A DNA stretch of 49,546 bases, from positions 1 to 49,546 of the forward strand of contig DATDPM010000012.1 in the NCBI GenBank assembly GCA_035292745.1, in the 5' to 3' direction. The position numbers and the translations under genes were made by a program. Below are positions 1 through 49,546 of this stretch, one piece after another (positions within the stretch are counted from its first letter, which is position 1; each line of letters opens with the position of its first letter). The notes under the pieces are model-generated. The model made no database searches, was not told the origin of the DNA, and saw only the letters and a program-made list of their open reading frames with translations. This DNA is from Alphaproteobacteria bacterium (GTDB taxonomy: Bacteria > Pseudomonadota > Alphaproteobacteria > DATDPM01).

Positions 1-183
1 GCGCTTCAGATCCTTCGCCTTGCCGACATAGAGGGCGACGCCCGAAGCATCCTGCATGCGATACACGCCGGAGCGCGCGGGCAGGGTGGCGAGCGCCGCG
101 AGAATCACGGTGCGGCCGCGCGCCAAAGGGCCGCTCGGCGATGCGGCTTTCGCAGCGCCGCCCGATGTTGCGCGCCTAGCCAT
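1..183 (-). CDS. uvrC: excinuclease ABC subunit C, N-terminal fragment (continues beyond window start)
   Basis: Reverse translation from the ATG at 183 gives MARRATSGG...[28 protein letters not shown]. This is the GIY-YIG signature of UvrC N-termini. It is absent from the ORF track because the window edge truncates it. Confidence 0.8.
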
Positions 184-679
184 GAATACGCGCGTGTGAT
201 GCCGCGCGGGACGCAGGCGATGACAGAGCGGCGCCGCGCGACGATTTATCCCGATACATCATCGGCACATTCATCCCTGACAGAAGCTGGCATGACGTCT
301 TGGGCTGACGGCCTAAGCCGTTGATCCGCCCGCGAACATAGTAAGCGATTCGTAGATATCCACGGAATCGGTGGATAATATTGTTGATAACGGTTTTTTA
401 TCAGGATCAGCGCCACGCGGAGCCTAGGGTTCCTGGACCGTGCACAGGTTTTAGGCAAATAAGCTACCGCATTGATATTACTAATAAAAAATATTGCGAA
501 TGTGAAAAACTCGTGAAAATCCGCCGCTCGATCCGGAAATGTAAACGATTTTTGGCGGATTTCCGCCGCCTTGTGTAAAACTCCAAACCGGGTTGGGATT
601 TTTACCGCCGCCGCGCGGCTGTCGCGCCTGACCCATGGTATCCGCCGCAGCCCGGCCCAGCGGGCCGGAATCCCAGCGC

Positions 680-1465
680 CTATTCCTCGGCAATCAGCCC
701 CCGTGAAGATTGGGCCCAACCCAAATGCTGGCCGCCGTCCAGGGCGATCATCTGGCCGGTCATGGACGGCGTTGCCAGGATGAAGCGCACGGCCTGGCAG
801 ATCTCGGCCAGAGTGGCGCCGCGCTTGAGCGGCATGGCGCGGCATTGACGCTCGAACTGCGCCTGGGTCTGGCGGGCGCTCCGCAGCACCGGGCCCGGGC
901 CGATCGCATTCACGCGGATGCGCGGGGCCAGGGCCAAGGCCATGGTTTGCGTGAGCGTCCACAGCCCCGCCTTGCTCACCGTATAGGAGATGAAATACGG
1001 CGTCAGATTCCATACTCTTTCGTCGGTCAGGTTGATGACGGCGCCGTGCGCGTCGGCCGGCAATTGGGCGGCGAATCCCTGGGTGAGCACGAACGGCGCG
1101 CGCAGATTGGTTTCGAGATTCATGTCCCAGGATTCCCGCGTCGTGCTCGCCGCATCGTCCACTTCGAATCGCGAGGCGTTGTTGACGAGACAGCCCAAGG
1201 GGCCGAGCTCGCGCACCGCCCGGGAAACCAGGGCGGCGGTCTCGGATTCCTTCATGAAATCGGCGGCCAGCGCCACGGCCCGCCCGCCCGCGGCCTTGAT
1301 CTCGGCCACCAGGCTGTCGGCCTCGGCGGCGGAATCGTTATGGTGAACCGCGACCGCGAAGCCGATCGAGGCGAGGTCGCGCGCGATCGCCCGGCCGATG
1401 CGCTTGGCGGCGCCGGTGACGAGCGCGGTTTGGGGAAGGGGCTCCGGCGGGGCTGCGTCGCTCAT
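680..1465 (-). CDS. short-chain dehydrogenase/reductase, pteridine reductase / FolM-like
   Basis: 261-aa ORF. The Rossmann motif TGAAKRIG has the TGxxxRxG form described for FolM/pteridine reductases rather than TGxxxGxG. NNAS and YxxxK (YTVSKAG) SDR catalytic motifs are present. Confidence 0.8.
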   Translation of the reverse strand: MSDAAPPEPLPQTALVTGAAKRIGRAIARDLASIGFAVAVHHNDSAAEADSLVAEIKAAGGRAVALAADFMKESETAALVSRAVRELGPLGCLVNNASRFEVDDAASTTRESWDMNLETNLRAPFVLTQGFAAQLPADAHGAVINLTDERVWNLTPYFISYTVSKAGLWTLTQTMALALAPRIRVNAIGPGPVLRSARQTQAQFERQCRAMPLKRGATLAEICQAVRFILATPSMTGQMIALDGGQHLGWAQSSRGLIAEE

Positions 1466-1512
1466 GGCTACAGAATGAAAGACCGGGCGGGCACTCGCAA
1501 GGGGCGACGGTC

Positions 1513-2409
1513 ATGAGCGCGGGTTCCGCTTGCGACGTCTGCGTCCTGGGCCACGTGACCCGCGACGTGATCCGCGATGGGTCGGGAGCGGCGCGGACGC
1601 AGGCGGGGGGCGCCGCCTATTACGGCGCGGCGGCGCTGGCGCGGCTCGGTCTTCGCGTCGGGCTCGTCACCAAGCTCGCGGCCGGGGACGAGGGGTTGCT
1701 GCGCGAATTGCGGCGGCTCGGGGTCGCGGTCGCGGTCAAGAACAGCGCGGCCACCACGGTTTTCGAAGCGGTCCGAAGCGAAAATCCGGAGCATCGCCAA
1801 TACCGGGCCCTGTCGGTGGCCGATCCGTTCGCGCCGTCCGATCTCGACGGGCTGCACGCGCGCGCGATTCTCATGGACCCGCTCACGACCCACGACGGAT
1901 TCGCCGCGCTGATGGAGAAGGCGGCGGCGGTTGCGCCCGTGATCGCGCTGGACATCCAAGGCTTCGTCCGCAAGTTCCTGATCCCCGGCGTGCCGGAAAA
2001 GGCGGTCGCCGCGGCGCTCGCCGGGCTCTCCCATGTCACGATCGTGAAGGCCGATGCGTCGGAGGCGGCGGCCATCGCCGGCATCGTTGAGCCCGCGGCC
2101 GCGGCGCGCGCCTTGGCCCGCTTTGGGCCGCGCGAGGTGATCGTGACCTCGGGAAGCAAAGGGTCGCTGGTTTGGGCCGAGGGCGCGCTCGCGGAAATTC
2201 CCGCCTTCGCGCCGAAACGGATGGTGGACGCGACGGGGGCCGGCGACAGCTATCTCGCCGGCTACGTCGCGGCGCGGCTCGAGGGCCATGACCCGCCGCA
2301 GGCCGCAAGATTCGGCGCGGCCGTGGCGAGCATCAAAGTCGGGCGGTCCGGCGCGTTTGCGGGCACCAGGGAAGACGTCGCGGCGGTCCTGGCCCGCAAC
2401 GGCGCCTGA
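1513..2409 (+). CDS. PfkB-family carbohydrate/nucleoside kinase
   Basis: 298-aa ORF with the C-terminal PfkB signature DATGAGDSYLAGYV. Divergent from the SDR gene across a 47-bp spacer. Confidence 0.8.
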   Translation: MSAGSACDVCVLGHVTRDVIRDGSGAARTQAGGAAYYGAAALARLGLRVGLVTKLAAGDEGLLRELRRLGVAVAVKNSAATTVFEAVRSENPEHRQYRALSVADPFAPSDLDGLHARAILMDPLTTHDGFAALMEKAAAVAPVIALDIQGFVRKFLIPGVPEKAVAAALAGLSHVTIVKADASEAAAIAGIVEPAAAARALARFGPREVIVTSGSKGSLVWAEGALAEIPAFAPKRMVDATGAGDSYLAGYVAARLEGHDPPQAARFGAAVASIKVGRSGAFAGTREDVAAVLARNGA

Positions 2410-2511
2410 GCGGCGCAAGGCTTTGCCTTTACCGCATTTTCGCGGTGGGGCGGATTCGCCCCCTCACCCAGCTTCGGGTAGGGGGACGCCTCCACGCATG
2501 ATGAAACCGCT

Positions 2512-4629
2512 CTAGCGTTTCGCCGGCTTCTTCAGGCCGCGGGTTCCGGGCTTGCCGGCGGAGGAGCGCGGCGCATCCGGGGCGAGGCCAAGCGCGCGCG
2601 CCTCCAGGCGCTTGATCTGGTCGCGCAGACGCGCCGCGTCCTCGAATTCCAGGTCGGCGGCCGCCGCCTTCATCCGGGTTTCGAGCTCGGCGATATAGGA
2701 GTCGAGATCGCGGCCGACCAGATGCCGCGCCTCGGCGTCGCCGGTATCCACCGTGTAGTGATCGGCTTCGTACACCGTCCTGAGCACGTCGTTGATGGAT
2801 TTGCGCACCGATTCGGGCGTGATCCCGTGGGCGGCGTTATAGGCGACCTGCTTCTCGCGCCGGCGGTTGGTCTCGGAGATCGCGTATTCGAGCGATCCCG
2901 TCATGTTGTCGGCATAGAGGATCACGCGCCCGTCGATGTTGCGCGCGGCCCGGCCGATGGTCTGGACCAGCGACGTCTTGGAGCGCAAAAACCCTTCCTT
3001 GTCGGCGTCCAGGATCGCGACCAGCGCGCATTCCGGAATGTCGAGCCCCTCGCGCAGCAGGTTGATCCCGACCAGCACGTCGAAGGCGCCGAGCCTCAAG
3101 TCGCGGATGATCTCGATGCGCTCCAGCGTGTCGATGTCGGAGTGGAGATAGCGGACCTTGACGCCGGCCTCGTGCAGATATTCGGTCAAATCCTCGGCCA
3201 TGCGCTTGGTGAGCGTGGTCACCAGCGCGCGCTGGCCCTTGGCGGCGCAGGCCTTGCACTCGGCGATCAGGTCGTCCACCTGGCTTTCGATGGGCCGCAC
3301 GAAGCACGGCGGGTCGATGAGCCCGGTGGGGCGCACCACCTGCTCGACGATCACGCCGCCCGTCCGCTCCAGCTCCCACGGCCCCGGCGTGGCCGAGACA
3401 TAGGTGGTCTGCGGCCGCATGCCTTCCCATTCCTCGAATTTGAGCGGCCGGTTGTCGAGGCAGGACGGCAGCCGGAATCCGTATTCGGCGAGAGTCGCCT
3501 TGCGCCGGTAGTCGCCCTTATACATGCCGGAGAGCTGCGGCACCGTGACGTGCGATTCGTCCACGAACAGAAGCGCGTCCTCGGGCAGATATTCGAACAG
3601 CGTCGGCGGCGGCTCGCCCGGCTTGCGGCCCGTCAGATAGCGCGAATAGTTTTCGATGCCGGCGCAGCTTCCGGTCGCCTCGATCATCTCGATGTCGAAG
3701 GTGGTGCGCTGTTCGAGCCGCTGCGCCTCGAGCAGCTTGCCCGCCGCGTTGTATTCCGCGAGCCGGGCCTTGAGGTCCTGTTTGATCTGCTTGACCGCCT
3801 GATCGAGGGTCGGCTTCGGCGTCACATAGTGGCTGTTGGGGAATATCTTGACCTCGGAAAGCGCGGCCCGCTTCTCGCCGGTCAAGGGATCGAATTCGAC
3901 GATCGATTCGAGATCGTCGCCGAACAGCGAGAACCGCCAGGCGCGGTCCTCCAGGTGCGCGGGGAACAACTCGACGGAATCGCCGCGCACCCGGAACGTC
4001 CCGCGGTGGAAATCGGTGTCGTTGCGGCGGTACTGCAACTCGACCAGCCGGCGCAGAAGCTCGGCGCGGCGCACGGTCTGCCCGACCGCGAGCGGGAACG
4101 TCATGCTGGAATAAACTTCCGCGTCGCCGATGCCGTAGATGCACGAAACCGAGGCGACGATGATGACGTCGCGCCGCTCCAGCAGCGCGCGGGTCGCGGA
4201 ATGGCGCATGCGGTCGATCTGCTCGTTCACGGACGATTCTTTTTCGATGTAGGTGTCGGTCCGCGGCACATAGGCCTCGGGCTGGTAGTAGTCGTAATAG
4301 GAGACGAAATACTCGACCGCGTTGTCCGGGAAGAACGACTTCATCTCGCCGTAGAGCTGGGCGGCGAGCGTCTTGTTGGGGGCCAGCACCAGGGCCGGCC
4401 GCTTCAGCGTGGCGATGGCATGGGCCACGGTGAAGGTCTTGCCCGAGCCGGTGACGCCGAGCAGCACCTGATCGCGCTCGCCCGCGCGGATGCCCTGGAC
4501 GAGCGCGGCGATCGCCTCCGGCTGGTCGCCGGCCGGCGCAAATTCGGAAACCAGGCGGAAAGGCGCGGGCTCCGGAGCCCGCACCGAAGCGGGAACCCGG
4601 TCGGCCGCGTCCACGGCGGTCGAGGTCAT
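2512..4629 (-). CDS. uvrB: excinuclease ABC subunit B
   Basis: Contains the helicase Walker A motif [13 protein letters not shown], the beta-hairpin region and the C-terminal UvrB/UvrC interaction motif. The track ORF extends to 5046, but homology starts at MTSTAVD (ATG at 4629). The upstream 139 codons are Arg/Gly/Pro-rich read-through. Confidence 0.93.
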
Positions 4630-4760
4630 GGCCTCATATATGCGCTTTGCCCGGGGACAGGAAAAGACCGGATCGCCGGCGCGAGGCGCCGCGCAGCCGG
4701 AGCGGCCACCGCCCGCGGCGCCCGGAGCAGCACCTCCGCGCGGGGCCGCTCCGTCCGGCG

Positions 4761-4934
4761 CTAACGCGCCGGTTCCTGCGCCTCGGCCATGACGATGCGT
4801 TCGGCGTCCGTCAGGGTGCGGTAGGCGGCCGCTGCGGACGGCAACAGGCTGAGGGCGATAAGATAGAGGGTGAGGAAGGCGATGGCCTTGAGAGCCGTGA
4901 CGGGACTCAGGCGAAGACGAATTCTCGGCCGCAC
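4761..4934 (-). CDS. candidate small single-pass membrane protein (57 aa), hypothetical
   Basis: Hand translation from GTG at 4934: [57 protein letters not shown], stop TAG at 4761-4763. It has a basic N-terminus, one hydrophobic helix and high third-position GC. It is below the ORF-track length cutoff, and no homology was recognised. Confidence 0.3.
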
Positions 4935-5237
4935 GGCCACCCCCCATTTGCAGGTTCAACTGAGTGCCGACGTTGGCGGTCCAATGCGGCGTCAATGGGA
5001 TGCGATTTGGGCGATGTCGAGAATTTTTGCGGCAAATTTGCGGCATGACGTCGCATCGGAGATTCGCACCCCACGGGCGTCGCGAGCACGTTCGGGGGGC
5101 GCGGATTCGCTCGGGTCCACGACAAATCCGCTTGCCTGGGGCCGATACGAGGGGTAAGCGTAAGGCCGATCAAATTCGCGCTCTCCGGTAGGCCGGCGCA
5201 GTTCCGGCCGAATGCGACGGGCTATAATGAAAATCCG

Positions 5238-6386
5238 ATGCTTGTTGTCGCCTCACGATTAGTTCTCGTGATCGCGTTCGGGGCGGCCGGTGCCTCGATC
5301 CTTTATCTAATTTTGGCGCTCTGGGCGGTGCGGGCCTTCGGCCGCCTGCGCAGCGCGAGCGGCGCCTTCGACCGGCCGGTCACCATCCTGAAGCCGGTTT
5401 GCGGGCTCGATCCCGGGCTTTACGGAAACCTTCGCTCCTTCTGCGACCAGGACTACCGCGAATTTCAGGTGATCTTCGGCGTTCGCGACGCGGACGACCC
5501 GGCGATCGCCGTGGTCGAGCGGGTGATCCGCGACTTCCCCGATCATGATTTGAGCCTGGTTGTCGACGAGCGCGTCATCGGCACCAATCTCAAGGTCAGC
5601 AACCTGGCCAACATGCACGGCCAGGTGAAGCACGACATTCTGATCGTCGCCGACAGCGACATGCGCGTGGATCGCGGCTATCTCAAGGCCGTGACCGCGC
5701 CGTTCCAGGACCCGCAAGTCGGGGCGGTCACCTGCCTCTACCGGGGCTCGCCGGCGGGCGGCCTGCCGTCCGTCTTGGGCAGCATGTTCATCAACGACTG
5801 GTTCCTGCCCTCGGTCCTGGCGGCGCTTTCCTTCCACCCCATGCGGTTCTGCTTCGGCGCGACCATGGCGGTGCGGCGCGCGGCGTTGGAGGAGATCGGC
5901 GGATTTTCCGCGCTCGCCTCCCACATCGCCGACGATTACATGTTGGGGCGGCTGGTCACCGACTGCGGCTACAAGGTCGCGCTCTCGCCCTATGTGGTCG
6001 AGAACGTGGTGCTGGAGCCGGACCTGAAGACGCTGGTGCGCCACGAAATGCGCTGGGCGCGCACGGTGCGCTCGGTGCAGCCGCTCGGCTACACCTTCTC
6101 GTTCCTCACCCATGCGGTGCCGCTGGCGCTCATCCTGCTTCTCGTTTCGGGATTTGCCGGGTTCGCATGGGCCGTGCTGGCGCTGGCGCTGGCGATCCGG
6201 ATCATGCTTCATTACGTGGTGCGCGCGACTTTCGGCGTGCGCGGGCTGGCGGCGCCATGGCTGGTGCCGCTCCGCGACATTCTTGGATTCATAGTGTGGG
6301 GCGGCAGCTTCTTCGGCCGTAACGTTCACTGGCGGGAGCAGAGGTTCCTGCTTGAGGCCGACGGGCAGTTGGCGGTGAAAGGATAA
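5238..6386 (+). CDS. hpnI: family-2 glycosyltransferase, hopanoid-associated HpnI-like (ceramide glucosyltransferase-like)
   Basis: 382-aa ORF with an N-terminal TM helix, a GT-A core (VTILKPVCG, ADSDM) and C-terminal TM helices. It is the first gene of an I-J-K-L arrangement with a radical SAM gene and a YdjC-like gene. Confidence 0.8.
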   Translation: MLVVASRLVLVIAFGAAGASILYLILALWAVRAFGRLRSASGAFDRPVTILKPVCGLDPGLYGNLRSFCDQDYREFQVIFGVRDADDPAIAVVERVIRDFPDHDLSLVVDERVIGTNLKVSNLANMHGQVKHDILIVADSDMRVDRGYLKAVTAPFQDPQVGAVTCLYRGSPAGGLPSVLGSMFINDWFLPSVLAALSFHPMRFCFGATMAVRRAALEEIGGFSALASHIADDYMLGRLVTDCGYKVALSPYVVENVVLEPDLKTLVRHEMRWARTVRSVQPLGYTFSFLTHAVPLALILLLVSGFAGFAWAVLALALAIRIMLHYVVRATFGVRGLAAPWLVPLRDILGFIVWGGSFFGRNVHWREQRFLLEADGQLAVKG

Positions 6387-6394
6387 TTGCGCGT

Positions 6395-7819
6395 ATGTTG
6401 AAAACCCTTTTCCTCAATGCTCCGTCCTACCACGGCTTCGATGGCGGCGCGGGATCGCGCTATCAGGCCCGCCGCGAGGTCCGCTCCTTCTGGTATCCGA
6501 CCTGGCTGGCGCAGCCGGCGGCCCTGGTTCCGGGCAGCAAGCTGGTGGACGCGCCGGCCCGCGGCTTGAGCGTGGACGACGTGCTGCCCATGGCGCGCGA
6601 CTACGAACTCATCATCATGCACACCAGCACGCCTTCCTTCGCCTCCGACGTGAAGGTCGCGGAGGCGCTCAAGGCCGAGAATCCGAAAGTGCGGATCGGC
6701 ATGGTGGGGGCGCATACGGCGGTCTCTCCCGACGCCTCGGTTCTCGCCTCGGACGCCATCGAGTTTGTGTGCCGCAACGAGTTCGACTACACCTGCCGCG
6801 AGGTGGCGGAAGGCCGCCCGCTTTCGGAAGTTCACGGCCTCACCTACAAGGTGGACGGCCGGGCCGTGCACAATCCCGAGCGCGCCATGATCGAGAACAT
6901 GGACGAGCTCCCGTATGTGGTGGATGTGTACCGGCGCGACCTCGTGATCGAGGATTATTTCATCGGCTATCTGCTGCACCCCTATGTCTCGCTTTACACC
7001 GGGCGCGGCTGCAAATCGCGCTGCACCTTCTGCCTGTGGCCGCAGACCATCGGCGGCCACCGCTACCGCACGCGCGGCGCCGAGAACGTGGCCCGCGAGA
7101 TCGCGCTGGCGAAGGGTTATTTCCCGCAGGTGAAGGAATTCTTCTTCGACGACGACACCTTCACCGACGACGGGCCCCGTGCCCAGGAAGTGGCGAAGCT
7201 CTTGGGCAAGCTCGGCGTCACCTGGTCGTGCAACGCCAAGGCCAACGTGCCCTACGAGACGCTCAAGGTGATGCGCGACAACGGCCTGCGCCTTCTGCTC
7301 GTCGGCTACGAATCGGGCAGCCAGAAGATCCTCAACAACATCAAGAAGGGCGTGCGCACCGATTTCGCCCGCCGCTTCACCGCCGACTGCCACAAGCTCG
7401 GCATCACCATCCACGGCACCTTCATCGTGGGATTGCCCGGCGAGACGCAGGAGACGATCGAGGAAACCATTTCCTTCGCCAAGGACATCAATCCGCACAC
7501 CATCCAGGTGTCGCTGGCCGCGGCCTATCCCGGCACCGCGTTGTATAAACAGGGCGTCGAGAACGGCTGGCTCCTGGAGAACGGGCAGAGGCTGATCGAC
7601 GACCACGGCATCCAGATCAGCTCGCTCAGCTATCCGCATCTTTCGCATCAGGAGATCTTCGAGGCGCTCGCCACCTTCTATAAGCGCTTCTACTTCCGCC
7701 CGAAGAAGGTGGCCGAGATCACCTTCGAGATGGTCAAGAGCCCGGAGATGATGAAGCGCCGTCTGCGCGAAGGGGTCGAGTTCTTCCGCTTCCTCGCGGA
7801 ACGGGAGAACCACGCCTGA
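6395..7819 (+). CDS. hpnJ: B12-binding radical SAM protein, hopanoid-associated HpnJ-like
   Basis: 474-aa ORF. The radical SAM cluster motif CxxxCxxC is present in GRGCKSRCTFCLWP, with an N-terminal B12-binding-like domain. Starts 9 nt after the hpnI stop. Confidence 0.85.
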   Translation: MLKTLFLNAPSYHGFDGGAGSRYQARREVRSFWYPTWLAQPAALVPGSKLVDAPARGLSVDDVLPMARDYELIIMHTSTPSFASDVKVAEALKAENPKVRIGMVGAHTAVSPDASVLASDAIEFVCRNEFDYTCREVAEGRPLSEVHGLTYKVDGRAVHNPERAMIENMDELPYVVDVYRRDLVIEDYFIGYLLHPYVSLYTGRGCKSRCTFCLWPQTIGGHRYRTRGAENVAREIALAKGYFPQVKEFFFDDDTFTDDGPRAQEVAKLLGKLGVTWSCNAKANVPYETLKVMRDNGLRLLLVGYESGSQKILNNIKKGVRTDFARRFTADCHKLGITIHGTFIVGLPGETQETIEETISFAKDINPHTIQVSLAAAYPGTALYKQGVENGWLLENGQRLIDDHGIQISSLSYPHLSHQEIFEALATFYKRFYFRPKKVAEITFEMVKSPEMMKRRLREGVEFFRFLAERENHA

Positions 7820-8685
7820 GGCGGCTGATCGTCACGGCGGACGATTTCGGCATCGCCGTCCCCGTCAACGAAGCGATCGAACAAGCCCACCGCAACGGAA
7901 TCCTGACCGCCGCCAGCCTGATGGTGGCGGGCGACGCCGCGTCGGACGCGGTCGCGCGGGCGCGGCGCATGCCGAAGCTCGGGGTCGGGCTTCATCTCGT
8001 GCTGACCCGCGGCCGGCCGTGCCTCGACCCGGCGCAGATTCCCGATCTCGTCGACTCGGGCGGCGAATTCGCCCGCGATCTGTTCCGGGCCGGCGTGAAT
8101 TTCTTTTTCCGCCCGGCGGCGCGCGCCCAGCTCGAGGCCGAGATCCGCGCCCAGTTCGAGGCGTTCCGCCGCACCGGGCTAAAGCTCGATCACGTCAACG
8201 GGCACAACCACATTCATCTGCATCCGACCGTGATCGGCCTGGTCCTCAAGCTGGGGCGCGAATTCGGGCTTTCGGCGGTGCGCGTTCCCTACGAGCCGCC
8301 GCTGGTTTCGTTCCTGGCGGCGAAAGAGGGATTCTGGCGCCGCCTGCTGCCGGCGCTGGGGTTGTTGCCTTGGGCGGCCTATCTCAAATGGCGCATCCGC
8401 CGCGCCGGGCTCGGCTGCAACGATTACGTCTTCGGTATTTTCGATTCCGGGCACATGACGGCGGCCCGGATTTCGGGGTTCGTGTCGCGGTTGCCTGCGG
8501 GCGTGTCCGAAATCTATCTCCATCCCGCGGTAGCCGGTTGGAATGGCGGGGATGAATCCGCCGCCGGATACGACGGCGCGGGGGAGCTCGCCGCCCTGCT
8601 CGATCCTCGCCTGGCGGAACTGCTGCGAAAGCGCGGCATCGCCGCGACCGCCTTCTCGGGCCTGGCGGCCGGAGCCGCACGCTGA
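7816..8685 (+). CDS. hpnK: YdjC-family carbohydrate deacetylase, hopanoid-associated HpnK-like (start codon uncertain)
   Basis: The track ORF starts at ATG 7921. The same frame is open from 7684 and encodes RRLIVTADDFGIAVPVNEAIEQAHRNGILTAASLMV upstream of that ATG, which is the conserved YdjC N-terminal block. There is no ATG/GTG/TTG in frame between 7684 and 7921. CTG codons lie at 7816 (overlapping the hpnJ TGA) and at 7825. Confidence 0.7.
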   Translation: MRRLIVTADDFGIAVPVNEAIEQAHRNGILTAASLMVAGDAASDAVARARRMPKLGVGLHLVLTRGRPCLDPAQIPDLVDSGGEFARDLFRAGVNFFFRPAARAQLEAEIRAQFEAFRRTGLKLDHVNGHNHIHLHPTVIGLVLKLGREFGLSAVRVPYEPPLVSFLAAKEGFWRRLLPALGLLPWAAYLKWRIRRAGLGCNDYVFGIFDSGHMTAARISGFVSRLPAGVSEIYLHPAVAGWNGGDESAAGYDGAGELAALLDPRLAELLRKRGIAATAFSGLAAGAAR

Positions 8686-8784
8686 GGCACGGCTGCGACG
8701 ACCCGGAGGTTGCCGCAGCGCGCCCGGCGGGGTATGCATGACCCGCTGGCTGGAGAAAAAAGCCCCGCCGGGAGGGCAAATTCC

Positions 8785-9792
8785 GTGAAGACCAAGTTGG
8801 GTCTGGGCGTCGCTACTCTCGCGGGACTGTTTCTGCTCGTCGCGCTCATCGCCTATCACGGGTTCTCGGGCGTGGCCCACGCGCTGATCGCGGCCGGCTG
8901 GTTCGGAATCTTGGCGGCGAGCCTCTATCACGTCGTGCCGCTGGTGTTCTCCTCGCTGGCATGGCGGTCGCTGCTCAATTCCTCCTGGACGAGCCCGCCC
9001 GTTCTGTTCTTATGGGTGCGCCTGGTCCGCGAGGCGGTGAGCAACCTTCTCCCCGTCGCCCAGATCGGCGGCGAGGTCGTGGGAGCCCGTATCCTCACCA
9101 TCCACGGGCTGCGCGCCGGCACCGCGGGGGCGAGCGTCGTCGTGGACCTGACAGTCGAGGTCGGCACGCAATTCCTGTTCACGCTGATCGGGCTCGGATT
9201 TCTCGTGCTCGGACCTCACGACAGCGGCACCTATTATTGGCTGATCGCGGGGCTCGCCATCGCGGTTCCGGTGTTTCTCGCCTTCTTCGCCGCCCAGCAC
9301 TGGGGCCTGTTCAAGCTGCTCGAAGATTTCCTTGAGCGCATGGCGGACAAGTGGACATGGGTCAAGGAGATGAGAGTCTCCGGCTTGCACAACGCCATCA
9401 AGGGAATGTACCGCGACCGGCGCGGGATTCTCGCAGCAAGCACCTTCCACATGTTGTCGTGGATCACGGGATCGGGCGAAATCTGGATCGCCCTCCATTT
9501 CATGGGCCATCCGGTCGATTTCCGCGAGGCGCTGATTCTGGAAAGCCTGGCCCAGGCCGTGCGCGCGGTCGGCTTCGTCATTCCCGGCGCGCTGGGCGTT
9601 CAGGAGGGCGGGTTCCTGCTCGTCGGCGGGCTGTTGGGGCTGAGCCCCGAAGTGTCGCTGGCGCTTTCGCTGGTGAAACGTATGCGCGATCTTCTGCTCG
9701 GCGTCCCCGCGCTGGCCGGGTGGCATTTCATCGAGGGGCGGCGGATGTGGCTGCGGTTCCAGCACCAGTCGCGCCGCGCCGACAAAAGTTGA
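8785..9792 (+). CDS. hpnL: multi-pass membrane protein, lysylphosphatidylglycerol-synthase TM-region-like (UPF0104), HpnL-like
   Basis: Polytopic hydrophobic ORF. The GTG at 8785 (VKTKLGLGVATLAG...) is preceded by GGGAGGG at 8771-8777. The track start at 8710 adds an Arg/Pro-rich leader overlapping the intergenic region. Confidence 0.7.
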   Translation: MKTKLGLGVATLAGLFLLVALIAYHGFSGVAHALIAAGWFGILAASLYHVVPLVFSSLAWRSLLNSSWTSPPVLFLWVRLVREAVSNLLPVAQIGGEVVGARILTIHGLRAGTAGASVVVDLTVEVGTQFLFTLIGLGFLVLGPHDSGTYYWLIAGLAIAVPVFLAFFAAQHWGLFKLLEDFLERMADKWTWVKEMRVSGLHNAIKGMYRDRRGILAASTFHMLSWITGSGEIWIALHFMGHPVDFREALILESLAQAVRAVGFVIPGALGVQEGGFLLVGGLLGLSPEVSLALSLVKRMRDLLLGVPALAGWHFIEGRRMWLRFQHQSRRADKS

Positions 9793-9799
9793 GGCGGAC

Positions 9800-10387
9800 A
9801 TGACCGGAGATTCCTGGACCCACCGGATTGCGCGCGTGTTGGTGCGGCCGCTGGTCGGCGGACCCGTCACGCCCAACCACCTGACCACGCTTCGCCTGCT
9901 GACCGGGATTGCCGCCTGCGCCGCCTTTGCGGCGGGGACGCGCGACTACGAGATCTGGGGCGGCGGGCTGTGGGTGCTGTCGGCCTTCCTCGACCGCGCC
10001 GACGGCGAGCTGGCGCGCCTCGCCAACGCCCAAAGCAAATGGGGGCATCGGTACGATTACGCGAGCGACGTCGCGGTGACGGCCCTGTTCTTCATCGCCG
10101 TGGGATTCGGGCTGCGCCACGGCGGGCTCGGGCCGTGGGCGGTGCTGCTCGGGCTGGTCGCCGGCCTGTCGGTGGCGCTCGCCTCGACGCTTTCCGAGGC
10201 GCTGGAGCAACGCGCGGGCACCGGCGAGAAGGCCTATGAAGGGGCGGGCGGATTCGATTTCGACGACATTCTTTATCTGTTCGGGCCGCTGGCGTGGCTG
10301 AGCCTGTTGCCGCCGCTGCTGGTCGGGGCCGCCGTGGGCGGACCGTTCTTCGCCGTTTGGACCTGGCTGCGCCTGCGCCGCGCTTGA
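9800..10387 (+). CDS. CDP-alcohol phosphatidyltransferase family protein
   Basis: 195-aa membrane ORF with the complete family motif D-x2-DG-x2-AR-x8-G-x3-D-x3-D (DRADGELARLANAQSKWGHRYDYASD). Starts 8 nt after the hpnL stop. Confidence 0.85.
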   Translation: MTGDSWTHRIARVLVRPLVGGPVTPNHLTTLRLLTGIAACAAFAAGTRDYEIWGGGLWVLSAFLDRADGELARLANAQSKWGHRYDYASDVAVTALFFIAVGFGLRHGGLGPWAVLLGLVAGLSVALASTLSEALEQRAGTGEKAYEGAGGFDFDDILYLFGPLAWLSLLPPLLVGAAVGGPFFAVWTWLRLRRA

Positions 10388-11665
<1,278 letters not shown>

Positions 11666-11684
11666 GGCGGCGGGGAAGCGGACC

Positions 11685-12620
11685 TTGCGCATCGCGGTCA
11701 TGGGAACGGGGGGTGTGGGCGGCTTCTTCGGCGCCAAGCTGCTTGCTGGCGGCGAGGACGTCACCTTCATCGCCCGCGGCGCCCAGCTTCAAGCCATCCG
11801 AACACACGGGCTTCGAATCGAAAGCGAGGTTTCGCCGCTTCATGTCCGTCCACAGGCCGCGACCGACGATCCCGCGATCGTCCCGCCCCAGGATGTCATC
11901 CTCTTTTGCGTCAAGCTCTGGGATGTCGAATCCGCGGCCGAGCAGATGCGCCCGATGGTGGGCGCGCACACGGCGGTCATCCCGCTGCAAAACGGCATCG
12001 ATTCCGAGCAGCGCGTCGCCGGCGCGATCCTCGGCGCGAAATCGGTCATGGGGGGCGTGGCGCATATTTCGGCCACGGTCATCGAGCCTGGCGTCATCCG
12101 CCATACCGGCAAGCTGCAGCGCCTCACCTTCGGCGAGATGGACGGAACGCGCAGCGCCAGGGCCGAGGCGTTTCTCGAGGCCTGCGCGCGCGCCAAGATC
12201 GACGGACGCCTCACGGAGCGCATCGAGGAGGCGATCTGGGACAAGTTCATGTTCCTCGTCGCCTTCAGCGGCATGACCGCCTTGCTGCGCGTCGGCATCG
12301 GCCCGATCCGCGAGGACGCGGAAACCTTCGCCATGTTCCGCGCCGCCATGGAGGAGGTCTTTGCCGTCGCGGCCGCCAAGGGTGTCGCCTTTGCCGGCGA
12401 TCCCATGGGCCAGTGGCTCAAGGCCATCGCGGCGATGCCTTACGATTACCGGGCCTCGATGCTCGAAGACCTGGAGCGCGGCCGCAGGCTCGAGCTGCCG
12501 TGGCTCTCGGGGGCGGTCGCCCGGCTGGGCGCGGAGCTCGGCGTCGCCGCGCCGGTCAACCGCTTCATCGCCACCGCCCTCAAGCTGCACGCCGATCCCG
12601 CCCGCCAGCGCGGCGCGTAG
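11685..12620 (+). CDS. panE: 2-dehydropantoate 2-reductase (ketopantoate reductase family)
   Basis: The Rossmann N-terminus LRIAVMGTGGVGGFFGAKL begins at TTG 11685 (alternative ATG at 11700), after GGGGAAG. The track start at 11451 lies inside the aminotransferase gene. Confidence 0.8.
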   Translation: MRIAVMGTGGVGGFFGAKLLAGGEDVTFIARGAQLQAIRTHGLRIESEVSPLHVRPQAATDDPAIVPPQDVILFCVKLWDVESAAEQMRPMVGAHTAVIPLQNGIDSEQRVAGAILGAKSVMGGVAHISATVIEPGVIRHTGKLQRLTFGEMDGTRSARAEAFLEACARAKIDGRLTERIEEAIWDKFMFLVAFSGMTALLRVGIGPIREDAETFAMFRAAMEEVFAVAAAKGVAFAGDPMGQWLKAIAAMPYDYRASMLEDLERGRRLELPWLSGAVARLGAELGVAAPVNRFIATALKLHADPARQRGA

Positions 12621-12812
12621 CCGCGCGGGGTCGCGCAGGGCCACGGGAATCCGCGCTATTTTTTCGTTGCAACGGCGCTTGCGGCTTGAAACCATGAGAC
12701 AGTGCTGGCCGGGCGCCGCCGCCAAATCGAGCGGCGAACCGGCCGGCGACAACCGGGAAAATACCCGGAATGCCGCGATTTCGCGGCCGCACAGGCCTCA
12801 GGGAGGAGTCGG

Positions 12813-14855
12813 TTGACCAGCGCTCAGGGAAAAGCGCCGCGGTGCGTGGCCTTGGTCGGCCCGTATCTCAGCGGCAAGACGACTCTTCTCGAAAGCATTC
12901 TGCATGTGACCGGCGCGATTCCGCGCAAAGGGACGGTCAAGGACGGGACCTCGGTCGGCGACGGCTCCGCCGAAGCCCGCGCCCGCCAGACGAGCGTCGA
13001 GATCTCCACGGCGACCACCGAATTCCTCGGCGATAAATGGACGATCCTCGATTGTCCGGGCTCGATCGAATTCGCGCAGGAGACGCGCAACGCCTTGATG
13101 GCGGTCGATGCCGCCGTGGTGGTTTGCGAGCCGGCGATCGACAAGGCCCTGACGCTCGCCCCCATCCTGCGCTTCCTCGACCAGCATCGAATTCCGCACA
13201 TGCTGTTCATCAACAAGATGGACGCGGCCCCCCACCGTGTCGCCGAAATCCTGGCCGCGTTGCAGGAGGTGTCCGAGCGGCCGCTCGTGCTGCGCCAGGT
13301 TCCGATCCGCGACGGCGACGCGATCACCGGCTACGTCGATCTGGTGAGCGAGCGCGCCTATCGCTATCGCCCCGACCAGCCCTCCGACCAGGTGCCGATC
13401 CCGCCCGCCGTGACCGAGCGGGAACGGCAGGCCCGGGCGCAGATGCTGGAATCGCTCGCCGACTTCGACGACGCCTTGCTCGAAAAGCTGCTCGAAGATC
13501 AAATCCCGCCCAAGGAGGACATTTACAAGAATCTGACGGGCACGCTCACCCGCGACATGATCGTTCCGGTGTTTTTGGGCGCGGCCGACAAGGACCATGG
13601 CGTGCGCCGCCTGATGAAGGCGCTGCGCCACGAAGCGCCGCCGCCCGATGTTTCCCGCGACCGGCTTGGGCTTCCCAAGGGAGACGGGCCGTTGGTGGCG
13701 ATCTTCAAGACCTACCACGTGCCGCACATGGGCAAGCTTTCGCTGGCCCGCGTCTGGCGCGGCGAGGTGACGGACGGCATGACCCTCAACGGCGAGCGGG
13801 TCAGCGGCCTGTACCGGCTGACGGGCCAGACCCAGACCAAGATTCCCAAGGCCGCCGCCGGCGAGGTGGCGGCGCTGGGGCGCATGGAAAAGGTCCGGAC
13901 CGGCGACATCCTCACCGCCGAAGGCCACGATGCGCGCGCCTCGGCGCGCCTGTTCCCGCGGCTTGCGCCGGTGTTCAGCGGCGCGATCGCCGTCGAGAAC
14001 CGCAACGACGAAGTGAAGCTGAGCGCGGCTGCGGCGAAGCTCGTCGAGGAAGATCCCTCGCTGTCGATCGAGCAGAACGTGGACACCCACGAATACCTGC
14101 TGTGGGGCCAGGGCGAGATGCATCTGCGCATCGCGCTCGAGCGGCTGCGCAACAAATATCATCTTTCCGCCAGCATGAAGCGGCCGCATGTGCCGTATCA
14201 GGAGTCGATTCGCAAATCCACGTCGCAGCACGGCCGCTATAAACGGCAGACCGGCGGCCATGGGCAATTCGGCGACGTGCATATCGACATCAAGCCGCTG
14301 CCGCGCGGCTCCGGGTTCCATTTCGGCGAGGAGATCGTGGGCGGCTCCGTGCCCAAGCAATTCATTCCGGCCGTCGAGACCGGCGCGCGCGAATATTTGA
14401 AGCGCGGGCCGCTCGGATTTCCGGTGGTCGACGTCGCGGTCACGCTGACCGACGGCCAGTACCACAGCGTGGACAGTTCCGAGGCGGCCTTCAAACAGGC
14501 GGCGCGCATCGCCATGACCGAAGGCATGGCGAATTGCGATCCGGTGCTGCTGGAGCCCATCTTCCATGTCACGATTCGGATCCCGGGCGAATTCACGCCC
14601 AAGGCGCAACGGCTCATCAGCGGGCGGCGCGGGCAGATCCTCGGCTTTGGCGCGATCAGCGACTGGAAAGGCTGGGACGAGGTTTCGGCCTACATGCCGC
14701 AATCCGAGATCCACGATCTGATCATCGAGCTCCGCTCGCTCACGCTCGGCGTCGGCACCTTCACCTGGAAGTTCGATCACTTGCAGGAATTGACCGGCCG
14801 GCTCGCCGACCAGGTGATCGCGCAGCGCGCCGAGGGGGTGCAGGCGGTGTCCTGA
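12813..14855 (+). CDS. elongation factor G-like translational GTPase (EF-G paralog)
   Basis: GTPase motifs are G1 GPYLSGKTT, G3 DCPG and G4 NKMD, followed by EF-G domains II-V. The likely start is TTG 12813, downstream of GGGAGGAG at 12801-12808. The track start at 12702 adds an Arg-rich leader. Confidence 0.8.
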   Translation: MTSAQGKAPRCVALVGPYLSGKTTLLESILHVTGAIPRKGTVKDGTSVGDGSAEARARQTSVEISTATTEFLGDKWTILDCPGSIEFAQETRNALMAVDAAVVVCEPAIDKALTLAPILRFLDQHRIPHMLFINKMDAAPHRVAEILAALQEVSERPLVLRQVPIRDGDAITGYVDLVSERAYRYRPDQPSDQVPIPPAVTERERQARAQMLESLADFDDALLEKLLEDQIPPKEDIYKNLTGTLTRDMIVPVFLGAADKDHGVRRLMKALRHEAPPPDVSRDRLGLPKGDGPLVAIFKTYHVPHMGKLSLARVWRGEVTDGMTLNGERVSGLYRLTGQTQTKIPKAAAGEVAALGRMEKVRTGDILTAEGHDARASARLFPRLAPVFSGAIAVENRNDEVKLSAAAAKLVEEDPSLSIEQNVDTHEYLLWGQGEMHLRIALERLRNKYHLSASMKRPHVPYQESIRKSTSQHGRYKRQTGGHGQFGDVHIDIKPLPRGSGFHFGEEIVGGSVPKQFIPAVETGAREYLKRGPLGFPVVDVAVTLTDGQYHSVDSSEAAFKQAARIAMTEGMANCDPVLLEPIFHVTIRIPGEFTPKAQRLISGRRGQILGFGAISDWKGWDEVSAYMPQSEIHDLIIELRSLTLGVGTFTWKFDHLQELTGRLADQVIAQRAEGVQAVS

Positions 14856-15050
14856 CGATGACGCAAGGGAAGCCTTGTATAACAAGCCTTTGGCGCGTAG
14901 TTTTGAGGAATTCTTGGTTCAGGGCAGGTTCATGCCCGGCGGCCTATCGTCGGGCGATCGTGAGGATGCGCTCGCCTTGTGGCGGCGGCGCGGCGTGAAG
15001 GCAGAACCGCCATGGGACGGACCCGCGCGCAAACGACAGAGGAGAGGCTC

Positions 15051-15518
15051 ATGAAGATCGACATCGGAATTGCCGAAAAGGACCGGAAGACCATCGCCAA
15101 GGGCCTGTCGGCGCTGCTCGCCGACACCTACACGCTCTATCTGAAGACCCACAACTTCCATTGGAACGTGACCGGGCCGATGTTCACGACGCTTCACCTC
15201 ATGTTCGAGACGCAATACACCGAGCTGGCGCTGGCGGTCGATTTGGTCGCGGAGCGCATCCGCTCGCTCGGCGAGCGCGCGCCCGGAAGCTACGCGGAAT
15301 TCTCCAAGCTCGCCTCGATCAAGGAAGCGAGCGGCGATCCCGACGCCAAGGCGATGATCCGCCAGCTGGTGGAGGGCAACGAGGCCGTGGTCAAGACCAT
15401 CCGCAGCATCTTCGACACGGCCGACAGCGCCGGCGATGAAGCGACGACCGACCTTCTGACCCAACGCCTGCAGGTTCACGAGAAGACCGCCTGGATGCTG
15501 CGCAGCCTGCTCGAATAG
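15051..15518 (+). CDS. dps: DNA starvation/stationary-phase protection protein Dps (ferritin-like)
   Basis: [53 protein letters not shown] is the typical Dps ferroxidase-site region. The ATG at 15051 follows GGAGAGG. Confidence 0.9.
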
Positions 15519-15645
15519 ATCGTTGCCCTTCCGCCGGCGCGGCGCACTCAGGCAACTGTGGCTTGCGGGCGGCTTCCTTCAATATTGCGCCGGTCGCCGG
15601 CCCGCGAGAAGCCGTATGGCCGCCCGCGGGAAGCGTCCTGCTCGA

Positions 15646-15885
15646 CTAGCGCCAAACAGGCTTTCCGAGATCGATCTGGCTCTTGTCGGTCAGCGCACCG
15701 GCTCCGGCGCCGACGGCGCCGCCGATCAGCGCACCACTAACCGGGTCGCCGAGCATAAGCCCGCCGACGGCACCCACGCCGGCGCCAATTCCGGCACCCG
15801 AGATCGCACGGTCCGATGTGGATGTGCCGCAGGCGCCAAGAGCGATGGCCGAGAAGGCGGCCGCCACTAAGAAAATCTTTTTCAT
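15646..15885 (-). CDS. small glycine-zipper lipoprotein (79 aa)
   Basis: MKKIFLVAAAFSAIALGAC has a signal peptide plus lipobox, followed by Gly-zipper repeats (GAGIGAGVGAVGG, GGAVGAGAGA). The ATG at 15885 follows GGGAGA. The track start at 15975 lies in AT-rich non-coding-looking sequence. Confidence 0.7.
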   Translation of the reverse strand: MKKIFLVAAAFSAIALGACGTSTSDRAISGAGIGAGVGAVGGLMLGDPVSGALIGGAVGAGAGALTDKSQIDLGKPVWR

Positions 15886-16271
15886 GACTTGTCTCCCAAG
15901 CAGATAATTCTCTACTGCTACCAAATAGATTGGGAGACGAAACGCGGAATACAAGGAAATAAATGGCAATATCAAAATACCGCACTAATAAAACAGATGA
16001 AGGCGACTACATATTATTAATCATTATTGCATTTTGTGCGATATATATCAGTTACTTGCCGCAGTATTATTTCAGGAATAGGGTCATTTGTCACGAAAAC
16101 TGGGATGCTTTCGCGGGCACGGATTGCGGATGATTCACGAGAGCCACCAACCGGATTCCAATATCGCGCCGCTGCGAATCGTGTCGGAGTTTTTCGACAG
16201 TATCAGCCGGGAGCGGACACCGATGGCCTCGGCTGCAGATCCGACGCCCATGCTCATTATGGGTACAGGCC

Positions 16272-16358
16272 CTACCCCTCCGCCACTTTCTTCACCAAAA
16301 AATCGCGGAACGCGGTGAGCCGCCGTGCGTTACGCACCTCCTTCGAATAGACGAAATA
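16272..16358 (-). repeat. displaced duplicate of the last 28 codons plus stop of the lysR gene (copy A of an 87-bp direct repeat)
   Basis: Ungapped alignment to 17118-17204. It differs at 6 internal positions plus the stop codon (TAG vs TAA). Both copies translate to YFVYSKEVRNARRLTAFRDFLVKKVAEG*. Confidence 0.9.
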
Positions 16359-16373
16359 AGTCGTGCGCGTCCC

Positions 16374-16703
16374 CTAGCGGACGACGACAGACATCTCGGC
16401 GCGAGCCTTGCGCTTCGGTCCCACCGTGATCCGCACGTCTTGCCCGAGAGCCGTCAGAAACTCCATAAGGCGCTCGACGGAGAACGTACCGGATTGGCCC
16501 CGCATCAGCGCCGATACGTGCGGCTGCTTGATGCCGAGGATTTCGCCTGCCTGTGTCTGCTTCAATCCGCGCTTCTTGATGAGGCGATAGATTTGCAGCG
16601 TGAGGTGCGCCTTAAGCTGCTCACGCTCGGGGTTGGGGAAGCCCAGATCGGCGAATACGTTGCCGCTTCCTTCCTTGACGCGGGTGGTCTTTTTCCTGGC
16701 CAT
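16374..16703 (-). CDS. XRE-family helix-turn-helix antitoxin (HigA-like partner of the upstream toxin)
   Basis: 109-aa ORF with the HTH segment LKQTQAGEILGIKQPHVSALMRG. It starts 2 nt after the toxin stop. The toxin-first gene order is typical of HigBA-type modules. Confidence 0.75.
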   Translation of the reverse strand: MARKKTTRVKEGSGNVFADLGFPNPEREQLKAHLTLQIYRLIKKRGLKQTQAGEILGIKQPHVSALMRGQSGTFSVERLMEFLTALGQDVRITVGPKRKARAEMSVVVR

Positions 16704-16705
16704 GG

Positions 16706-17068
16706 CTAATTCTGCTTTCCTCCGTAGTTCCGTTCGGCGGCGGCAAGCCGCTGCCCGATCAGGTCCATTTCCTTCTTGGGTGTGGCGATGCCTTTCGTCG
16801 ATTTCTTCTGAAAGGCGTGGAGAACGTAGATCGCATCGCGAAAGCGCACGGTATACACTGTCCGATATGTGCCGCTGTCGTCGGCTGCGACGATCTCAAG
16901 GACGGATCGCCCTGCAAAGCCCTTGAGTGCCTTGACAGTGGGGTATTCCTCTCCGCATTGAGCGGCGTACAGCGCTTGTCCGATGTGCCGTTGCACGGCT
17001 TTCGGAAAAGCCTTGAGGTCTCTTCTCGATGACCCCACCCATCTGACGGGCTTCGGTTCGCCGTCCAC
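16706..17068 (-). CDS. RelE/ParE-superfamily toxin, phage Gp49-like / HigB-like
   Basis: 120-aa ORF (GTG start). VRWVGSSRRDLKAFPKAV...YRTVYTVRFRDAIYVLHAFQKKS matches the DUF891/Gp49-type toxin pattern as I recall it. It is tightly coupled to an HTH gene. Confidence 0.7.
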   Translation of the reverse strand: MDGEPKPVRWVGSSRRDLKAFPKAVQRHIGQALYAAQCGEEYPTVKALKGFAGRSVLEIVAADDSGTYRTVYTVRFRDAIYVLHAFQKKSTKGIATPKKEMDLIGQRLAAAERNYGGKQN

Positions 17069-17070
17069 GT

Positions 17071-17092
17071 TACGAATATACGTCTATTCGTA
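17071..17092 (-). promoter_or_regulatory. inverted repeat TACGAATA-N6-TATTCGTA immediately upstream of the toxin start, a candidate autoregulatory operator/promoter
   Basis: Perfect 8-bp arms at 17071-17078 and 17085-17092, 3 nt from the GTG at 17068. AT-rich -10-like hexamers overlap it on the minus strand. No Shine-Dalgarno sequence fits in the gap, so the transcript may be leaderless. Confidence 0.4.
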
Positions 17093-17117
17093 TATCCGGT
17101 CAAGTCCGGCAGCCTCG

Positions 17118-18005
17118 TTACCCCTCCGCCACTTTCTTCACCAGGAAATCGCGGAAGGCGGTGAGCCGCCGCGCGTTGCGCACCTCCTTGGAATAGACGA
17201 AATACGCCTCGACCTTGTGGCCTTCCAGCTCCGGCAGCACGCGCACCAGCGTCGGGTCCGATGCGCCCAGGTAATCGGGAAGCGCCGCCACGCCCAGGCC
17301 GCATTGCACCGCGCGGAATACGCCGTACACGGTATTGAGCTTAAGAGCCGGGCGGCGCGGGCGCGCCGGATCGGCGGCGAGCTCCAACAGCCAGCGCGCG
17401 TTGGGCAGCGGCGGCCGCGACAACGCGTCCCCGTAAGTGATCAGCCGGTGATCGCCGAGCTGCTCCGGCCGCTCCAGCGGCGGGGCTTTCTTCAAGTAAG
17501 CCTGGGCGGCGTATACGTAGAACCGCACCGTCAGCAGGCGCCGCTGGATCAGGTTCGGCTGCAAGGGCGGCGCCATGCGGATGGCGATATCGGCCTCGCC
17601 CATGGCGAGATCGAGCTGCCGGTCGTCGAGCACCAGCGTGACCTCGATGTCGGGATAACCGCTCAGAAACTCGCGGATGCGCGGCGTCAGCCAGATCGAG
17701 CCGAATCCGACCGTGGTGGTGATGCGCAGCGGCCCCGAGGGGCGCGCCCGGCTTTCGTACAGCTTGGATTCGGCGGCGGCGAGGCGCGCGTTGATGTCGC
17801 GGGTGGCGTCGAGCAGCAGCCGCCCGGCTTCCGTGAGCTTCAGCCCCCGGGCATGGCGGTGAAAGAGCGTGACCTTGAGGTTCGCCTCGAGCGCGCCGAT
17901 CTGGCGCGAGATGGCGGATTGGCTGAGGCTGAGCGCGCTGCTCGCGCTGGTGAAGCTGCCCGCCTCGGCCACCGTGTGGAAGATCCGGAGCTTGTCCCAA
18001 TCCAT
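17118..18005 (-). CDS. LysR-family transcriptional regulator
   Basis: MDWDKLRIFHTVAEAGSFTSASSALSLSQSAISRQIGALE is a canonical LysR winged-HTH N-terminus starting at ATG 18005. The track start at 18110 overlaps trxB. Its last 87 nt form copy B of the direct repeat. Confidence 0.9.
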   Translation of the reverse strand: MDWDKLRIFHTVAEAGSFTSASSALSLSQSAISRQIGALEANLKVTLFHRHARGLKLTEAGRLLLDATRDINARLAAAESKLYESRARPSGPLRITTTVGFGSIWLTPRIREFLSGYPDIEVTLVLDDRQLDLAMGEADIAIRMAPPLQPNLIQRRLLTVRFYVYAAQAYLKKAPPLERPEQLGDHRLITYGDALSRPPLPNARWLLELAADPARPRRPALKLNTVYGVFRAVQCGLGVAALPDYLGASDPTLVRVLPELEGHKVEAYFVYSKEVRNARRLTAFRDFLVKKVAEG

Positions 18006-18054
18006 GGGAGGATTCCTTGCGGTGGTCGTCCGGCGCAGCCGGGAACAGGGCGCG

Positions 18055-19047
18055 TCAGCCGCCGGCGCGAACCTTGACGGCGTCGGCCTCGGCGCTTTGG
18101 CCGGATTCATGCTCGGCCAGGAATTTTTCGGCGTCGAGCGCCGCCATGCAGCCCATGCCGGCCGCGGTCACCGCCTGGCGGTACACTTTGTCGCGCACGT
18201 CGCCCGCGGCGAACACGCCGGGGATGTTGGTGCGCGTGCTCTCGGCTGCTGCGACGATGTAGCCGCCCGCATCCATCGCGAGTTGCCCCTTGAACAATTC
18301 GGTGGCGGGCGTGTGGCCGATGGCGACGAACACACCGTCGGCCTTGATGTCCTGCGTCTTGCCGGTCTTGACGTTGCGAATCCGCAAACCCGTCACGGAC
18401 GGCGGCGTGCCGCCCCCCAGAACCTCTTCCGCGACGCTGTCCCAGATGACCGAGATCTTCGGATTCCGGAACAAACGGTCCTGCAAGATCTTTTCGGCGC
18501 GGAAACCGTCGCGGCGGTGAACCACGGTCACCTTCGTCGCGTGATTGGTGAGGTACAGCGCCTCCTCGACCGCGGTATTGCCGCCGCCGACGACGATCAC
18601 CTCGCGCCCGCGGAAAAAGAATCCATCGCAGGTGGCGCAGGCGGAAACGCCGAAGCCCTTGAACGTCTCCTCGCTCGGCAGCCCCAGCCAGCGGGCCTGC
18701 GCGCCGGTCGCGACGATCAGCGTGTCGCCGGAATAAACATCGCCCGAGTCGCCGGTGCACACGAACGGGCGGCGGCTCAAATCCACCTTGACGATGAGAT
18801 CGGCGATGAGCTCCGCGCCCACATGCTCGGCTTGGGCGCGCATCTGCTCCATCAGCCACGGGCCCTGGATGACATCGGCGAATCCGGGGTAGTTCTCGAC
18901 ATCGGTGGTGATGGTGAGCTGGCCGCCGGGCTGCATGCCGGCGACGATCAGCGGCTTCAGATTGGCCCGCGCCGCGTAGATCGCCGCCGTGTACCCGGCC
19001 GGACCCGAGCCGAGAATCAGAACCTTGCTGTGGAACTGTTTGGCCAT
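18055..19047 (-). CDS. trxB: thioredoxin-disulfide reductase
   Basis: 330-aa ORF with FAD motif [10 protein letters not shown], redox-active CATCDG and NADPH motif [10 protein letters not shown]. Confidence 0.95.
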
Positions 19048-19141
19048 GAACGGCGCGGCACATCCGGTGAAAACGCGAACAGACGGTGGCGGCTAAACAT
19101 AGGAACACGGGCCGCGCGAAGCAAGGGAAGGCGGCGGCGCC

Positions 19142-21085
19142 TCAAAACCCGAACATATGATCGAAGCTGAAGGCCCGGTCCCCGTCCACGAGACCGTGGA
19201 ATCCGAACAGCCGGCAGGTCGGGTCCACGACCAAAACGTAGGAATCGGCGCCCGCCCGCTTTCGCTCGTCGGCCTCGAACATCTCGGAAACGCGCCAGAA
19301 CAGGCTGCCGCCGCAGGCAATCGCGACCTCGCGCTGGGCGACTTCCTTGCCGCCGCGGTCGCACAGGCTCAAGACGGTCGTGGATTTGGGATGCCAGGGC
19401 AGCGAGGCGGGGTAGATGAGATGGCACAGCGTATCGAGCGGCGCCGCGCCCAGCCTCAGGAAAATCCGGGTCGAGAGCCCGGGCGGCTTGGCCACGTAAG
19501 ACTGCGGCTCGTCCTTGTAAGTAATCGGCGTGTTGTAGATATGGGCGCCGAAGATGGTTTCGGCGACATGGCTGCTCGCCAATTGCTCGTAGCGGCCGAA
19601 GCCGTGGAGCCAGCCGTCGGCCTCGCCGCCGTCGCGGAAATCGTACAGGAACTCGACATGGCCGTAGCCGGCCGGGAGCTTTAATCCGTCCTCCGCGATC
19701 CAGGCGTTCACGTCCACCGGCGTGGAATCGCGCCGCGCGATCCGCCCCAGGTAGCGGCGCGCCGCTTCCGCGCCCGATGCATCGTAAAGCGCCACGGAAA
19801 GCGGCAGCTCGTGCTGGCAGGTGGACATCGGCGTGGGCAGCACCTCGGTGCGGAACGAAGACAGAGGCAGCACGGGAAGCGGCATGAGATAGCCCTTGCC
19901 CATGAGCTTCGAAAGCTCGGGGATGCGGGGATCGGGCGCGAGATCGGTGCGCTCGACATTGGCATGGGCGATGCGCCGCCGCCCGTCTTGCCGGATGACC
20001 TCGTAGCGGGGGCGGACGAAATAGCGGCCCGCCTGAACCTCGATCTGGTTGGGCCAGCGCGCCTCGGGCAACAGCGCGCCGATGTCGATGGCGCGGGTGC
20101 CGAAGGCGGGCACGCTCACGTCGGACCACGAGACATCCTGGGAGCCCATGATGTTGACGCCGATGCCGCCGGGCGGGATCGCCACCGGGTGGCTGTTCTG
20201 GATCCACAGCAGTATTTTTTCGCCCTCCTTGGGGGCGGGCAGCCCGGCGTAGAGATCGGCCGGCCAGGCGTTGGCGTCATGGGTGCAGGACAGGCCGAGC
20301 CCGTCCGCGCTTGCGACATCGACCGCGTATTTGACCACGTCGTGGCCGGCCACCCGGAGCGCGTGAATGAACAGCGAGCCGGCGAAATCCGAAAGCCCGA
20401 ATCGCGCGCGCACTTCGGCGCTGTCGATGCGGAACGCGGAGTTGGCGCCGTCGAGCGGCTCGCGCCATTCCGCCAGCACATCCCCGTCTTCGCCGAACAG
20501 ACACAGCCACAGCTCCGGGCCCTTGGCGCCGTAGCCGGACCAGTAATTGGCCGAGGAGATGGTGGTGCGATGGCCCTTGCCGTCGCGCAGGAACCCGAAG
20601 TTGGTGGCGAAATTGAGCGGGTCGAGATAATTGCGCTGGTTGCTCAGCATGTCGTCGGCAAGGCGCAGCTCGTCGAAGGTGACAAGCTCGGCGCCGCCGG
20701 GAATCAAATTCCGGATCTGGTCGGCGAGCCGTTTCGCGTCGAAGGCGGCGAGCAGAACCGTGGCGGCGCGCGCACTGGGAAGCGCGGTCACGAGTTGCGC
20801 GGCGCGCCCCAGCTTTTTCGCGTTGGCTTCCTCGACCTTTTGGACATAGACGCCGGCGACATCGAGGCCGGCCAAATCGTAGAACGCGTCGAAACACGCG
20901 GCCTGGCCCAACGGATCGTAGATCGCGACCTTGCCCGACGCCGCAAGCCGTTGGCGCAGCGCCCTAGCCTTGGCGGCGACCAGCGGATGGCCGAGCGCCT
21001 TGAACAGCGAAGAGCCGCCCACGTTGTTGCCCGGCCGCCAGCCCTTGGCGCCAGGGTTGGTGAAGGTTTCGATGTTGAGGACCAT
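19142..21085 (-). CDS. hypothetical protein, 647 aa, no family recognised
   Basis: A long ORF with coding-like composition and no competing homologous ORF. No TM segment, signal peptide or catalytic motif that I can name. Ends ...FSFDHMFGF. Confidence 0.6.
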   Translation of the reverse strand: MVLNIETFTNPGAKGWRPGNNVGGSSLFKALGHPLVAAKARALRQRLAASGKVAIYDPLGQAACFDAFYDLAGLDVAGVYVQKVEEANAKKLGRAAQLVTALPSARAATVLLAAFDAKRLADQIRNLIPGGAELVTFDELRLADDMLSNQRNYLDPLNFATNFGFLRDGKGHRTTISSANYWSGYGAKGPELWLCLFGEDGDVLAEWREPLDGANSAFRIDSAEVRARFGLSDFAGSLFIHALRVAGHDVVKYAVDVASADGLGLSCTHDANAWPADLYAGLPAPKEGEKILLWIQNSHPVAIPPGGIGVNIMGSQDVSWSDVSVPAFGTRAIDIGALLPEARWPNQIEVQAGRYFVRPRYEVIRQDGRRRIAHANVERTDLAPDPRIPELSKLMGKGYLMPLPVLPLSSFRTEVLPTPMSTCQHELPLSVALYDASGAEAARRYLGRIARRDSTPVDVNAWIAEDGLKLPAGYGHVEFLYDFRDGGEADGWLHGFGRYEQLASSHVAETIFGAHIYNTPITYKDEPQSYVAKPPGLSTRIFLRLGAAPLDTLCHLIYPASLPWHPKSTTVLSLCDRGGKEVAQREVAIACGGSLFWRVSEMFEADERKRAGADSYVLVVDPTCRLFGFHGLVDGDRAFSFDHMFGF

Positions 21086-21167
21086 GGCGCGAGACTAGCC
21101 TTTATCGCCCGGAATCGCTAGGCGAGTCGGGCTTTGCCGGCCGCGCCGATGCCCGCCGGCCGCGGGC

Positions 21168-21791
21168 TCAGGCATAGCCATCGAGGCCCTTGATCCAGGC
21201 GGAGAGGCGGTGGCGCAGGCGCTCGCGCCACACGACGCGCGCACTCGTCACCCAGTTGAACTGGATGACCCGGCGCTCGCCGACGAAGGGCTTATGGCCG
21301 TGGAAGGATGTGTCGCTGCGCCGGAACGCCAAAAGCGTGCCTTCGTCGGGCGGCACCTCGGCCGCGAAATCTTCGACGTCGTCCTGGGAGCGCAGCAGGC
21401 GCAGGCGCCCGCCGGGATTCTCCCATTTCGAATTGAGGTAGATGAGGACGGTGATGATCTTGCTCTTGGTGTCGGTGTGGATGCGGCCGTCCTTTTGCTG
21501 GCAGCGGCCGCGCACCGTGGTCATCAGCGGGCGGCCTTCGAGGTCCACCGCAAACTTGCGCGCAAACGCGGTGCGCATTTCGGGAGAAGCGAATTCATCC
21601 AACATCGCCCGGAACGCGGGGCCGAAATCGAGCTCGCCGACGGGGAAGCTTCCCGGCTTGGCGATGCGGGGGTAATCGCGCTCGAGCGCCGCCATGGCTT
21701 CGCCGCGCACGAAGTGCGGGACGATGATGTAATCGAAGGGGTCGCGATGGAGCGGCGTTGCCTCCAGGGCGGCGAGATCGAAGACCGGCAT
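21168..21791 (-). CDS. 2OG-Fe(II) oxygenase superfamily protein (prolyl-hydroxylase-like)
   Basis: MPVFDLAALEATPLHRDPFDYIIVPHF... with GRIHTDTKSKIITVLIYLN, GGRLRLL and SFHGH (an HxD...H facial triad pattern). I chose the start at ATG 21791. The track start at 21956 overlaps the upstream gene. Confidence 0.7.
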   Translation of the reverse strand: MPVFDLAALEATPLHRDPFDYIIVPHFVRGEAMAALERDYPRIAKPGSFPVGELDFGPAFRAMLDEFASPEMRTAFARKFAVDLEGRPLMTTVRGRCQQKDGRIHTDTKSKIITVLIYLNSKWENPGGRLRLLRSQDDVEDFAAEVPPDEGTLLAFRRSDTSFHGHKPFVGERRVIQFNWVTSARVVWRERLRHRLSAWIKGLDGYA

Positions 21792-21855
21792 TGCGTTCAA
21801 GTCCTTGGTTGCGATGGCCCGCTCATTGAAGAAACCGGCTTGCTGAACGTCGAGT

Positions 21856-22833
21856 TCATCGGCGCGCGCGCCAGGCAGCCAGCCGCGATTTGATGATCGC
21901 GGCGACGCGCATGGTATCGTCGAGCGGCGCATAGCTCCAGGACGCGAGCGTACCATCGAAGGGGCGCGTTATGCCGTCGGCGCGCAGGCGCTCGTGGAAG
22001 CGCCGGAATTTGGCGGACCCGCCCTCGAGATCGAAGACATAGACCGGCTTGCCGGTGGCGCAGGCCTCGGAAACCATGTTGACGGAATCGCCCGTGACGA
22101 CGATGGCGTCGGCGAGCGCCAGATATCCAAGATAGGGATTCTCCCCCGAGCCGTCCCAGATCTCGGCTCCCAGCGGCGCCAAAACCTCGCGCAGCACGGC
22201 TTCGTTCGCGGCGCCGGTACGGCGCGACGGCGTCACCGCGAGCCCGGCCCCGAATTTTTCGACGAGCGCTTTCAGGCGATCGCACAGCCGGCGGGTGAGG
22301 GCGGGCGTCAAGCGGAACACCTTGTTGTCGCCGCCGACCAGAACCGCGACCAGCGGGCGCTTGAGATGGGCGAGCTTCGGCGCGAAACGCCGTGCGGCTT
22401 CGGCCAGACTGTCGCGCGTGATGCCGTGGAGCGAGCCTTTGGTGGCGATCACATTGGGCCCGGCGATCCGGTCGTGAAGCGGCGCCACGACCACGTCGAA
22501 GCGGTGCCGCAACAGGCCCGGATTCTGGATCTGGATGGCGAAGGTGCGGTCGCCGCTTCGCGCCTTGATCGCCAGCGCCAAGGCGACGCTTGGCCGCCCG
22601 GTCGCGATCAGCACATCGGGCCAGGGGGGTGCCAGCGCGTCGCCGTCCTTGCGCAGGGCCGAAAGCGGGCAAATCCACGCCGGCGCCGGCAGGAAACGCC
22701 AGGGAAACCGGCATTTGATCCGTTTGATCTCGGGCGTGAAGCCGAGCACGCGGGCCAGGCCCACCGCCTGATTCTCCATGCCGGGGGTGCCGTCGCTCAC
22801 TACCCAGCAGCGCCAATCCGTTTCCGCGCTCAT
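21856..22833 (-). CDS. ELM1/DUF1022-family protein (putative glycosyltransferase-like)
   Basis: 325-aa ORF. WVVSDGTPGMENQAVGLARVLG, PWPDVLIATGR and FDVVVAPLHD resemble the 'mitochondrial fission ELM1' bacterial family as I recall it. Confidence 0.6.
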   Translation of the reverse strand: MSAETDWRCWVVSDGTPGMENQAVGLARVLGFTPEIKRIKCRFPWRFLPAPAWICPLSALRKDGDALAPPWPDVLIATGRPSVALALAIKARSGDRTFAIQIQNPGLLRHRFDVVVAPLHDRIAGPNVIATKGSLHGITRDSLAEAARRFAPKLAHLKRPLVAVLVGGDNKVFRLTPALTRRLCDRLKALVEKFGAGLAVTPSRRTGAANEAVLREVLAPLGAEIWDGSGENPYLGYLALADAIVVTGDSVNMVSEACATGKPVYVFDLEGGSAKFRRFHERLRADGITRPFDGTLASWSYAPLDDTMRVAAIIKSRLAAWRARR

Positions 22834-23054
22834 GACCGTTTTTCAGCCCCCCGCCGGGGCGGACTATCGCAAGCGGCGGCGGCCGGCGGCAAGCAATGCG
22901 GCCGGCTGCGGATGCGCGGCGGCGTTTTGCCGCAGGAATCAGGGAACCGGCCGCGGGTGGACATCGCTTGAAATTTTATTTCCCTGGGAGCCGTGGCGGG
23001 GAATATAATTTTCGTCGCCCCGGGCGGGGTGAAGCCATCAGGGAGGAAGGGGCC

Positions 23055-23588
23055 ATGGAGCGAGTCAAACTTGACCGCGTCGATCTATCGATCCTCAGGG
23101 ACCTTCAAGACGACGGCCGGATGACCAACGTCGAATTGGCGCGGCGCGCCGGCATCACGCCGCCGCCCTGCCTGCGCCGCGTGCGGGCGCTGGAAGTGGC
23201 CGGCTACATCCGCGGCTATCACGCCGGGCTCAACCCCGAGGCCCTGGGTTTCGCGGTCACCGTGTTCGCCCATGTCGGCCTTGCGAGCCAGGCCGAATCC
23301 GACCTCGTCGCCTTCGAGGAGATGGTTCAGCAGTGGCCGGAAGTCCGCGAGTGCCACATGCTGGCGGGCGAGACGGATTTCCTGCTCAAGGTGGTCGCCA
23401 GCGACTGGGACGCCTATCAGCGCTTCGTCACCACCAAACTGACCGCCGCCCCCAATGTCGCCCATGTGAAGTCGGCGCTGGCCATCCGCGCCACGAAGCA
23501 GCAGCCGGGCGTGCCGATCGCCGTCGAGTCGATGTCGGCGGACCGCTCCGCCCGGGCCGAGCGGCGCGAGCACAGGGTTTCGCGCTAA
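23055..23588 (+). CDS. Lrp/AsnC-family transcriptional regulator
   Basis: MERVKLDRVDLSILRDLQDDGRMTNVELARRAGITPPPCLRRVRALE (HTH) followed by a RAM domain. The ATG at 23055 follows GGGAGGAAGG. Confidence 0.9.
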   Translation: MERVKLDRVDLSILRDLQDDGRMTNVELARRAGITPPPCLRRVRALEVAGYIRGYHAGLNPEALGFAVTVFAHVGLASQAESDLVAFEEMVQQWPEVRECHMLAGETDFLLKVVASDWDAYQRFVTTKLTAAPNVAHVKSALAIRATKQQPGVPIAVESMSADRSARAERREHRVSR

Positions 23589-23629
23589 AGCCGCGTTCCC
23601 GCGCGCCTTAAAAGCCGCGTTCCCGCGCC

Positions 23630-24103
23630 TTAGACGTATTTCACCGAGATGATTTCGTAGGCCTTGGCGCCGCGCGGCGTGTTGACCACCACGCTCTCGC
23701 CCTTTTCCTTGCCGATCAGGGCCTGGGCGAGCGGCGAGGTGATGGAGAGCAAGCCCTCGCTGATATCGGCCTCGTCGGCGCCGACGATGCGGTAGGTCGC
23801 GGTTTCGTCCGTATCCTCGTCGGCGAGCTTCACCGTGGCGCCGAATTTCACCGCCTTGCCCGAAAGCTTGGAGACGTCGATGACCTCGGCGTGGCGGATC
23901 TTGGATTCCAGCTCCGCGAGCCGGCCCTCGATGAAGCTCTGGCGCTCGCGGGCGGCGTGGTACTCGGCGTTTTCCGACAGGTCGCCGTGCTCGCGGGCCT
24001 CGGCCAGGGCGCGAATCACGCTGGGGCGCTCGATCGTCTTGAGACGTTCGAGCTCCGCCTTGAGCCGGCTCAGGCCCTCTTCGGTCATTGGGAATTTGTT
24101 CAT
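23630..24103 (-). CDS. greA: transcription elongation factor GreA
   Basis: MNKFPMTEEGLSRLKAELERLKTIERPSVIRALAEAREHGDLSENAEYHAARERQSFIEGR is the GreA coiled-coil with the acidic tip. An alternative GTG start lies at 24124. Confidence 0.92.
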   Translation of the reverse strand: MNKFPMTEEGLSRLKAELERLKTIERPSVIRALAEAREHGDLSENAEYHAARERQSFIEGRLAELESKIRHAEVIDVSKLSGKAVKFGATVKLADEDTDETATYRIVGADEADISEGLLSITSPLAQALIGKEKGESVVVNTPRGAKAYEIISVKYV

Positions 24104-24188
24104 TTCGGCAACCGAGCTTTTCACGCCATGGTAAGCGATTGGTTAACAGTTTCGGCGGTTTCGCCGGTCCCGTCAAATCCTGGGGATT

Positions 24189-27465
<3,277 letters not shown>

Positions 27466-27473
<8 letters not shown>

Positions 27474-28650
27474 GGGCGTCCATCAACCGCACGAACCGCT
27501 CGAACAGGTAGCGGCTGTCCTGGGGGCCGGGCGAGGCTTCCGGGTGGTACTGGACCGAGAACACCGGCTTGCCCGCGACGCGCAGTCCCTCCAGCGTCTT
27601 ATCAAAGAGAGAGACATGGGTGGCGACGACGCCGGCGGGCAGGCTTTCCGCCGGAACCACGAAGCCGTGGTTCTGGCTGGTGATCTCCACCTTGCCGGTC
27701 TCCAGATCCTTGACCGGATGATTGGCGCCGCGGTGGCCGTGATGCATCTTCTCGGTGCGCGCGCCCAAGGCGAGGGCCAGCATCTGATGGCCGAGGCAAA
27801 TGCCGAACACCGGGATCCCGGACTGCACCAGATCGCGGATCGTGGGGACCGCATAGCGCCCGGTCGCCGCCGGGTCGCCCGGCCCGTTGGAGAGGAACAC
27901 GCCGTCGGGCTTGCGCGCGAGGATTTCGGGCGCGGAGGTCGCCGCCGGCACCACCGTGACCCGGCAGCCGCAGGCCGCCAGATTGCGCAGGATGTTGCGC
28001 TTGGCGCCGTAATCGATGGCGACGACGTGGCGCTTGGGCTGTTGCAGCCGGCCGTAGCCCGCGCCCAGCGTCCACAGCGTCTCGTTCCATTCGTAGGTCT
28101 GCAGGCAGCTCACGCCCTTGGCGAGATCGAGCCCTTCCATGCTGGGGCAGGCCTTGGCGCGCGCTTTCAGCTTCTCCAGGTCGAACTTGCCCGCCGGGTC
28201 GTGGCAGATGACGCCGTTGATGGCGCCGAGATCGCGCAGCCGGCGCGTGAGGCGGCGGGTATCGACCCCGGCCAGGCCGATCAGCCCGAACGACTTGAGC
28301 CACTCGTCCAGATGCCGCGTGGCGCGGAAGCTGGACGGCGCCGAAATGTCGGCGCGCAGCACCAGGCCGCGCGCGGCCGGCGTGGTCGCCTCCACGTCTT
28401 CGGCGTTGGTCCCGACATTGCCGATATGCGGGAAGGTGAAGGTGATGATCTGCCCGGCGTAGGACGGATCGGTCAGGATTTCCTGATAGCCGGTGATCGC
28501 GGTGTTGAAGCAAATCTCGCCTTCGACGATCCCCGTTGCGCCGATGCCGCGGCCCCAGAACAGCGTGCCGTCGGCGAGCACCAGCGCCGCGCTGGCCCCG
28601 GGCGCAACTGCGGAGGCCTCAAGCGCGGGCTCTACGGCGGACATGATCAT
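27466..28650 (-). CDS. carA: carbamoyl-phosphate synthase small (glutamine amidotransferase) subunit
   Basis: [16 protein letters not shown]...[23 protein letters not shown], plus the GATase triad context GICLGHQ. I chose the start at ATG 28650, after AGGAG. The track start at 28764 adds a Pro/Arg-rich leader. Confidence 0.93.
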
Positions 28651-28953
28651 GGACGGCGGCTCCTGCCCGCGCCCGGTCGCGGGCGGCGGACACATGCGGG
28701 ACGGCGGCGAGCCCGGAACGCGGGCGAGTGCGACGCCTCTTGACGGGCCGGGCATTTGCCCCAAGATGGCGACATCCGGCGAAGGGCGGGCAAATCGGGC
28801 GATTGATAAGCAAAGCGGCCCGTCCCGTCAAGTCGGACAATCTTTAAAAAATTACGCTACGTCAATAAGTTAGCGAAAAACTGTGGTTGCCGGACCGGCG
28901 CGTTTCAGATAAGATTAGCGTGTTCCGGGGGCACCACACCACATTCTGACGAG

Positions 28954-29415
28954 ATGCTGCGAACCGAGATTCGCGACGCGCTCAAGGCCGCGCTTAAGGC
29001 CAGGGACGAACGCAGGGTTTCGACCGTGCGGTTGATCCTGGCTGCGCTCAAGGACCGCGACATCGCCGCCCGCGGCCCGGGCGCGGGCGGGCGCGAGGAG
29101 ATTCCCAACGAGGAAATCCTCAATCTGCTCCAGACCATGATCAAGCAGCGCCGCGACAGCATCGCGCTGTACGCGAAGGGCGGGCGGCAGGATCTGGTGG
29201 ATCAGGAGACCCAAGAGATCAAAGTGATCGAGGAGTTCCTGCCCACGCAGCTCTCGGACAAAGAAATGGCCGAAGCCGTTAAGGCCACCATCGAGAGCAT
29301 CGGCGCGACCACGCTGAAAGATATGGGCCGCACCATGGCCGCCTTGAAGGAGCGCTACGCCGGGCAGATGGACTTCGCCAAGGCGAGCGCCATCGTCAAG
29401 CAGCAGCTGGGCTGA
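28954..29415 (+). CDS. yqeY: GatB/YqeY domain-containing protein
   Basis: 153-aa ORF MLRTEIRDALKAALKARDERRVSTVRLILAALKDRDIA... in the conserved position upstream of dnaG-rpoD. Confidence 0.85.
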   Translation: MLRTEIRDALKAALKARDERRVSTVRLILAALKDRDIAARGPGAGGREEIPNEEILNLLQTMIKQRRDSIALYAKGGRQDLVDQETQEIKVIEEFLPTQLSDKEMAEAVKATIESIGATTLKDMGRTMAALKERYAGQMDFAKASAIVKQQLG

Positions 29416-29455
29416 GTTTCCGGCGCGGCGCGGCGCCGGAACGGACGAGATATCG

Positions 29456-31306
29456 ATGCGCTTCACGCCCGAGTTCCTGGATGAGCTTCGCGCCCGCGTG
29501 CCGCTGGCCGAGGTGGTGGGGCGCAAGGTTCAGCTCAAGAAGCGCGGGCGCAATCACACCGGCCTGTGCCCCTTCCACCGGGAAAAGACGCCCTCCTTCA
29601 CCGTCCACGAAGACAAGGGCTTCTATCACTGCTTCGGCTGCCAGGCGAGCGGCGACGTCATCGACTTCGTCATGAAGACCGAGAACCTCACCTTCCCCGA
29701 AGCGGTGGAACGCCTGGCCGGCATGGCCGGGATGCGGCTGCCCGAGGCGGGCCCGCGGGACGCCGAGCACCAACGTGAATACAAGGACATCAATGCGGCA
29801 TTGGAGGCGGCGGCGCGGTGGTTCGCCGCGCAACTGGCTTCGCCTGCCGGCGCCGGCGCGCGCGAGTATCTTGCCGGCCGCGGCCTGGACGCAAAGGCGG
29901 TCGCGCGGTTCCGCCTGGGTTTCGCGCCGGAGCGGCGCGGCGCGCTCAAATCGGCGCTCATGGAAACGGCCAGCCAGAAAGACGGCCGGTTTCCCGAGAA
30001 GCTGCTGATCGCGGCCGGGCTCTTGGCCGTTCCCGAAGGCGGCGGCGAAACCTTCGACCGCTTCCGCGGACGCATCGTTTTCCCCATCGCCGACCGCCGC
30101 GGGCGGGTGATCGGCTTCGGCGGCCGCGGGCTCGGCGACGTGAAGCCCAAATATCTCAACTCGCCGGAAACCGCGCTCTTCCACAAGGGACGCACGCTTT
30201 ACAACCTGGCGGGCGCGCTGCCCGCCGCCCGCGAGCGCGGCGAGGTGATCGTGGCCGAAGGCTATATGGACGTGATCGCCCTCGATCAGGCGGGATACCC
30301 GAATGCCGTGGCGCCGCTCGGCACCGCGCTCACCGAAGACCAGATGAACGAGCTGTGGCGGCTGTGCGACGAGCCTTACTTGTGCTTCGACGGCGACGAG
30401 GCGGGGTTGCGTGCGGCAGGGGCCGCGGCGGAACGCGCCCTGCCGCTGCTGAAACCGGGGAAGTCGCTGCGCTTCGTCATGCTGCCTGGGGGCGAAGACC
30501 CCGACAGCCTGCTGCGCAAGGAGGGCCCGGAGGCGATCGCCAAGGCGGTCGAGGCCACCTGGCCCCTGTCCCGCATGATATGGGCGATCGAGACCACCGG
30601 CCGGCCCCTCGACACGCCGGAGCGCCGCGCCCAGCTGCGCCAGAGCCTGGGGCGGCGCTCGGCGGCGATTCAGGACGCCAACGTCCGCGAGGAATACCGC
30701 CGCGACCTCGAGCGCCGCTTCGACGAGTTGTTCCCGCCGCGCGCGGCAGGCCCCGGGCGCGGCGGCCGGGGCCGCCCGCCGCCGGGGCCGGGCTATGCCG
30801 CCCCGACGATGCCGCGCGGCCAGGGCGCCCTGACCCGGGTGGCAGGCCAGGAAATCCTGCCGCAGACGCTGCTGGCTGCGGTCATCAACCATCCGGAGCT
30901 CCTGGACGAAGTCGGCGAGGACCTGGGTTTGGCCGAATTTCTGGCCCCCGAGCTGGACCGCCTGCGGCAGGCCGTGGTCGAGGCGGCCGGCATCCCGGGG
31001 CTTGACACGGAGCGGCTTAAAAGCCACCTACGGGATCAGGGCTTTTCGGGGGAATTGCGGTCCGTGCTGCGCGCCGAGGTCTATCAGCACAGCGCGTTCG
31101 CACGCCCCGAGGCGGCCCTGGATACCGTGCGCCAAGGTTGGAAAGAGGCGTTCGGCAAGCATCAATTGCCGATCCTGCATGCGCAGGTGCGCGAGGCCGA
31201 ACAAGCGGTGGCCCGCGAGATGACGCCCGAGAATCAACGGCGGTTCTACGACTTGAAGAAGCGCCTCTACGAACTGGAGCTGAAGGCCCGGGAATGGATC
31301 GGCTGA
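29456..31306 (+). CDS. dnaG: DNA primase
   Basis: Zinc-ribbon CPFHREKTPSFTVHEDKGFYHCFGC, and a TOPRIM region EGYMDVIAL. Confidence 0.95.
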   Translation: MRFTPEFLDELRARVPLAEVVGRKVQLKKRGRNHTGLCPFHREKTPSFTVHEDKGFYHCFGCQASGDVIDFVMKTENLTFPEAVERLAGMAGMRLPEAGPRDAEHQREYKDINAALEAAARWFAAQLASPAGAGAREYLAGRGLDAKAVARFRLGFAPERRGALKSALMETASQKDGRFPEKLLIAAGLLAVPEGGGETFDRFRGRIVFPIADRRGRVIGFGGRGLGDVKPKYLNSPETALFHKGRTLYNLAGALPAARERGEVIVAEGYMDVIALDQAGYPNAVAPLGTALTEDQMNELWRLCDEPYLCFDGDEAGLRAAGAAAERALPLLKPGKSLRFVMLPGGEDPDSLLRKEGPEAIAKAVEATWPLSRMIWAIETTGRPLDTPERRAQLRQSLGRRSAAIQDANVREEYRRDLERRFDELFPPRAAGPGRGGRGRPPPGPGYAAPTMPRGQGALTRVAGQEILPQTLLAAVINHPELLDEVGEDLGLAEFLAPELDRLRQAVVEAAGIPGLDTERLKSHLRDQGFSGELRSVLRAEVYQHSAFARPEAALDTVRQGWKEAFGKHQLPILHAQVREAEQAVAREMTPENQRRFYDLKKRLYELELKAREWIG

Positions 31307-31422
31307 AAACCCGGGCGATTGCAGAAACCGACAAGGCCGGTTAGGGCGGCGCGGCGGGGTGCCCGCAAGGGTGCCCGAGGCCGCTGCCGCCTTTTTGAAC
31401 GAGCGGGGGAAAGAGGAACGCG

Positions 31423-33411
<1,989 letters not shown>

Positions 33412-33445
33412 CGCCGCGCCCGCGCGGCGTTGCGGGGCGCGCGGC

Positions 33446-34798
33446 GTGAATCTCAATCGCCTGCTGCGCGCGCCCGGGGCGGGGCTGTTGCTGCGCCCCT
33501 GGTACGACCGCGCGGCCATGCGGGCGCTCCGGCGATGGTACTTCCCCTTGTCGAGAGCCTGGGCGGCGGCGCTGGCCGCCGGAAAATCGCGCGAGGACTT
33601 CGCCCGCGAGGTGCCCTGCGCGCCGCCGCCGGCGGGCCTGACGGATTCGGCGCTCGCCGCGACCTTCCGCCTGAACCGCGCCTATGAACGCGCGCGGCGG
33701 GAGTGGGAGGACGCCTTCTTCGGCCCCGCGCGCGCAGCGCCGGGGCGTCTGCGCGACGCGGAATCGGCGCGCATCGCCGCCGCCCATGCGCTGATGTCGG
33801 CGCGCGCCCATTTCCTGCCCTTGCAGGCGTTCGCTAACTTTCCGCCCGTGCGCTTCGAGGTCGCCGACGGCGACACCGTGCGCCGCCACCATGGCGCGCG
33901 CCTCGCCGAGGGGCGCACCGGCTTTCCGGCGCCCGCGCCGCTTCCCGCCTTCGAGCGCTCGCGGCTCCTCGAGAACGCGGACAGTGACGCCTTCTGGCTG
34001 CGCTTCCCCTCGCCCGGACGGGTGGGCGACGTCGCCTGGGCGCGCGCCTTTCTTCCCGAAGGCGCCAAGCCGCGGGCCACCGTCGTTCTCGCCCACGGCG
34101 TAGCGATGGAAACCGAATTCTGGCGCGGCCTGGCCGCGCCCTATGAGGCGCTCTCCGCATCCGGCATCTGCACCATCGCGCCCGAGGGTCCGTTCCACGG
34201 CCGGCGCCGCCGCGACGGCCGCTACGGCGGCGAGGACGTGTTCTCGCTCGGGGTGCTCGGCCTCCTCGATTACTTCGAGGCCCATGTCGCCGAGTTGGCG
34301 GCGCTGGTCGCTTGGGCGCGCGCCGAATTCGGCGGGCCGGTCGCGCTGGTCGGGATCAGCCTCGGCGCCTTCGCCGCCCAGCTCGCGGCGGTTGCCTGCC
34401 GGGGCTGGCCGGCGGATATGCGCCCCGACGCCCTGCTCCTGGTCGCGGCCGGCGGCTCGCTGCTCGCCGCCGCCTTCGAGGGGACGCTGGCGCAGGCGCT
34501 CGGCATTCCAACGGCGCTTCGCACCGCAGGCTGGGGGCACGAGGACCTCGTAGGCTGGTTGCCGCTGCTCGAGGCGCGGGGCGCTCCGGCGTTGCCGCCC
34601 GAGCGCATCGTGGCCACGCTGGGCCGGGCCGACGACATCGCCCCCTATGCCGAGGGCCGCGCGCTCATGCGCGCCTGGGACGTGCCGGAGGAAAACGTGT
34701 TCGTGCGCGATCAGGGCCACTTCACGGCCTCGCTCGGGCTTTTTGCCGACGATGCGCCGCTGCGCCGCTTGGCCGATCTGCTGCTCGCGGCGCCGTGA
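33446..34798 (+). CDS. alpha/beta-hydrolase fold protein, function unknown
   Basis: 450-aa ORF (GTG start) with the nucleophile elbow GISLGAF (GxSxG) and a C-terminal HF... histidine context. It begins 35 nt after the rpoD stop. Confidence 0.6.
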   Translation: MNLNRLLRAPGAGLLLRPWYDRAAMRALRRWYFPLSRAWAAALAAGKSREDFAREVPCAPPPAGLTDSALAATFRLNRAYERARREWEDAFFGPARAAPGRLRDAESARIAAAHALMSARAHFLPLQAFANFPPVRFEVADGDTVRRHHGARLAEGRTGFPAPAPLPAFERSRLLENADSDAFWLRFPSPGRVGDVAWARAFLPEGAKPRATVVLAHGVAMETEFWRGLAAPYEALSASGICTIAPEGPFHGRRRRDGRYGGEDVFSLGVLGLLDYFEAHVAELAALVAWARAEFGGPVALVGISLGAFAAQLAAVACRGWPADMRPDALLLVAAGGSLLAAAFEGTLAQALGIPTALRTAGWGHEDLVGWLPLLEARGAPALPPERIVATLGRADDIAPYAEGRALMRAWDVPEENVFVRDQGHFTASLGLFADDAPLRRLADLLLAAP

Positions 34799-34849
34799 CG
34801 CGCGGAACGGGTGCTGCGCATGCGCTTCGGCTGCGCAACTTGACCCGTG

Positions 34850-34882
34850 GCCTGTGTAGGTATATACTCCTATACAGGTCTT
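34850..34882 (+). terminator. candidate intrinsic terminator after the hydrolase gene
   Basis: CCTGTGTAGG (34850-34859) pairs with CCTATACAGG (34868-34877): 10 bp with one G-U pair and an 8-nt loop. It is followed by TCTTTGG. Confidence 0.4.
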
Positions 34883-35251
34883 TGGCATCGTGAAACCCGG
34901 TGAACGCCGCGCATAACCGCACCCGCCTGGGCGCGGCTGCACAGCGCGGCTGCACGAATGCGATGATGACACCGCGGGCACGGGAGGCGAATAACGCGGC
35001 AAAAATCAGCCACAAGGCCGCATCCTGTCGCATCCCGTCGCATGGCGGCCCCGCCAGACCCGCTATTTTCCGGCCTTTGCGCGCGCGGGTGTTTACAAAT
35101 GTTGACATCCGCCGGGGAAAACCGGCGCCGCCCGCAACGCGACCTTGTCCCGAAGTCGTGAGAAGGTCCGAGCGAAGCGAGCGGGTGAGGGTAAGGCGAG
35201 GGCCGCGGCGCTGTTGCGTCGCGCCGGCTGACGTTATGCTTGGCCGAGGTG

Positions 35252-35328
35252 GGGCCCGTAGCTCAACTGGTTAGAGCCGGCCGCTCATAACGGTCTGGTT
35301 GGAGGTTCGAATCCTCCCGGGCCCACCA
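35252..35328 (+). tRNA. tRNA with CAT anticodon, elongator type (Met, or Ile2 if lysidine-modified)
   Basis: Hand-folded cloverleaf: acceptor GGGCCCG/CGGGCCC, D arm GCTC-AACTGGTTA-GAGC, anticodon arm GGCCG-CTCATAA-CGGTC, T arm GGAGG-TTCGAAT-CCTCC, encoded ACCA. The 1-72 G-C pair and the lack of three G-C pairs at the anticodon loop argue against an initiator. The C4-G69/C5-G68 pairs resemble E. coli tRNA-Ile2. Confidence 0.9.
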
Positions 35329-35456
35329 AGCGGGTGGCGTTGAGTTGGAGTTTCACCCAAGAGACACACAAGTAAGTATTTGGTGTTTATGCGATTGTCG
35401 CATCGCTCTTGACATGTGTGCCAATTGGGCGTACATGACCAAGTCAGTGTTGTTAC

Positions 35457-35503
35457 CCACGTAGCGGTTATGCGGGCCGAAGGCCCGCATAACCGCTACG
35501 TGG
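35457..35503. repeat. perfect 22-bp-arm inverted repeat (hairpin, 3-nt loop)
   Basis: CCACGTAGCGGTTATGCGGGCC-GAA-GGCCCGCATAACCGCTACGTGG. It lies between a TTGACA hexamer (35409-35414) and the tacA-like start at 35536. Confidence 0.9.
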
Positions 35504-35535
35504 CCGACAGGCCAACGAAATGTTCGGGCAAGATC

Positions 35536-35832
35536 ATGACGGCGCTTCCAGCAAACGACACGCGCGCGCGTAAAGATGAGCGCGTGGCGGTACGGGTCCC
35601 GGCGGATGTCAAGCAGACGCTGGAACGAGCGGCGTCATGCTCCGGCCGCAGCCTGTCCGACTTCGTGGTCGAGAGTGCGTTGCGCGCCGCTCAGCAAACG
35701 CTCGAAGCGAGTCTGAAGATGCAATTGGCCGAGAAGGACCGTCAGGTGTTTCTGGCAGCTCTCGTCACTCCGCCGATGCCGAACGCTGCATTGATGGCGG
35801 CTGCGAAACGATACGATCGCGCCAATAAATAG
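35536..35832 (+). CDS. DUF1778-family (TacA-like, ribbon-helix-helix) antitoxin
   Basis: MTALPANDTRARKDERVAVRVPADVKQTLERAASCSGRSLSDFVVESALRAAQQTLEA has the pattern of DUF1778 antitoxins paired with GNAT toxins. The track start at 35416 reads through the hairpin and is unlikely. Confidence 0.8.
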   Translation: MTALPANDTRARKDERVAVRVPADVKQTLERAASCSGRSLSDFVVESALRAAQQTLEASLKMQLAEKDRQVFLAALVTPPMPNAALMAAAKRYDRANK

Positions 35833-35844
35833 CGGAACGAGACG

Positions 35845-36339
35845 GTGCCCGTCTCAATCCGGCCGCTCGGGAAGAAGCATGATCGGGCGGCTTTTTCGTG
35901 CGGTGTCGAGGCGCTCGACAAATACCTCCGCGTGCAGGCCGGACAAGACCAGCGGAAAGGCCTCGCGAGGGTATTCGTCGCGGAGGCGCAAGAACGAGGA
36001 ACCGTTGCGGGATTTTATACGTTGAGCACGATTAGCGTCGACGTTGGTGCACTGCCCGCCGAGCTTTCAGAACGGATTCCGTATTCGGACGTTCCGGCTG
36101 CATTGATAGGCCGTCTCGCCGTCGATCGGCGTTACCAAGGACAGAGGCTCGGCGAGCACTTGCTCATTGATGCCCTAAAACGCATCGTAGACATCAGCCA
36201 AACCATGGCGATCCTTGCAGTCGTCGTGGACGCGAAAGAGGGTGCGGTTTCTTTCTATCGGAAATATGGCTTCATCCCATTTCCGAATCGGCCCGATCGC
36301 CTGTTTCTGCCGGTAGCTACGGCCCGGAAATTATTTTAG
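35845..36339 (+). CDS. GNAT-family N-acetyltransferase toxin (TacT/AtaT-like)
   Basis: 164-aa ORF. KKHDRAAFSCGVEALDKYL, LIGRLAVDRRYQGQRLGEHLL (acetyl-CoA motif A) and SFYRKYGFIPF. It lies 12 nt downstream of the DUF1778 gene. Confidence 0.8.
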   Translation: MPVSIRPLGKKHDRAAFSCGVEALDKYLRVQAGQDQRKGLARVFVAEAQERGTVAGFYTLSTISVDVGALPAELSERIPYSDVPAALIGRLAVDRRYQGQRLGEHLLIDALKRIVDISQTMAILAVVVDAKEGAVSFYRKYGFIPFPNRPDRLFLPVATARKLF

Positions 36340-36363
36340 GGGCGCGCGTCGCGGCGACGGCCG

Positions 36364-36388
36364 GAGCCGGCCGCTCATGACGGTGTGG
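36364..36388 (+). repeat. partial degenerate copy of the tRNA(CAT) D-stem/anticodon arm
   Basis: GAGCCGGCCGCTCATgACGGTgTGG versus tRNA positions 35274-35298 GAGCCGGCCGCTCATaACGGTcTGG: 23/25 identical, including a 15-nt exact run. Confidence 0.7.
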
Positions 36389-36430
36389 AACGGCGATGCC
36401 TGCAACGTCGATTATGTCGATTACCATTAG
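36386..36430 (+). pseudogene. higB: 3'-terminal remnant of a higB (plasmid-maintenance killer family) toxin gene
   Basis: Encodes WNGDACNVDYVDYH*, matching the conserved HigB C-terminus (...NGDA....Y.DYH). Only 38 codons are open upstream (stop at 36314-36316) and they lack HigB character. The stop overlaps the AGGAG of the following higA, as in intact higBA operons. Confidence 0.65.
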
Positions 36431-36436
36431 GAGACC

Positions 36437-36727
36437 ATGATGATGATGAAGAATCCGCCGCACCCCGGCCGGATCGTAAGGCAAGACTGCATTGAGCCTT
36501 TGGGGCTGACGGTGACCGAAGGGGCGGAGATTCTCGGCGTAACCCGCCAGGCGTTGAACAACCTCGTCAACGGGCGGGGCGGGATTTCTCCCGAGATGGC
36601 GGTGCGGCTATCCAAGGCTTTCGGCGGCGGCCCCGAAATATGGCTTGGAATGCAGATGCAGTACGACCTGGCCCAGGTCCGCAAGAAGGCCGCGCAAATC
36701 AAAGTGCGGCGCTACCGCGCCGCCTGA
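36437..36727 (+). CDS. higA: HigA-family antitoxin (XRE HTH, addiction module antidote protein)
   Basis: MMMMKNPPHPGRIVRQDCIEPLGLTVTEGAEILGVTRQALNNLVNGRGGISPEMAVRLSKAFGGGPEIWLGMQMQYDL is the canonical HigA/VapI pattern. Confidence 0.85.
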   Translation: MMMMKNPPHPGRIVRQDCIEPLGLTVTEGAEILGVTRQALNNLVNGRGGISPEMAVRLSKAFGGGPEIWLGMQMQYDLAQVRKKAAQIKVRRYRAA

Positions 36728-36843
36728 TGGCGCCGTTGCCGCAGGCTTTCCCGCCGCGGCGCATTGCGCGCCACGCGCCGCAAGGCTAGAACAACCCGCT
36801 TTTCATTTATCGTCCGGTTTCAGCAGAAGGATTTCCGCAACAT

Positions 36844-38526
<1,683 letters not shown>

Positions 38527-38552
38527 CGGAGTCGGGGCGGGGGATGGCGCGC

Positions 38553-38584
38553 GCCGAAAAGCAAAGCGGCGGGAAGTCCGCCGC
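38553..38584 (-). terminator. intrinsic terminator downstream of the mlaC-like gene
   Basis: Stem GCGGCGG/CCGCCGC (38566-38572 and 38578-38584), loop of 5 nt. On the minus strand it is followed by TTTGCTTTTCGG. Confidence 0.55.
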
Positions 38585-38615
38585 TGTCACGTCGAGAAAA
38601 CCGGGAAAAGAAACG

Positions 38616-39242
38616 TCAGCCGTTTCCGGCGGTACGCAGCGACGCGGTCTTTTGGCGCAAGGCGTCGATCAGCCCCGCCACTTTGCCGTCGTGCTGCAGG
38701 ACCTCGTTCGCGAACTGATCGCGATAGGTGGTGATCATGCTCACCCCCTCGATCTTGATGTCGCGAATCTTGAACTTGCCGTCCATCGGCGCCACCACCC
38801 ATTCGAGCTTGGTGGTCGGTCCGTCCGGGCGCACCACCGCGGAATAGACGCTGACGGCGTTGTCGGGGCCGACGCGGGACGACTGGGCCTCGAACGATTC
38901 GCCCGAATACTGGCGGAACTGGGACGCGTAGATCTCGACGATGTAATCCTCGAACAGCGCGATGTATTGGGTCCGCTCGTCCTCGGTTGCGCGCGGCCAG
39001 AAACGGCCCAAGGCGCTGCGGGCGATGAAGGGGATGTCGAATCCCTCTTCGAACAGGGTCCGGAAGCGCGCGGTCAGCTCGTGGTCGGAAAGATCCGGAC
39101 CGGTGAGGGCGCCGATGGCGCGGTGGCCGAAGTCGTCGATGAAAGCGGTCGCGTCCTGGGCCGGATCCGCATGGGCGGTCTGCACGGCGGCAAAGCCGAC
39201 GATCGCGATGACGACCGGAATCAAGAAGCGTCGTGACAACAT
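38616..39242 (-). CDS. mlaC: MlaC/Ttg2D-family periplasmic lipid-binding protein
   Basis: 208-aa ORF with a signal peptide (..AAVQTAHA/DP). FIARSALGRFWPRATEDERTQYIALFEDYIVEIYASQF matches the toluene-tolerance Ttg2D pattern. It follows the VacJ gene by 14 nt. Confidence 0.75.
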   Translation of the reverse strand: MLSRRFLIPVVIAIVGFAAVQTAHADPAQDATAFIDDFGHRAIGALTGPDLSDHELTARFRTLFEEGFDIPFIARSALGRFWPRATEDERTQYIALFEDYIVEIYASQFRQYSGESFEAQSSRVGPDNAVSVYSAVVRPDGPTTKLEWVVAPMDGKFKIRDIKIEGVSMITTYRDQFANEVLQHDGKVAGLIDALRQKTASLRTAGNG

Positions 39243-39256
39243 GGCTCCAGCTTCGG

Positions 39257-40096
39257 TTACTGCGCGGCCTTTTCCGATAGCGACTCGGACGAGGCCGGCA
39301 TTGCCACCGGCGTTTCGCCTTTGCCGTTCTCGCTCATGATGCTGCCGCCGGGCGTACCGGGCTTGGGCTCGCCGTTGTTGATCTCGTCGATCCGGCGCTG
39401 CCGGAAAAGGCTTCGGATCGTCGCATAGAAGTCCAGCGACGTGCGCTCGATCTCGTCGAGGGTATCCAGCACGTCGGCGCGCCGGTCGATGCCGTCGATG
39501 GCGGCGCGGACGTAGGTGAGATAGCCGCGGCCGGTGTTATCCAGATACCAATTGAGCGGGTCGATGAAGCCGTCCACCACCAAGCCGACCGTATCGCGCG
39601 GGTTCGACGGCCCCAGGATGGGCAGCACCAGATACGGGCCTTCGTCGACGCCCCAGACCGCGAGCGTCTGGCCGAAGTCCTCGTCGTGATAGGGAAGCCC
39701 GAGGCCGGAAGCGACATCGAACAGCCCGCCGATGCCGATCGTGGTGTTGAACACGGCGCGGCCCAACGTCGTGCCGGCGCGCTGGATCTCAAGCTGCATC
39801 AAATCGTTCGCCAGCACCACCGGCGAGCGCAGGTTGTTCAGGAAGCTGCGCACGCTTTTGCGGCCCTTGGCCGGGACGATATAGACGTAGCCCTGAGCGA
39901 GCGGCTTGATGAGATAGGTATCCGCCGCCTTGTTGAAGGCGAAGATTTCCCGGTTCATCGGCTCGAGCGGATCGTTCGCCTCGTTATAGGCGGCGAGTGC
40001 GTCCGGATCGGTGGGGGGCGTGGCGCAGCCCTGGAACAGCAATGTGAGGCCCGCCAGCAGGGCCACGCGCACAGGAAGAAGTCGCAATCTGTTCAT
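39257..40096 (-). CDS. mlaA: MlaA/VacJ-family outer-membrane lipoprotein
   Basis: Lipobox LLFQGC, and DPLEPMNREIFAFNKAADTYLIKPLAQGYVYIVPAKGRKSVRSFLNNLRSP is the VacJ core. Confidence 0.88.
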   Translation of the reverse strand: MNRLRLLPVRVALLAGLTLLFQGCATPPTDPDALAAYNEANDPLEPMNREIFAFNKAADTYLIKPLAQGYVYIVPAKGRKSVRSFLNNLRSPVVLANDLMQLEIQRAGTTLGRAVFNTTIGIGGLFDVASGLGLPYHDEDFGQTLAVWGVDEGPYLVLPILGPSNPRDTVGLVVDGFIDPLNWYLDNTGRGYLTYVRAAIDGIDRRADVLDTLDEIERTSLDFYATIRSLFRQRRIDEINNGEPKPGTPGGSIMSENGKGETPVAMPASSESLSEKAAQ

Positions 40097-40526
40097 GTGA
40101 GTTTCTTGATTTATCAGTTTCGGCGAATACCGTGAGTGTGGATCGCAGGCAACGATCTATGGTCGCCCGGCCCCCGCATTAACAATTCTCGCCGACTTGC
40201 GTAAAGCTTCCCTTAATTCGCGCGATTTCATGAAATGGTCCCCCTCAGAACGGGCCTTTGGCCCGGATGGCCTGTTTCTCGGTAACTCCTTGCGCTTCCC
40301 CTGACTTTCCGCGCATGACGGCCCGCGAAACAGGCTCTTGTCACGACATCCCCGACAGATTGCCCGCTGCATTAACCAATTTCCATGAAGTATCACAACA
40401 TTCATGCGAACACTAGCAGGCAGCGAACAATACTGTGTGGTTCATGCCGCGAAGGTTGCAAAACCGCCACAGTAATCTCAAAACCAAAAATCACTGGCCA
40501 AACATGCTCGGGTTATGCTTTGTTTA

Positions 40527-40542
40527 ATAAACATATGTTTAT
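40527..40542. promoter_or_regulatory. 16-bp perfect palindrome ATAAACATATGTTTAT, candidate operator of the adjacent ArsR/SahR-like regulator
   Basis: Located 50 nt upstream of the ATG at 40592, in an AT-rich stretch of an otherwise GC-rich genome. ArsR/SmtB regulators bind AT-rich dyads overlapping their own promoters. Confidence 0.45.
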
Positions 40543-40591
40543 GTTGTGATGCTATTCGGCGTTTTTCCCGGTGGCAAGAGCTGATTGAATC

Positions 40592-41611
40592 ATGAGAACC
40601 GAGACGATTCTCGCGGGCCTGCGCGCCGCGGCCGAGCCGACGAGGCTGCGGCTCATCGCGCTGTGCGCCGAGGCCGAACTCACCGTGCGCGAGCTGACCC
40701 AGATTCTGGGCCAGAGCCAGCCGCGGGTATCGCGGCATCTCAAAGTTCTATGCGATGCCGGTTTGCTCGACCGGTCGCCCGAGGGCACGTCGGTCTATTT
40801 CCGTTTGGCGCGGACCGGCGAAGGCGCGGAGCTGGCGCGCGCACTGACCGCGATTTTATTCGGCGACATGCGGTCCGGAGCCCAGCCGGCGTCGCTCGAT
40901 TTCGAACGGCTGGAGACGGTGAAACGGGCCCGCGCGCAGACCGCGGCCGCCTATTTCCAAGCCAACGCGGCGCGCTGGGACCAGATCCGCTCGCTCCACG
41001 TGGACGAAGCCGAGGTCGAGCGCGCGCTCCTCCAGCATCTCGGCGCGGAGCCGATCGGCGAGCTGCTGGACATCGGCACCGGAACCGGGCGGATTCTCGA
41101 AATTCTGGGGTCCCGCGCCGGCAACGCGATCGGCGTCGATCTGTCGCGGGAAATGCTGAAGCTGGCGCGCAGCCGGATCGAACGCGCGGGGCTGCGGAAT
41201 TGCGGCGTGAAACAGGGTGACATGTACCAGTTGCCGTGGCCCGAGCCCTCGTTCGACGCCATCACCATCCATCAGGTTCTGCATTATGCGGAACGGCCGG
41301 CCGCGGTGATCGCCGAGGCGGCCCGGGTGCTGCGCCCCGGCGGGCGGCTCGCGGTCGTGGACTTCGCGCCGCATGAGCTGGCGAAGCTGCGGGAGGAGCA
41401 CGCCCATCGCCATCTGGGCTTTGCCGATGCGGAGATCGCCCGCTGGTGCCGGCAGGCCGGAATCGAGCCGCTGGAAATCGTCCATCTGCCGGGCAAGCCG
41501 CTGACGGTGACGCTTTGGCTCGGGCGCCGGCCGAAAGAGGCGGCACAGGCAACGCGCGCCGAAGCGGCGCGCAAATTCGGTTCGCCGGCGGAACGGAGGA
41601 TCGAGGCATGA
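40592..41611 (+). CDS. sahR: ArsR-family HTH fused to a SAM-dependent methyltransferase-like domain (SahR-like regulator of the methionine/SAM cycle)
   Basis: N-terminal ArsR HTH (EPTRLRLIALCAEAELTVRELTQILGQSQPRVSRHLKVL) and a C-terminal class I methyltransferase fold (LLDIGTGTGRIL). It is translationally coupled (ATGA overlap) to metF-metH. Confidence 0.75.
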   Translation: MRTETILAGLRAAAEPTRLRLIALCAEAELTVRELTQILGQSQPRVSRHLKVLCDAGLLDRSPEGTSVYFRLARTGEGAELARALTAILFGDMRSGAQPASLDFERLETVKRARAQTAAAYFQANAARWDQIRSLHVDEAEVERALLQHLGAEPIGELLDIGTGTGRILEILGSRAGNAIGVDLSREMLKLARSRIERAGLRNCGVKQGDMYQLPWPEPSFDAITIHQVLHYAERPAAVIAEAARVLRPGGRLAVVDFAPHELAKLREEHAHRHLGFADAEIARWCRQAGIEPLEIVHLPGKPLTVTLWLGRRPKEAAQATRAEAARKFGSPAERRIEA

Positions 41612-42555
41612 TGGCGGGTGACATCGGCATCCGGCAGGGCCCCATCCCCCCGTTCCTGCCCAACGCGCAGGGGCTTCAGGTTTCCTTCGAGTTCTTCCCG
41701 CCCAAGACCGAGGAAATGGAGAAGACCCTGTGGTCGGCGTTGAAGCGGCTCGAGCCTCTCGGCCCGCGCTTCGTCTCGGTCACCTATGGCGCGGGCGGCA
41801 CCACCCGGGAAAGAACGCACGCGACCGTGTTGCGGATACTGAAAGAGACCTCGCTGACGCCGGCGGCGCATCTCACCTGCATCGGCGCGCCGCGCAGCGA
41901 GATCGACGACATCGCCCGGCTCTATTGGCGGGAAGGCGTCCGGCATATCGTCGCGCTGCGCGGGGACCCGCCCGACCGCGGCGCGACCTATGTGCCCTAT
42001 CCCGGCGGCTACGCCTACGCCAGCGATCTGGTTGCCGGGTTGAAGAAGATCGGCGATTTCGAGATTTCGGTCGCCTGCTATCCCGAGGTCCATCCCGAGG
42101 CGATCTCGGCCAAGGCCGATCTCGAAAACCTGAAGCGCAAGATCGACGCCGGCGCCAGCCGCGCCATCACCCAGTTCTTTTTCGACGTGGACGTGTTCCA
42201 CCGCTTCGTGGACCGGGCCCGCGCCGCCGGCATCAGCGTTCCGATCGTGCCGGGGATCCTGCCCGTCACCAATTTCGCCCGCGTGGCCGAATTCGCCAAG
42301 GCTTGCGGGACGCGCATCGCGCCCTGGGTCGCCAAGCTGTTCGAGGGATTGGATGAGGACGCCGAAACCCGCAAGCTGGTGGCGGCCACGGTTGCGGCGG
42401 AGCAATGCCGGATGCTGCAGGCAAGCGGCATCCGCGAATTCCACTTCTACACCCTGAACCGGGCCGACCTTACCTACGCCATCTGCCATATCCTGGGCCT
42501 GCGCCCGAAGGCGGCGGCGGCGGCGCAACCGGCGGCGCGCGCGGAAATCCGGTAA
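41608..42555 (+). CDS. metF: methylenetetrahydrofolate reductase
   Basis: VSFEFFPPKTEEMEKTLW..FVSVTYGAGGTTRERT..ITQFFFD. The start ATG at 41608 follows GGAGGA. The track start at 41446 lies inside sahR. Confidence 0.92.
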   Translation: MMAGDIGIRQGPIPPFLPNAQGLQVSFEFFPPKTEEMEKTLWSALKRLEPLGPRFVSVTYGAGGTTRERTHATVLRILKETSLTPAAHLTCIGAPRSEIDDIARLYWREGVRHIVALRGDPPDRGATYVPYPGGYAYASDLVAGLKKIGDFEISVACYPEVHPEAISAKADLENLKRKIDAGASRAITQFFFDVDVFHRFVDRARAAGISVPIVPGILPVTNFARVAEFAKACGTRIAPWVAKLFEGLDEDAETRKLVAATVAAEQCRMLQASGIREFHFYTLNRADLTYAICHILGLRPKAAAAAQPAARAEIR

Positions 42556-45500
42556 TGGCACACTTGCTCGATTACTTGCGCGAGCGCGTGCTGCTCGCGG
42601 ACGGCGCCATGGGAACCCGGGTGCAGGCCCTCGACCTCACCGTCGAAAAGGATTTTCTTGGGGCCGAGAACTGCACCGACATCCTGACCAAGAGCCGGCC
42701 GGATATCGTGCGCGACATCCACATGAGCTATTTCGCCGCCGGATCCGACGCGGTGGAGACCAACACCTTCGGTACCTCGCCGGTGACGCTGGGCGAATTC
42801 GGGCTGTCGGACGAGGCCTTCGATCTCAGCAAGCGCGCGGCCGAGATCGCCCGCGAGGCGGCGGAGGAATTCAAGGGCGACGGGCGGACCCGCTTCGTGC
42901 TGGGCTCGATCGGGCCGGGCACGAAACTCCCCACCCTCGGGCACATCGATTACCAGACCGTCGAGGACGCAATCGCGGTCCAGGCCGCCGGGCTCGCCGC
43001 GGGCAAGGTCGACGCCTTCCTGATCGAGACCTGCCAGGACCCGCTCCAGATCAAGGCGGCGGTCAACGGCGCCAAGCGCGCGCGCGAGGAAGCCAAGGCC
43101 GATATCCCGATCATCGTCCAGGTGACGGTGGAAACCACCGGCACGCTTCTGGTCGGCACCGACATCGCGGCCGCGGCGACCATCGTCCGCGCGCTCGACG
43201 TGCCGATCATGGGCCTCAATTGCGCGACCGGGCCGCAGGAGATGTCGGAGCACGTGAAGTGGCTGGCCGAGAACTGGCCGGGGATGATCTCGGTCCTGCC
43301 CAACGCCGGATTGCCGGAGCTGGTGGACGGCGCGCCGCATTATCCGCTCGGCCCCGACGAACTGGCCCATTGGCTCGAGCGGTTCATGGAGGAGGACGGG
43401 ATCAACATCATCGGCGGTTGTTGCGGCACCGATACCGCGCATATCGCGGCGCTCGACGCCATGTTGCGGCGGCGCGCGGGAAACAAGCTGCGGCCCGCCC
43501 CGGTCAAGCGCGAGGTGTTCTGGGTGCCGGCGGTGGCCTCGCTCTATTCCCAGGTGCCGCTGCGCCAGGAGGCGGCGTATTTCTCGATCGGCGAGCGCTG
43601 CAACGCCAACGGCAGCCGCAAGTTCCGCGAGTTGCAGGATGCCGGCGACTGGGACGGCTGCGTCGAGATGGGCCGGGACCAGACGAAGGAAGGCTCGCAC
43701 GCGCTCGACGTCTGTACCGCTTTCGTCGGGCGCGACGAGGCGGCCGACGTCACCGAGGTGGTGTCGCGGATGCGCGGCTCGGTCAACGCGCCGCTGGTGT
43801 TCGATTCGACCGAGTATCCCGTGCTCGAGACGGCGCTCAAGCTTTACGGCGGCAAGGCGATCATCAATTCGATCAACTTCGAGGACGGCGAGGCGCCGGC
43901 GGCCAGGAAGCTGGCGCTGGCGCGCAAGTTCGGCGCGGCGGTGATCGCGCTGACCATCGACGAGGGCGGCATGGCCAAGGAGGCCGACCACAAGCTGGAG
44001 ATCGCCCGCCGCCTTTACGATTTCGCCTGTAACCGTTATGGCCTTCCGCCGTCGGATCTGCTGTTCGACCCGCTCACCTTCACCATCTGCACCGGCAACG
44101 AGGACGACCGCAAGCTCGGGCTCAACAGCCTCGACGCCATCGAGAAAATCGCCAAGGAAATGCCGGAGTGCCAGATCATCCTGGGGCTTTCGAACATCTC
44201 CTTCGGCCTCAACCCGCCGGCGCGTCACGTCCTCAATTCGGTGTTCCTCGACCAGGCGCTCAAACGCGGGCTGACGGGGGCGATCGTGCATGTGAGCAAG
44301 ATCGTGCCGCTCCATAAGATTCCGCCCGAGGAAGCGCGGATTGCCGAGGATCTGATCTTCGACCGGCGCCGTGACGGCTACGATCCGCTGCACGCCTACC
44401 TTCGCCTGTTCGAGGGCCGCACCGTCGAAGCCAAGAAGGCGCCGGTACGCCACGCCGCTGCCCCGGACCGGCTCAAGCAGCGCATCGTCGACGGCGACCG
44501 TCAGGGCCTGGAAGCCGATTTGGATGAGGCGATGAAGGCCCATCCGCCGCTCGACATCATCAACAAGTTCCTGCTCGACGGAATGAAGGTGGTGGGCGAG
44601 TTGTTCGGCTCGGGGCAGATGCAGCTGCCGTTCGTGCTGCAATCGGCCGAGACGATGAAGAAGGCGGTTTCCTATCTCGAGCCGCACATGGAACGGCTGG
44701 AAGGGCAGCAGAAGGGGACGATGGTGCTCGCCACCGTCAGGGGCGACGTGCACGACATCGGCAAGAACCTGGTGGACATCATCCTCACCAACAACGGCTA
44801 TCGCGTCGTCAATCTCGGCATCAAGCAGCCGATCGAGCACATTCTCGCCGCGGCGAAGGAGCACAAGGCGGATGCGGTGGGCATGTCGGGCCTGCTCGTC
44901 AAATCCACCGTGATCATGCGCGAGAATTTGATGGAGATGACGCGCGACGAGATGAAAATCCCGGTGATCCTGGGCGGAGCCGCGCTCACCCGCGGCTATG
45001 TCGAGGCCGACTGCGCGAAAGCCTACGGCTGCGGCCGGGTCGCTTATGCGCGGGATGCCTTCGACGGGCTCGAGCTCATGGAAAAGGTCATGACCGGCCG
45101 CTTCGACGATCATTTGGCCGCGCGGGCGAAAGCACAGGCCGAACGTCCCGAGCGCAAACGCGATAGACGGCTGGAGGCGCTGGAACGCCCCGTGGAGAAG
45201 GCGCGGCCCGTCGATCTCGAGGAGATTCGCCTGCGCCGCGCCGAGCTCACCAAGGGTATCGCCGTTCCGACGCCGCCGTTTTGGGGCCCGCGCGCGATCG
45301 ACAAGGTGCCGATCCGCTCGCTTCTGCCGTTCCTGAACGAGACCATGCTGTTCCAGTTCCACTGGGGCTTCAAGAAGGCCGGCAAGAGCCGCGAGGAATT
45401 CGCCGAATGGGCGAAGCGGGAGGTGCGGCCGATCATGATCAAGCTCGCCAAGCAATGCGCCGACGAGAACATCATCGTGCCAAGGGCGGTCTACGGCTAT

Positions 45501-46055
45501 TGGAAGGCGGCGGGCGACGGAAACGACCTTGTTCTGTTCGGTCAGGACGGGACCACCGAGGTTGCGCGATTCACGCTCCCGCGCCAGAAGCGCGAGGACG
45601 GAATCTGCATCGCCGATTTCGTGCGCGACATCTCCGAACGCGAACGCGACGTGGTGGGGCTGCAGGTGGTGACGGCCGGCGAGCGGGCCTCGGAGGTGGC
45701 GCGGGAGTGGTTCCGGGAGAATCGCTACCAGGATTACCTGTATCTTCACGGCTTCAGCGTCGAGATCGCCGAGGCCATGGCGGAATACGTGCACAAGCGG
45801 ATCCGCAACGAGCTGGGCTTCGGCAACGAGGACGAGCGGGACATCAACAAGCTGCTGAAGCAGGGCTACCGCGGCTCGCGCTACTCCTTCGGCTACCCGG
45901 CTTGCCCGAATCTGGGCGACCAGCGGCGCCTCCTGGAGCTTTTGGACGCCAAGCGGATCGGGGTCGTGCTGGGCGAAGAGGATCAGCTCGAGCCCGAGCA
46001 ATCGACCTCGGCGATCGTCATTCACCACCCGCAGGCGAAATATTTCACGGTTTAG
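42555..46055 (+). CDS. metH: cobalamin-dependent methionine synthase
   Basis: About 1166 aa from MAHLLDYLRERVLLADGAMGT (TAATG overlap with metF). It has Hcy-binding, pterin-binding and B12-binding (GDVHDIGKN, DxHxxG) modules and a reactivation domain ending HHPQAKYFTV. Confidence 0.96.
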   Translation: MAHLLDYLRERVLLADGAMGTRVQALDLTVEKDFLGAENCTDILTKSRPDIVRDIHMSYFAAGSDAVETNTFGTSPVTLGEFGLSDEAFDLSKRAAEIAREAAEEFKGDGRTRFVLGSIGPGTKLPTLGHIDYQTVEDAIAVQAAGLAAGKVDAFLIETCQDPLQIKAAVNGAKRAREEAKADIPIIVQVTVETTGTLLVGTDIAAAATIVRALDVPIMGLNCATGPQEMSEHVKWLAENWPGMISVLPNAGLPELVDGAPHYPLGPDELAHWLERFMEEDGINIIGGCCGTDTAHIAALDAMLRRRAGNKLRPAPVKREVFWVPAVASLYSQVPLRQEAAYFSIGERCNANGSRKFRELQDAGDWDGCVEMGRDQTKEGSHALDVCTAFVGRDEAADVTEVVSRMRGSVNAPLVFDSTEYPVLETALKLYGGKAIINSINFEDGEAPAARKLALARKFGAAVIALTIDEGGMAKEADHKLEIARRLYDFACNRYGLPPSDLLFDPLTFTICTGNEDDRKLGLNSLDAIEKIAKEMPECQIILGLSNISFGLNPPARHVLNSVFLDQALKRGLTGAIVHVSKIVPLHKIPPEEARIAEDLIFDRRRDGYDPLHAYLRLFEGRTVEAKKAPVRHAAAPDRLKQRIVDGDRQGLEADLDEAMKAHPPLDIINKFLLDGMKVVGELFGSGQMQLPFVLQSAETMKKAVSYLEPHMERLEGQQKGTMVLATVRGDVHDIGKNLVDIILTNNGYRVVNLGIKQPIEHILAAAKEHKADAVGMSGLLVKSTVIMRENLMEMTRDEMKIPVILGGAALTRGYVEADCAKAYGCGRVAYARDAFDGLELMEKVMTGRFDDHLAARAKAQAERPERKRDRRLEALERPVEKARPVDLEEIRLRRAELTKGIAVPTPPFWGPRAIDKVPIRSLLPFLNETMLFQFHWGFKKAGKSREEFAEWAKREVRPIMIKLAKQCADENIIVPRAVYGYWKAAGDGNDLVLFGQDGTTEVARFTLPRQKREDGICIADFVRDISERERDVVGLQVVTAGERASEVAREWFRENRYQDYLYLHGFSVEIAEAMAEYVHKRIRNELGFGNEDERDINKLLKQGYRGSRYSFGYPACPNLGDQRRLLELLDAKRIGVVLGEEDQLEPEQSTSAIVIHHPQAKYFTV

Positions 46056-46056
46056 G

Positions 46057-46089
46057 GCGCCATGCCGCCGCGGTGGAGGCGCTTTTCTT
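46057..46089 (+). terminator. candidate intrinsic terminator after metH
   Basis: GCGCC (46057-46061) pairs with GGCGC (46078-46082), with an inner CCGC/GTGG helix. It is followed by TTTTCTT. Confidence 0.5.
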
Positions 46090-46227
46090 GACGATTGAGA
46101 CGATAATCGCTCGCGAGCCTATTGCCCGTGGCCGCGACTATGTGCATCCTCGCAAGCGATTTGCCGCCAACCCAGGCGCCGGATTCATTCGTTCGTTCAA
46201 AAAAGCCTACCATCGGAGAGGATATTC

Positions 46228-46773
46228 ATGAGGAACACACGGACAATCGAAGCCAGCCCCAGGGCCTGGCTTACCAGCCTTATTGCGCTTTTGGCGCTTC
46301 CGGCCGCGCTGCTCGCGGTCCCGGCCGCCGCCAACGCGACGGGAAAGAACAGTGTGGTGATGAGCGTCGAGCTTGCGGCCTCGCCCAAGGACGTATGGCA
46401 AATGGTCGGACCCTTCGACAAGCTGCAGGGTTGGCATCCCGCGGTCGCCAGCACGACCATGGACGGCTCGCCCACCCAGCCGGGTGCGGTGCGCGTGCTG
46501 CATCTCAACGGCGGCGGCGACATCAAGGAGAAGCTCACCTCGTATAGCGATTCGGACACGCGGATGACCTACGAGATCTTGGAGAGCCCGCTTCCGGTCG
46601 CGAACTATGAATCCTTCATCGCCATTACCGATGCGGGCGCGGGGCATTCCCTGGTCATTTGGGGCTCCAACTTCGATGCCGCGGGCGGCGCCACGGACGC
46701 GAAGGCGAAATCGGTGATCCAAGGCATCTACCAGGCGGGCTTCGACACGCTCAGGAAGAAGTTCGGCAAGTAG
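46228..46773 (+). CDS. secreted SRPBCC-superfamily protein (polyketide cyclase/MxaD-like)
   Basis: 181-aa ORF with a signal peptide (ALPAALLAVPAAANA/TG). The core SVELAASPKDVWQMVGPFDKLQGWHPAV is typical of SRPBCC ligand-binding proteins. Confidence 0.65.
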   Translation: MRNTRTIEASPRAWLTSLIALLALPAALLAVPAAANATGKNSVVMSVELAASPKDVWQMVGPFDKLQGWHPAVASTTMDGSPTQPGAVRVLHLNGGGDIKEKLTSYSDSDTRMTYEILESPLPVANYESFIAITDAGAGHSLVIWGSNFDAAGGATDAKAKSVIQGIYQAGFDTLRKKFGK

Positions 46774-46788
46774 CTTTTCGGGACGGCG

Positions 46789-46825
46789 AAAAAAGCGACC
46801 CACCCGGGCCGTGCGCCCGGGTGGG
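46789..46825 (-). terminator. intrinsic terminator downstream of the FTR1-fusion gene
   Basis: 11-bp stem CCCACCCGGGC/GCCCGGGTGGG (46799-46809 and 46815-46825), 5-nt loop. On the minus strand it is followed by TCGCTTTTTTCG. Confidence 0.7.
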
Positions 46826-46851
46826 GATTCCAGCGCCGCGAGCGCCATTCC

Positions 46852-48405
46852 TCAGAAGTGGAATTCGAGCTCGGCCAGCCACTTGATCGAGTGGTCGGGG
46901 CTAGCCTGCGTCAATCCGAAGAGCCAGCCCAATTCGTAATAGAAGTTCACGGAGCGGGCGACCGGGATGAGGCCGACGATGACGGGCCCGAGACGGTGCT
47001 TCTGTTCGTCGACCGGCTTGGTTTCGCTGATTTCGCCGATGTCGCCGTAGGCCTCGATGGCCGGCTCGAGATAGGGCCGCCAGCGGTATTTGGTGCGGAG
47101 CGCATAACCGAATTCCGTGTCTTCCTCGGCGTGCGAGCCGACCTGCTGTTCGAAAATGAAATTGACCGTGTTGACGGTCTGCCCCAGCTGCTTTTCGAGA
47201 AGGAGCTTGCCCTCGACCTCGTCGGGCGCGTCCTTGGCGTCGGCGCGTTTGTATTCGAAGTAGAGGCCGGAATCGACCCAGGCATCGCCCTGCTCGAAGA
47301 GTTGGAGGATGTTCTCCCAGGCCGTGGCGTTGTAACGTAGCGGCCCGCCGGCATCCTTCCGGAGCTCGCCGAAAATCGCCGTTTGCCAGCGGTCGGTGAC
47401 GCCGTATTCGACCTCGTAAATTTGAGTTTGCGTTTTCTTCGTCGTATCTCCGCGATCCACCGCGGCGTCGCCGCGCGCCTCGATGGCGAACTCGCCCTCG
47501 TGGACGATGGGGGAATAGACCTTGTTTTCGGCGTGAACCGTCGCCGGCACGGCCAGCGAGGCGAGGATAACGGCCGCCACCGCGCCCGCGCTGGGCAGCA
47601 CCCGGCGGTTGTCGGCAAGCCGCATCATGACGACGATGGCGCCGAGCGTGGCCACATAGAACAGGACCTGGACGAGGGCCGGGTGCGAATCGTAACCGAT
47701 GAGCGTGTGCAAGACCTGGCCCAGCATGTTGCGCTCGGACAACAGCGCCGAAGTGTCCCAAGCGGTAGCGACGATCGGCGGCAGCGTTCCGGCGGCAACG
47801 AGCATCGCCGCGCCTTGGGACGCCATGCCCGCGGCCAGGAACGCGAGAAGCCAGCTCGTGACCCCGAACAAGTGGCGCGCCGCAACCCGCACCAAGCCCC
47901 GGTATATCAGGTATCCGACGGCGATTCCGGCGGCGATGCCGGTGGCGCCGCCGAGAAGCATCAAGGAGGCGGACGCGCCTTGTCCGGCGGCGATTCCGTA
48001 AAGGAAAAGAACCGCCTCGGCGCCCTCGCGCAGCACCGAAAGCCCGATGACCACGGCGAGCATGTAGGCCGGCACGCCGCCCGCGGCGACGCCATTCCCG
48101 ACATCCTTGGCGCGCCGCGACAGCGCGCGGCCGTGGCGGCGCATCCAGACGATCGACCAGCCGAGCACGGCGACCGCCACGAACAGCACGGTCGCGTTCA
48201 AAAATTCCTGGCCCATGCCCGAAGCCGCGGCAGCGATCGCGTCGGCGAAGCCGGCGACCAGGATCGAGCCGGCGAGCCCGCCGAAGATTCCCGCAAGGAC
48301 CCAGAAATTGCGGCGCGGCAGTCCCACGGTCGCGGCCATGATAATGCCCACGATGAGCGCCGCTTCCAAGACTTCCCGGAACACCACGATTGCGCTGGCC
48401 AGCAT
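46852..48405 (-). CDS. FTR1/EfeU-family iron permease fused in frame to a signal-peptide-like segment and a beta-barrel-like C-terminal domain
   Basis: Residues 1-260 have seven hydrophobic helices and two REXXE motifs (REVLEA, REGAEA). Residues 260-292 (MMRLADNRRVLPSAGAVAAVILASLAVPATVHA) look like a Sec signal peptide. Residues 293-517 show alternating-polarity strands and end in ...WLAELEFHF. Confidence 0.75.
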   Translation of the reverse strand: MLASAIVVFREVLEAALIVGIIMAATVGLPRRNFWVLAGIFGGLAGSILVAGFADAIAAAASGMGQEFLNATVLFVAVAVLGWSIVWMRRHGRALSRRAKDVGNGVAAGGVPAYMLAVVIGLSVLREGAEAVLFLYGIAAGQGASASLMLLGGATGIAAGIAVGYLIYRGLVRVAARHLFGVTSWLLAFLAAGMASQGAAMLVAAGTLPPIVATAWDTSALLSERNMLGQVLHTLIGYDSHPALVQVLFYVATLGAIVVMMRLADNRRVLPSAGAVAAVILASLAVPATVHAENKVYSPIVHEGEFAIEARGDAAVDRGDTTKKTQTQIYEVEYGVTDRWQTAIFGELRKDAGGPLRYNATAWENILQLFEQGDAWVDSGLYFEYKRADAKDAPDEVEGKLLLEKQLGQTVNTVNFIFEQQVGSHAEEDTEFGYALRTKYRWRPYLEPAIEAYGDIGEISETKPVDEQKHRLGPVIVGLIPVARSVNFYYELGWLFGLTQASPDHSIKWLAELEFHF

Positions 48406-48463
48406 TTTTTATTTTTCCCGTTCGTTCGATGAGGTTGCGTTGCCGATCTGGTTTTAAGCCGCG

Positions 48464-48814
48464 CTATTTCGCGACGATCTTGCCTTGGGCGGTTTCGATA
48501 TTGAACTCGCCCACGAACTCGTAGGTGCCGGGATCCAGCGGTCCGATGATGACGATGCCGGTGGCGCCGCCGGGGATGACTTTCTCGCGGTTCAGGGCGT
48601 AGCTCTCGAATTCCTCCGGGGTGGGGTCCTCGTTCCGAACCAAAAGCTTGATCTTCTTGCCGGCCGGCACCTCGACGACTTCCGGCGTGAAGCGGTGATC
48701 CTTGATGGTGAGCGTGATGCTGTCGTCGTCGGCGCGGGCCTGAGGCGCCAGAACGGCGGCGGCAAGAACGAAGGCGGCGGCCAAACCGCGAACGGTGATC
48801 GAACGGGTCGTCAT
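48464..48814 (-). CDS. periplasmic cupredoxin-like protein (FtrB/EfeO-N-like partner of FTR1 permeases)
   Basis: 116-aa ORF with a signal peptide (..APQARA/DD). ITLTIKDHRFTPEVVEVPAGKKIKLLVRNEDPTPEEFES is a cupredoxin-fold pattern. It lies directly upstream of the permease. Confidence 0.7.
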   Translation of the reverse strand: MTTRSITVRGLAAAFVLAAAVLAPQARADDDSITLTIKDHRFTPEVVEVPAGKKIKLLVRNEDPTPEEFESYALNREKVIPGGATGIVIIGPLDPGTYEFVGEFNIETAQGKIVAK

Positions 48815-48873
48815 GACGGGCGAAGACTCCTATTCCATGGATGGCGGCGCACCGCAACGGCGGGCCCACGGCC

Positions 48874-48902
48874 TATATAGAGCGATTGCGAGTTACTCGC
48901 AA
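48874..48902 (-). promoter_or_regulatory. candidate sigma-70 promoter (TTGCGA-N17-TATATA on the minus strand) overlapped by the palindrome TTGCGAG-TTA-CTCGCAA
   Basis: -10 at 48874-48879 and -35 at 48897-48902, with 17-nt spacing. The 17-bp dyad at 48886-48902 includes the -35 element and most of the spacer. A third half-site, TTCGCAA, lies at 48908-48914. Confidence 0.4.
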
Positions 48903-49067
48903 CAACTTTCGCAATCGATTTTCACTTGCACCACGACCGGCAACGGGATGGCTGGAAGGCGTTCGGGAATAGAAATAGATAGCATCAATCAGCAGATAGA
49001 AGTTAATAGATAGTCACTATAATATGTTGGGCTGGCTTCAGTTAAGCCGGCCAAAGGGCGGATCGGT

Positions 49068-49546
49068 TTGAACCTTCGCGATCTCGAATATCTCGTGGCC
49101 TTGGCCGACCTGGGGCATTTCGGCCGGGCGGCGGTCGCCTGCGGCATCAGCCAGCCGACCCTGAGCGCCCAGATCATAAAGCTCGAAGCGGAGCTGGGTT
49201 CGACCTTGTTCCAGCGAAGCCGGCGGGCTCTGCGCCCGACCCCGGAGGGCGAGCGGCTGGTGGCCCAGGCCCGGCGCGTCCTGGAGGAGGCGGCGCGGCT
49301 GACCGCCATCGCCGGGCCTAAGGCCGATGCCCCGCTCGCCCGACTGCGGGTCGGTCTTGAGTCGACTCTTGCGGCCGGTTGCCTCGACTGGCTGGCGCCG
49401 GCGGTCGCCGCCACGTTTCCCTCGGCGGAGGCGGTCTTCAAGGAGGCATCCGAAAGCTTGCTTGTGGCCGCGATCGCCGCGCGCGACATCGACGCGGCCC
49501 TGGTGCCGATGCCCGGCGCCGATGCCCGGCACGGCTGCGAGCCGCT
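49068..49546 (+). CDS. oxyR: OxyR-like LysR-family regulator, N-terminal part (runs off window end)
   Basis: Hand translation from TTG 49068: LNLRDLEYLVALADLGHFGRAAVACGISQPTLSAQIIKLEAELGSTLFQRSRRALRPTPEGERLVAQARRVLEEA. This closely parallels E. coli OxyR (MNIRDLEYLVALAEHRHFRRAA..VSQPTLSGQIRKLEDELG). A TAA lies in frame at 49020. It is not in the ORF track because no stop falls inside the window. Confidence 0.8.
   Translation, partial: MNLRDLEYLVALADLGHFGRAAVACGISQPTLSAQIIKLEAELGSTLFQRSRRALRPTPEGERLVAQARRVLEEAARLTAIAGPKADAPLARLRVGLESTLAAGCLDWLAPAVAATFPSAEAVFKEASESLLVAAIAARDIDAALVPMPGADARHGCEP

What the first reader, a model, noticed from the sequence alone, without database searches (positions are those of the whole stretch)
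16272..17204. HigBA-like toxin-antitoxin cassette bracketed by two copies of the lysR 3' end that differ only synonymously
The last 28 codons plus stop of the LysR gene (17118-17204) recur 846 bp downstream at 16272-16358. The alignment is ungapped, and similarity stops abruptly on both sides. The two copies differ at six internal positions, and codon-by-codon translation shows all six are third-position synonymous changes. Both encode YFVYSKEVRNARRLTAFRDFLVKKVAEG; the stops are TAA and TAG. Six of six synonymous differences would not be expected if one copy were a neutrally decaying duplicate. It suggests both copies served as functional gene ends in different lineages. That is the signature of an integrative element that targets the 3' end of a protein-coding gene and carries a replacement end, analogous to tRNA-targeting islands. 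The only cargo left between the repeats is a 0.76-kb toxin-first TA module with its own palindromic operator. No recombinase is present. This could be the eroded, TA-stabilised remnant of a larger island, or a minimal cassette moved by homologous recombination.
Basis: seen in the sequence. Interest (0 to 1): 0.72.

Follow-up and report, generated by a model that had tools for sequence, protein, structure and literature searches.

The report
Toxin-antitoxin insert with duplicated gene end
A small self-contained toxin-antitoxin gene pair sits at the tail of a regulator gene, between the gene's working last 87 bases and a silent-difference spare copy of them; this footprint is known for other 'addictive' gene pairs but has no agreed mechanism.

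Summary
17118-17204 (the lysR end in use) and 16272-16358 (an orphan copy) align without gaps. They differ at six internal sites plus the stop codon, and all seven differences are synonymous.

Between the copies lies only a foreign Gp49/HTH_37 toxin-antitoxin operon with its own operator. It is lower in GC and is absent from relatives. A relative without the operon (L182) shows the orphan sitting where the native lysR end belongs. Eight strain contigs carry the same structure.

No integrase or transposase was found on the 49.5-kb contig. None was found downstream of lysR in relatives, and none of about 90 related lysR loci holds a second lysR end.

The same footprint recurs in this toxin-antitoxin family at unrelated targets: repeats of 21-253 nt, one of them with five of five synonymous differences. 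Random controls gave 1 of 242. The cassettes share no conserved ends.

This fits "insertion with long target duplication", described for restriction-modification modules. The integrase-targeted-island reading is partly supported: the architecture fits, the recombinase does not appear. The statistic from the single pair is weak (P about 0.09). The comparison of two orphan alleles, eight of eight synonymous, is stronger.

The parts
17118..18005 (-). lysR-family regulator gene (295 aa from the ATG at 18005), intact and in use
   Evidence: Pfam HTH_1 plus LysR_substrate. Gene callers on strain contigs give the same 295-aa product. Orthologues sit next to trxB in relatives.
17118..17204 (-). Proximal copy: last 28 codons plus TAA, contiguous with the lysR body. 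It is probably the replacement allele linked to the cassette.
   Evidence: It is the only copy ending in TAA; both orphan alleles and every native lysR end examined in relatives (L088, L091, L094, L095, L182) end in TAG. It is identical in six of the seven other strain contigs; L085 has two changes.
17069..17117 (-). 49-nt spacer holding the toxin-antitoxin promoter (-35 at 17103-17098, -10 at 17080-17075) and the 22-nt near-palindromic operator (17071-17092). The GTG start lies 6 nt after the -10.
   Evidence: Promoter scan, 10 of 12 matches. Palindrome with 10 of 11 pairs. The operator and spacing are conserved in family members.
16706..17068 (-). Toxin gene, 120 aa, Gp49-like (annotated by NCBI as RelE/ParE family; HigB-like gene order)
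   Evidence: Pfam PF05973, E 1.5e-20. 7490 homologues at E <= 1e-20; NCBI names the identical protein a RelE/ParE family toxin. No difference in this gene in any contig that spans it.
16374..16703 (-). Antitoxin gene, 109 aa, HTH_37/XRE type
   Evidence: Pfam PF13744, E 7e-27. Weak match to the HigA2 structure 7ewc and to 2o38.
16359..16373 (-). 15-nt junction between the antitoxin stop and the orphan copy. It resembles neither lysR nor other cassettes.
   Evidence: It carries 2 strain differences, both non-synonymous if read in the orphan's frame.
16272..16358 (-). Distal orphan copy: the displaced native lysR end (28 codons plus TAG), with no start codon and no gene body
   Evidence: It is colinear with the native downstream spacer, as in the relative L182 that lacks the cassette. 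A second allele in L081, L083 and L085 differs at 8 third-position sites.
15886..16271 (-). Native spacer downstream of lysR, including the AT-rich (35% GC) promoter region of the glycine-zipper gene (15646-15885)
   Evidence: GC profile. 16068-15575 aligns at 80% with L182, where it follows an undisrupted lysR. Promoter-like sites.

Best explanation
A bare toxin-antitoxin operon, running from its promoter to the antitoxin stop (about 0.75 kb), entered the flexible spot downstream of lysR. No recombinase of its own is visible.

The insertion follows the pattern described for restriction-modification modules as 'insertion with long target duplication'. The last 87 nt of lysR now lie on both sides of the cassette.

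The distal copy is the native end, displaced and orphaned but still attached to its native downstream spacer. The proximal copy keeps lysR intact.

The two copies are different functional alleles of the same segment. One possibility is that the copy in use arrived with the cassette from a related lysR. That would happen through a homologous anchor in lysR plus an illegitimate join 15 nt past the antitoxin, or through single-crossover 'insertion-duplication' of a circle carrying the operon and a lysR end. The other possibility is that one copy was later overwritten by homologous recombination in this strongly recombining population.

Post-segregational killing by the toxin would then enrich for and hold the rare integrants.

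Shown: the duplication, the foreign origin of the cargo, the empty-site layout, the lack of any integrase or transposase domain in the ORFs scanned, the functional-allele pattern, and the recurrence of the footprint in the family.

Inferred: the recombination route and the role of addiction.
For: 1. Architecture and polarity. The orphan is colinear with the native spacer of L182. Both orphan alleles and all relatives end in TAG; only the proximal copy ends in TAA.

2. No mobility gene. None was found in the ORFs scanned across the 49.5-kb contig. No terminal inverted repeats flank the insert, and there is no room for an attC site.

3. The lysR-to-dps interval is a general flexible spot without integrases. 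Five different cargoes occur in close relatives. One strain pair with the identical LysR protein differs by a clean swap of a 19-nt spacer for 1971 nt. In 70 GTDB relatives the downstream neighbours are varied and include a XamI restriction enzyme but no tyrosine recombinase.

4. Family-wide recurrence. Direct repeats scoring at least 40 bits flank the cassette in 10 of 64 loci, which are 7 independent contexts. No inverted control reached 40 bits, and 1 of 242 random 700-nt pseudo-inserts did. With 4-kb flanks, 6 independent contexts among 24 loci are repeat-flanked, spanning 846-2436 nt, with no integrase seen where the intervening ORFs were scanned.

5. The targets are unrelated. They are the lysR 3' end, a GHMP-kinase 3' end, a HepT 3' end, an MNT 5' end, a promoter plus signal peptide, an operon junction, and a tRNA-Pro 3' end.

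6. Cassette homology across the family runs only from the -35 box to 10 nt or less past the antitoxin stop. There are no shared att-like or end sequences.

7. Differences between copies lean synonymous: window 7:0, L163 5:0, L180 3:0, L129 8:3. Orphan versus orphan is 8:0, P = 1.4e-4.

8. The strains are recombination mosaics, with blocks of 5-20% divergence beside identical stretches.

9. Precedent. Furuta et al. 2010 (PMC2853133) describe RM modules inserted with imperfect repeats of 30-423 bp. These often span a gene's start or stop, carry no mobility genes, and lack a known mechanism.
Against: - No donor lineage with lysR followed by the cassette and no duplication was found. No conspecific empty site was found either; every conspecific contig carries the cassette.
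- The mechanism of 'long target duplication' has never been shown experimentally, so filing the locus there names a pattern, not a process.
- All differences from position 14 of the repeat onward sort cleanly into one allele per copy. That places the exchange point at the extreme 5' edge of the repeat, which is what a site-specific crossover would also give.
- Two family or neighbouring cases involve tRNA genes, which are classical integrase targets: L157, and the window's own TacAT islet beside tRNA-Met.
- The J-type orphan block also differs at 2 of the 15 junction bases. Simple import from a strain without the cassette does not explain that.
- Only 14 and 15 nt separate the cassette from the two repeat copies. 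This is tight for any random-join model.
Confidence: 0.5

Rival explanations
1. Site-specific integrative element. A tyrosine-integrase element targets the lysR 3' end and carries a replacement end, as e14 and phage 21 do at icd or islands do at tRNA genes. What remains is either a remnant eroded down to the toxin-antitoxin pair (a CIME-like element) or a minimal satellite moved by an integrase encoded elsewhere.
For: - The architecture matches icd / e14 / icdC (PMC13626634) and CIMEs that keep attL and attR but have lost their integrase (PMC5704250).
- The inferred exchange point lies within the first 14 nt of the repeat, as expected for a fixed crossover at the gene-internal edge.
- Two orphan alleles each look like a functional allele. 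Repeated integration at one site would produce that.
- In L157 an islet holding only this toxin-antitoxin pair is bounded by a 26-nt repeat of the tRNA-Pro 3' end.
- The window's second islet abuts tRNA-Met and has a partial tRNA repeat and a lone HigA, which are signs of erosion.
- Belot et al. 2026 propose exactly such streamlining of mobile elements down to toxin-antitoxin-only islets (PMC13617665).
- L163 compared with L180 suggests deletion between the orphan and the cassette.
Against: - No integrase was found in the ORFs scanned on the contig. The called genes within about 6 kb of lysR on the sister strain's 181-kb contig show none either.
- No other occupant and no second lysR end occurs in about 90 related lysR loci. 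No recombinase was found next to lysR in relatives.
- No repeat-flanked family member retains an integrase where the ORFs between the repeats were scanned.
- The cassettes share no arm or end sequences, and the targets are unrelated.
- Erosion would have to stop within 14 and 15 nt of the cassette on both sides.
- No plasmid, phage or provirus carrier was found.
Confidence: 0.3
2. A true target duplication was made at the moment of insertion, so both copies were native and identical. All differences arose afterwards. Under this reading they arose mostly in the selected, in-use copy, through mutation and allele replacement. The orphan is a young fossil.
For: - This is how Furuta et al. read the RM cases.
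- A 21-nt perfect duplication flanks the cassette in L154.
- Under a null where changes may fall in the constrained copy, six of six synonymous is unremarkable, P = 0.088.
- The orphan's GC3 has dropped to 0.75 from 0.86, as expected for AT-biased drift.
- Homologous exchange is frequent in these strains.
Against: - The two orphan alleles differ at 8 sites, all third-position (P = 1.4e-4), which fossils of one event should not do.
- pS between copies is 0.19-0.38. That is as large as the divergence of this segment from the most closely related other species (8 of 87 sites against L088).
- The TAA/TAG split places the derived state in the copy in use.
Confidence: 0.13
3. The distal copy is itself under selection because it is expressed. 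One route would be a C-terminal extension of the antitoxin by read-through of its TAG, which is in frame with the copy.
For: The antitoxin stop (16374-16376) is in frame with the orphan, five codons away. Eight of eight orphan-versus-orphan differences are synonymous.
Against: - Being in frame has a 1-in-3 chance.
- The two strain differences in the five linker codons are both non-synonymous.
- In other family members the orphan lies upstream of the toxin, or 0.5-1.5 kb away, so no fusion is possible there.
- No read-through signal is known for this case.
Confidence: 0.03

Closest known systems
'Insertion with long target duplication' of restriction-modification modules (Nobusato et al. 2000, cited in Furuta, Abe & Kobayashi 2010, PMC2853133)
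   Same: An addictive two-gene module is inserted with no linked mobility gene. It is flanked by a long, variable, often imperfect direct repeat (30-423 bp) that is single-copy in the empty-site genome. The repeat often spans a gene's start or stop, so neighbouring genes survive. The mechanism is unknown.
   Different: The cargo here is a type II toxin-antitoxin pair, not an RM system. My searches of the held library found no paper describing this footprint for a toxin-antitoxin pair. Here the two copies can be shown to differ as functional alleles do, which argues against a simple copy made on the spot. The DNA-breakage idea offered for RM enzymes has no obvious counterpart for a RelE/ParE-type toxin.
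e14 (and phage 21) integration into icd, which leaves the icdC 3'-end pseudogene
   Same: The intact gene runs into the element and uses an element-borne 3' end. A displaced C-terminal fragment sits at the far end. Differences are conservative or synonymous (PMC13626634).
   Different: e14 is a 15-kb prophage with its own integrase and SOS-induced excision. Here the cargo is 0.76 kb with no recombinase, and no related occupant was found in any relative.
CIMEs (cis-mobilizable elements), for example at the fda 3' end in streptococci
   Same: attL and attR direct repeats that include a gene's 3' end, no integrase, and small cargo (PMC5704250).
   Different: CIMEs derive from identifiable ICE or IME families and coexist with intact relatives at the same site. 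No such relatives were found here.
C-terminal displacement at rhs, CDI and T6SS effector loci by homology-facilitated illegitimate recombination
   Same: Incoming DNA is anchored by homology in the upstream gene. It brings a new 3' end plus a protective partner gene and pushes the old 3' end downstream as an orphan (PMC5361080).
   Different: In those loci the new tip encodes a different toxin domain. Here the new and old ends encode the same peptide, and the toxin-antitoxin pair is a separate operon.
Toxin-antitoxin-only islets in chromosomes (Belot et al. 2026, PMC13617665)
   Same: A toxin-antitoxin pair alone in a small variable spot with no mobility genes. That paper also reports a duplicated short sequence flanking one such operon.
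   Different: That example is a 24-bp palindrome resembling a Tn3 res site. Here the repeat is an 87-nt coding end.

Membership tests
Type II toxin-antitoxin, Gp49 (RelE/ParE-superfamily, HigB-like) toxin with HTH_37/XRE antitoxin | The toxin matches the family profile | tested here: met
   PF05973, E 1.5e-20, 73.5 bits against a cut-off of 23.9. No NCBIfam model and no PDB sequence match.
Type II toxin-antitoxin, Gp49 (RelE/ParE-superfamily, HigB-like) toxin with HTH_37/XRE antitoxin | Adjacent HTH antitoxin in a toxin-first operon | tested here: met
   PF13744, E 7e-27. The two genes are 2 nt apart on the same strand. The pair is conserved in all 85 family loci examined.
Type II toxin-antitoxin, Gp49 (RelE/ParE-superfamily, HigB-like) toxin with HTH_37/XRE antitoxin | Palindromic operator overlapping its own promoter | tested here: met
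   By sequence only: with conservation shown. Binding was not tested.
Type II toxin-antitoxin, Gp49 (RelE/ParE-superfamily, HigB-like) toxin with HTH_37/XRE antitoxin | Toxicity, and its neutralisation by the antitoxin | not testable with these tools
   Needs expression experiments.
Insertion with long target duplication (Furuta et al. 2010 criteria) | Complete addiction module in an insert under 20 kb with no mobility genes | tested here: met
   The insert is 759 nt between the copies and holds toxin-antitoxin genes only. No recombinase was found in the ORFs scanned on the contig.
Insertion with long target duplication (Furuta et al. 2010 criteria) | Flanking direct repeat longer than 30 bp that is single-copy at an empty site | tested here: met
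   The repeat is 87 nt. It is single-copy in L182, L088, L091, L094 and L095. Caveat: the empty site is in a relative whose LysR is 86% identical, not in a conspecific strain.
Insertion with long target duplication (Furuta et al. 2010 criteria) | The repeat is not a dispersed repeat family | tested here: met
   Only two copies occur in the 49.5 kb. It is simply the lysR end. The rest of the genome cannot be tested.
Integrase-mediated integrative element (prophage, island or CIME) | attL and attR direct repeats, with the gene end restored | tested here: met
Integrase-mediated integrative element (prophage, island or CIME) | An integrase in or beside the element, or intact relatives at the same site | tested here: not met
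Integrase-mediated integrative element (prophage, island or CIME) | Precise excision or circle formation | not testable with these tools
   Needs reads or PCR. No conspecific contig lacks the cassette.
Integron gene cassette | An attC site downstream of the cassette, and IntI nearby | tested here: not met
   Only 15 nt follow the antitoxin stop. The one recombinase seen beside a family member (L099) scores as Xer-like, well below the integron-integrase cut-off (33 against 265 bits).
Transposon, IS or MITE | Terminal inverted repeats and a short target duplication | tested here: not met
   No inverted repeat pairs the two ends of the insert. The duplication is 87 nt.
Homology-facilitated illegitimate recombination | Microhomology at the illegitimate joint, judged against the donor sequence | not testable with these tools
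   No donor sequence was found. A sliding identity scan of lysR against relatives shows no foreign tract.

The most novel reading that the evidence does not exclude
A toxin-antitoxin operon plus a neighbouring gene end forms a minimal mobile unit that needs no recombinase of its own. It would loop out by recombination between its flanking repeats and re-enter the homologous gene end of related strains by a single crossover (insertion-duplication). Cells that fail to integrate it would be killed or arrested by the toxin, so addiction itself would drive chromosomal capture. That would give a general route for the spread of bare toxin-antitoxin (and RM) modules. It would also explain why each orphan looks like a freshly displaced functional allele.
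Probability: 0.2. Interest if true: 0.75.

Novelty: new member of a known kind. Interest (0 to 1): 0.5.

Why it matters
How bare toxin-antitoxin operons get into chromosomes is still described as unclear (Belot et al. 2026). The 'long target duplication' route proposed for restriction-modification modules in 2000-2010 has never been explained.

This locus is a clean example for a toxin-antitoxin pair. It has an empty-site layout in a relative, strain-level alleles, and two copies whose differences show that both were functional gene ends.

The footprint also recurs in one toxin-antitoxin family. Seven independent contexts carry it in the 600-nt scan, and 6 contexts among the 24 loci that have long flanks. 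That turns an anecdote into something that can be surveyed and tested.

For annotation, such orphan gene ends should not be called pseudogenes of unknown origin. They mark insertion boundaries and preserve the pre-insertion allele.

Tried and rejected
- **Integron cassette.** There is no room for an attC site. The recombinase next to the family member L099 is Xer-like, not IntI.
- **Transposon or MITE.** No terminal inverted repeats.
- **Carrier on a plasmid, phage or provirus.** Plasmid matches reach only about 70% identity over 23% of the cassette. There were no phage matches, no lysR-end match in IMG/VR, and one distant toxin hit there.
- **Donor lineage.** A sliding identity scan of lysR against five relatives shows no anomalous 3' tract. 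Counts of differences in the 87-nt end do not single out a donor.
- **Conspecific empty site or excision product.** Exact-protein look-ups for LysR, toxin and antitoxin returned only contigs that carry the cassette.
- **Other occupants of the lysR end.** None in 80 GTDB loci or 10 metagenomic lysR loci.
- **Read-through fusion of the antitoxin with the orphan.** It is in frame, but the linker changes are non-synonymous and other family members cannot form a fusion.
- **Operator match at the repeat edge.** A 10-nt match between the operator and the 5' edge of the repeat (CGTCTATTCG, in inverted orientation) looked suggestive. About 0.3 such matches are expected per region, it is not at a junction, and I treat it as chance.
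- **Known RNA.** Rfam finds only the tRNA in the window.
- **Local tandem duplication without foreign cargo.** Rejected, because the cargo is clearly foreign.
- **First family scan was biased.** It used 600-nt flanks and so favoured small islets. I repeated it with flanks of up to 4 kb.
Full report
**What is there**

On the - strand the window encodes trxB, then a 295-aa LysR-family regulator (17118-18005). Next come a 120-aa Gp49-family toxin (16706-17068) and a 109-aa HTH_37 antitoxin (16374-16703). These are followed by an AT-rich spacer and a small glycine-zipper gene, with dps and an EF-G-like gene convergent.

The repeat finder returns an ungapped direct repeat, 16273-16358 / 17119-17204, 93% identical, spacing 846. 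With the stop codon it is 87 nt. A degenerate pattern of the repeat occurs only at these two places in the window, with none expected by chance.

Codon-by-codon comparison confirms that both copies encode YFVYSKEVRNARRLTAFRDFLVKKVAEG. There are six internal differences plus TAA versus TAG, all synonymous. One of the six is a first-position CTG/TTG change rather than third-position. Similarity stops abruptly on both sides.

The distal copy has no start codon. Five codons upstream, in the same frame, is the antitoxin's TAG.

The operon has a TTGACC-17-TATATT promoter. A 22-nt near-palindrome at 17071-17092 overlaps it.

**The cargo is foreign and the structure is real**

The cassette has 57-60% GC against 66-70% in its flanks, and GC3 of 0.68-0.79 against 0.85-0.9 for neighbouring genes.

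The window is a 49,546-bp contig of an alphaproteobacterial MAG. The next most similar toxin is only 84% identical, and named relatives lie in Acidobacteria/Terriglobia MAGs.

Seven further contigs from several samples and assemblers are 97.9-99.9% identical to the window. Each carries the same arrangement as far as it extends.

**Relatives and the empty site**

The best GTDB LysR orthologue is 73% identical. None of the 80 loci fetched has a second lysR end.

Metagenomic orthologues at 83-90% identity show that the interval between lysR and dps is a flexible spot. Its cargoes are:
- a molybdopterin oxidoreductase;
- two unknown genes;
- VTT, MIP and an unknown gene;
- a glycine-zipper gene with DUF3185 and DUF6134;
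- nothing at all.

Two contigs that encode the identical LysR differ by a clean swap of a 19-nt spacer for 1971 nt, with homology breaking exactly at the two stop codons. None of these loci has a duplicated lysR end.

L182 (LysR 86% identical, no toxin-antitoxin pair) has the layout lysR-TAG, spacer, AT-rich region, glycine-zipper gene. This is colinear with what follows the distal copy in the window. The distal copy therefore sits where the native end belongs.

Both orphan alleles and all relatives end in TAG. Only the copy in use ends in TAA.

**Population signal**

Against the sister contig L081, the window has no difference across lysR and the toxin. It has 45 differences packed into 16566-15928. 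Eight of them fall in the orphan copy, all at third codon positions.

Against L083, lysR itself carries 27 differences in a 490-nt block. The segment 17267-16567 is invariant in every contig except for two changes in L085. These strains are recombination mosaics.

Matched for mutation class, six of six synonymous for proximal versus distal has P = 1.4e-3 if all changes were unconstrained. It has P = 0.088 if half fell in the selected copy.

The comparison of two orphans, eight of eight synonymous, gives P = 1.4e-4. pS between copies is 0.19-0.38, which is comparable with the divergence from the nearest other species.

Orphan copies therefore carry the variation of functional lysR alleles. This points to repeated displacement, or to homologous exchange with functional ends, rather than decay in place.

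**No recombinase**

Pfam scans of the ORFs picked across the contig give core genes: uvrB, carAB, dnaG, rpoD, greA, metH, mlaAC and trxB. They also reveal a second toxin-antitoxin islet, but no integrase or transposase.

The immediate downstream neighbours of lysR in 70 GTDB relatives are varied. They include one XamI restriction enzyme and no tyrosine recombinase.

No close copy of the cassette exists in the plasmid, phage or IMG/VR collections.

**The footprint recurs in the toxin-antitoxin family**

A metagenome scan with a toxin alignment gave 80 loci, all with the toxin-antitoxin pair.

I compared the 600 nt upstream of the toxin with the 600 nt downstream of the antitoxin. Direct repeats of at least 40 bits occur in 10 of 64 loci, which are 7 independent contexts. 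Inverted matches never exceed 26 bits. Only 1 of 242 random 700-nt pseudo-inserts reaches 40 bits.

With flanks of up to 4 kb, 6 independent contexts among 24 loci are repeat-flanked. They span 846-2436 nt, and the ORFs scanned between the repeats show no integrase.

The duplicated pieces are unrelated to one another:
- 172 nt of the 5' part of an MNT gene (L129);
- 83 nt of a HepT 3' end, with two toxin-antitoxin pairs in between (L144);
- 196 nt of a promoter plus signal peptide (L133);
- a perfect 21-nt operon junction (L154);
- 26 nt of the tRNA-Pro 3' end (L157);
- 230 nt of a GHMP-kinase 3' end (L163).

L163 mirrors the window. The repeat starts exactly at the stop codon, and all five differences are synonymous. 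Synonymous to non-synonymous counts elsewhere are 3:0 (L180), 8:3 (L129), 4:5 plus a TGA/TAA stop difference (L144) and 4:6 (L133).

Nucleotide homology among cassettes runs only from the -35 box to 10 nt or less past the antitoxin stop. The distances from the cassette to the repeats vary: 0 to about 170 nt on the toxin side and 2-518 nt on the antitoxin side in the 600-nt scan. There is no shared end or att-like sequence.

**Comparison with what is known**

The architecture matches e14 at icd, with its icdC fragment, and CIMEs. Both belong to integrase systems with visible relatives, and none appears here.

The closest match is 'insertion with long target duplication', described for restriction-modification modules. 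Those repeats are 30-423 bp, often imperfect, and often span a gene's start or stop. No mobility genes are present and the mechanism is unresolved (Furuta et al. 2010).

[quoted passage not shown] About 10-18% of small variable segments in three species are flanked by direct repeats, mostly shorter than 30 bp.

A 2026 study of chromosomal toxin-antitoxin systems still calls their integration unclear and proposes streamlining of mobile elements to toxin-antitoxin-only islets. My searches of the held library found no paper reporting long target duplication for a type II toxin-antitoxin pair.

**Verdict**

The locus is a foreign toxin-antitoxin cassette that displaced the native lysR end and left lysR intact through a synonymous second allele.

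The evidence favours recombinase-independent capture by host recombination, the 'long target duplication' kind (confidence about 0.5). An integrase-targeted island, eroded or moved in trans, comes second (about 0.3).

That rival keeps real support: the exchange point at the very edge of the repeat, the tRNA-linked cases, and signs of erosion in the window's second islet. The mechanism itself is inferred, not shown.

I rate the finding as a new member of a known but unexplained kind, of moderate interest.

Noticed in passing
window 35252-36727: A second toxin-antitoxin islet. tRNA-Met(CAT) at 35252-35328 is followed by a TacA-like antitoxin (ORF 35416-35832; the true start is probably near 35530) and a GNAT toxin (35845-36339). 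GC here is 54-62%, against 72-80% upstream and about 66-71% downstream. A 25-nt direct repeat (23 of 25 identical) brackets it: 35274-35298 inside the tRNA's anticodon arm, and 36364-36388 just past the toxin. A lone HigA antitoxin follows (36437-36727; TIGR02607, E 1e-30) with no toxin partner.
   Followed up: partly
window 16359-16376: The antitoxin's TAG stop is in the same reading frame as the orphan lysR end, five codons away. The two strain differences in those five codons are non-synonymous, so a read-through fusion seems unlikely.
   Followed up: partly
window 17066-17080; L098, L129, L144, L180: The toxin start codon lies only 5-6 nt after the -10 hexamer, in the window and in distant family members. 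This suggests the operon is transcribed as a leaderless mRNA.
   Followed up: no
window 16344-16353 and 17081-17090: A 10-nt sequence from the operator (CGTCTATTCG) also occurs, in inverted orientation, at the 5' edge of the duplicated lysR segment. About 0.3 such matches are expected by chance in this region.
   Followed up: no
window 15928-17760 compared with L081, L083, L085, L087: The strain contigs are mosaics. Stretches with no differences abut blocks that are 5-20% divergent: lysR 17268-17760 in L083, and 16366-15928 in L081. This indicates frequent homologous exchange with diverged lineages.
   Followed up: partly
L094 2207-2227 versus L091 6888-8860: Two contigs encoding the identical LysR protein differ by a clean replacement of the 19-nt lysR/dps spacer with 1971 nt carrying two unknown genes. 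Homology breaks exactly at the two stop codons, and there are no repeats.
   Followed up: yes
L098 3299-4595: Two adjacent cassettes, the toxin-antitoxin pair and a 144-aa membrane-like ORF, are separated by three related 22-23-nt repeats. The last repeat is the true 3' end plus stop of a convergent GH172 gene, and the middle one is a hybrid. This looks like successive insertions at one gene end.
   Followed up: partly
L099 5696-5820: Immediately after the antitoxin stop lies a 3'-end fragment of a tyrosine recombinase gene (…LGHTQLTTTAIYADA…). An intact Xer-like recombinase lies divergently upstream. The cassette seems to have landed in or beside a recombinase gene.
   Followed up: no
L163 2259-4924 and L180 8-1286: These are related contexts at a GHMP kinase gene. 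L163 has a 230-nt 3'-end duplication with 1.5 kb of unknown DNA between the orphan and the toxin. In L180 a 92-nt internal kinase fragment directly abuts the operator. Later deletion between the orphan and the cassette would explain this.
   Followed up: partly
window 19142-21085: A 647-aa protein next to trxB has no Pfam match, yet it is conserved at the same position in relatives (647 or 645 aa in L088 and L091).
   Followed up: no
A4 (downstream neighbours of lysR in GTDB relatives): One relative carries a XamI-type restriction endonuclease directly downstream of lysR. This is another addiction-type module in the same flexible spot.
   Followed up: no

Follow-up and report, generated by a model that had tools for sequence, protein, structure and literature searches.

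How a small toxin-antitoxin pair came to lie between a tRNA gene and a partial copy of that same gene is the question raised by this locus of an alphaproteobacterial genome, found in a window of 49,546 nucleotides (the whole stretch of DNA that was analysed) belonging to a 1.57-Mb metagenome-assembled genome that is 75% complete. The original prediction described a TacA/TacT-like module located between a tRNA(CAT) gene and a partial copy of it, in a lower-GC segment 3' of the tRNA, and this anatomy was borne out by ARAGORN, by Pfam and by alignment; the GC content is 0.54 to 0.62 over positions 35300-36500, as compared to 0.66 in the genome. The evidence presented below suggests that the locus is probably an eroded mobile element that integrated site-specifically in tRNA(CAT), at an anticodon-centred att site, and has lost its integrase. 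The tacA and tacT genes are the only complete cargo genes left in this putative island remnant.

The TacAT pair and its flanks

The features of the region, all of them on the + strand, are the following:

31423-33411, +: rpoD (sigma-70), a 662-aa ORF; its place to the left of the tRNA is conserved among relatives
35252-35328, +: tRNA(CAT) gene, intact, putatively the regenerated target (attL side); ARAGORN, and Rfam RF00005 with 65.7 bits
35329-35535, +: cassette leader of low GC (0.54), holding a 47-nt perfect palindrome (35457-35503)
35536-35832, +: tacA-like antitoxin gene (DUF1778/ribbon-helix-helix); PF08681 TacA1, E 4e-21
35845-36339, +: tacT-like GNAT toxin gene; PF00583 (E 1e-9), PF13508 and PF13673
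36364-36388, +: putative remnant of the displaced tRNA fragment (attR); 23/25 against 35274-35298, unique in the genome
36389-36430, +: 3' remnant of higB, its last 13 codons (NGDACNVDYVDYH) and stop; aligns with 15 intact higB ends
36437-36727, +: orphan higA antitoxin gene; TIGR02607 antidote_HigA with 105 bits (cut-off 47.7), and PF01381
36844-38526, +: ettA-like ABC-F ATPase gene, conserved right flank of the variable region; two ABC_tran domains and ABC_tran_Xtn

The tRNA gene is the only one recognized by ARAGORN in the window, and it is 92-96% identical to tRNAs of family and class relatives. A class-wide BLAST search with the 77-nt gene showed a widespread tRNA and taught nothing on partial copies, for which a pattern scan of the relatives' genomes was used instead. 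It is probably a tRNA-Ile2, elongator tRNA-Met being the alternative; the pairs C4:G69, U12:A23 and C29:G41 agree with the identity set of Escherichia coli tRNA-Ile, which favours Ile2. The rpoD gene is near tRNA(CAT) in many class relatives, the gap being of only 70-110 nt in G003 (a genome of the same genus) and G004, and comparison with relatives indicates that the rpoD/tRNA side of the window is highly conserved DNA. Past position 33261, no drop in identity to relatives that might have told of a replacement of the 3' end of rpoD was found, a result that is uninformative. A 33-nt rpoD fragment is also present directly after a hydrolase gene in the window.

Only 207 nt, those of the leader, separate the tRNA from tacA. 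The leader bears no similarity to the sequence found downstream of the tRNA in G003, and its palindrome, of which the genome has no other copy, has a folding energy of -50 kcal/mol (z = -10.7). The tacA gene lies directly upstream of tacT, with a gap of 12 nt. The best matches of TacA in the PDB are the DUF1778 antitoxins of the TacAT, KacAT and AtaRT complexes (7zg5, 5zgn, 6ajm), and those of TacT, as found with phmmer (E from 1e-17 to 7e-23), are 7f37, 6g96 and 5fvj (TacT), 6ajm (AtaT) and 5zgn (KacT). Tyr138 of TacT falls in an aligned C-terminal FY motif that is conserved among GNAT toxins, and presumably has a catalytic role. Judging from their sequences, the two genes form a standard type II module that should work as such: TacT would acetylate the amino group of charged tRNAs, thereby blocking translation, and TacA would bind and neutralize it. 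Relatives of TacT in 185,579 species genomes are at most 56% identical and come from many different phyla, a scatter that would be expected of mobile cargo; within the order, homologues were found in G002 and G003 only, at about 50% identity and on other contigs, not at the tRNA site.

A link between the activity of the toxin and its adjacency to tRNA(CAT), which had been put forward as a speculation, was rejected. A tRNA gene is located within 3 kb of 5 of the 80 loci that carry TacT homologues, which on a rough estimate is about the background rate, and these tRNAs are of four other identities (His, Phe in two cases, Gly and Val), none of them being CAT. Moreover, what TacT-type toxins recognize in a tRNA is not the anticodon arm but the acceptor stem together with the aminoacyl group (PMC9177977).

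On the right side, HigA is 77% identical in amino acids to that of G003, and the position of higA before ettA is the same in both genomes. No intact HigB toxin gene is present upstream of higA, where only the 13 codons and the stop are left. The ettA gene is found downstream of tRNA(CAT), on the same contig, in G003, G004, G010 and G015.

The partial tRNA copy and its right edge

Re-alignment of the copy (GAGCCGGCCGCTCATGACGGTGTGG) with positions 35274-35298 (GAGCCGGCCGCTCATAACGGTCTGG) gave the same figures as originally stated, with 23 of 25 positions identical, including the first 15 in a row. The copy corresponds to positions 23-47 of the tRNA gene, that is, the 3' strand of the D-stem, the anticodon arm and the start of the variable region, and it lies on the strand of the tRNA, 1.1 kb away from it and 24 nt past the tacT stop. 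None of 100 dinucleotide shuffles rendered two such matches. All 53 25-mers of the tRNA were then compared with both strands of the whole 1.57-Mb assembly (3.1 Mb of strands), requiring at least 23/25 identities, and the matches besides the tRNA itself were the copy at 36364 and the 5' end of a probable tRNA gene on contig C21. The copy is therefore not a common repeat of the genome, a possibility raised in the original prediction, and a chance match was rejected on the basis of both the shuffles and the genome scan. A tRNA-like or decoy RNA at the copy was rejected as well, since neither ARAGORN, the check that had been proposed, nor Rfam at E<=1 detected any further tRNA-like structure in 36340-36440, and folding is no better than that of shuffles (z of +0.8 and +1.2).

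At its right edge, the copy is joined by a deletion to a higB that has lost its 5' part. Column identity to 15 intact higB genes, including those of G003 and G001, jumps at position 36389. An origin of the 25-mer itself from higB was rejected, since its last 9 nt agree with the tRNA at 8/9 positions as against 3/9 with higB of G003 (columns counted by hand on the alignments) and identity to higB begins only at 36389. It is because the deletion fused the presumed attR remnant to higB that the T-arm is missing. At the joint (36388/36389), possible microhomology amounts to a few bases at the most (tRNA CGGTCTG versus higB CGGTTTGAGG); a 6/7 match (CGGTxTG) is possible with a higB of the G003 type, the observed joint requiring extra changes.

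The structure was recovered in five contigs encoding an identical TacT, three from ENA metagenome assemblies, which may include the source of the genome, and two from Logan assemblies of SRA runs. These contigs match the window over 0.9-2.3 kb; identity is 100% in four of them and 99.7%, with unmatched ends, in the fifth. The 25-mer is present in all five, as is the higB remnant, in whole or in part; the tRNA is complete in two, and four extend as far as higA or further. Since they give the same structure, misassembly of the locus was rejected.

Integration at the same tRNA type

In G003, the order of features is rpoD, tRNA, a DUF2630 gene, a displaced tRNA copy (positions ca. 18-76), ca. 4.8 kb of unrelated genes, intact higBA and ettA. 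The G003 locus thus bears the scar of a separate integration event at this tRNA, and its higBA-ettA order is likely to be the ancestral arrangement. The tRNA-to-ettA interval differs in each of the relatives examined, the content after the tRNA being different in G003, G004, G015 and G038; in G010 the interval is empty, with only 22 nt between the tRNA and ettA. The comparison of occupied and empty sites that had been recommended thus rendered an empty site and otherwise variable contents, among relatives that include no truly close strain. Relatives have the 25-nt sequence once, inside the tRNA, while the window retains 25 nt of duplication, and no relative without the TA module was found to carry the 25-mer at the same position.

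Four intact displaced copies of this tRNA type, in G003, in the class relative G262, in G050 and in the prophage G205, start at positions 18-31 and reach the CCA end. The prophage, of 52 kb and with an integrase, has a full tRNA as attL and positions 29-77, 100% identical, as attR; in G050, the copy extends from position 31 to the CCA and is located 35.7 kb downstream; and in G262, a truncated tyrosine-integrase ORF lies directly 3' of the tRNA. The left end of the block of identity is at position 23 (perhaps 18) in the window, at 18-23 in G003 and at ca. 20 in G262, with cargo and left flanks that are mutually unrelated in the three genomes. The search for the 25-mer in mobile elements succeeded for the tRNA version, which 25 viral contigs of IMG/VR carry exactly as part of a full tRNA(CAT) gene, four of them with a PF00589 integrase within ca. 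110 nt of the tRNA 3' end, whereas the version of the copy is absent from IMG/VR. The DNA of the module has no match in PLSDB plasmids or INPHARED phages, and no fuller island with the TacAT cassette was found among the relatives examined; these results, together with a best TacT relative of 56%, led us to reject a known donor element.

These observations bear on the shape of the copy, which had been considered abnormal. Its start in the D-stem and anticodon arm is not, considering the starts of the four intact copies and the fact that anticodon-centred attP sites are the larger class in the Islander survey, with 2083 of 3919 tRNA islands (Hudson et al. 2015, PMC4383910); the loss of its T-arm half is, and corresponds to the higB joint at 36389. 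What defines tRNA islands is the combination of a regenerated target with a displaced fragment (PMC4383910; PMC2853133). The window has an intact tRNA at one end, a displaced fragment in the same orientation at the other, and a site that differs among relatives, all of them features used by Islander, which further expects a fragment running to the 3' end of the tRNA and a tyrosine integrase inside the island; here the fragment stops at position 47, higB following from 36389, and neither an integrase gene nor a pseudogene was found in 35329-36363 by means of the ORF list and a domain search. As originally noted, no integrase remains in the segment: the only two PF00589 matches in the assembly are on other contigs (C37 and C20), and an integrase could lie in the unassembled part of the genome.

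The following order of events can be proposed. An integrating element would have supplied a new 3' part to the tRNA, yielding the intact gene at 35252-35328 (attL), and the original 3' part (from ca. 18-23 to the CCA) would have ended up at the opposite end of the element (attR). Loss of the integrase and of nearly all the cargo would have come later, tacA-tacT surviving plausibly because selection acts against cells that lose an addictive toxin-antitoxin module. Another deletion would have run from position 47 of attR into the neighbouring chromosomal higBA module, removing the T-arm and acceptor half of the copy, the intervening DNA and higB except for its last 13 codons, with the outcome that the 25-nt copy is fused to the tail of higB and followed by an orphan higA. 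This secondary deletion must be assumed, since 25 nt are left of a presumed attR block of at least 55 nt, and, because no integrase survives, integrase-mediated entry of the TacAT cassette is proposed by analogy. Three alternatives had been listed originally, namely a heavily eroded att site, an anticodon-loop-targeting recombinase followed by deletion, and an illegitimate recombination junction; the second is essentially supported, and the original interpretation as a whole holds in part.

Alternative origins and comparison with known systems

An insertion with long target duplication, by the poorly understood, recombinase-free route known for restriction-modification units, has to be weighed against the integrase reading. 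TacAT would have entered beside the tRNA, leaving on each of its sides a copy of the target from tRNA position ca. 23 to past the 3' end; the later loss of higB would have taken with it the distal portion of the second of these copies. This class of events is documented (Furuta, Abe and Kobayashi 2010, PMC2853133, citing Nobusato et al. 2000), the insert is small (ca. 1.0 kb) and without a mobility gene, and the window contains both the rpoD fragment after the hydrolase gene and a HigBA-like cassette between two copies, 86 nt long and 93% identical, of the 3' end of lysR (16273 and 17119), a TA cassette that has a target duplication and no recombinase and thus counts against the integrase reading. 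On the other hand, it is a tRNA gene that was targeted, and its duplicated part begins at the point from which anticodon-centred att blocks extend; the left end is common to two independent scars with other cargo (G003 and G262, the latter with its integrase fragment), whereas such duplications are described as variable in position; and a secondary deletion is needed here too. The authors of PMC2853133 also caution that tRNA-like flanking repeats accompanied by an integrase gene may indicate site-specific recombination. We consider this route unlikely, and slightly less likely still that a single recombinase-independent route, in which part of the adjoining conserved gene is copied across the insert, brought TacAT, the HigBA-like cassette found next to the 3' end of lysR (16273-17204) and, perhaps, the hydrolase gene that follows rpoD. 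If this were the case, a window of 50 kb would record three long-target-duplication events, one of them in a tRNA and mimicking an integrase scar. The presence in the window of several cassettes with flanking target copies, the one aspect of wider interest, bears on how toxin-antitoxin cassettes move.

The remaining explanations account for the copy in other ways. It can be thought that tRNA-tacAT-attR arrived in one step in donor DNA, through homologous recombination at rpoD/tRNA, for which the highly conserved left flank could serve as anchor, and illegitimate recombination inside higB, as the scant microhomology at the joint would allow; this very unlikely event merely shifts the origin of the copy to a donor, which still needs an att-type duplication, and searches of genomes, plasmids, phages and viral contigs turned up nothing resembling a donor. 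Even less credible is a relic of a tandem tRNA duplicate or pseudogene, older than the cassette, with TacAT landing between the copies: duplication does occur in the genus, as G003 has, on contig C11, another complete gene of this tRNA type, but two full tandem tRNA(CAT) genes were seen at the locus in no relative, the copies in the window and in G003 lack the tRNA 5' part (from 1 to ca. 17-22), as displaced 3' fragments do, and the copy is only 24 nt from the tacT stop. Least probable of all is a chance resemblance in GC-rich DNA, or an anticodon-arm mimic serving the toxin module as decoy or regulator. Fragments like CGCTCATGACGGTG do arise by chance in GC-rich coding DNA (contig C11, and a chance match of 20/22 in G199) and GNAT toxins act on charged tRNAs; against this, the copy is the sole non-tRNA match of at least 23/25 in 3.1 Mb of strands and shares the strand of the tRNA, at a distance of 1.1 kb, it has no stable or tRNA-like fold, and tRNA(CAT) is within 3 kb of none of the 80 loci with TacT homologues, where nearby tRNAs are not above a rough background.

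If an integrase did bring the cassette, as we favour, the locus is an ordinary decayed genomic island, of low interest in itself. It would nevertheless be a clean example of the decay of tRNA-linked islands, in which integrase and cargo vanish and the addictive TA pair goes last, with deletions ending where lethality would begin, since the toxin gene higB was removed while the antitoxin gene higA and the whole of tacAT were spared. It also implies that short fragments from the interior of a tRNA need be nothing more exotic than truncated att sites, which may aid the annotation of island boundaries in fragmentary metagenome genomes.

Among known systems, the islands and prophages of Islander class A, with anticodon-centred attP (PMC4383910, which cites Williams 2002), share with the window the intact regenerated tRNA at one end, the same-strand displaced fragment starting 5' of the anticodon loop at the other, foreign low-GC cargo, variable occupancy among relatives and a tRNA type used by integrase-bearing elements. 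The window differs from them in having no integrase, in the ca. 1.1 kb that is left, and in a fragment cut at position 47, because of the deletion that fused it to higB, rather than at the CCA. The long-target-duplication units of PMC2853133 resemble it as small addictive cassettes without a mobility gene between copies of the adjacent target; in the window, by contrast, the target is a tRNA at a classical att sublocation, the boundaries recur in independent events, and the retained repeat of 25 nt is below the 30 bp used as a criterion there, although the rest may be deleted. The type II modules of the GNAT/DUF1778 kind (TacAT, AtaRT, KacAT and ItaRT) have the same antitoxin-first order, TacA1/DUF1778 and GNAT domains and C-terminal Tyr, and their complexes are the best matches of the pair among solved structures; the pair departs from them in an identity of at most 56% to any TacT homologue found and in the 47-nt palindrome of its leader. 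Finally, decayed HigBA modules with an orphan HigA likewise have the toxin gene destroyed and the antitoxin gene intact, with the last 12-15 codons of higB upstream of higA, a pattern also present in the metagenomic higA loci L125, L130, L135, L167 and L192. What distinguishes the window from these is that the other end of the deletion lies inside the att remnant of the neighbouring, putative island.

The tRNA(CAT) gene, the TacAT module and the partial copy

Features at the tRNA(CAT) locus
35252-35328, + strand: tRNA(CAT) gene, Ile2 or elongator Met, the single tRNA of the window (Rfam tRNA, 65.7 bits)
207 nt, 3' of the tRNA: low-GC leader between the tRNA and tacA
35536-35832: tacA, TacA1/DUF1778 antitoxin gene (PF08681, E 4e-21)
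35845-36339: tacT, GNAT acetyltransferase gene
36364-36388, + strand: partial tRNA copy, matching tRNA gene positions 23-47 (35274-35298) at 23/25
36389-36430: higB 3' remnant, 42 nt before higA, encoding NGDACNVDYVDYH and a stop
36437-36727: HTH_3 gene, HigA antitoxin (TIGR02607 equivalog, 105 bits)

The predicted layout of a toxin-antitoxin (TA) pair between the tRNA and a 25-nt partial copy of it is confirmed, the opening 15 bases of the copy being identical to the tRNA. When each 25-mer of the tRNA was compared on both strands with the entire 1.57-Mb assembly, a 75%-complete MAG, at a threshold of at least 23/25, the only matches besides the tRNA itself were the copy and one site on contig C21, which is probably the 5' end of another tRNA gene. 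Shuffled sequence reproduced the match of the copy to the tRNA in no case. The copy is therefore not a dispersed repeat, in line with the original prediction, and chance resemblance is an unlikely explanation. Misassembly was ruled out by five contigs encoding an identical TacT (ENA ERZ27254860, ERZ27254861 and ERZ27254863; Logan SRR3989295 and SRR3969907). Their alignments to the window cover 0.9-2.3 kb of this stretch, and identity is 100% in four and 99.7% in the fifth, whose ends do not match. Each contains the 25-mer together with at least part of the higB remnant; the tRNA is complete in two, and higA is reached or passed in four.

The best solved relatives of TacT (7f37, 6g96, TacT 5fvj, AtaT 6ajm and KacT 5zgn; E 1e-17 to 7e-23) are tRNA-acetylating GNAT toxins, TacA matches the DUF1778 antitoxins from those same toxin complexes, and Tyr138 of TacT lies within the conserved C-terminal FY motif. 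By family membership, TacAT would be a type II module acetylating aminoacyl-tRNAs (PMC6125619, PMC7595197, PMC9177977, PMC9241777). Homologues of TacT are spread across many phyla, the closest among 185,579 species genomes showing 56% identity, and DNA similar to the module was not found among the plasmids or phages searched. A second, distant TacT-like GNAT gene (38% identity) is located at 1464-1919 of contig C31 of the same genome. A 47-nt perfect palindrome (35457-35503) with a 22-bp stem and a GAA loop (-50 kcal/mol, z = -10.7) is located 33 nt ahead of the tacA start. It occurs once in the genome, no T-tract follows it, and its role could be that of an operator, an insulator or a hairpin that stabilises the transcript.

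A functional link between the toxin and tRNA(CAT), which had been raised as a speculation, was not borne out. A tRNA lies no further than 3 kb away in only 5 of 80 loci with TacT homologues (His, Phe twice, Gly and Val), a rate close to background by a rough estimate, and none of the 80 has a tRNA(CAT) at that distance. Moreover, TacT recognises the acceptor stem and the aminoacyl moiety, not the anticodon arm (PMC9177977), and the copy folds no better than shuffled sequence; that it acts as a functional mimic is unlikely. That the module sits beside a tRNA is accounted for by the use of tRNA genes as integration sites.

Use of this tRNA type as an att site

The order rpoD, tRNA(CAT), variable stretch, ettA is seen on single contigs of several relatives in the class. 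In G003, of the same genus, the tRNA is followed by a DUF2630 gene, a degenerate tRNA copy (positions ~18-76), ~4.8 kb of unrelated genes (encoding an IS630-type transposase, a metallo-beta-lactamase-rhodanese protein, a bestrophin-like protein and others), intact higBA and ettA; from higA to ettA, G003 and the window share order and similar spacing, at 76% DNA and 77% amino-acid identity. G004 and G015 have different genes between the tRNA and ettA, G038 has others again after the tRNA, and the whole gap is 22 nt in G010. TacT is absent from this site in all five other genomes of the order, among which only 50%-identical paralogues are seen, at other places. Among these relatives, all compared at species level or more distant, the tRNA site is thus a hot spot whose content is specific to each lineage; the ancestral state of the genus was likely tRNA ... 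higBA-ettA.

The Islander survey, in which tRNA islands are defined by a regenerated tRNA and a displaced fragment, found an anticodon-centred attP in 2083 of 3919 islands and 3' fragments in 3760 (PMC4383910). The exact 25-mer is present in 25 IMG/VR viral contigs, inside a tRNA(CAT) gene that is complete in 24 (the remaining contig starts within it), and four of the 25 encode a tyrosine integrase (PF00589) no more than ~110 nt from the 3' end of the tRNA. A 55-kb viral record has the full tRNA with integrase and a 100% identical copy of positions 29-77, bracketing ~52 kb. Among 401 genomes of the class, a pattern scan yielded two further pairs. The copy in G050 starts at position 31, reaches CCA and is located 35.7 kb downstream; that in G262 starts at about position 20, also reaches CCA and is located 86.7 kb downstream, and the tRNA of G262 is immediately followed by a truncated integrase ORF. 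This tRNA type is used as an att site, and the Islander counts together with the viral, G050, G262 and G003 copies contradict the notion that duplication of the anticodon arm is abnormal for one. In the window the identity block begins at position 23 (perhaps 18), in G003 at 18-23 and in G262 at ~20, with unrelated cargo and left flanks in the three, which argues that in the 25-mer the proximal half of an ordinary att block is retained.

The higB joint and the origin of the segment

The peptide NGDACNVDYVDYH can be aligned with the C-terminus of intact HigB from G003, from G001 (same genus) and from 13 metagenomic higBA loci, and column identity to those 15 higB genes rises sharply at 36389. 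Counted by column on the alignments, the nine bases before it, ACGGTGTGG, agree with the tRNA at 8/9 and with G003 higB at 3/9. On these alignments, the right end of the 25-mer is a deletion joint with a decapitated higB, possibly mediated by a few bases of microhomology, so that no T-arm follows the copy.

Decapitated or internally deleted higB beside intact higA recurs in metagenomes (L125, L130, L135, L167 and L192), L135 being an in-frame join of the N- and C-terminal ends (MIQRFKHKGLRRLFQQGDVEEGDVYDVDLIDYH*). Many higA homologues lie behind a deletion-destroyed higB whose final 10-15 codons are kept, which suggests that the tail carries higA translation signals. In G003 the higB frame (L023, 7249-7761) lacks a stop codon and reads into higA (DYHYSVAIGERTMPMKM...), the 170-aa HigB-HigA ORF being a genuine fusion or else the result of a sequencing error. 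Metagenomic higBA is also found ~100 nt downstream of a different tRNA-Met(CAT) (L179, 877-1614) and of tRNA-Val (L191, 3748-4489), so HigBA cassettes occur at tRNA sites too.

We consider it likely that the segment is an eroded island, integrated at an anticodon-centred att site and later deleted into higB. A tacAT-bearing element would have integrated at the tRNA, its integrase and other cargo would subsequently have been lost, and a deletion would have joined the displaced fragment, at its position 47, to higB at codon ~79. As had been noticed, no integrase remains: only 207 nt separate the tRNA from tacA, and the two tyrosine recombinase genes of the assembly, probably xerC and xerD, are both on other contigs. 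The deletion pattern fits TA biology, the toxin HigB being expendable and the antitoxin HigA not, and tacAT, kept whole, may have been retained by addiction.

[quoted passage not shown] Site-specific integration is favoured, however, by the target being a tRNA, by the standard sublocation and by a left boundary that recurs, and the rival would need a later deletion too; we regard it as improbable. A tRNA with a partial copy could also be read as a tandem tRNA pseudogene, and the conserved left flank as the anchor of a one-step import; both are unlikely.

Another copy is found next to the locus. A 33-nt stretch of the rpoD region 4.2 coding sequence (33229-33261) recurs at 34799-34831 (30/33, 21 identical in a row), reading in frame as 11 residues with synonymous differences from rpoD, directly after the stop of an alpha/beta-hydrolase gene (33446-34798, GC 0.72-0.79) that stands between rpoD and the tRNA. 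In G003 and G004 rpoD lies 70-110 nt from the tRNA, without the hydrolase; G005, from a different genus of the family, shares the rpoD-hydrolase junction at 84% identity over 710 nt. This layout parallels the tRNA/TacAT scar. Upstream of the tRNA, just after a strong promoter-like site (TTGACC-17-TATACT, 34840-34868), begins an intergenic stretch (34854-35125) with partial copies at 69-87% identity on three other contigs of this genome (C33, C60 and C81) and in six or more places in G001. It may represent a small RNA or a repeat confined to the genus.

Of the interpretation first proposed, the att site with a later deletion stands as the likely reading, and the abnormal copy and the toxin-tRNA link fall away. 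The feature is real but ordinary, a further instance of a well-known kind.

Follow-up and report, generated by a model that had tools for sequence, protein, structure and literature searches.

An FTR1 iron permease fused to an internal signal peptide and a predicted 12-strand barrel is probably cut into two proteins for two membranes

In the window analysed here (the whole stretch of 49,546 nucleotides from an Alphaproteobacteria bacterium), a single Open Reading Frame (ORF) encodes an FTR1 permease, an internal signal peptide and an outer-membrane-type barrel. It is located at 46852..48405 on the reverse strand (stop codon included), and its parts were assigned by translation, Pfam, AlphaFold2 (AF2) and Foldseek. 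The fusion product is probably cut into two proteins that serve two membranes, although the cleavage and the location of the products are inferred. In its full form, our proposal is that signal peptidase I cuts the polyprotein and that the barrel goes to the outer membrane, where it forms the dedicated channel of a cupredoxin/FTR1 unit for Fe(II) uptake. We lean towards this proposal with modest confidence, and cleavage, localisation and substrate are inferred in it. The analysis itself establishes how the protein is built and that this architecture is conserved across species, along with the predicted barrel fold, the logic of the topology and the conservation of the cleavage motif.

A single reading frame with three parts

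The ORF starts with ATG and its product has 517 aa. The first-pass annotation had described one ORF with three parts (permease, signal peptide and barrel), which is upheld by the translation, Pfam, AF2 and Foldseek, and every peptide it quoted is present in the translation. The exact protein sequence already exists in public collections without a name, and the fusion of the cultured species Kordiimonas marina (WP_247119359.1) bears only the database name 'FTR1 family protein'. No description of an FTR1-barrel fusion was found in the literature on FTR1 or iron permeases with cupredoxin, outer membrane, beta-barrel or porin. Searching PDB sequences with the whole fusion protein gave no match, and single-sequence AF2 of the full 517-aa protein returned an all-helical model with a pLDDT of 40.

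Residues 1-261 (47623..48405, reverse strand) form the FTR1-family permease part, to which seven transmembrane helices are assigned by PF03239, hydropathy and positive-inside analysis. Pfam FTR1 (PF03239) matches residues 1-260 at 115.5 bits (cut-off 25.3), so family membership is met, while the NCBIfam EfeU model (NF041756, equivalog) scores 142.5 bits and its cut-off of 255 is not met. Judged by these profiles, the window permease is a member of the FTR1 family but not an EfeU orthologue. Two RExxE motifs are read on the reverse strand, R10-E-V-L-E14 in helix 1 (48364..48378) and R126-E-G-A-E130 in helix 4 (48016..48030). The profile match, the motifs and the hydropathy agree with the earlier claim of a complete FTR1/EfeU-type permease that has both RExxE motifs and ends after helix seven.

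Hydropathy detects eight hydrophobic 19-residue segments in the fusion protein, seven of them ahead of the junction. The number of K+R per loop is 2, 6, 3 and 3 in odd loops (sum 14), and 0, 0, 1 and 1 in even loops (sum 2). Because these counts favour the odd loops, the N-terminus would be periplasmic and helix 7 would end in the cytoplasm, while segment 8 would cross the membrane outwards; the only basis for this topology is hydropathy together with the positive-inside rule. The fusion of a permease to a barrel had been called topologically paradoxical. The fusion itself stands and the paradox does not, because FTR1 would end in the cytoplasm, which is the side required for the n-region of a signal peptide.

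The C-terminal domain is a predicted 12-strand barrel

The predicted mature barrel protein consists of residues 293-517 (225 aa; 46855..47529, reverse strand), based on AF2, Foldseek and the hydropathy of alternating faces. A conserved N-terminal KVYSPIVxxGE segment comes first, followed by 12 antiparallel strands. An AlphaFold structure of this domain had been proposed as a check, and AF2 with a 43-sequence alignment gave exactly 12 strands with a mean pLDDT of 89.4 and a pTM of 0.82. All top matches of the model in the PDB by Foldseek are outer-membrane beta-barrels; the best is FapF (5o68; E 4e-7, TM 0.6-0.65), and further matches include the COG4313 channel (4rl8), Tsx, OmpG, NalP and PcoB. 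At TM-scores of about 0.6, the model and these structures share a class of fold without being close relatives. Together with the terminal Phe read from the sequence, these results agree with the earlier description of a 12-strand beta-barrel-like domain of about 225 residues.

The strands have two alternating faces, whose mean Kyte-Doolittle hydropathy over all 12 is +1.02 and -1.33, and the conserved Glu/Asp/Lys residues map to the polar one. The C-terminal strand K-W-L-A-E-L-E-F-H-F (46855..46884, reverse strand) is like a beta-signal, with a terminal Phe and hydrophobic residues at -1, -3, -5, -7 and -9. Most homologues end in F or Y, both among the fused (33 of 43) and among the standalone ones (123 of 145). 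Generally, BAM substrates have an even strand number, a hydrophobic face with a polar lumen and a C-terminal beta-signal, all of which are met by this domain. On the model, the domain is predicted to be an outer-membrane-type 12-strand barrel, and its residence in the outer membrane is inferred. The same holds for barrel closure, pore size and where the KVYSPIV segment lies, which are inferred from the strand count and the Foldseek matches, with the coordinates uninspected.

At the sequence level, no Pfam or NCBIfam model matches the window barrel domain, none of 43 family members matches Pfam at E<0.03, and the barrel profile found 0 matches among PDB sequences at E<=10. The domain has no significant profile match to any named barrel family, such as FapF, COG4313, Tsx, PcoB or DUF481.

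The barrel family and distribution of the fusion

The barrel family, for which there is no Pfam or NCBIfam model, contains at least 2952 representative clusters at 50% identity. Among the HMM-aligned members, 43 of 192 are fused, and about three quarters of the members are standalone. Genome contigs were scanned with an alignment of 13 sequences, which yielded 53 species-representative loci, and the scan with a single protein yielded no match. FTR1 and barrel lie in one frame at 23 of the 53 loci, and at 18 of the 23 the ORF is complete, with 515-529 aa.

The 18 complete fusions come from different species of Alpha-, Beta- and Gammaproteobacteria, including Kordiimonas marina, and their identity with the window protein is 38-68% in the barrel domain and 44-75% in the permease domain. 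All of them are uninterrupted and located downstream of an FtrB-like cupredoxin gene. The question raised in the first-pass annotation, whether orthologous loci encode one ORF or two, is thus answered by an uninterrupted fusion in 18 species-level genomes. As 18 independent, complete ORFs repeat the same three parts, the architecture is beyond chance.

Standalone barrel genes have other neighbours, either NapG/NapH-like ferredoxins (iron-sulfur proteins) or TonB-dependent receptors plus DUF6580, so the barrel is not tied to FTR1. In a neighbour-joining tree, the cupredoxin-linked barrels all form one clade. The fusion likely originated in a cupredoxin-FTR1-barrel operon by loss of the FTR1 stop codon, which would be tolerated because the FTR1 C-terminus and the signal peptide n-region are both cytoplasmic. 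Several barrel homologues come from Fe(II)-oxidising Mariprofundaceae.

Operon, cupredoxin and possible substrates

The fusion is preceded by a gene for a secreted FtrB/EfeO-type cupredoxin of 116 aa (48464..48814, reverse strand; Pfam Cupredoxin_1, 109 bits), the first gene of a two-gene operon. An intrinsic terminator (46799..46825, reverse strand), with an 11-bp stem containing 10 G-C pairs and then a T-run, lies 27 nt past the stop codon and closes the operon. The best solved relative of the cupredoxin is 8vuk_A ('EfeO-type cupredoxin-like domain-containing protein'; E 1.1e-11), in which the acidic motif EFES...EKVI is aligned. The window cupredoxin has no Cys and therefore no type-1 copper site; it has Asn where H121 of Brucella FtrB aligns, and this His is absent. 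Brucella FtrB binds Cu2+ and an Fe2+ mimic, and it speeds Fe2+ oxidation (PMC11966278).

At 28 of the 53 scanned loci, the gene immediately before the barrel or fusion gene codes for a cupredoxin homologue. It precedes the fusion in the window and at 21 fused loci, and a standalone barrel in 5 species. At locus L025, the cupredoxin gene is placed between the barrel gene and a separate FTR1 gene of 275 aa. This linkage of cupredoxin, FTR1 and barrel genes supports a shared function.

The promoter region contains a perfect palindrome, TTGCGAG-TAA-CTCGCAA (48886..48902, no strand assigned), which starts 88 nt upstream of the cupredoxin ATG and is a candidate Fur-type operator. Similar palindromic sites exist upstream of the cupredoxin gene at five loci (L004, L005, L008, L022 and L053), and the window palindrome resembles Sphingobium Fur boxes tested by gel shift, for example AATGCGAATCATTGCATT. 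Its designation as a candidate Fur box is based on resemblance only, and iron regulation of the operon is inferred. The operon is flanked by genes for an SRPBCC protein, MetH and an OxyR-like regulator. A role as conserved partner was considered for this divergent regulator and rejected; since its gene is absent from the syntenic loci L003-L005, it is not put forward as the operon regulator. Rfam identified no structured RNA near the locus.

It is conceivable, though unlikely in our estimation, that the protein is processed as proposed while the barrel is not the iron entry channel, and serves copper supply to the cupredoxin, product export or docking of a periplasmic redox partner. Such a role would fit the homologues that occur with cupredoxin alone (the 5 species above), with NapG/NapH-like proteins or with TonB-dependent receptors and DUF6580, as well as those in Fe(II)-oxidising Mariprofundaceae and the presence of PcoB, a 12-strand copper protein, among the structural matches. 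However, FTR1 is the commonest partner in the cupredoxin-linked clade and is covalently fused, and a Fur-box-like operator is located upstream. Moreover, the barrel domain contains neither Cys nor a haem motif, hence it would not be redox-active itself.

The junction resembles a cleavable signal peptide

Residues 262-292 (47530..47622, reverse strand) form an internal signal-peptide-like segment, identified by alignment with standalone signal peptides, by its AxA-type site and by conservation. The n-region is RLADNRR (net charge +2), the h-region is VLPSAGAVAAVILASLAV within V269..P287, and the c-region is P-A-T-V-H-A, with Pro at -6, Val at -3 and Ala at -1 (ATVHA292/E293-NKVYSPIV). A Sec signal peptide has a positive n-region, an h-region, small residues at -1/-3 and a helix breaker near -6, and all of them are met at the junction. 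The cut of signal peptidase I is predicted from these residues at A292/E293 (nt 47530/47529).

In the alignment, this segment takes the position of the N-terminal signal peptide of the 145 standalone homologues, an ordinary one that ends 1-6 residues ahead of the conserved KVYSP motif. In an HMM-anchored count (Ala/Gly/Ser at -1, and Ala/Val/Ser/Gly at -3), an A-x-A-type site directly precedes the KVYSPIV N-terminus in all 43 fusions, while a fraction of 0.37 is expected from shuffled sequences; the strict motif is present in 122 of the 145 standalone homologues. The n-region is net positive in 98% of the fused proteins, and Pro or Gly is found at -4 to -7 in 33 of 43. Column conservation is only 0.28 in the h-region compared with 0.52-0.75 in helices 1-7, and it reaches about 0.8 at -3 and about 0.9 at -1, with the following N-terminus also conserved. 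The gap between helix 7 and the h-region in the window protein is only 7 residues.

The first-pass annotation had recognised the n-, h- and c-regions with an AxA-type site (VHA/EN), and the same layout is found here, with the site kept across the fusions. It had also offered three options for the fate of the protein, the first of which, a polyprotein cut by signal peptidase, is favoured by the alignment position, by the small -1/-3 residues in 43 of 43 fusions and by the low conservation of the h-region. That the junction acts as a signal peptide is inferred from sequence features, and so is the actual cleavage.

If no cut takes place, segment eight would be a permanent anchor, and the beta domain would stay in the periplasm on the permease, for example to bind metal or to dock the cupredoxin, and would be merely barrel-like. 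We judge this improbable. A single ORF is indeed most simply read as a covalent fusion, the uncharged run of segment eight, about 20 residues, is sufficient to span the membrane, many conserved acidic residues in the barrel interior could bind metal, and AlphaFold alone cannot separate a membrane barrel from a soluble one. However, a plain anchor has no need for the small residues kept at the cleavage site, and a helix packed against the transporter is not expected to be much less conserved than helices 1-7. A tethered soluble domain, the third option, also fits poorly with the hydrophobic strand face, the conserved signature of a C-terminal Phe and structural neighbours that are all outer-membrane barrels; in addition, three out of four family members are secreted as free proteins. 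Since only about 12 residues separate segment eight from strand 1, an uncleaved barrel would be unable to reach the outer membrane.

The second option is an internal start at Met260/Met261 (or at the junction Met of relatives), which would make the barrel precursor directly, the fused frame being mostly overlapping or coupled genes. In 33 of 43 fusions, a Met is located 15-50 residues ahead of the conserved motif. At L009, L011 and L054, the junction I-G-G-L-M is written ATC GGA GGA CTN ATG, which uses the rare GGA (5-15% of Gly codons) twice and places GGAGGA 6 nt before the ATG. Moreover, the standalone protein of L001 begins with MYLFGKP, similar to ...GLMYLFRTP at the junction of the fused L008. 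However, 10 of 43 fusions contain no Met in this region, and an ATG is lacking there in L015, L028 and L053. As the first-pass annotation had stated, no Shine-Dalgarno (SD) sequence precedes the tandem Met codons of the window (47623-47628): the best anti-SD duplex is just -1.7 kcal/mol, compared with -8 to -11 kcal/mol for the real start codons of several standalone homologues, and the closest relatives, L004 and L005, lack an SD likewise. Because the required Met is missing in 10 of 43 fusions and the SD is missing in the window, an internal start cannot be the general route, and as such we find it highly improbable. Ribosomes translating the permease would in any case read through into the fusion, so a processing route would still be required. 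The SD-like GGAGGA in three relatives indicates that a second route to the free barrel may exist in some lineages.

An artefact of sequencing or assembly, in which a stop codon was lost or a frameshift arose between two ordinary genes, can be virtually ruled out and was rejected, as the fused ORF is complete in 18 assemblies that were made independently and span several species and classes (among them that of an isolate), and as there is no room at the junction for a stop codon plus a ribosome-binding site; most family members are standalone and the reading frame is broken in the syntenic relative L003, but unrelated genes are frameshifted in that assembly too (UvrD in four pieces).

Comparison with known systems

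FtrABCD of Brucella, Bordetella and Burkholderia is similar to the window locus in that a secreted FtrB/EfeO-type cupredoxin without a His-His-Cys copper site is encoded beside an FTR1 permease with two RExxE motifs. The presumed logic of FtrABCD is oxidase-coupled Fe(II) import (PMC11966278), which is presumed to be common to both. However, the window locus contains neither FtrA (P19) nor FtrD (Fer4_5 polyferredoxin), by which the four-component criterion is not met, and FtrC lacks the C-terminal internal signal peptide and outer-membrane-type barrel assigned to the window permease. EfeUOB (E. coli and Bacillus) and yeast Fet3p/Ftr1p share the permease family PF03239 and a cupredoxin-fold partner with it, while the M75 peptidase-like EfeO domain and the DyP peroxidase EfeB of EfeUOB are absent from the window locus. 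To our knowledge, no outer-membrane component is known for EfeUOB or Fet3p/Ftr1p.

For processing, the similar case is fbcH of Bradyrhizobium japonicum, which, as Thony-Meyer et al. are said to have described in PNAS in 1991, gives cytochromes b and c1 by cleavage of an internal signal peptide. There, too, one ORF leads from a polytopic inner-membrane protein through an internal signal peptide to another exported protein, and its product is cut at a signal-peptidase site. However, the second product of FbcH is anchored in the inner membrane, whereas that of the window would be a beta-barrel that crosses the periplasm and is inserted by BAM. We know of no described case in which an inner-membrane permease and an outer-membrane barrel come from one polypeptide.

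The window barrel is similar in predicted strand number and size to FapF (5o68), COG4313 (4rl8), Tsx (1tlw), the NalP translocator (1uyn) and PcoB (7pge), with a Foldseek probability of 1.00, TM-scores of 0.43-0.65 and sequence identity of 9-12%. FapF and COG4313 also have an N-terminal non-strand segment ahead of the barrel, while the KVYSPIV motif and the conserved Glu/Asp/Lys/His set are specific to the window barrel family and distinguish it from known 12-strand barrels. Cyc2-type fused cytochrome-porins of Fe(II) oxidisers likewise couple a small outer-membrane barrel to an iron-handling redox function. In Cyc2, however, a haem domain (periplasmic/outer-membrane) sits on the barrel behind one N-terminal signal peptide, whereas the partner in the window is an inner-membrane permease.

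Proposed mechanism

In the mechanism we propose, a two-gene operon, probably iron-regulated, would express the secreted FtrB-like cupredoxin first and the polyprotein second. Residues 1-261 would insert in the inner membrane as a seven-helix FTR1 permease with a cytoplasmic C-terminus, and the next 31 residues would act as an internal signal peptide, with the n-region in the cytoplasm, the h-region spanning the membrane and the V-H-A/E c-region at the periplasmic face. Signal peptidase I would cut after A292, and the h-region would be left on the permease as an additional helix. The freed chain of 225 residues, which starts just before KVYSPIV and ends with Phe, would be passed by periplasmic chaperones to BAM and become a 12-strand barrel in the outer membrane. 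The polar, acidic lumen of the barrel would most likely let Fe(II), or else a different metal cation, through to the periplasm, where the cupredoxin would handle or oxidise Fe(II) and FTR1 would import it, as proposed for Fet3p/Ftr1p and FtrB/FtrC.

Significance

The passage of Fe(II) across the outer membrane to FTR1-type permeases (EfeU, FtrC) is normally credited to general porins. A dedicated barrel that is encoded together with the permease, and fused to it in a quarter of cases, would fill the outer-membrane gap in a minimal uptake unit of three parts. Having both a BAM substrate and a polytopic inner-membrane protein on one chain would also be an unusual natural test case, which bears on how signal peptidase I recognises internal signal peptides and on the hand-over from the Sec translocon to periplasmic chaperones. 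As the fusions are labelled only 'FTR1 family protein', a family definition would correct many annotations, and the cultured carrier Kordiimonas marina A6E486 makes the hypothesis directly testable.

It seems to us an evenly balanced question whether a widespread class of proteobacterial iron transporters is made as one chain, from which signal peptidase produces both the permease of the inner membrane and the channel of the outer one. If this is true, the fusion would be the first single gene product to serve both Gram-negative membranes, with a built-in 1:1 stoichiometry, and a large family of 12-strand porins specific for metals would be newly defined by its channel.

Architecture of the fusion protein

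The fusion gene is an uninterrupted ORF with an ATG start (46852-48405, minus strand), encoding 517 residues. Residues 1-260 form an FTR1 iron-permease domain (Pfam, 115.5 bits vs. a cut-off of 25.3) with both of the RExxE motifs noted in the first-pass annotation, REVLE (from residue 10) and REGAE (from residue 126); the other descriptive statements of that annotation were also borne out. The score against the EfeU equivalog of NCBIfam is 142.5, under the cut-off of 255, indicating an FTR1-family permease and not an EfeU orthologue. Eight hydrophobic segments are found by hydropathy. Odd loops carry 2, 6, 3 and 3 lysines plus arginines and even loops 0, 0, 1 and 1, which places the N-terminus in the periplasm and the end of helix 7 in the cytoplasm, with segment 8 running from inside to outside.

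The C-terminal domain (residues 293-517) matches no Pfam or NCBIfam model, 42 of its homologues likewise have no Pfam match, and a profile search with the domain against all PDB sequences found nothing. Predicting the full-length structure from one sequence, without an alignment, gave an unusable model (pLDDT 40). Using a 43-sequence alignment, AlphaFold2 predicted the domain with a mean pLDDT of 89.4 and a pTM of 0.82. The model has twelve strands (protein residues 305-316, 326-335, 340-350, 356-368, 378-388, 395-407, 410-422, 431-440, 446-458, 469-483, 486-497 and 505-516), the number first proposed from sequence patterning. The top PDB fold matches in Foldseek are outer-membrane beta-barrels only, which shows the fold class; the best is FapF (E 4e-7, TM 0.55-0.65), followed by a polysaccharide secretin, OmpG, Tsx, NalP, invasin, the COG4313 channel and PcoB. 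The strand faces alternate between hydrophobic (mean Kyte-Doolittle +1.02) and polar (-1.33), and the family's near-invariant Glu, Asp, Lys, Thr and Asn residues lie on the polar one; the near-invariant positions are E309, D378, Y382, E384, E398, K400, E404, T413, N415, E451 and E514. The chain ends in W-L-A-E-L-E-F-H-F, a classical C-terminal BAM-substrate signature with the terminal Phe already pointed out, and inspection of the domain sequence found no Cys. Localisation in the outer membrane is inferred.

The junction as a probable internal signal peptide

A search with the barrel domain found about 50 close homologues, and an exhaustive profile search detected 2952 representatives at E<=1e-3 (558 at E<=1e-30). 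The architecture count covers the 192 members in which the conserved Tyr of KVYSP provided an anchor. Standalone barrels of about 250 aa account for 145 of them, and 43 carry FTR1 (at least 100 residues) ahead of the barrel, including 20 at full length (at least 500 aa).

The sequence around the junction is M260-M261-RLADNRR-VLPSAGAVAAVILASLAV-PATVHA292/E293-NKVYSPIV, with Pro at -6, Val at -3 and Ala at -1, confirming the signal-peptide-like segment and AxA-type site (VHA/EN) of the first-pass annotation. Standalone homologues have an ordinary N-terminal signal peptide which ends 1-6 residues ahead of the conserved KVYSPIVxxGE, and the eighth hydrophobic segment of the fusions occupies exactly the same position. 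The cleavage-site motif lies 1-4 residues ahead of the VYSP Val in the fusions, with Ala (41), Gly or Ser at -1 and Ala, Val, Ser or Gly at -3 (43 of 43). All 43 fusions meet the strict -1/-3 motif, while a fraction of 0.37 is expected when the 18-residue leader is shuffled; it is also met by 122 of 145 standalone proteins. Net positive charge in the ten residues ahead of the uncharged run is present in 98% of fusions, and Pro or Gly at -4 to -7 in 33 of 43. When 38 distinct full-length fusions are aligned, the commonest residue is shared by a fraction of 0.52-0.75 in helices 1-7 and only 0.28 in the h-region; this fraction is about 0.8 at -3 and reaches about 0.9 at -1, with 0.67 in the N-terminal segment after the predicted cut. 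Judged from sequence, this pattern of motif, charge and conservation indicates that selection on the junction has kept the features of a cleavable signal peptide rather than those of a packed helix; cleavage itself is inferred. Only about 12 residues lie between the junction segment and strand 1, a spacing too short for the barrel to reach the outer membrane without cleavage.

Alternatively, the barrel precursor might be translated from an internal start at a junction Met, which does not explain the window protein. Its tandem Met codons M260-M261 (47623-47628, minus strand) have no Shine-Dalgarno sequence ahead of them (anti-SD duplex -1.7 kcal/mol), as was noted at first reading, and the junction Met of the nearest relatives also lacks one. 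Moreover, the required region is without Met in 10 of 43 fusions and without ATG in three genome loci. However, in the homologous fused loci L009 (~3850-3871), L011 (~4090-4110) and L054, the junction I-G-G-L-M is coded ATC GGA GGA CTN ATG, in which the rare Gly codon GGA is used twice and gives an SD-like GGAGGA 6 nt ahead of an in-frame ATG. The standalone barrel of locus L001 starts at the equivalent Met (MYLFGKP, vs. ...GLMYLFRTP in the fused locus L008). Internal initiation may add to processing in this one alphaproteobacterial subclade, where it was probably the route of later FTR1 loss; for the window, we prefer cleavage of the fusion at its internal signal peptide.

Recurrence of the fusion

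Scanning one genome per species returned 53 loci. FTR1 and the barrel share a single frame in 23 of them, 18 being complete ORFs of 515-529 aa; the other fused loci are cut by a contig end or have an internally interrupted barrel. The two parts are thus encoded as one ORF in orthologous loci, a point the first-pass annotation had left to be checked, and an artefactual fusion is rejected. Five loci contain cupredoxin and then a standalone barrel, with no FTR1 within 5 kb (L001 5608-6786, L002 5559-6792, L020, L033 and L034), and 24 have a barrel without an FTR1 or cupredoxin partner. In one locus (L025 4472-6455, from a Rhodospirillales MAG), barrel, cupredoxin and FTR1 are separate genes in this order; its FTR1 of 275 aa ends after helix 7, and the locus is a natural split form of the system.

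The fusion occurs in Alpha-, Beta- and Gammaproteobacteria, for example in the cultured Kordiimonas marina A6E486 (WP_247119359.1, named only “FTR1 family protein”). A fused cupredoxin-FTR1-barrel locus also lies on a 3-kb contig of a Candidatus Omnitrophota MAG (L056, JAYRHV010000174.1), a bin assigned outside Proteobacteria, which may reflect either horizontal transfer or incorrect binning. In L003 (ENA ERZ25039477 contig_106041), a close syntenic relative of the window, genes are fragmented by frameshifts (UvrD in four pieces, cupredoxin and FTR1 broken), which look like assembly errors; its apparent split and standalone 264-aa barrel (P0004) are attributed to these frameshifts in several genes.

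Operon organization

The cupredoxin gene lies upstream of the fusion gene with a 58-nt gap and encodes a secreted protein of 116 aa (Cupredoxin_1). Its best solved relative is 8vuk, a 90-aa EfeO-type cupredoxin (E 1e-11), and the alignment includes the acidic stretch EFES...EKVI. Brucella FtrB is an EfeO-type cupredoxin without a His-His-Cys site, which binds Cu2+ and a Fe2+ mimic, speeds Fe2+ oxidation and adjoins the FTR1 permease FtrC (PMC11966278); the window cupredoxin differs in having Asn at the H121 position of FtrB.

A strong intrinsic terminator (46825-46799) lies 3' of the fusion ORF. In the promoter region, a perfect 7-3-7 palindrome, TTGCGAGTAACTCGCAA (48886-48902), begins 88 nt ahead of the start codon of the cupredoxin gene and has no other close match in the 49.5-kb window, and close variants exist upstream of the cupredoxin gene in five loci (L004, L005, L008, L022 and L053). 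The palindrome and its variants are similar in sequence to Fur boxes of Sphingobium SYK-6 shown by gel shift, e.g. AATGCGAATCATTGCATT. Based on this likeness, iron regulation of the operon is a plausible but unproven inference.

A divergent OxyR-like LysR regulator gene (49068-49546, plus strand) runs off the window end; its best NCBIfam match, OxyR (E 1.8e-32), is under the cut-off because the gene is incomplete. No OxyR-like gene is found beside the operon in L003-L005, the syntenic loci nearest to the window. These loci have the flanking SRPBCC gene (46228-46773) and MetH gene (B12-dependent methionine synthase; 42405-46055, plus strand) in common with the window. The MetH ORF has an extension of about 50 Pro/Gly-rich residues ahead of MAHLLDYL, whose Met is probably the true start.

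Evolution and other contexts of the barrel family

A neighbour-joining tree built from barrel domains groups all cupredoxin-linked forms in one clade and the barrel-only forms in another. L001 and L002 are nested among fused alphaproteobacterial forms, and this nesting, together with the N-terminus MYLFGKP matching the fused junction, suggests secondary FTR1 loss by a precise deletion of the permease. The fusion is most simply explained if a cupredoxin-FTR1-barrel operon lost the stop codon of FTR1; such a loss would be tolerated, since the C-terminus of FTR1 and the n-region of a signal peptide both lie in the cytoplasm.

In 11 of the loci L039-L051, from gammaproteobacterial MAGs (e.g. L045 3256-5699), a standalone barrel directly follows genes for a Tat-signal NapG-like 4Fe-4S ferredoxin and a NapH-like Fer4_5 membrane polyferredoxin, the latter of the same protein class as FtrD. 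A metallo-beta-lactamase-fold gene lies 3' of the barrel in these loci. In three others (L013 4920-8550, L014 1687-4846 and L019 418-4128), the standalone barrel is followed by a same-strand TonB-dependent receptor of about 650-690 aa, which is another metal-uptake-type setting; a DUF6580 membrane protein comes next in L013 and L019. Several barrel homologues come from Mariprofundaceae. The NapG/NapH, TonB-receptor and Mariprofundaceae contexts fit metal or redox traffic across the outer membrane, and some of these barrels may have a substrate other than iron.

Proposed mechanism

The components are of known kinds, namely an FTR1 permease, an FtrB-like cupredoxin and a 12-strand outer-membrane barrel, the last from an unnamed family whose database names give nothing past “FTR1 family protein” or “hypothetical protein”. 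Our literature search found no account of an FTR1-barrel fusion or of this barrel family, consistent with the novelty first suspected, and as far as we can tell a conserved inner-membrane permease/outer-membrane barrel polyprotein is undescribed. The only precedent known to us for an internal signal peptide separating two bacterial membrane proteins is FbcH of Bradyrhizobium japonicum (cytochromes b and c1).

In the proposed mechanism, the seven helices would be inserted co-translationally, the internal signal peptide would be inserted as a hairpin with helix 7, and signal peptidase I would cut after A292. The 225-residue barrel would be transferred by chaperones and then folded in the outer membrane in a BAM-dependent way. 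Fe(II) or another cation, the inferred substrate, would enter via the acidic barrel lumen and be handled or oxidised by the cupredoxin, and FTR1 would do the import. On balance, we lean towards this mechanism as a whole, in which a permease-barrel polyprotein would be cleaved and its barrel sent to the outer membrane for uptake of Fe(II) or another cation.
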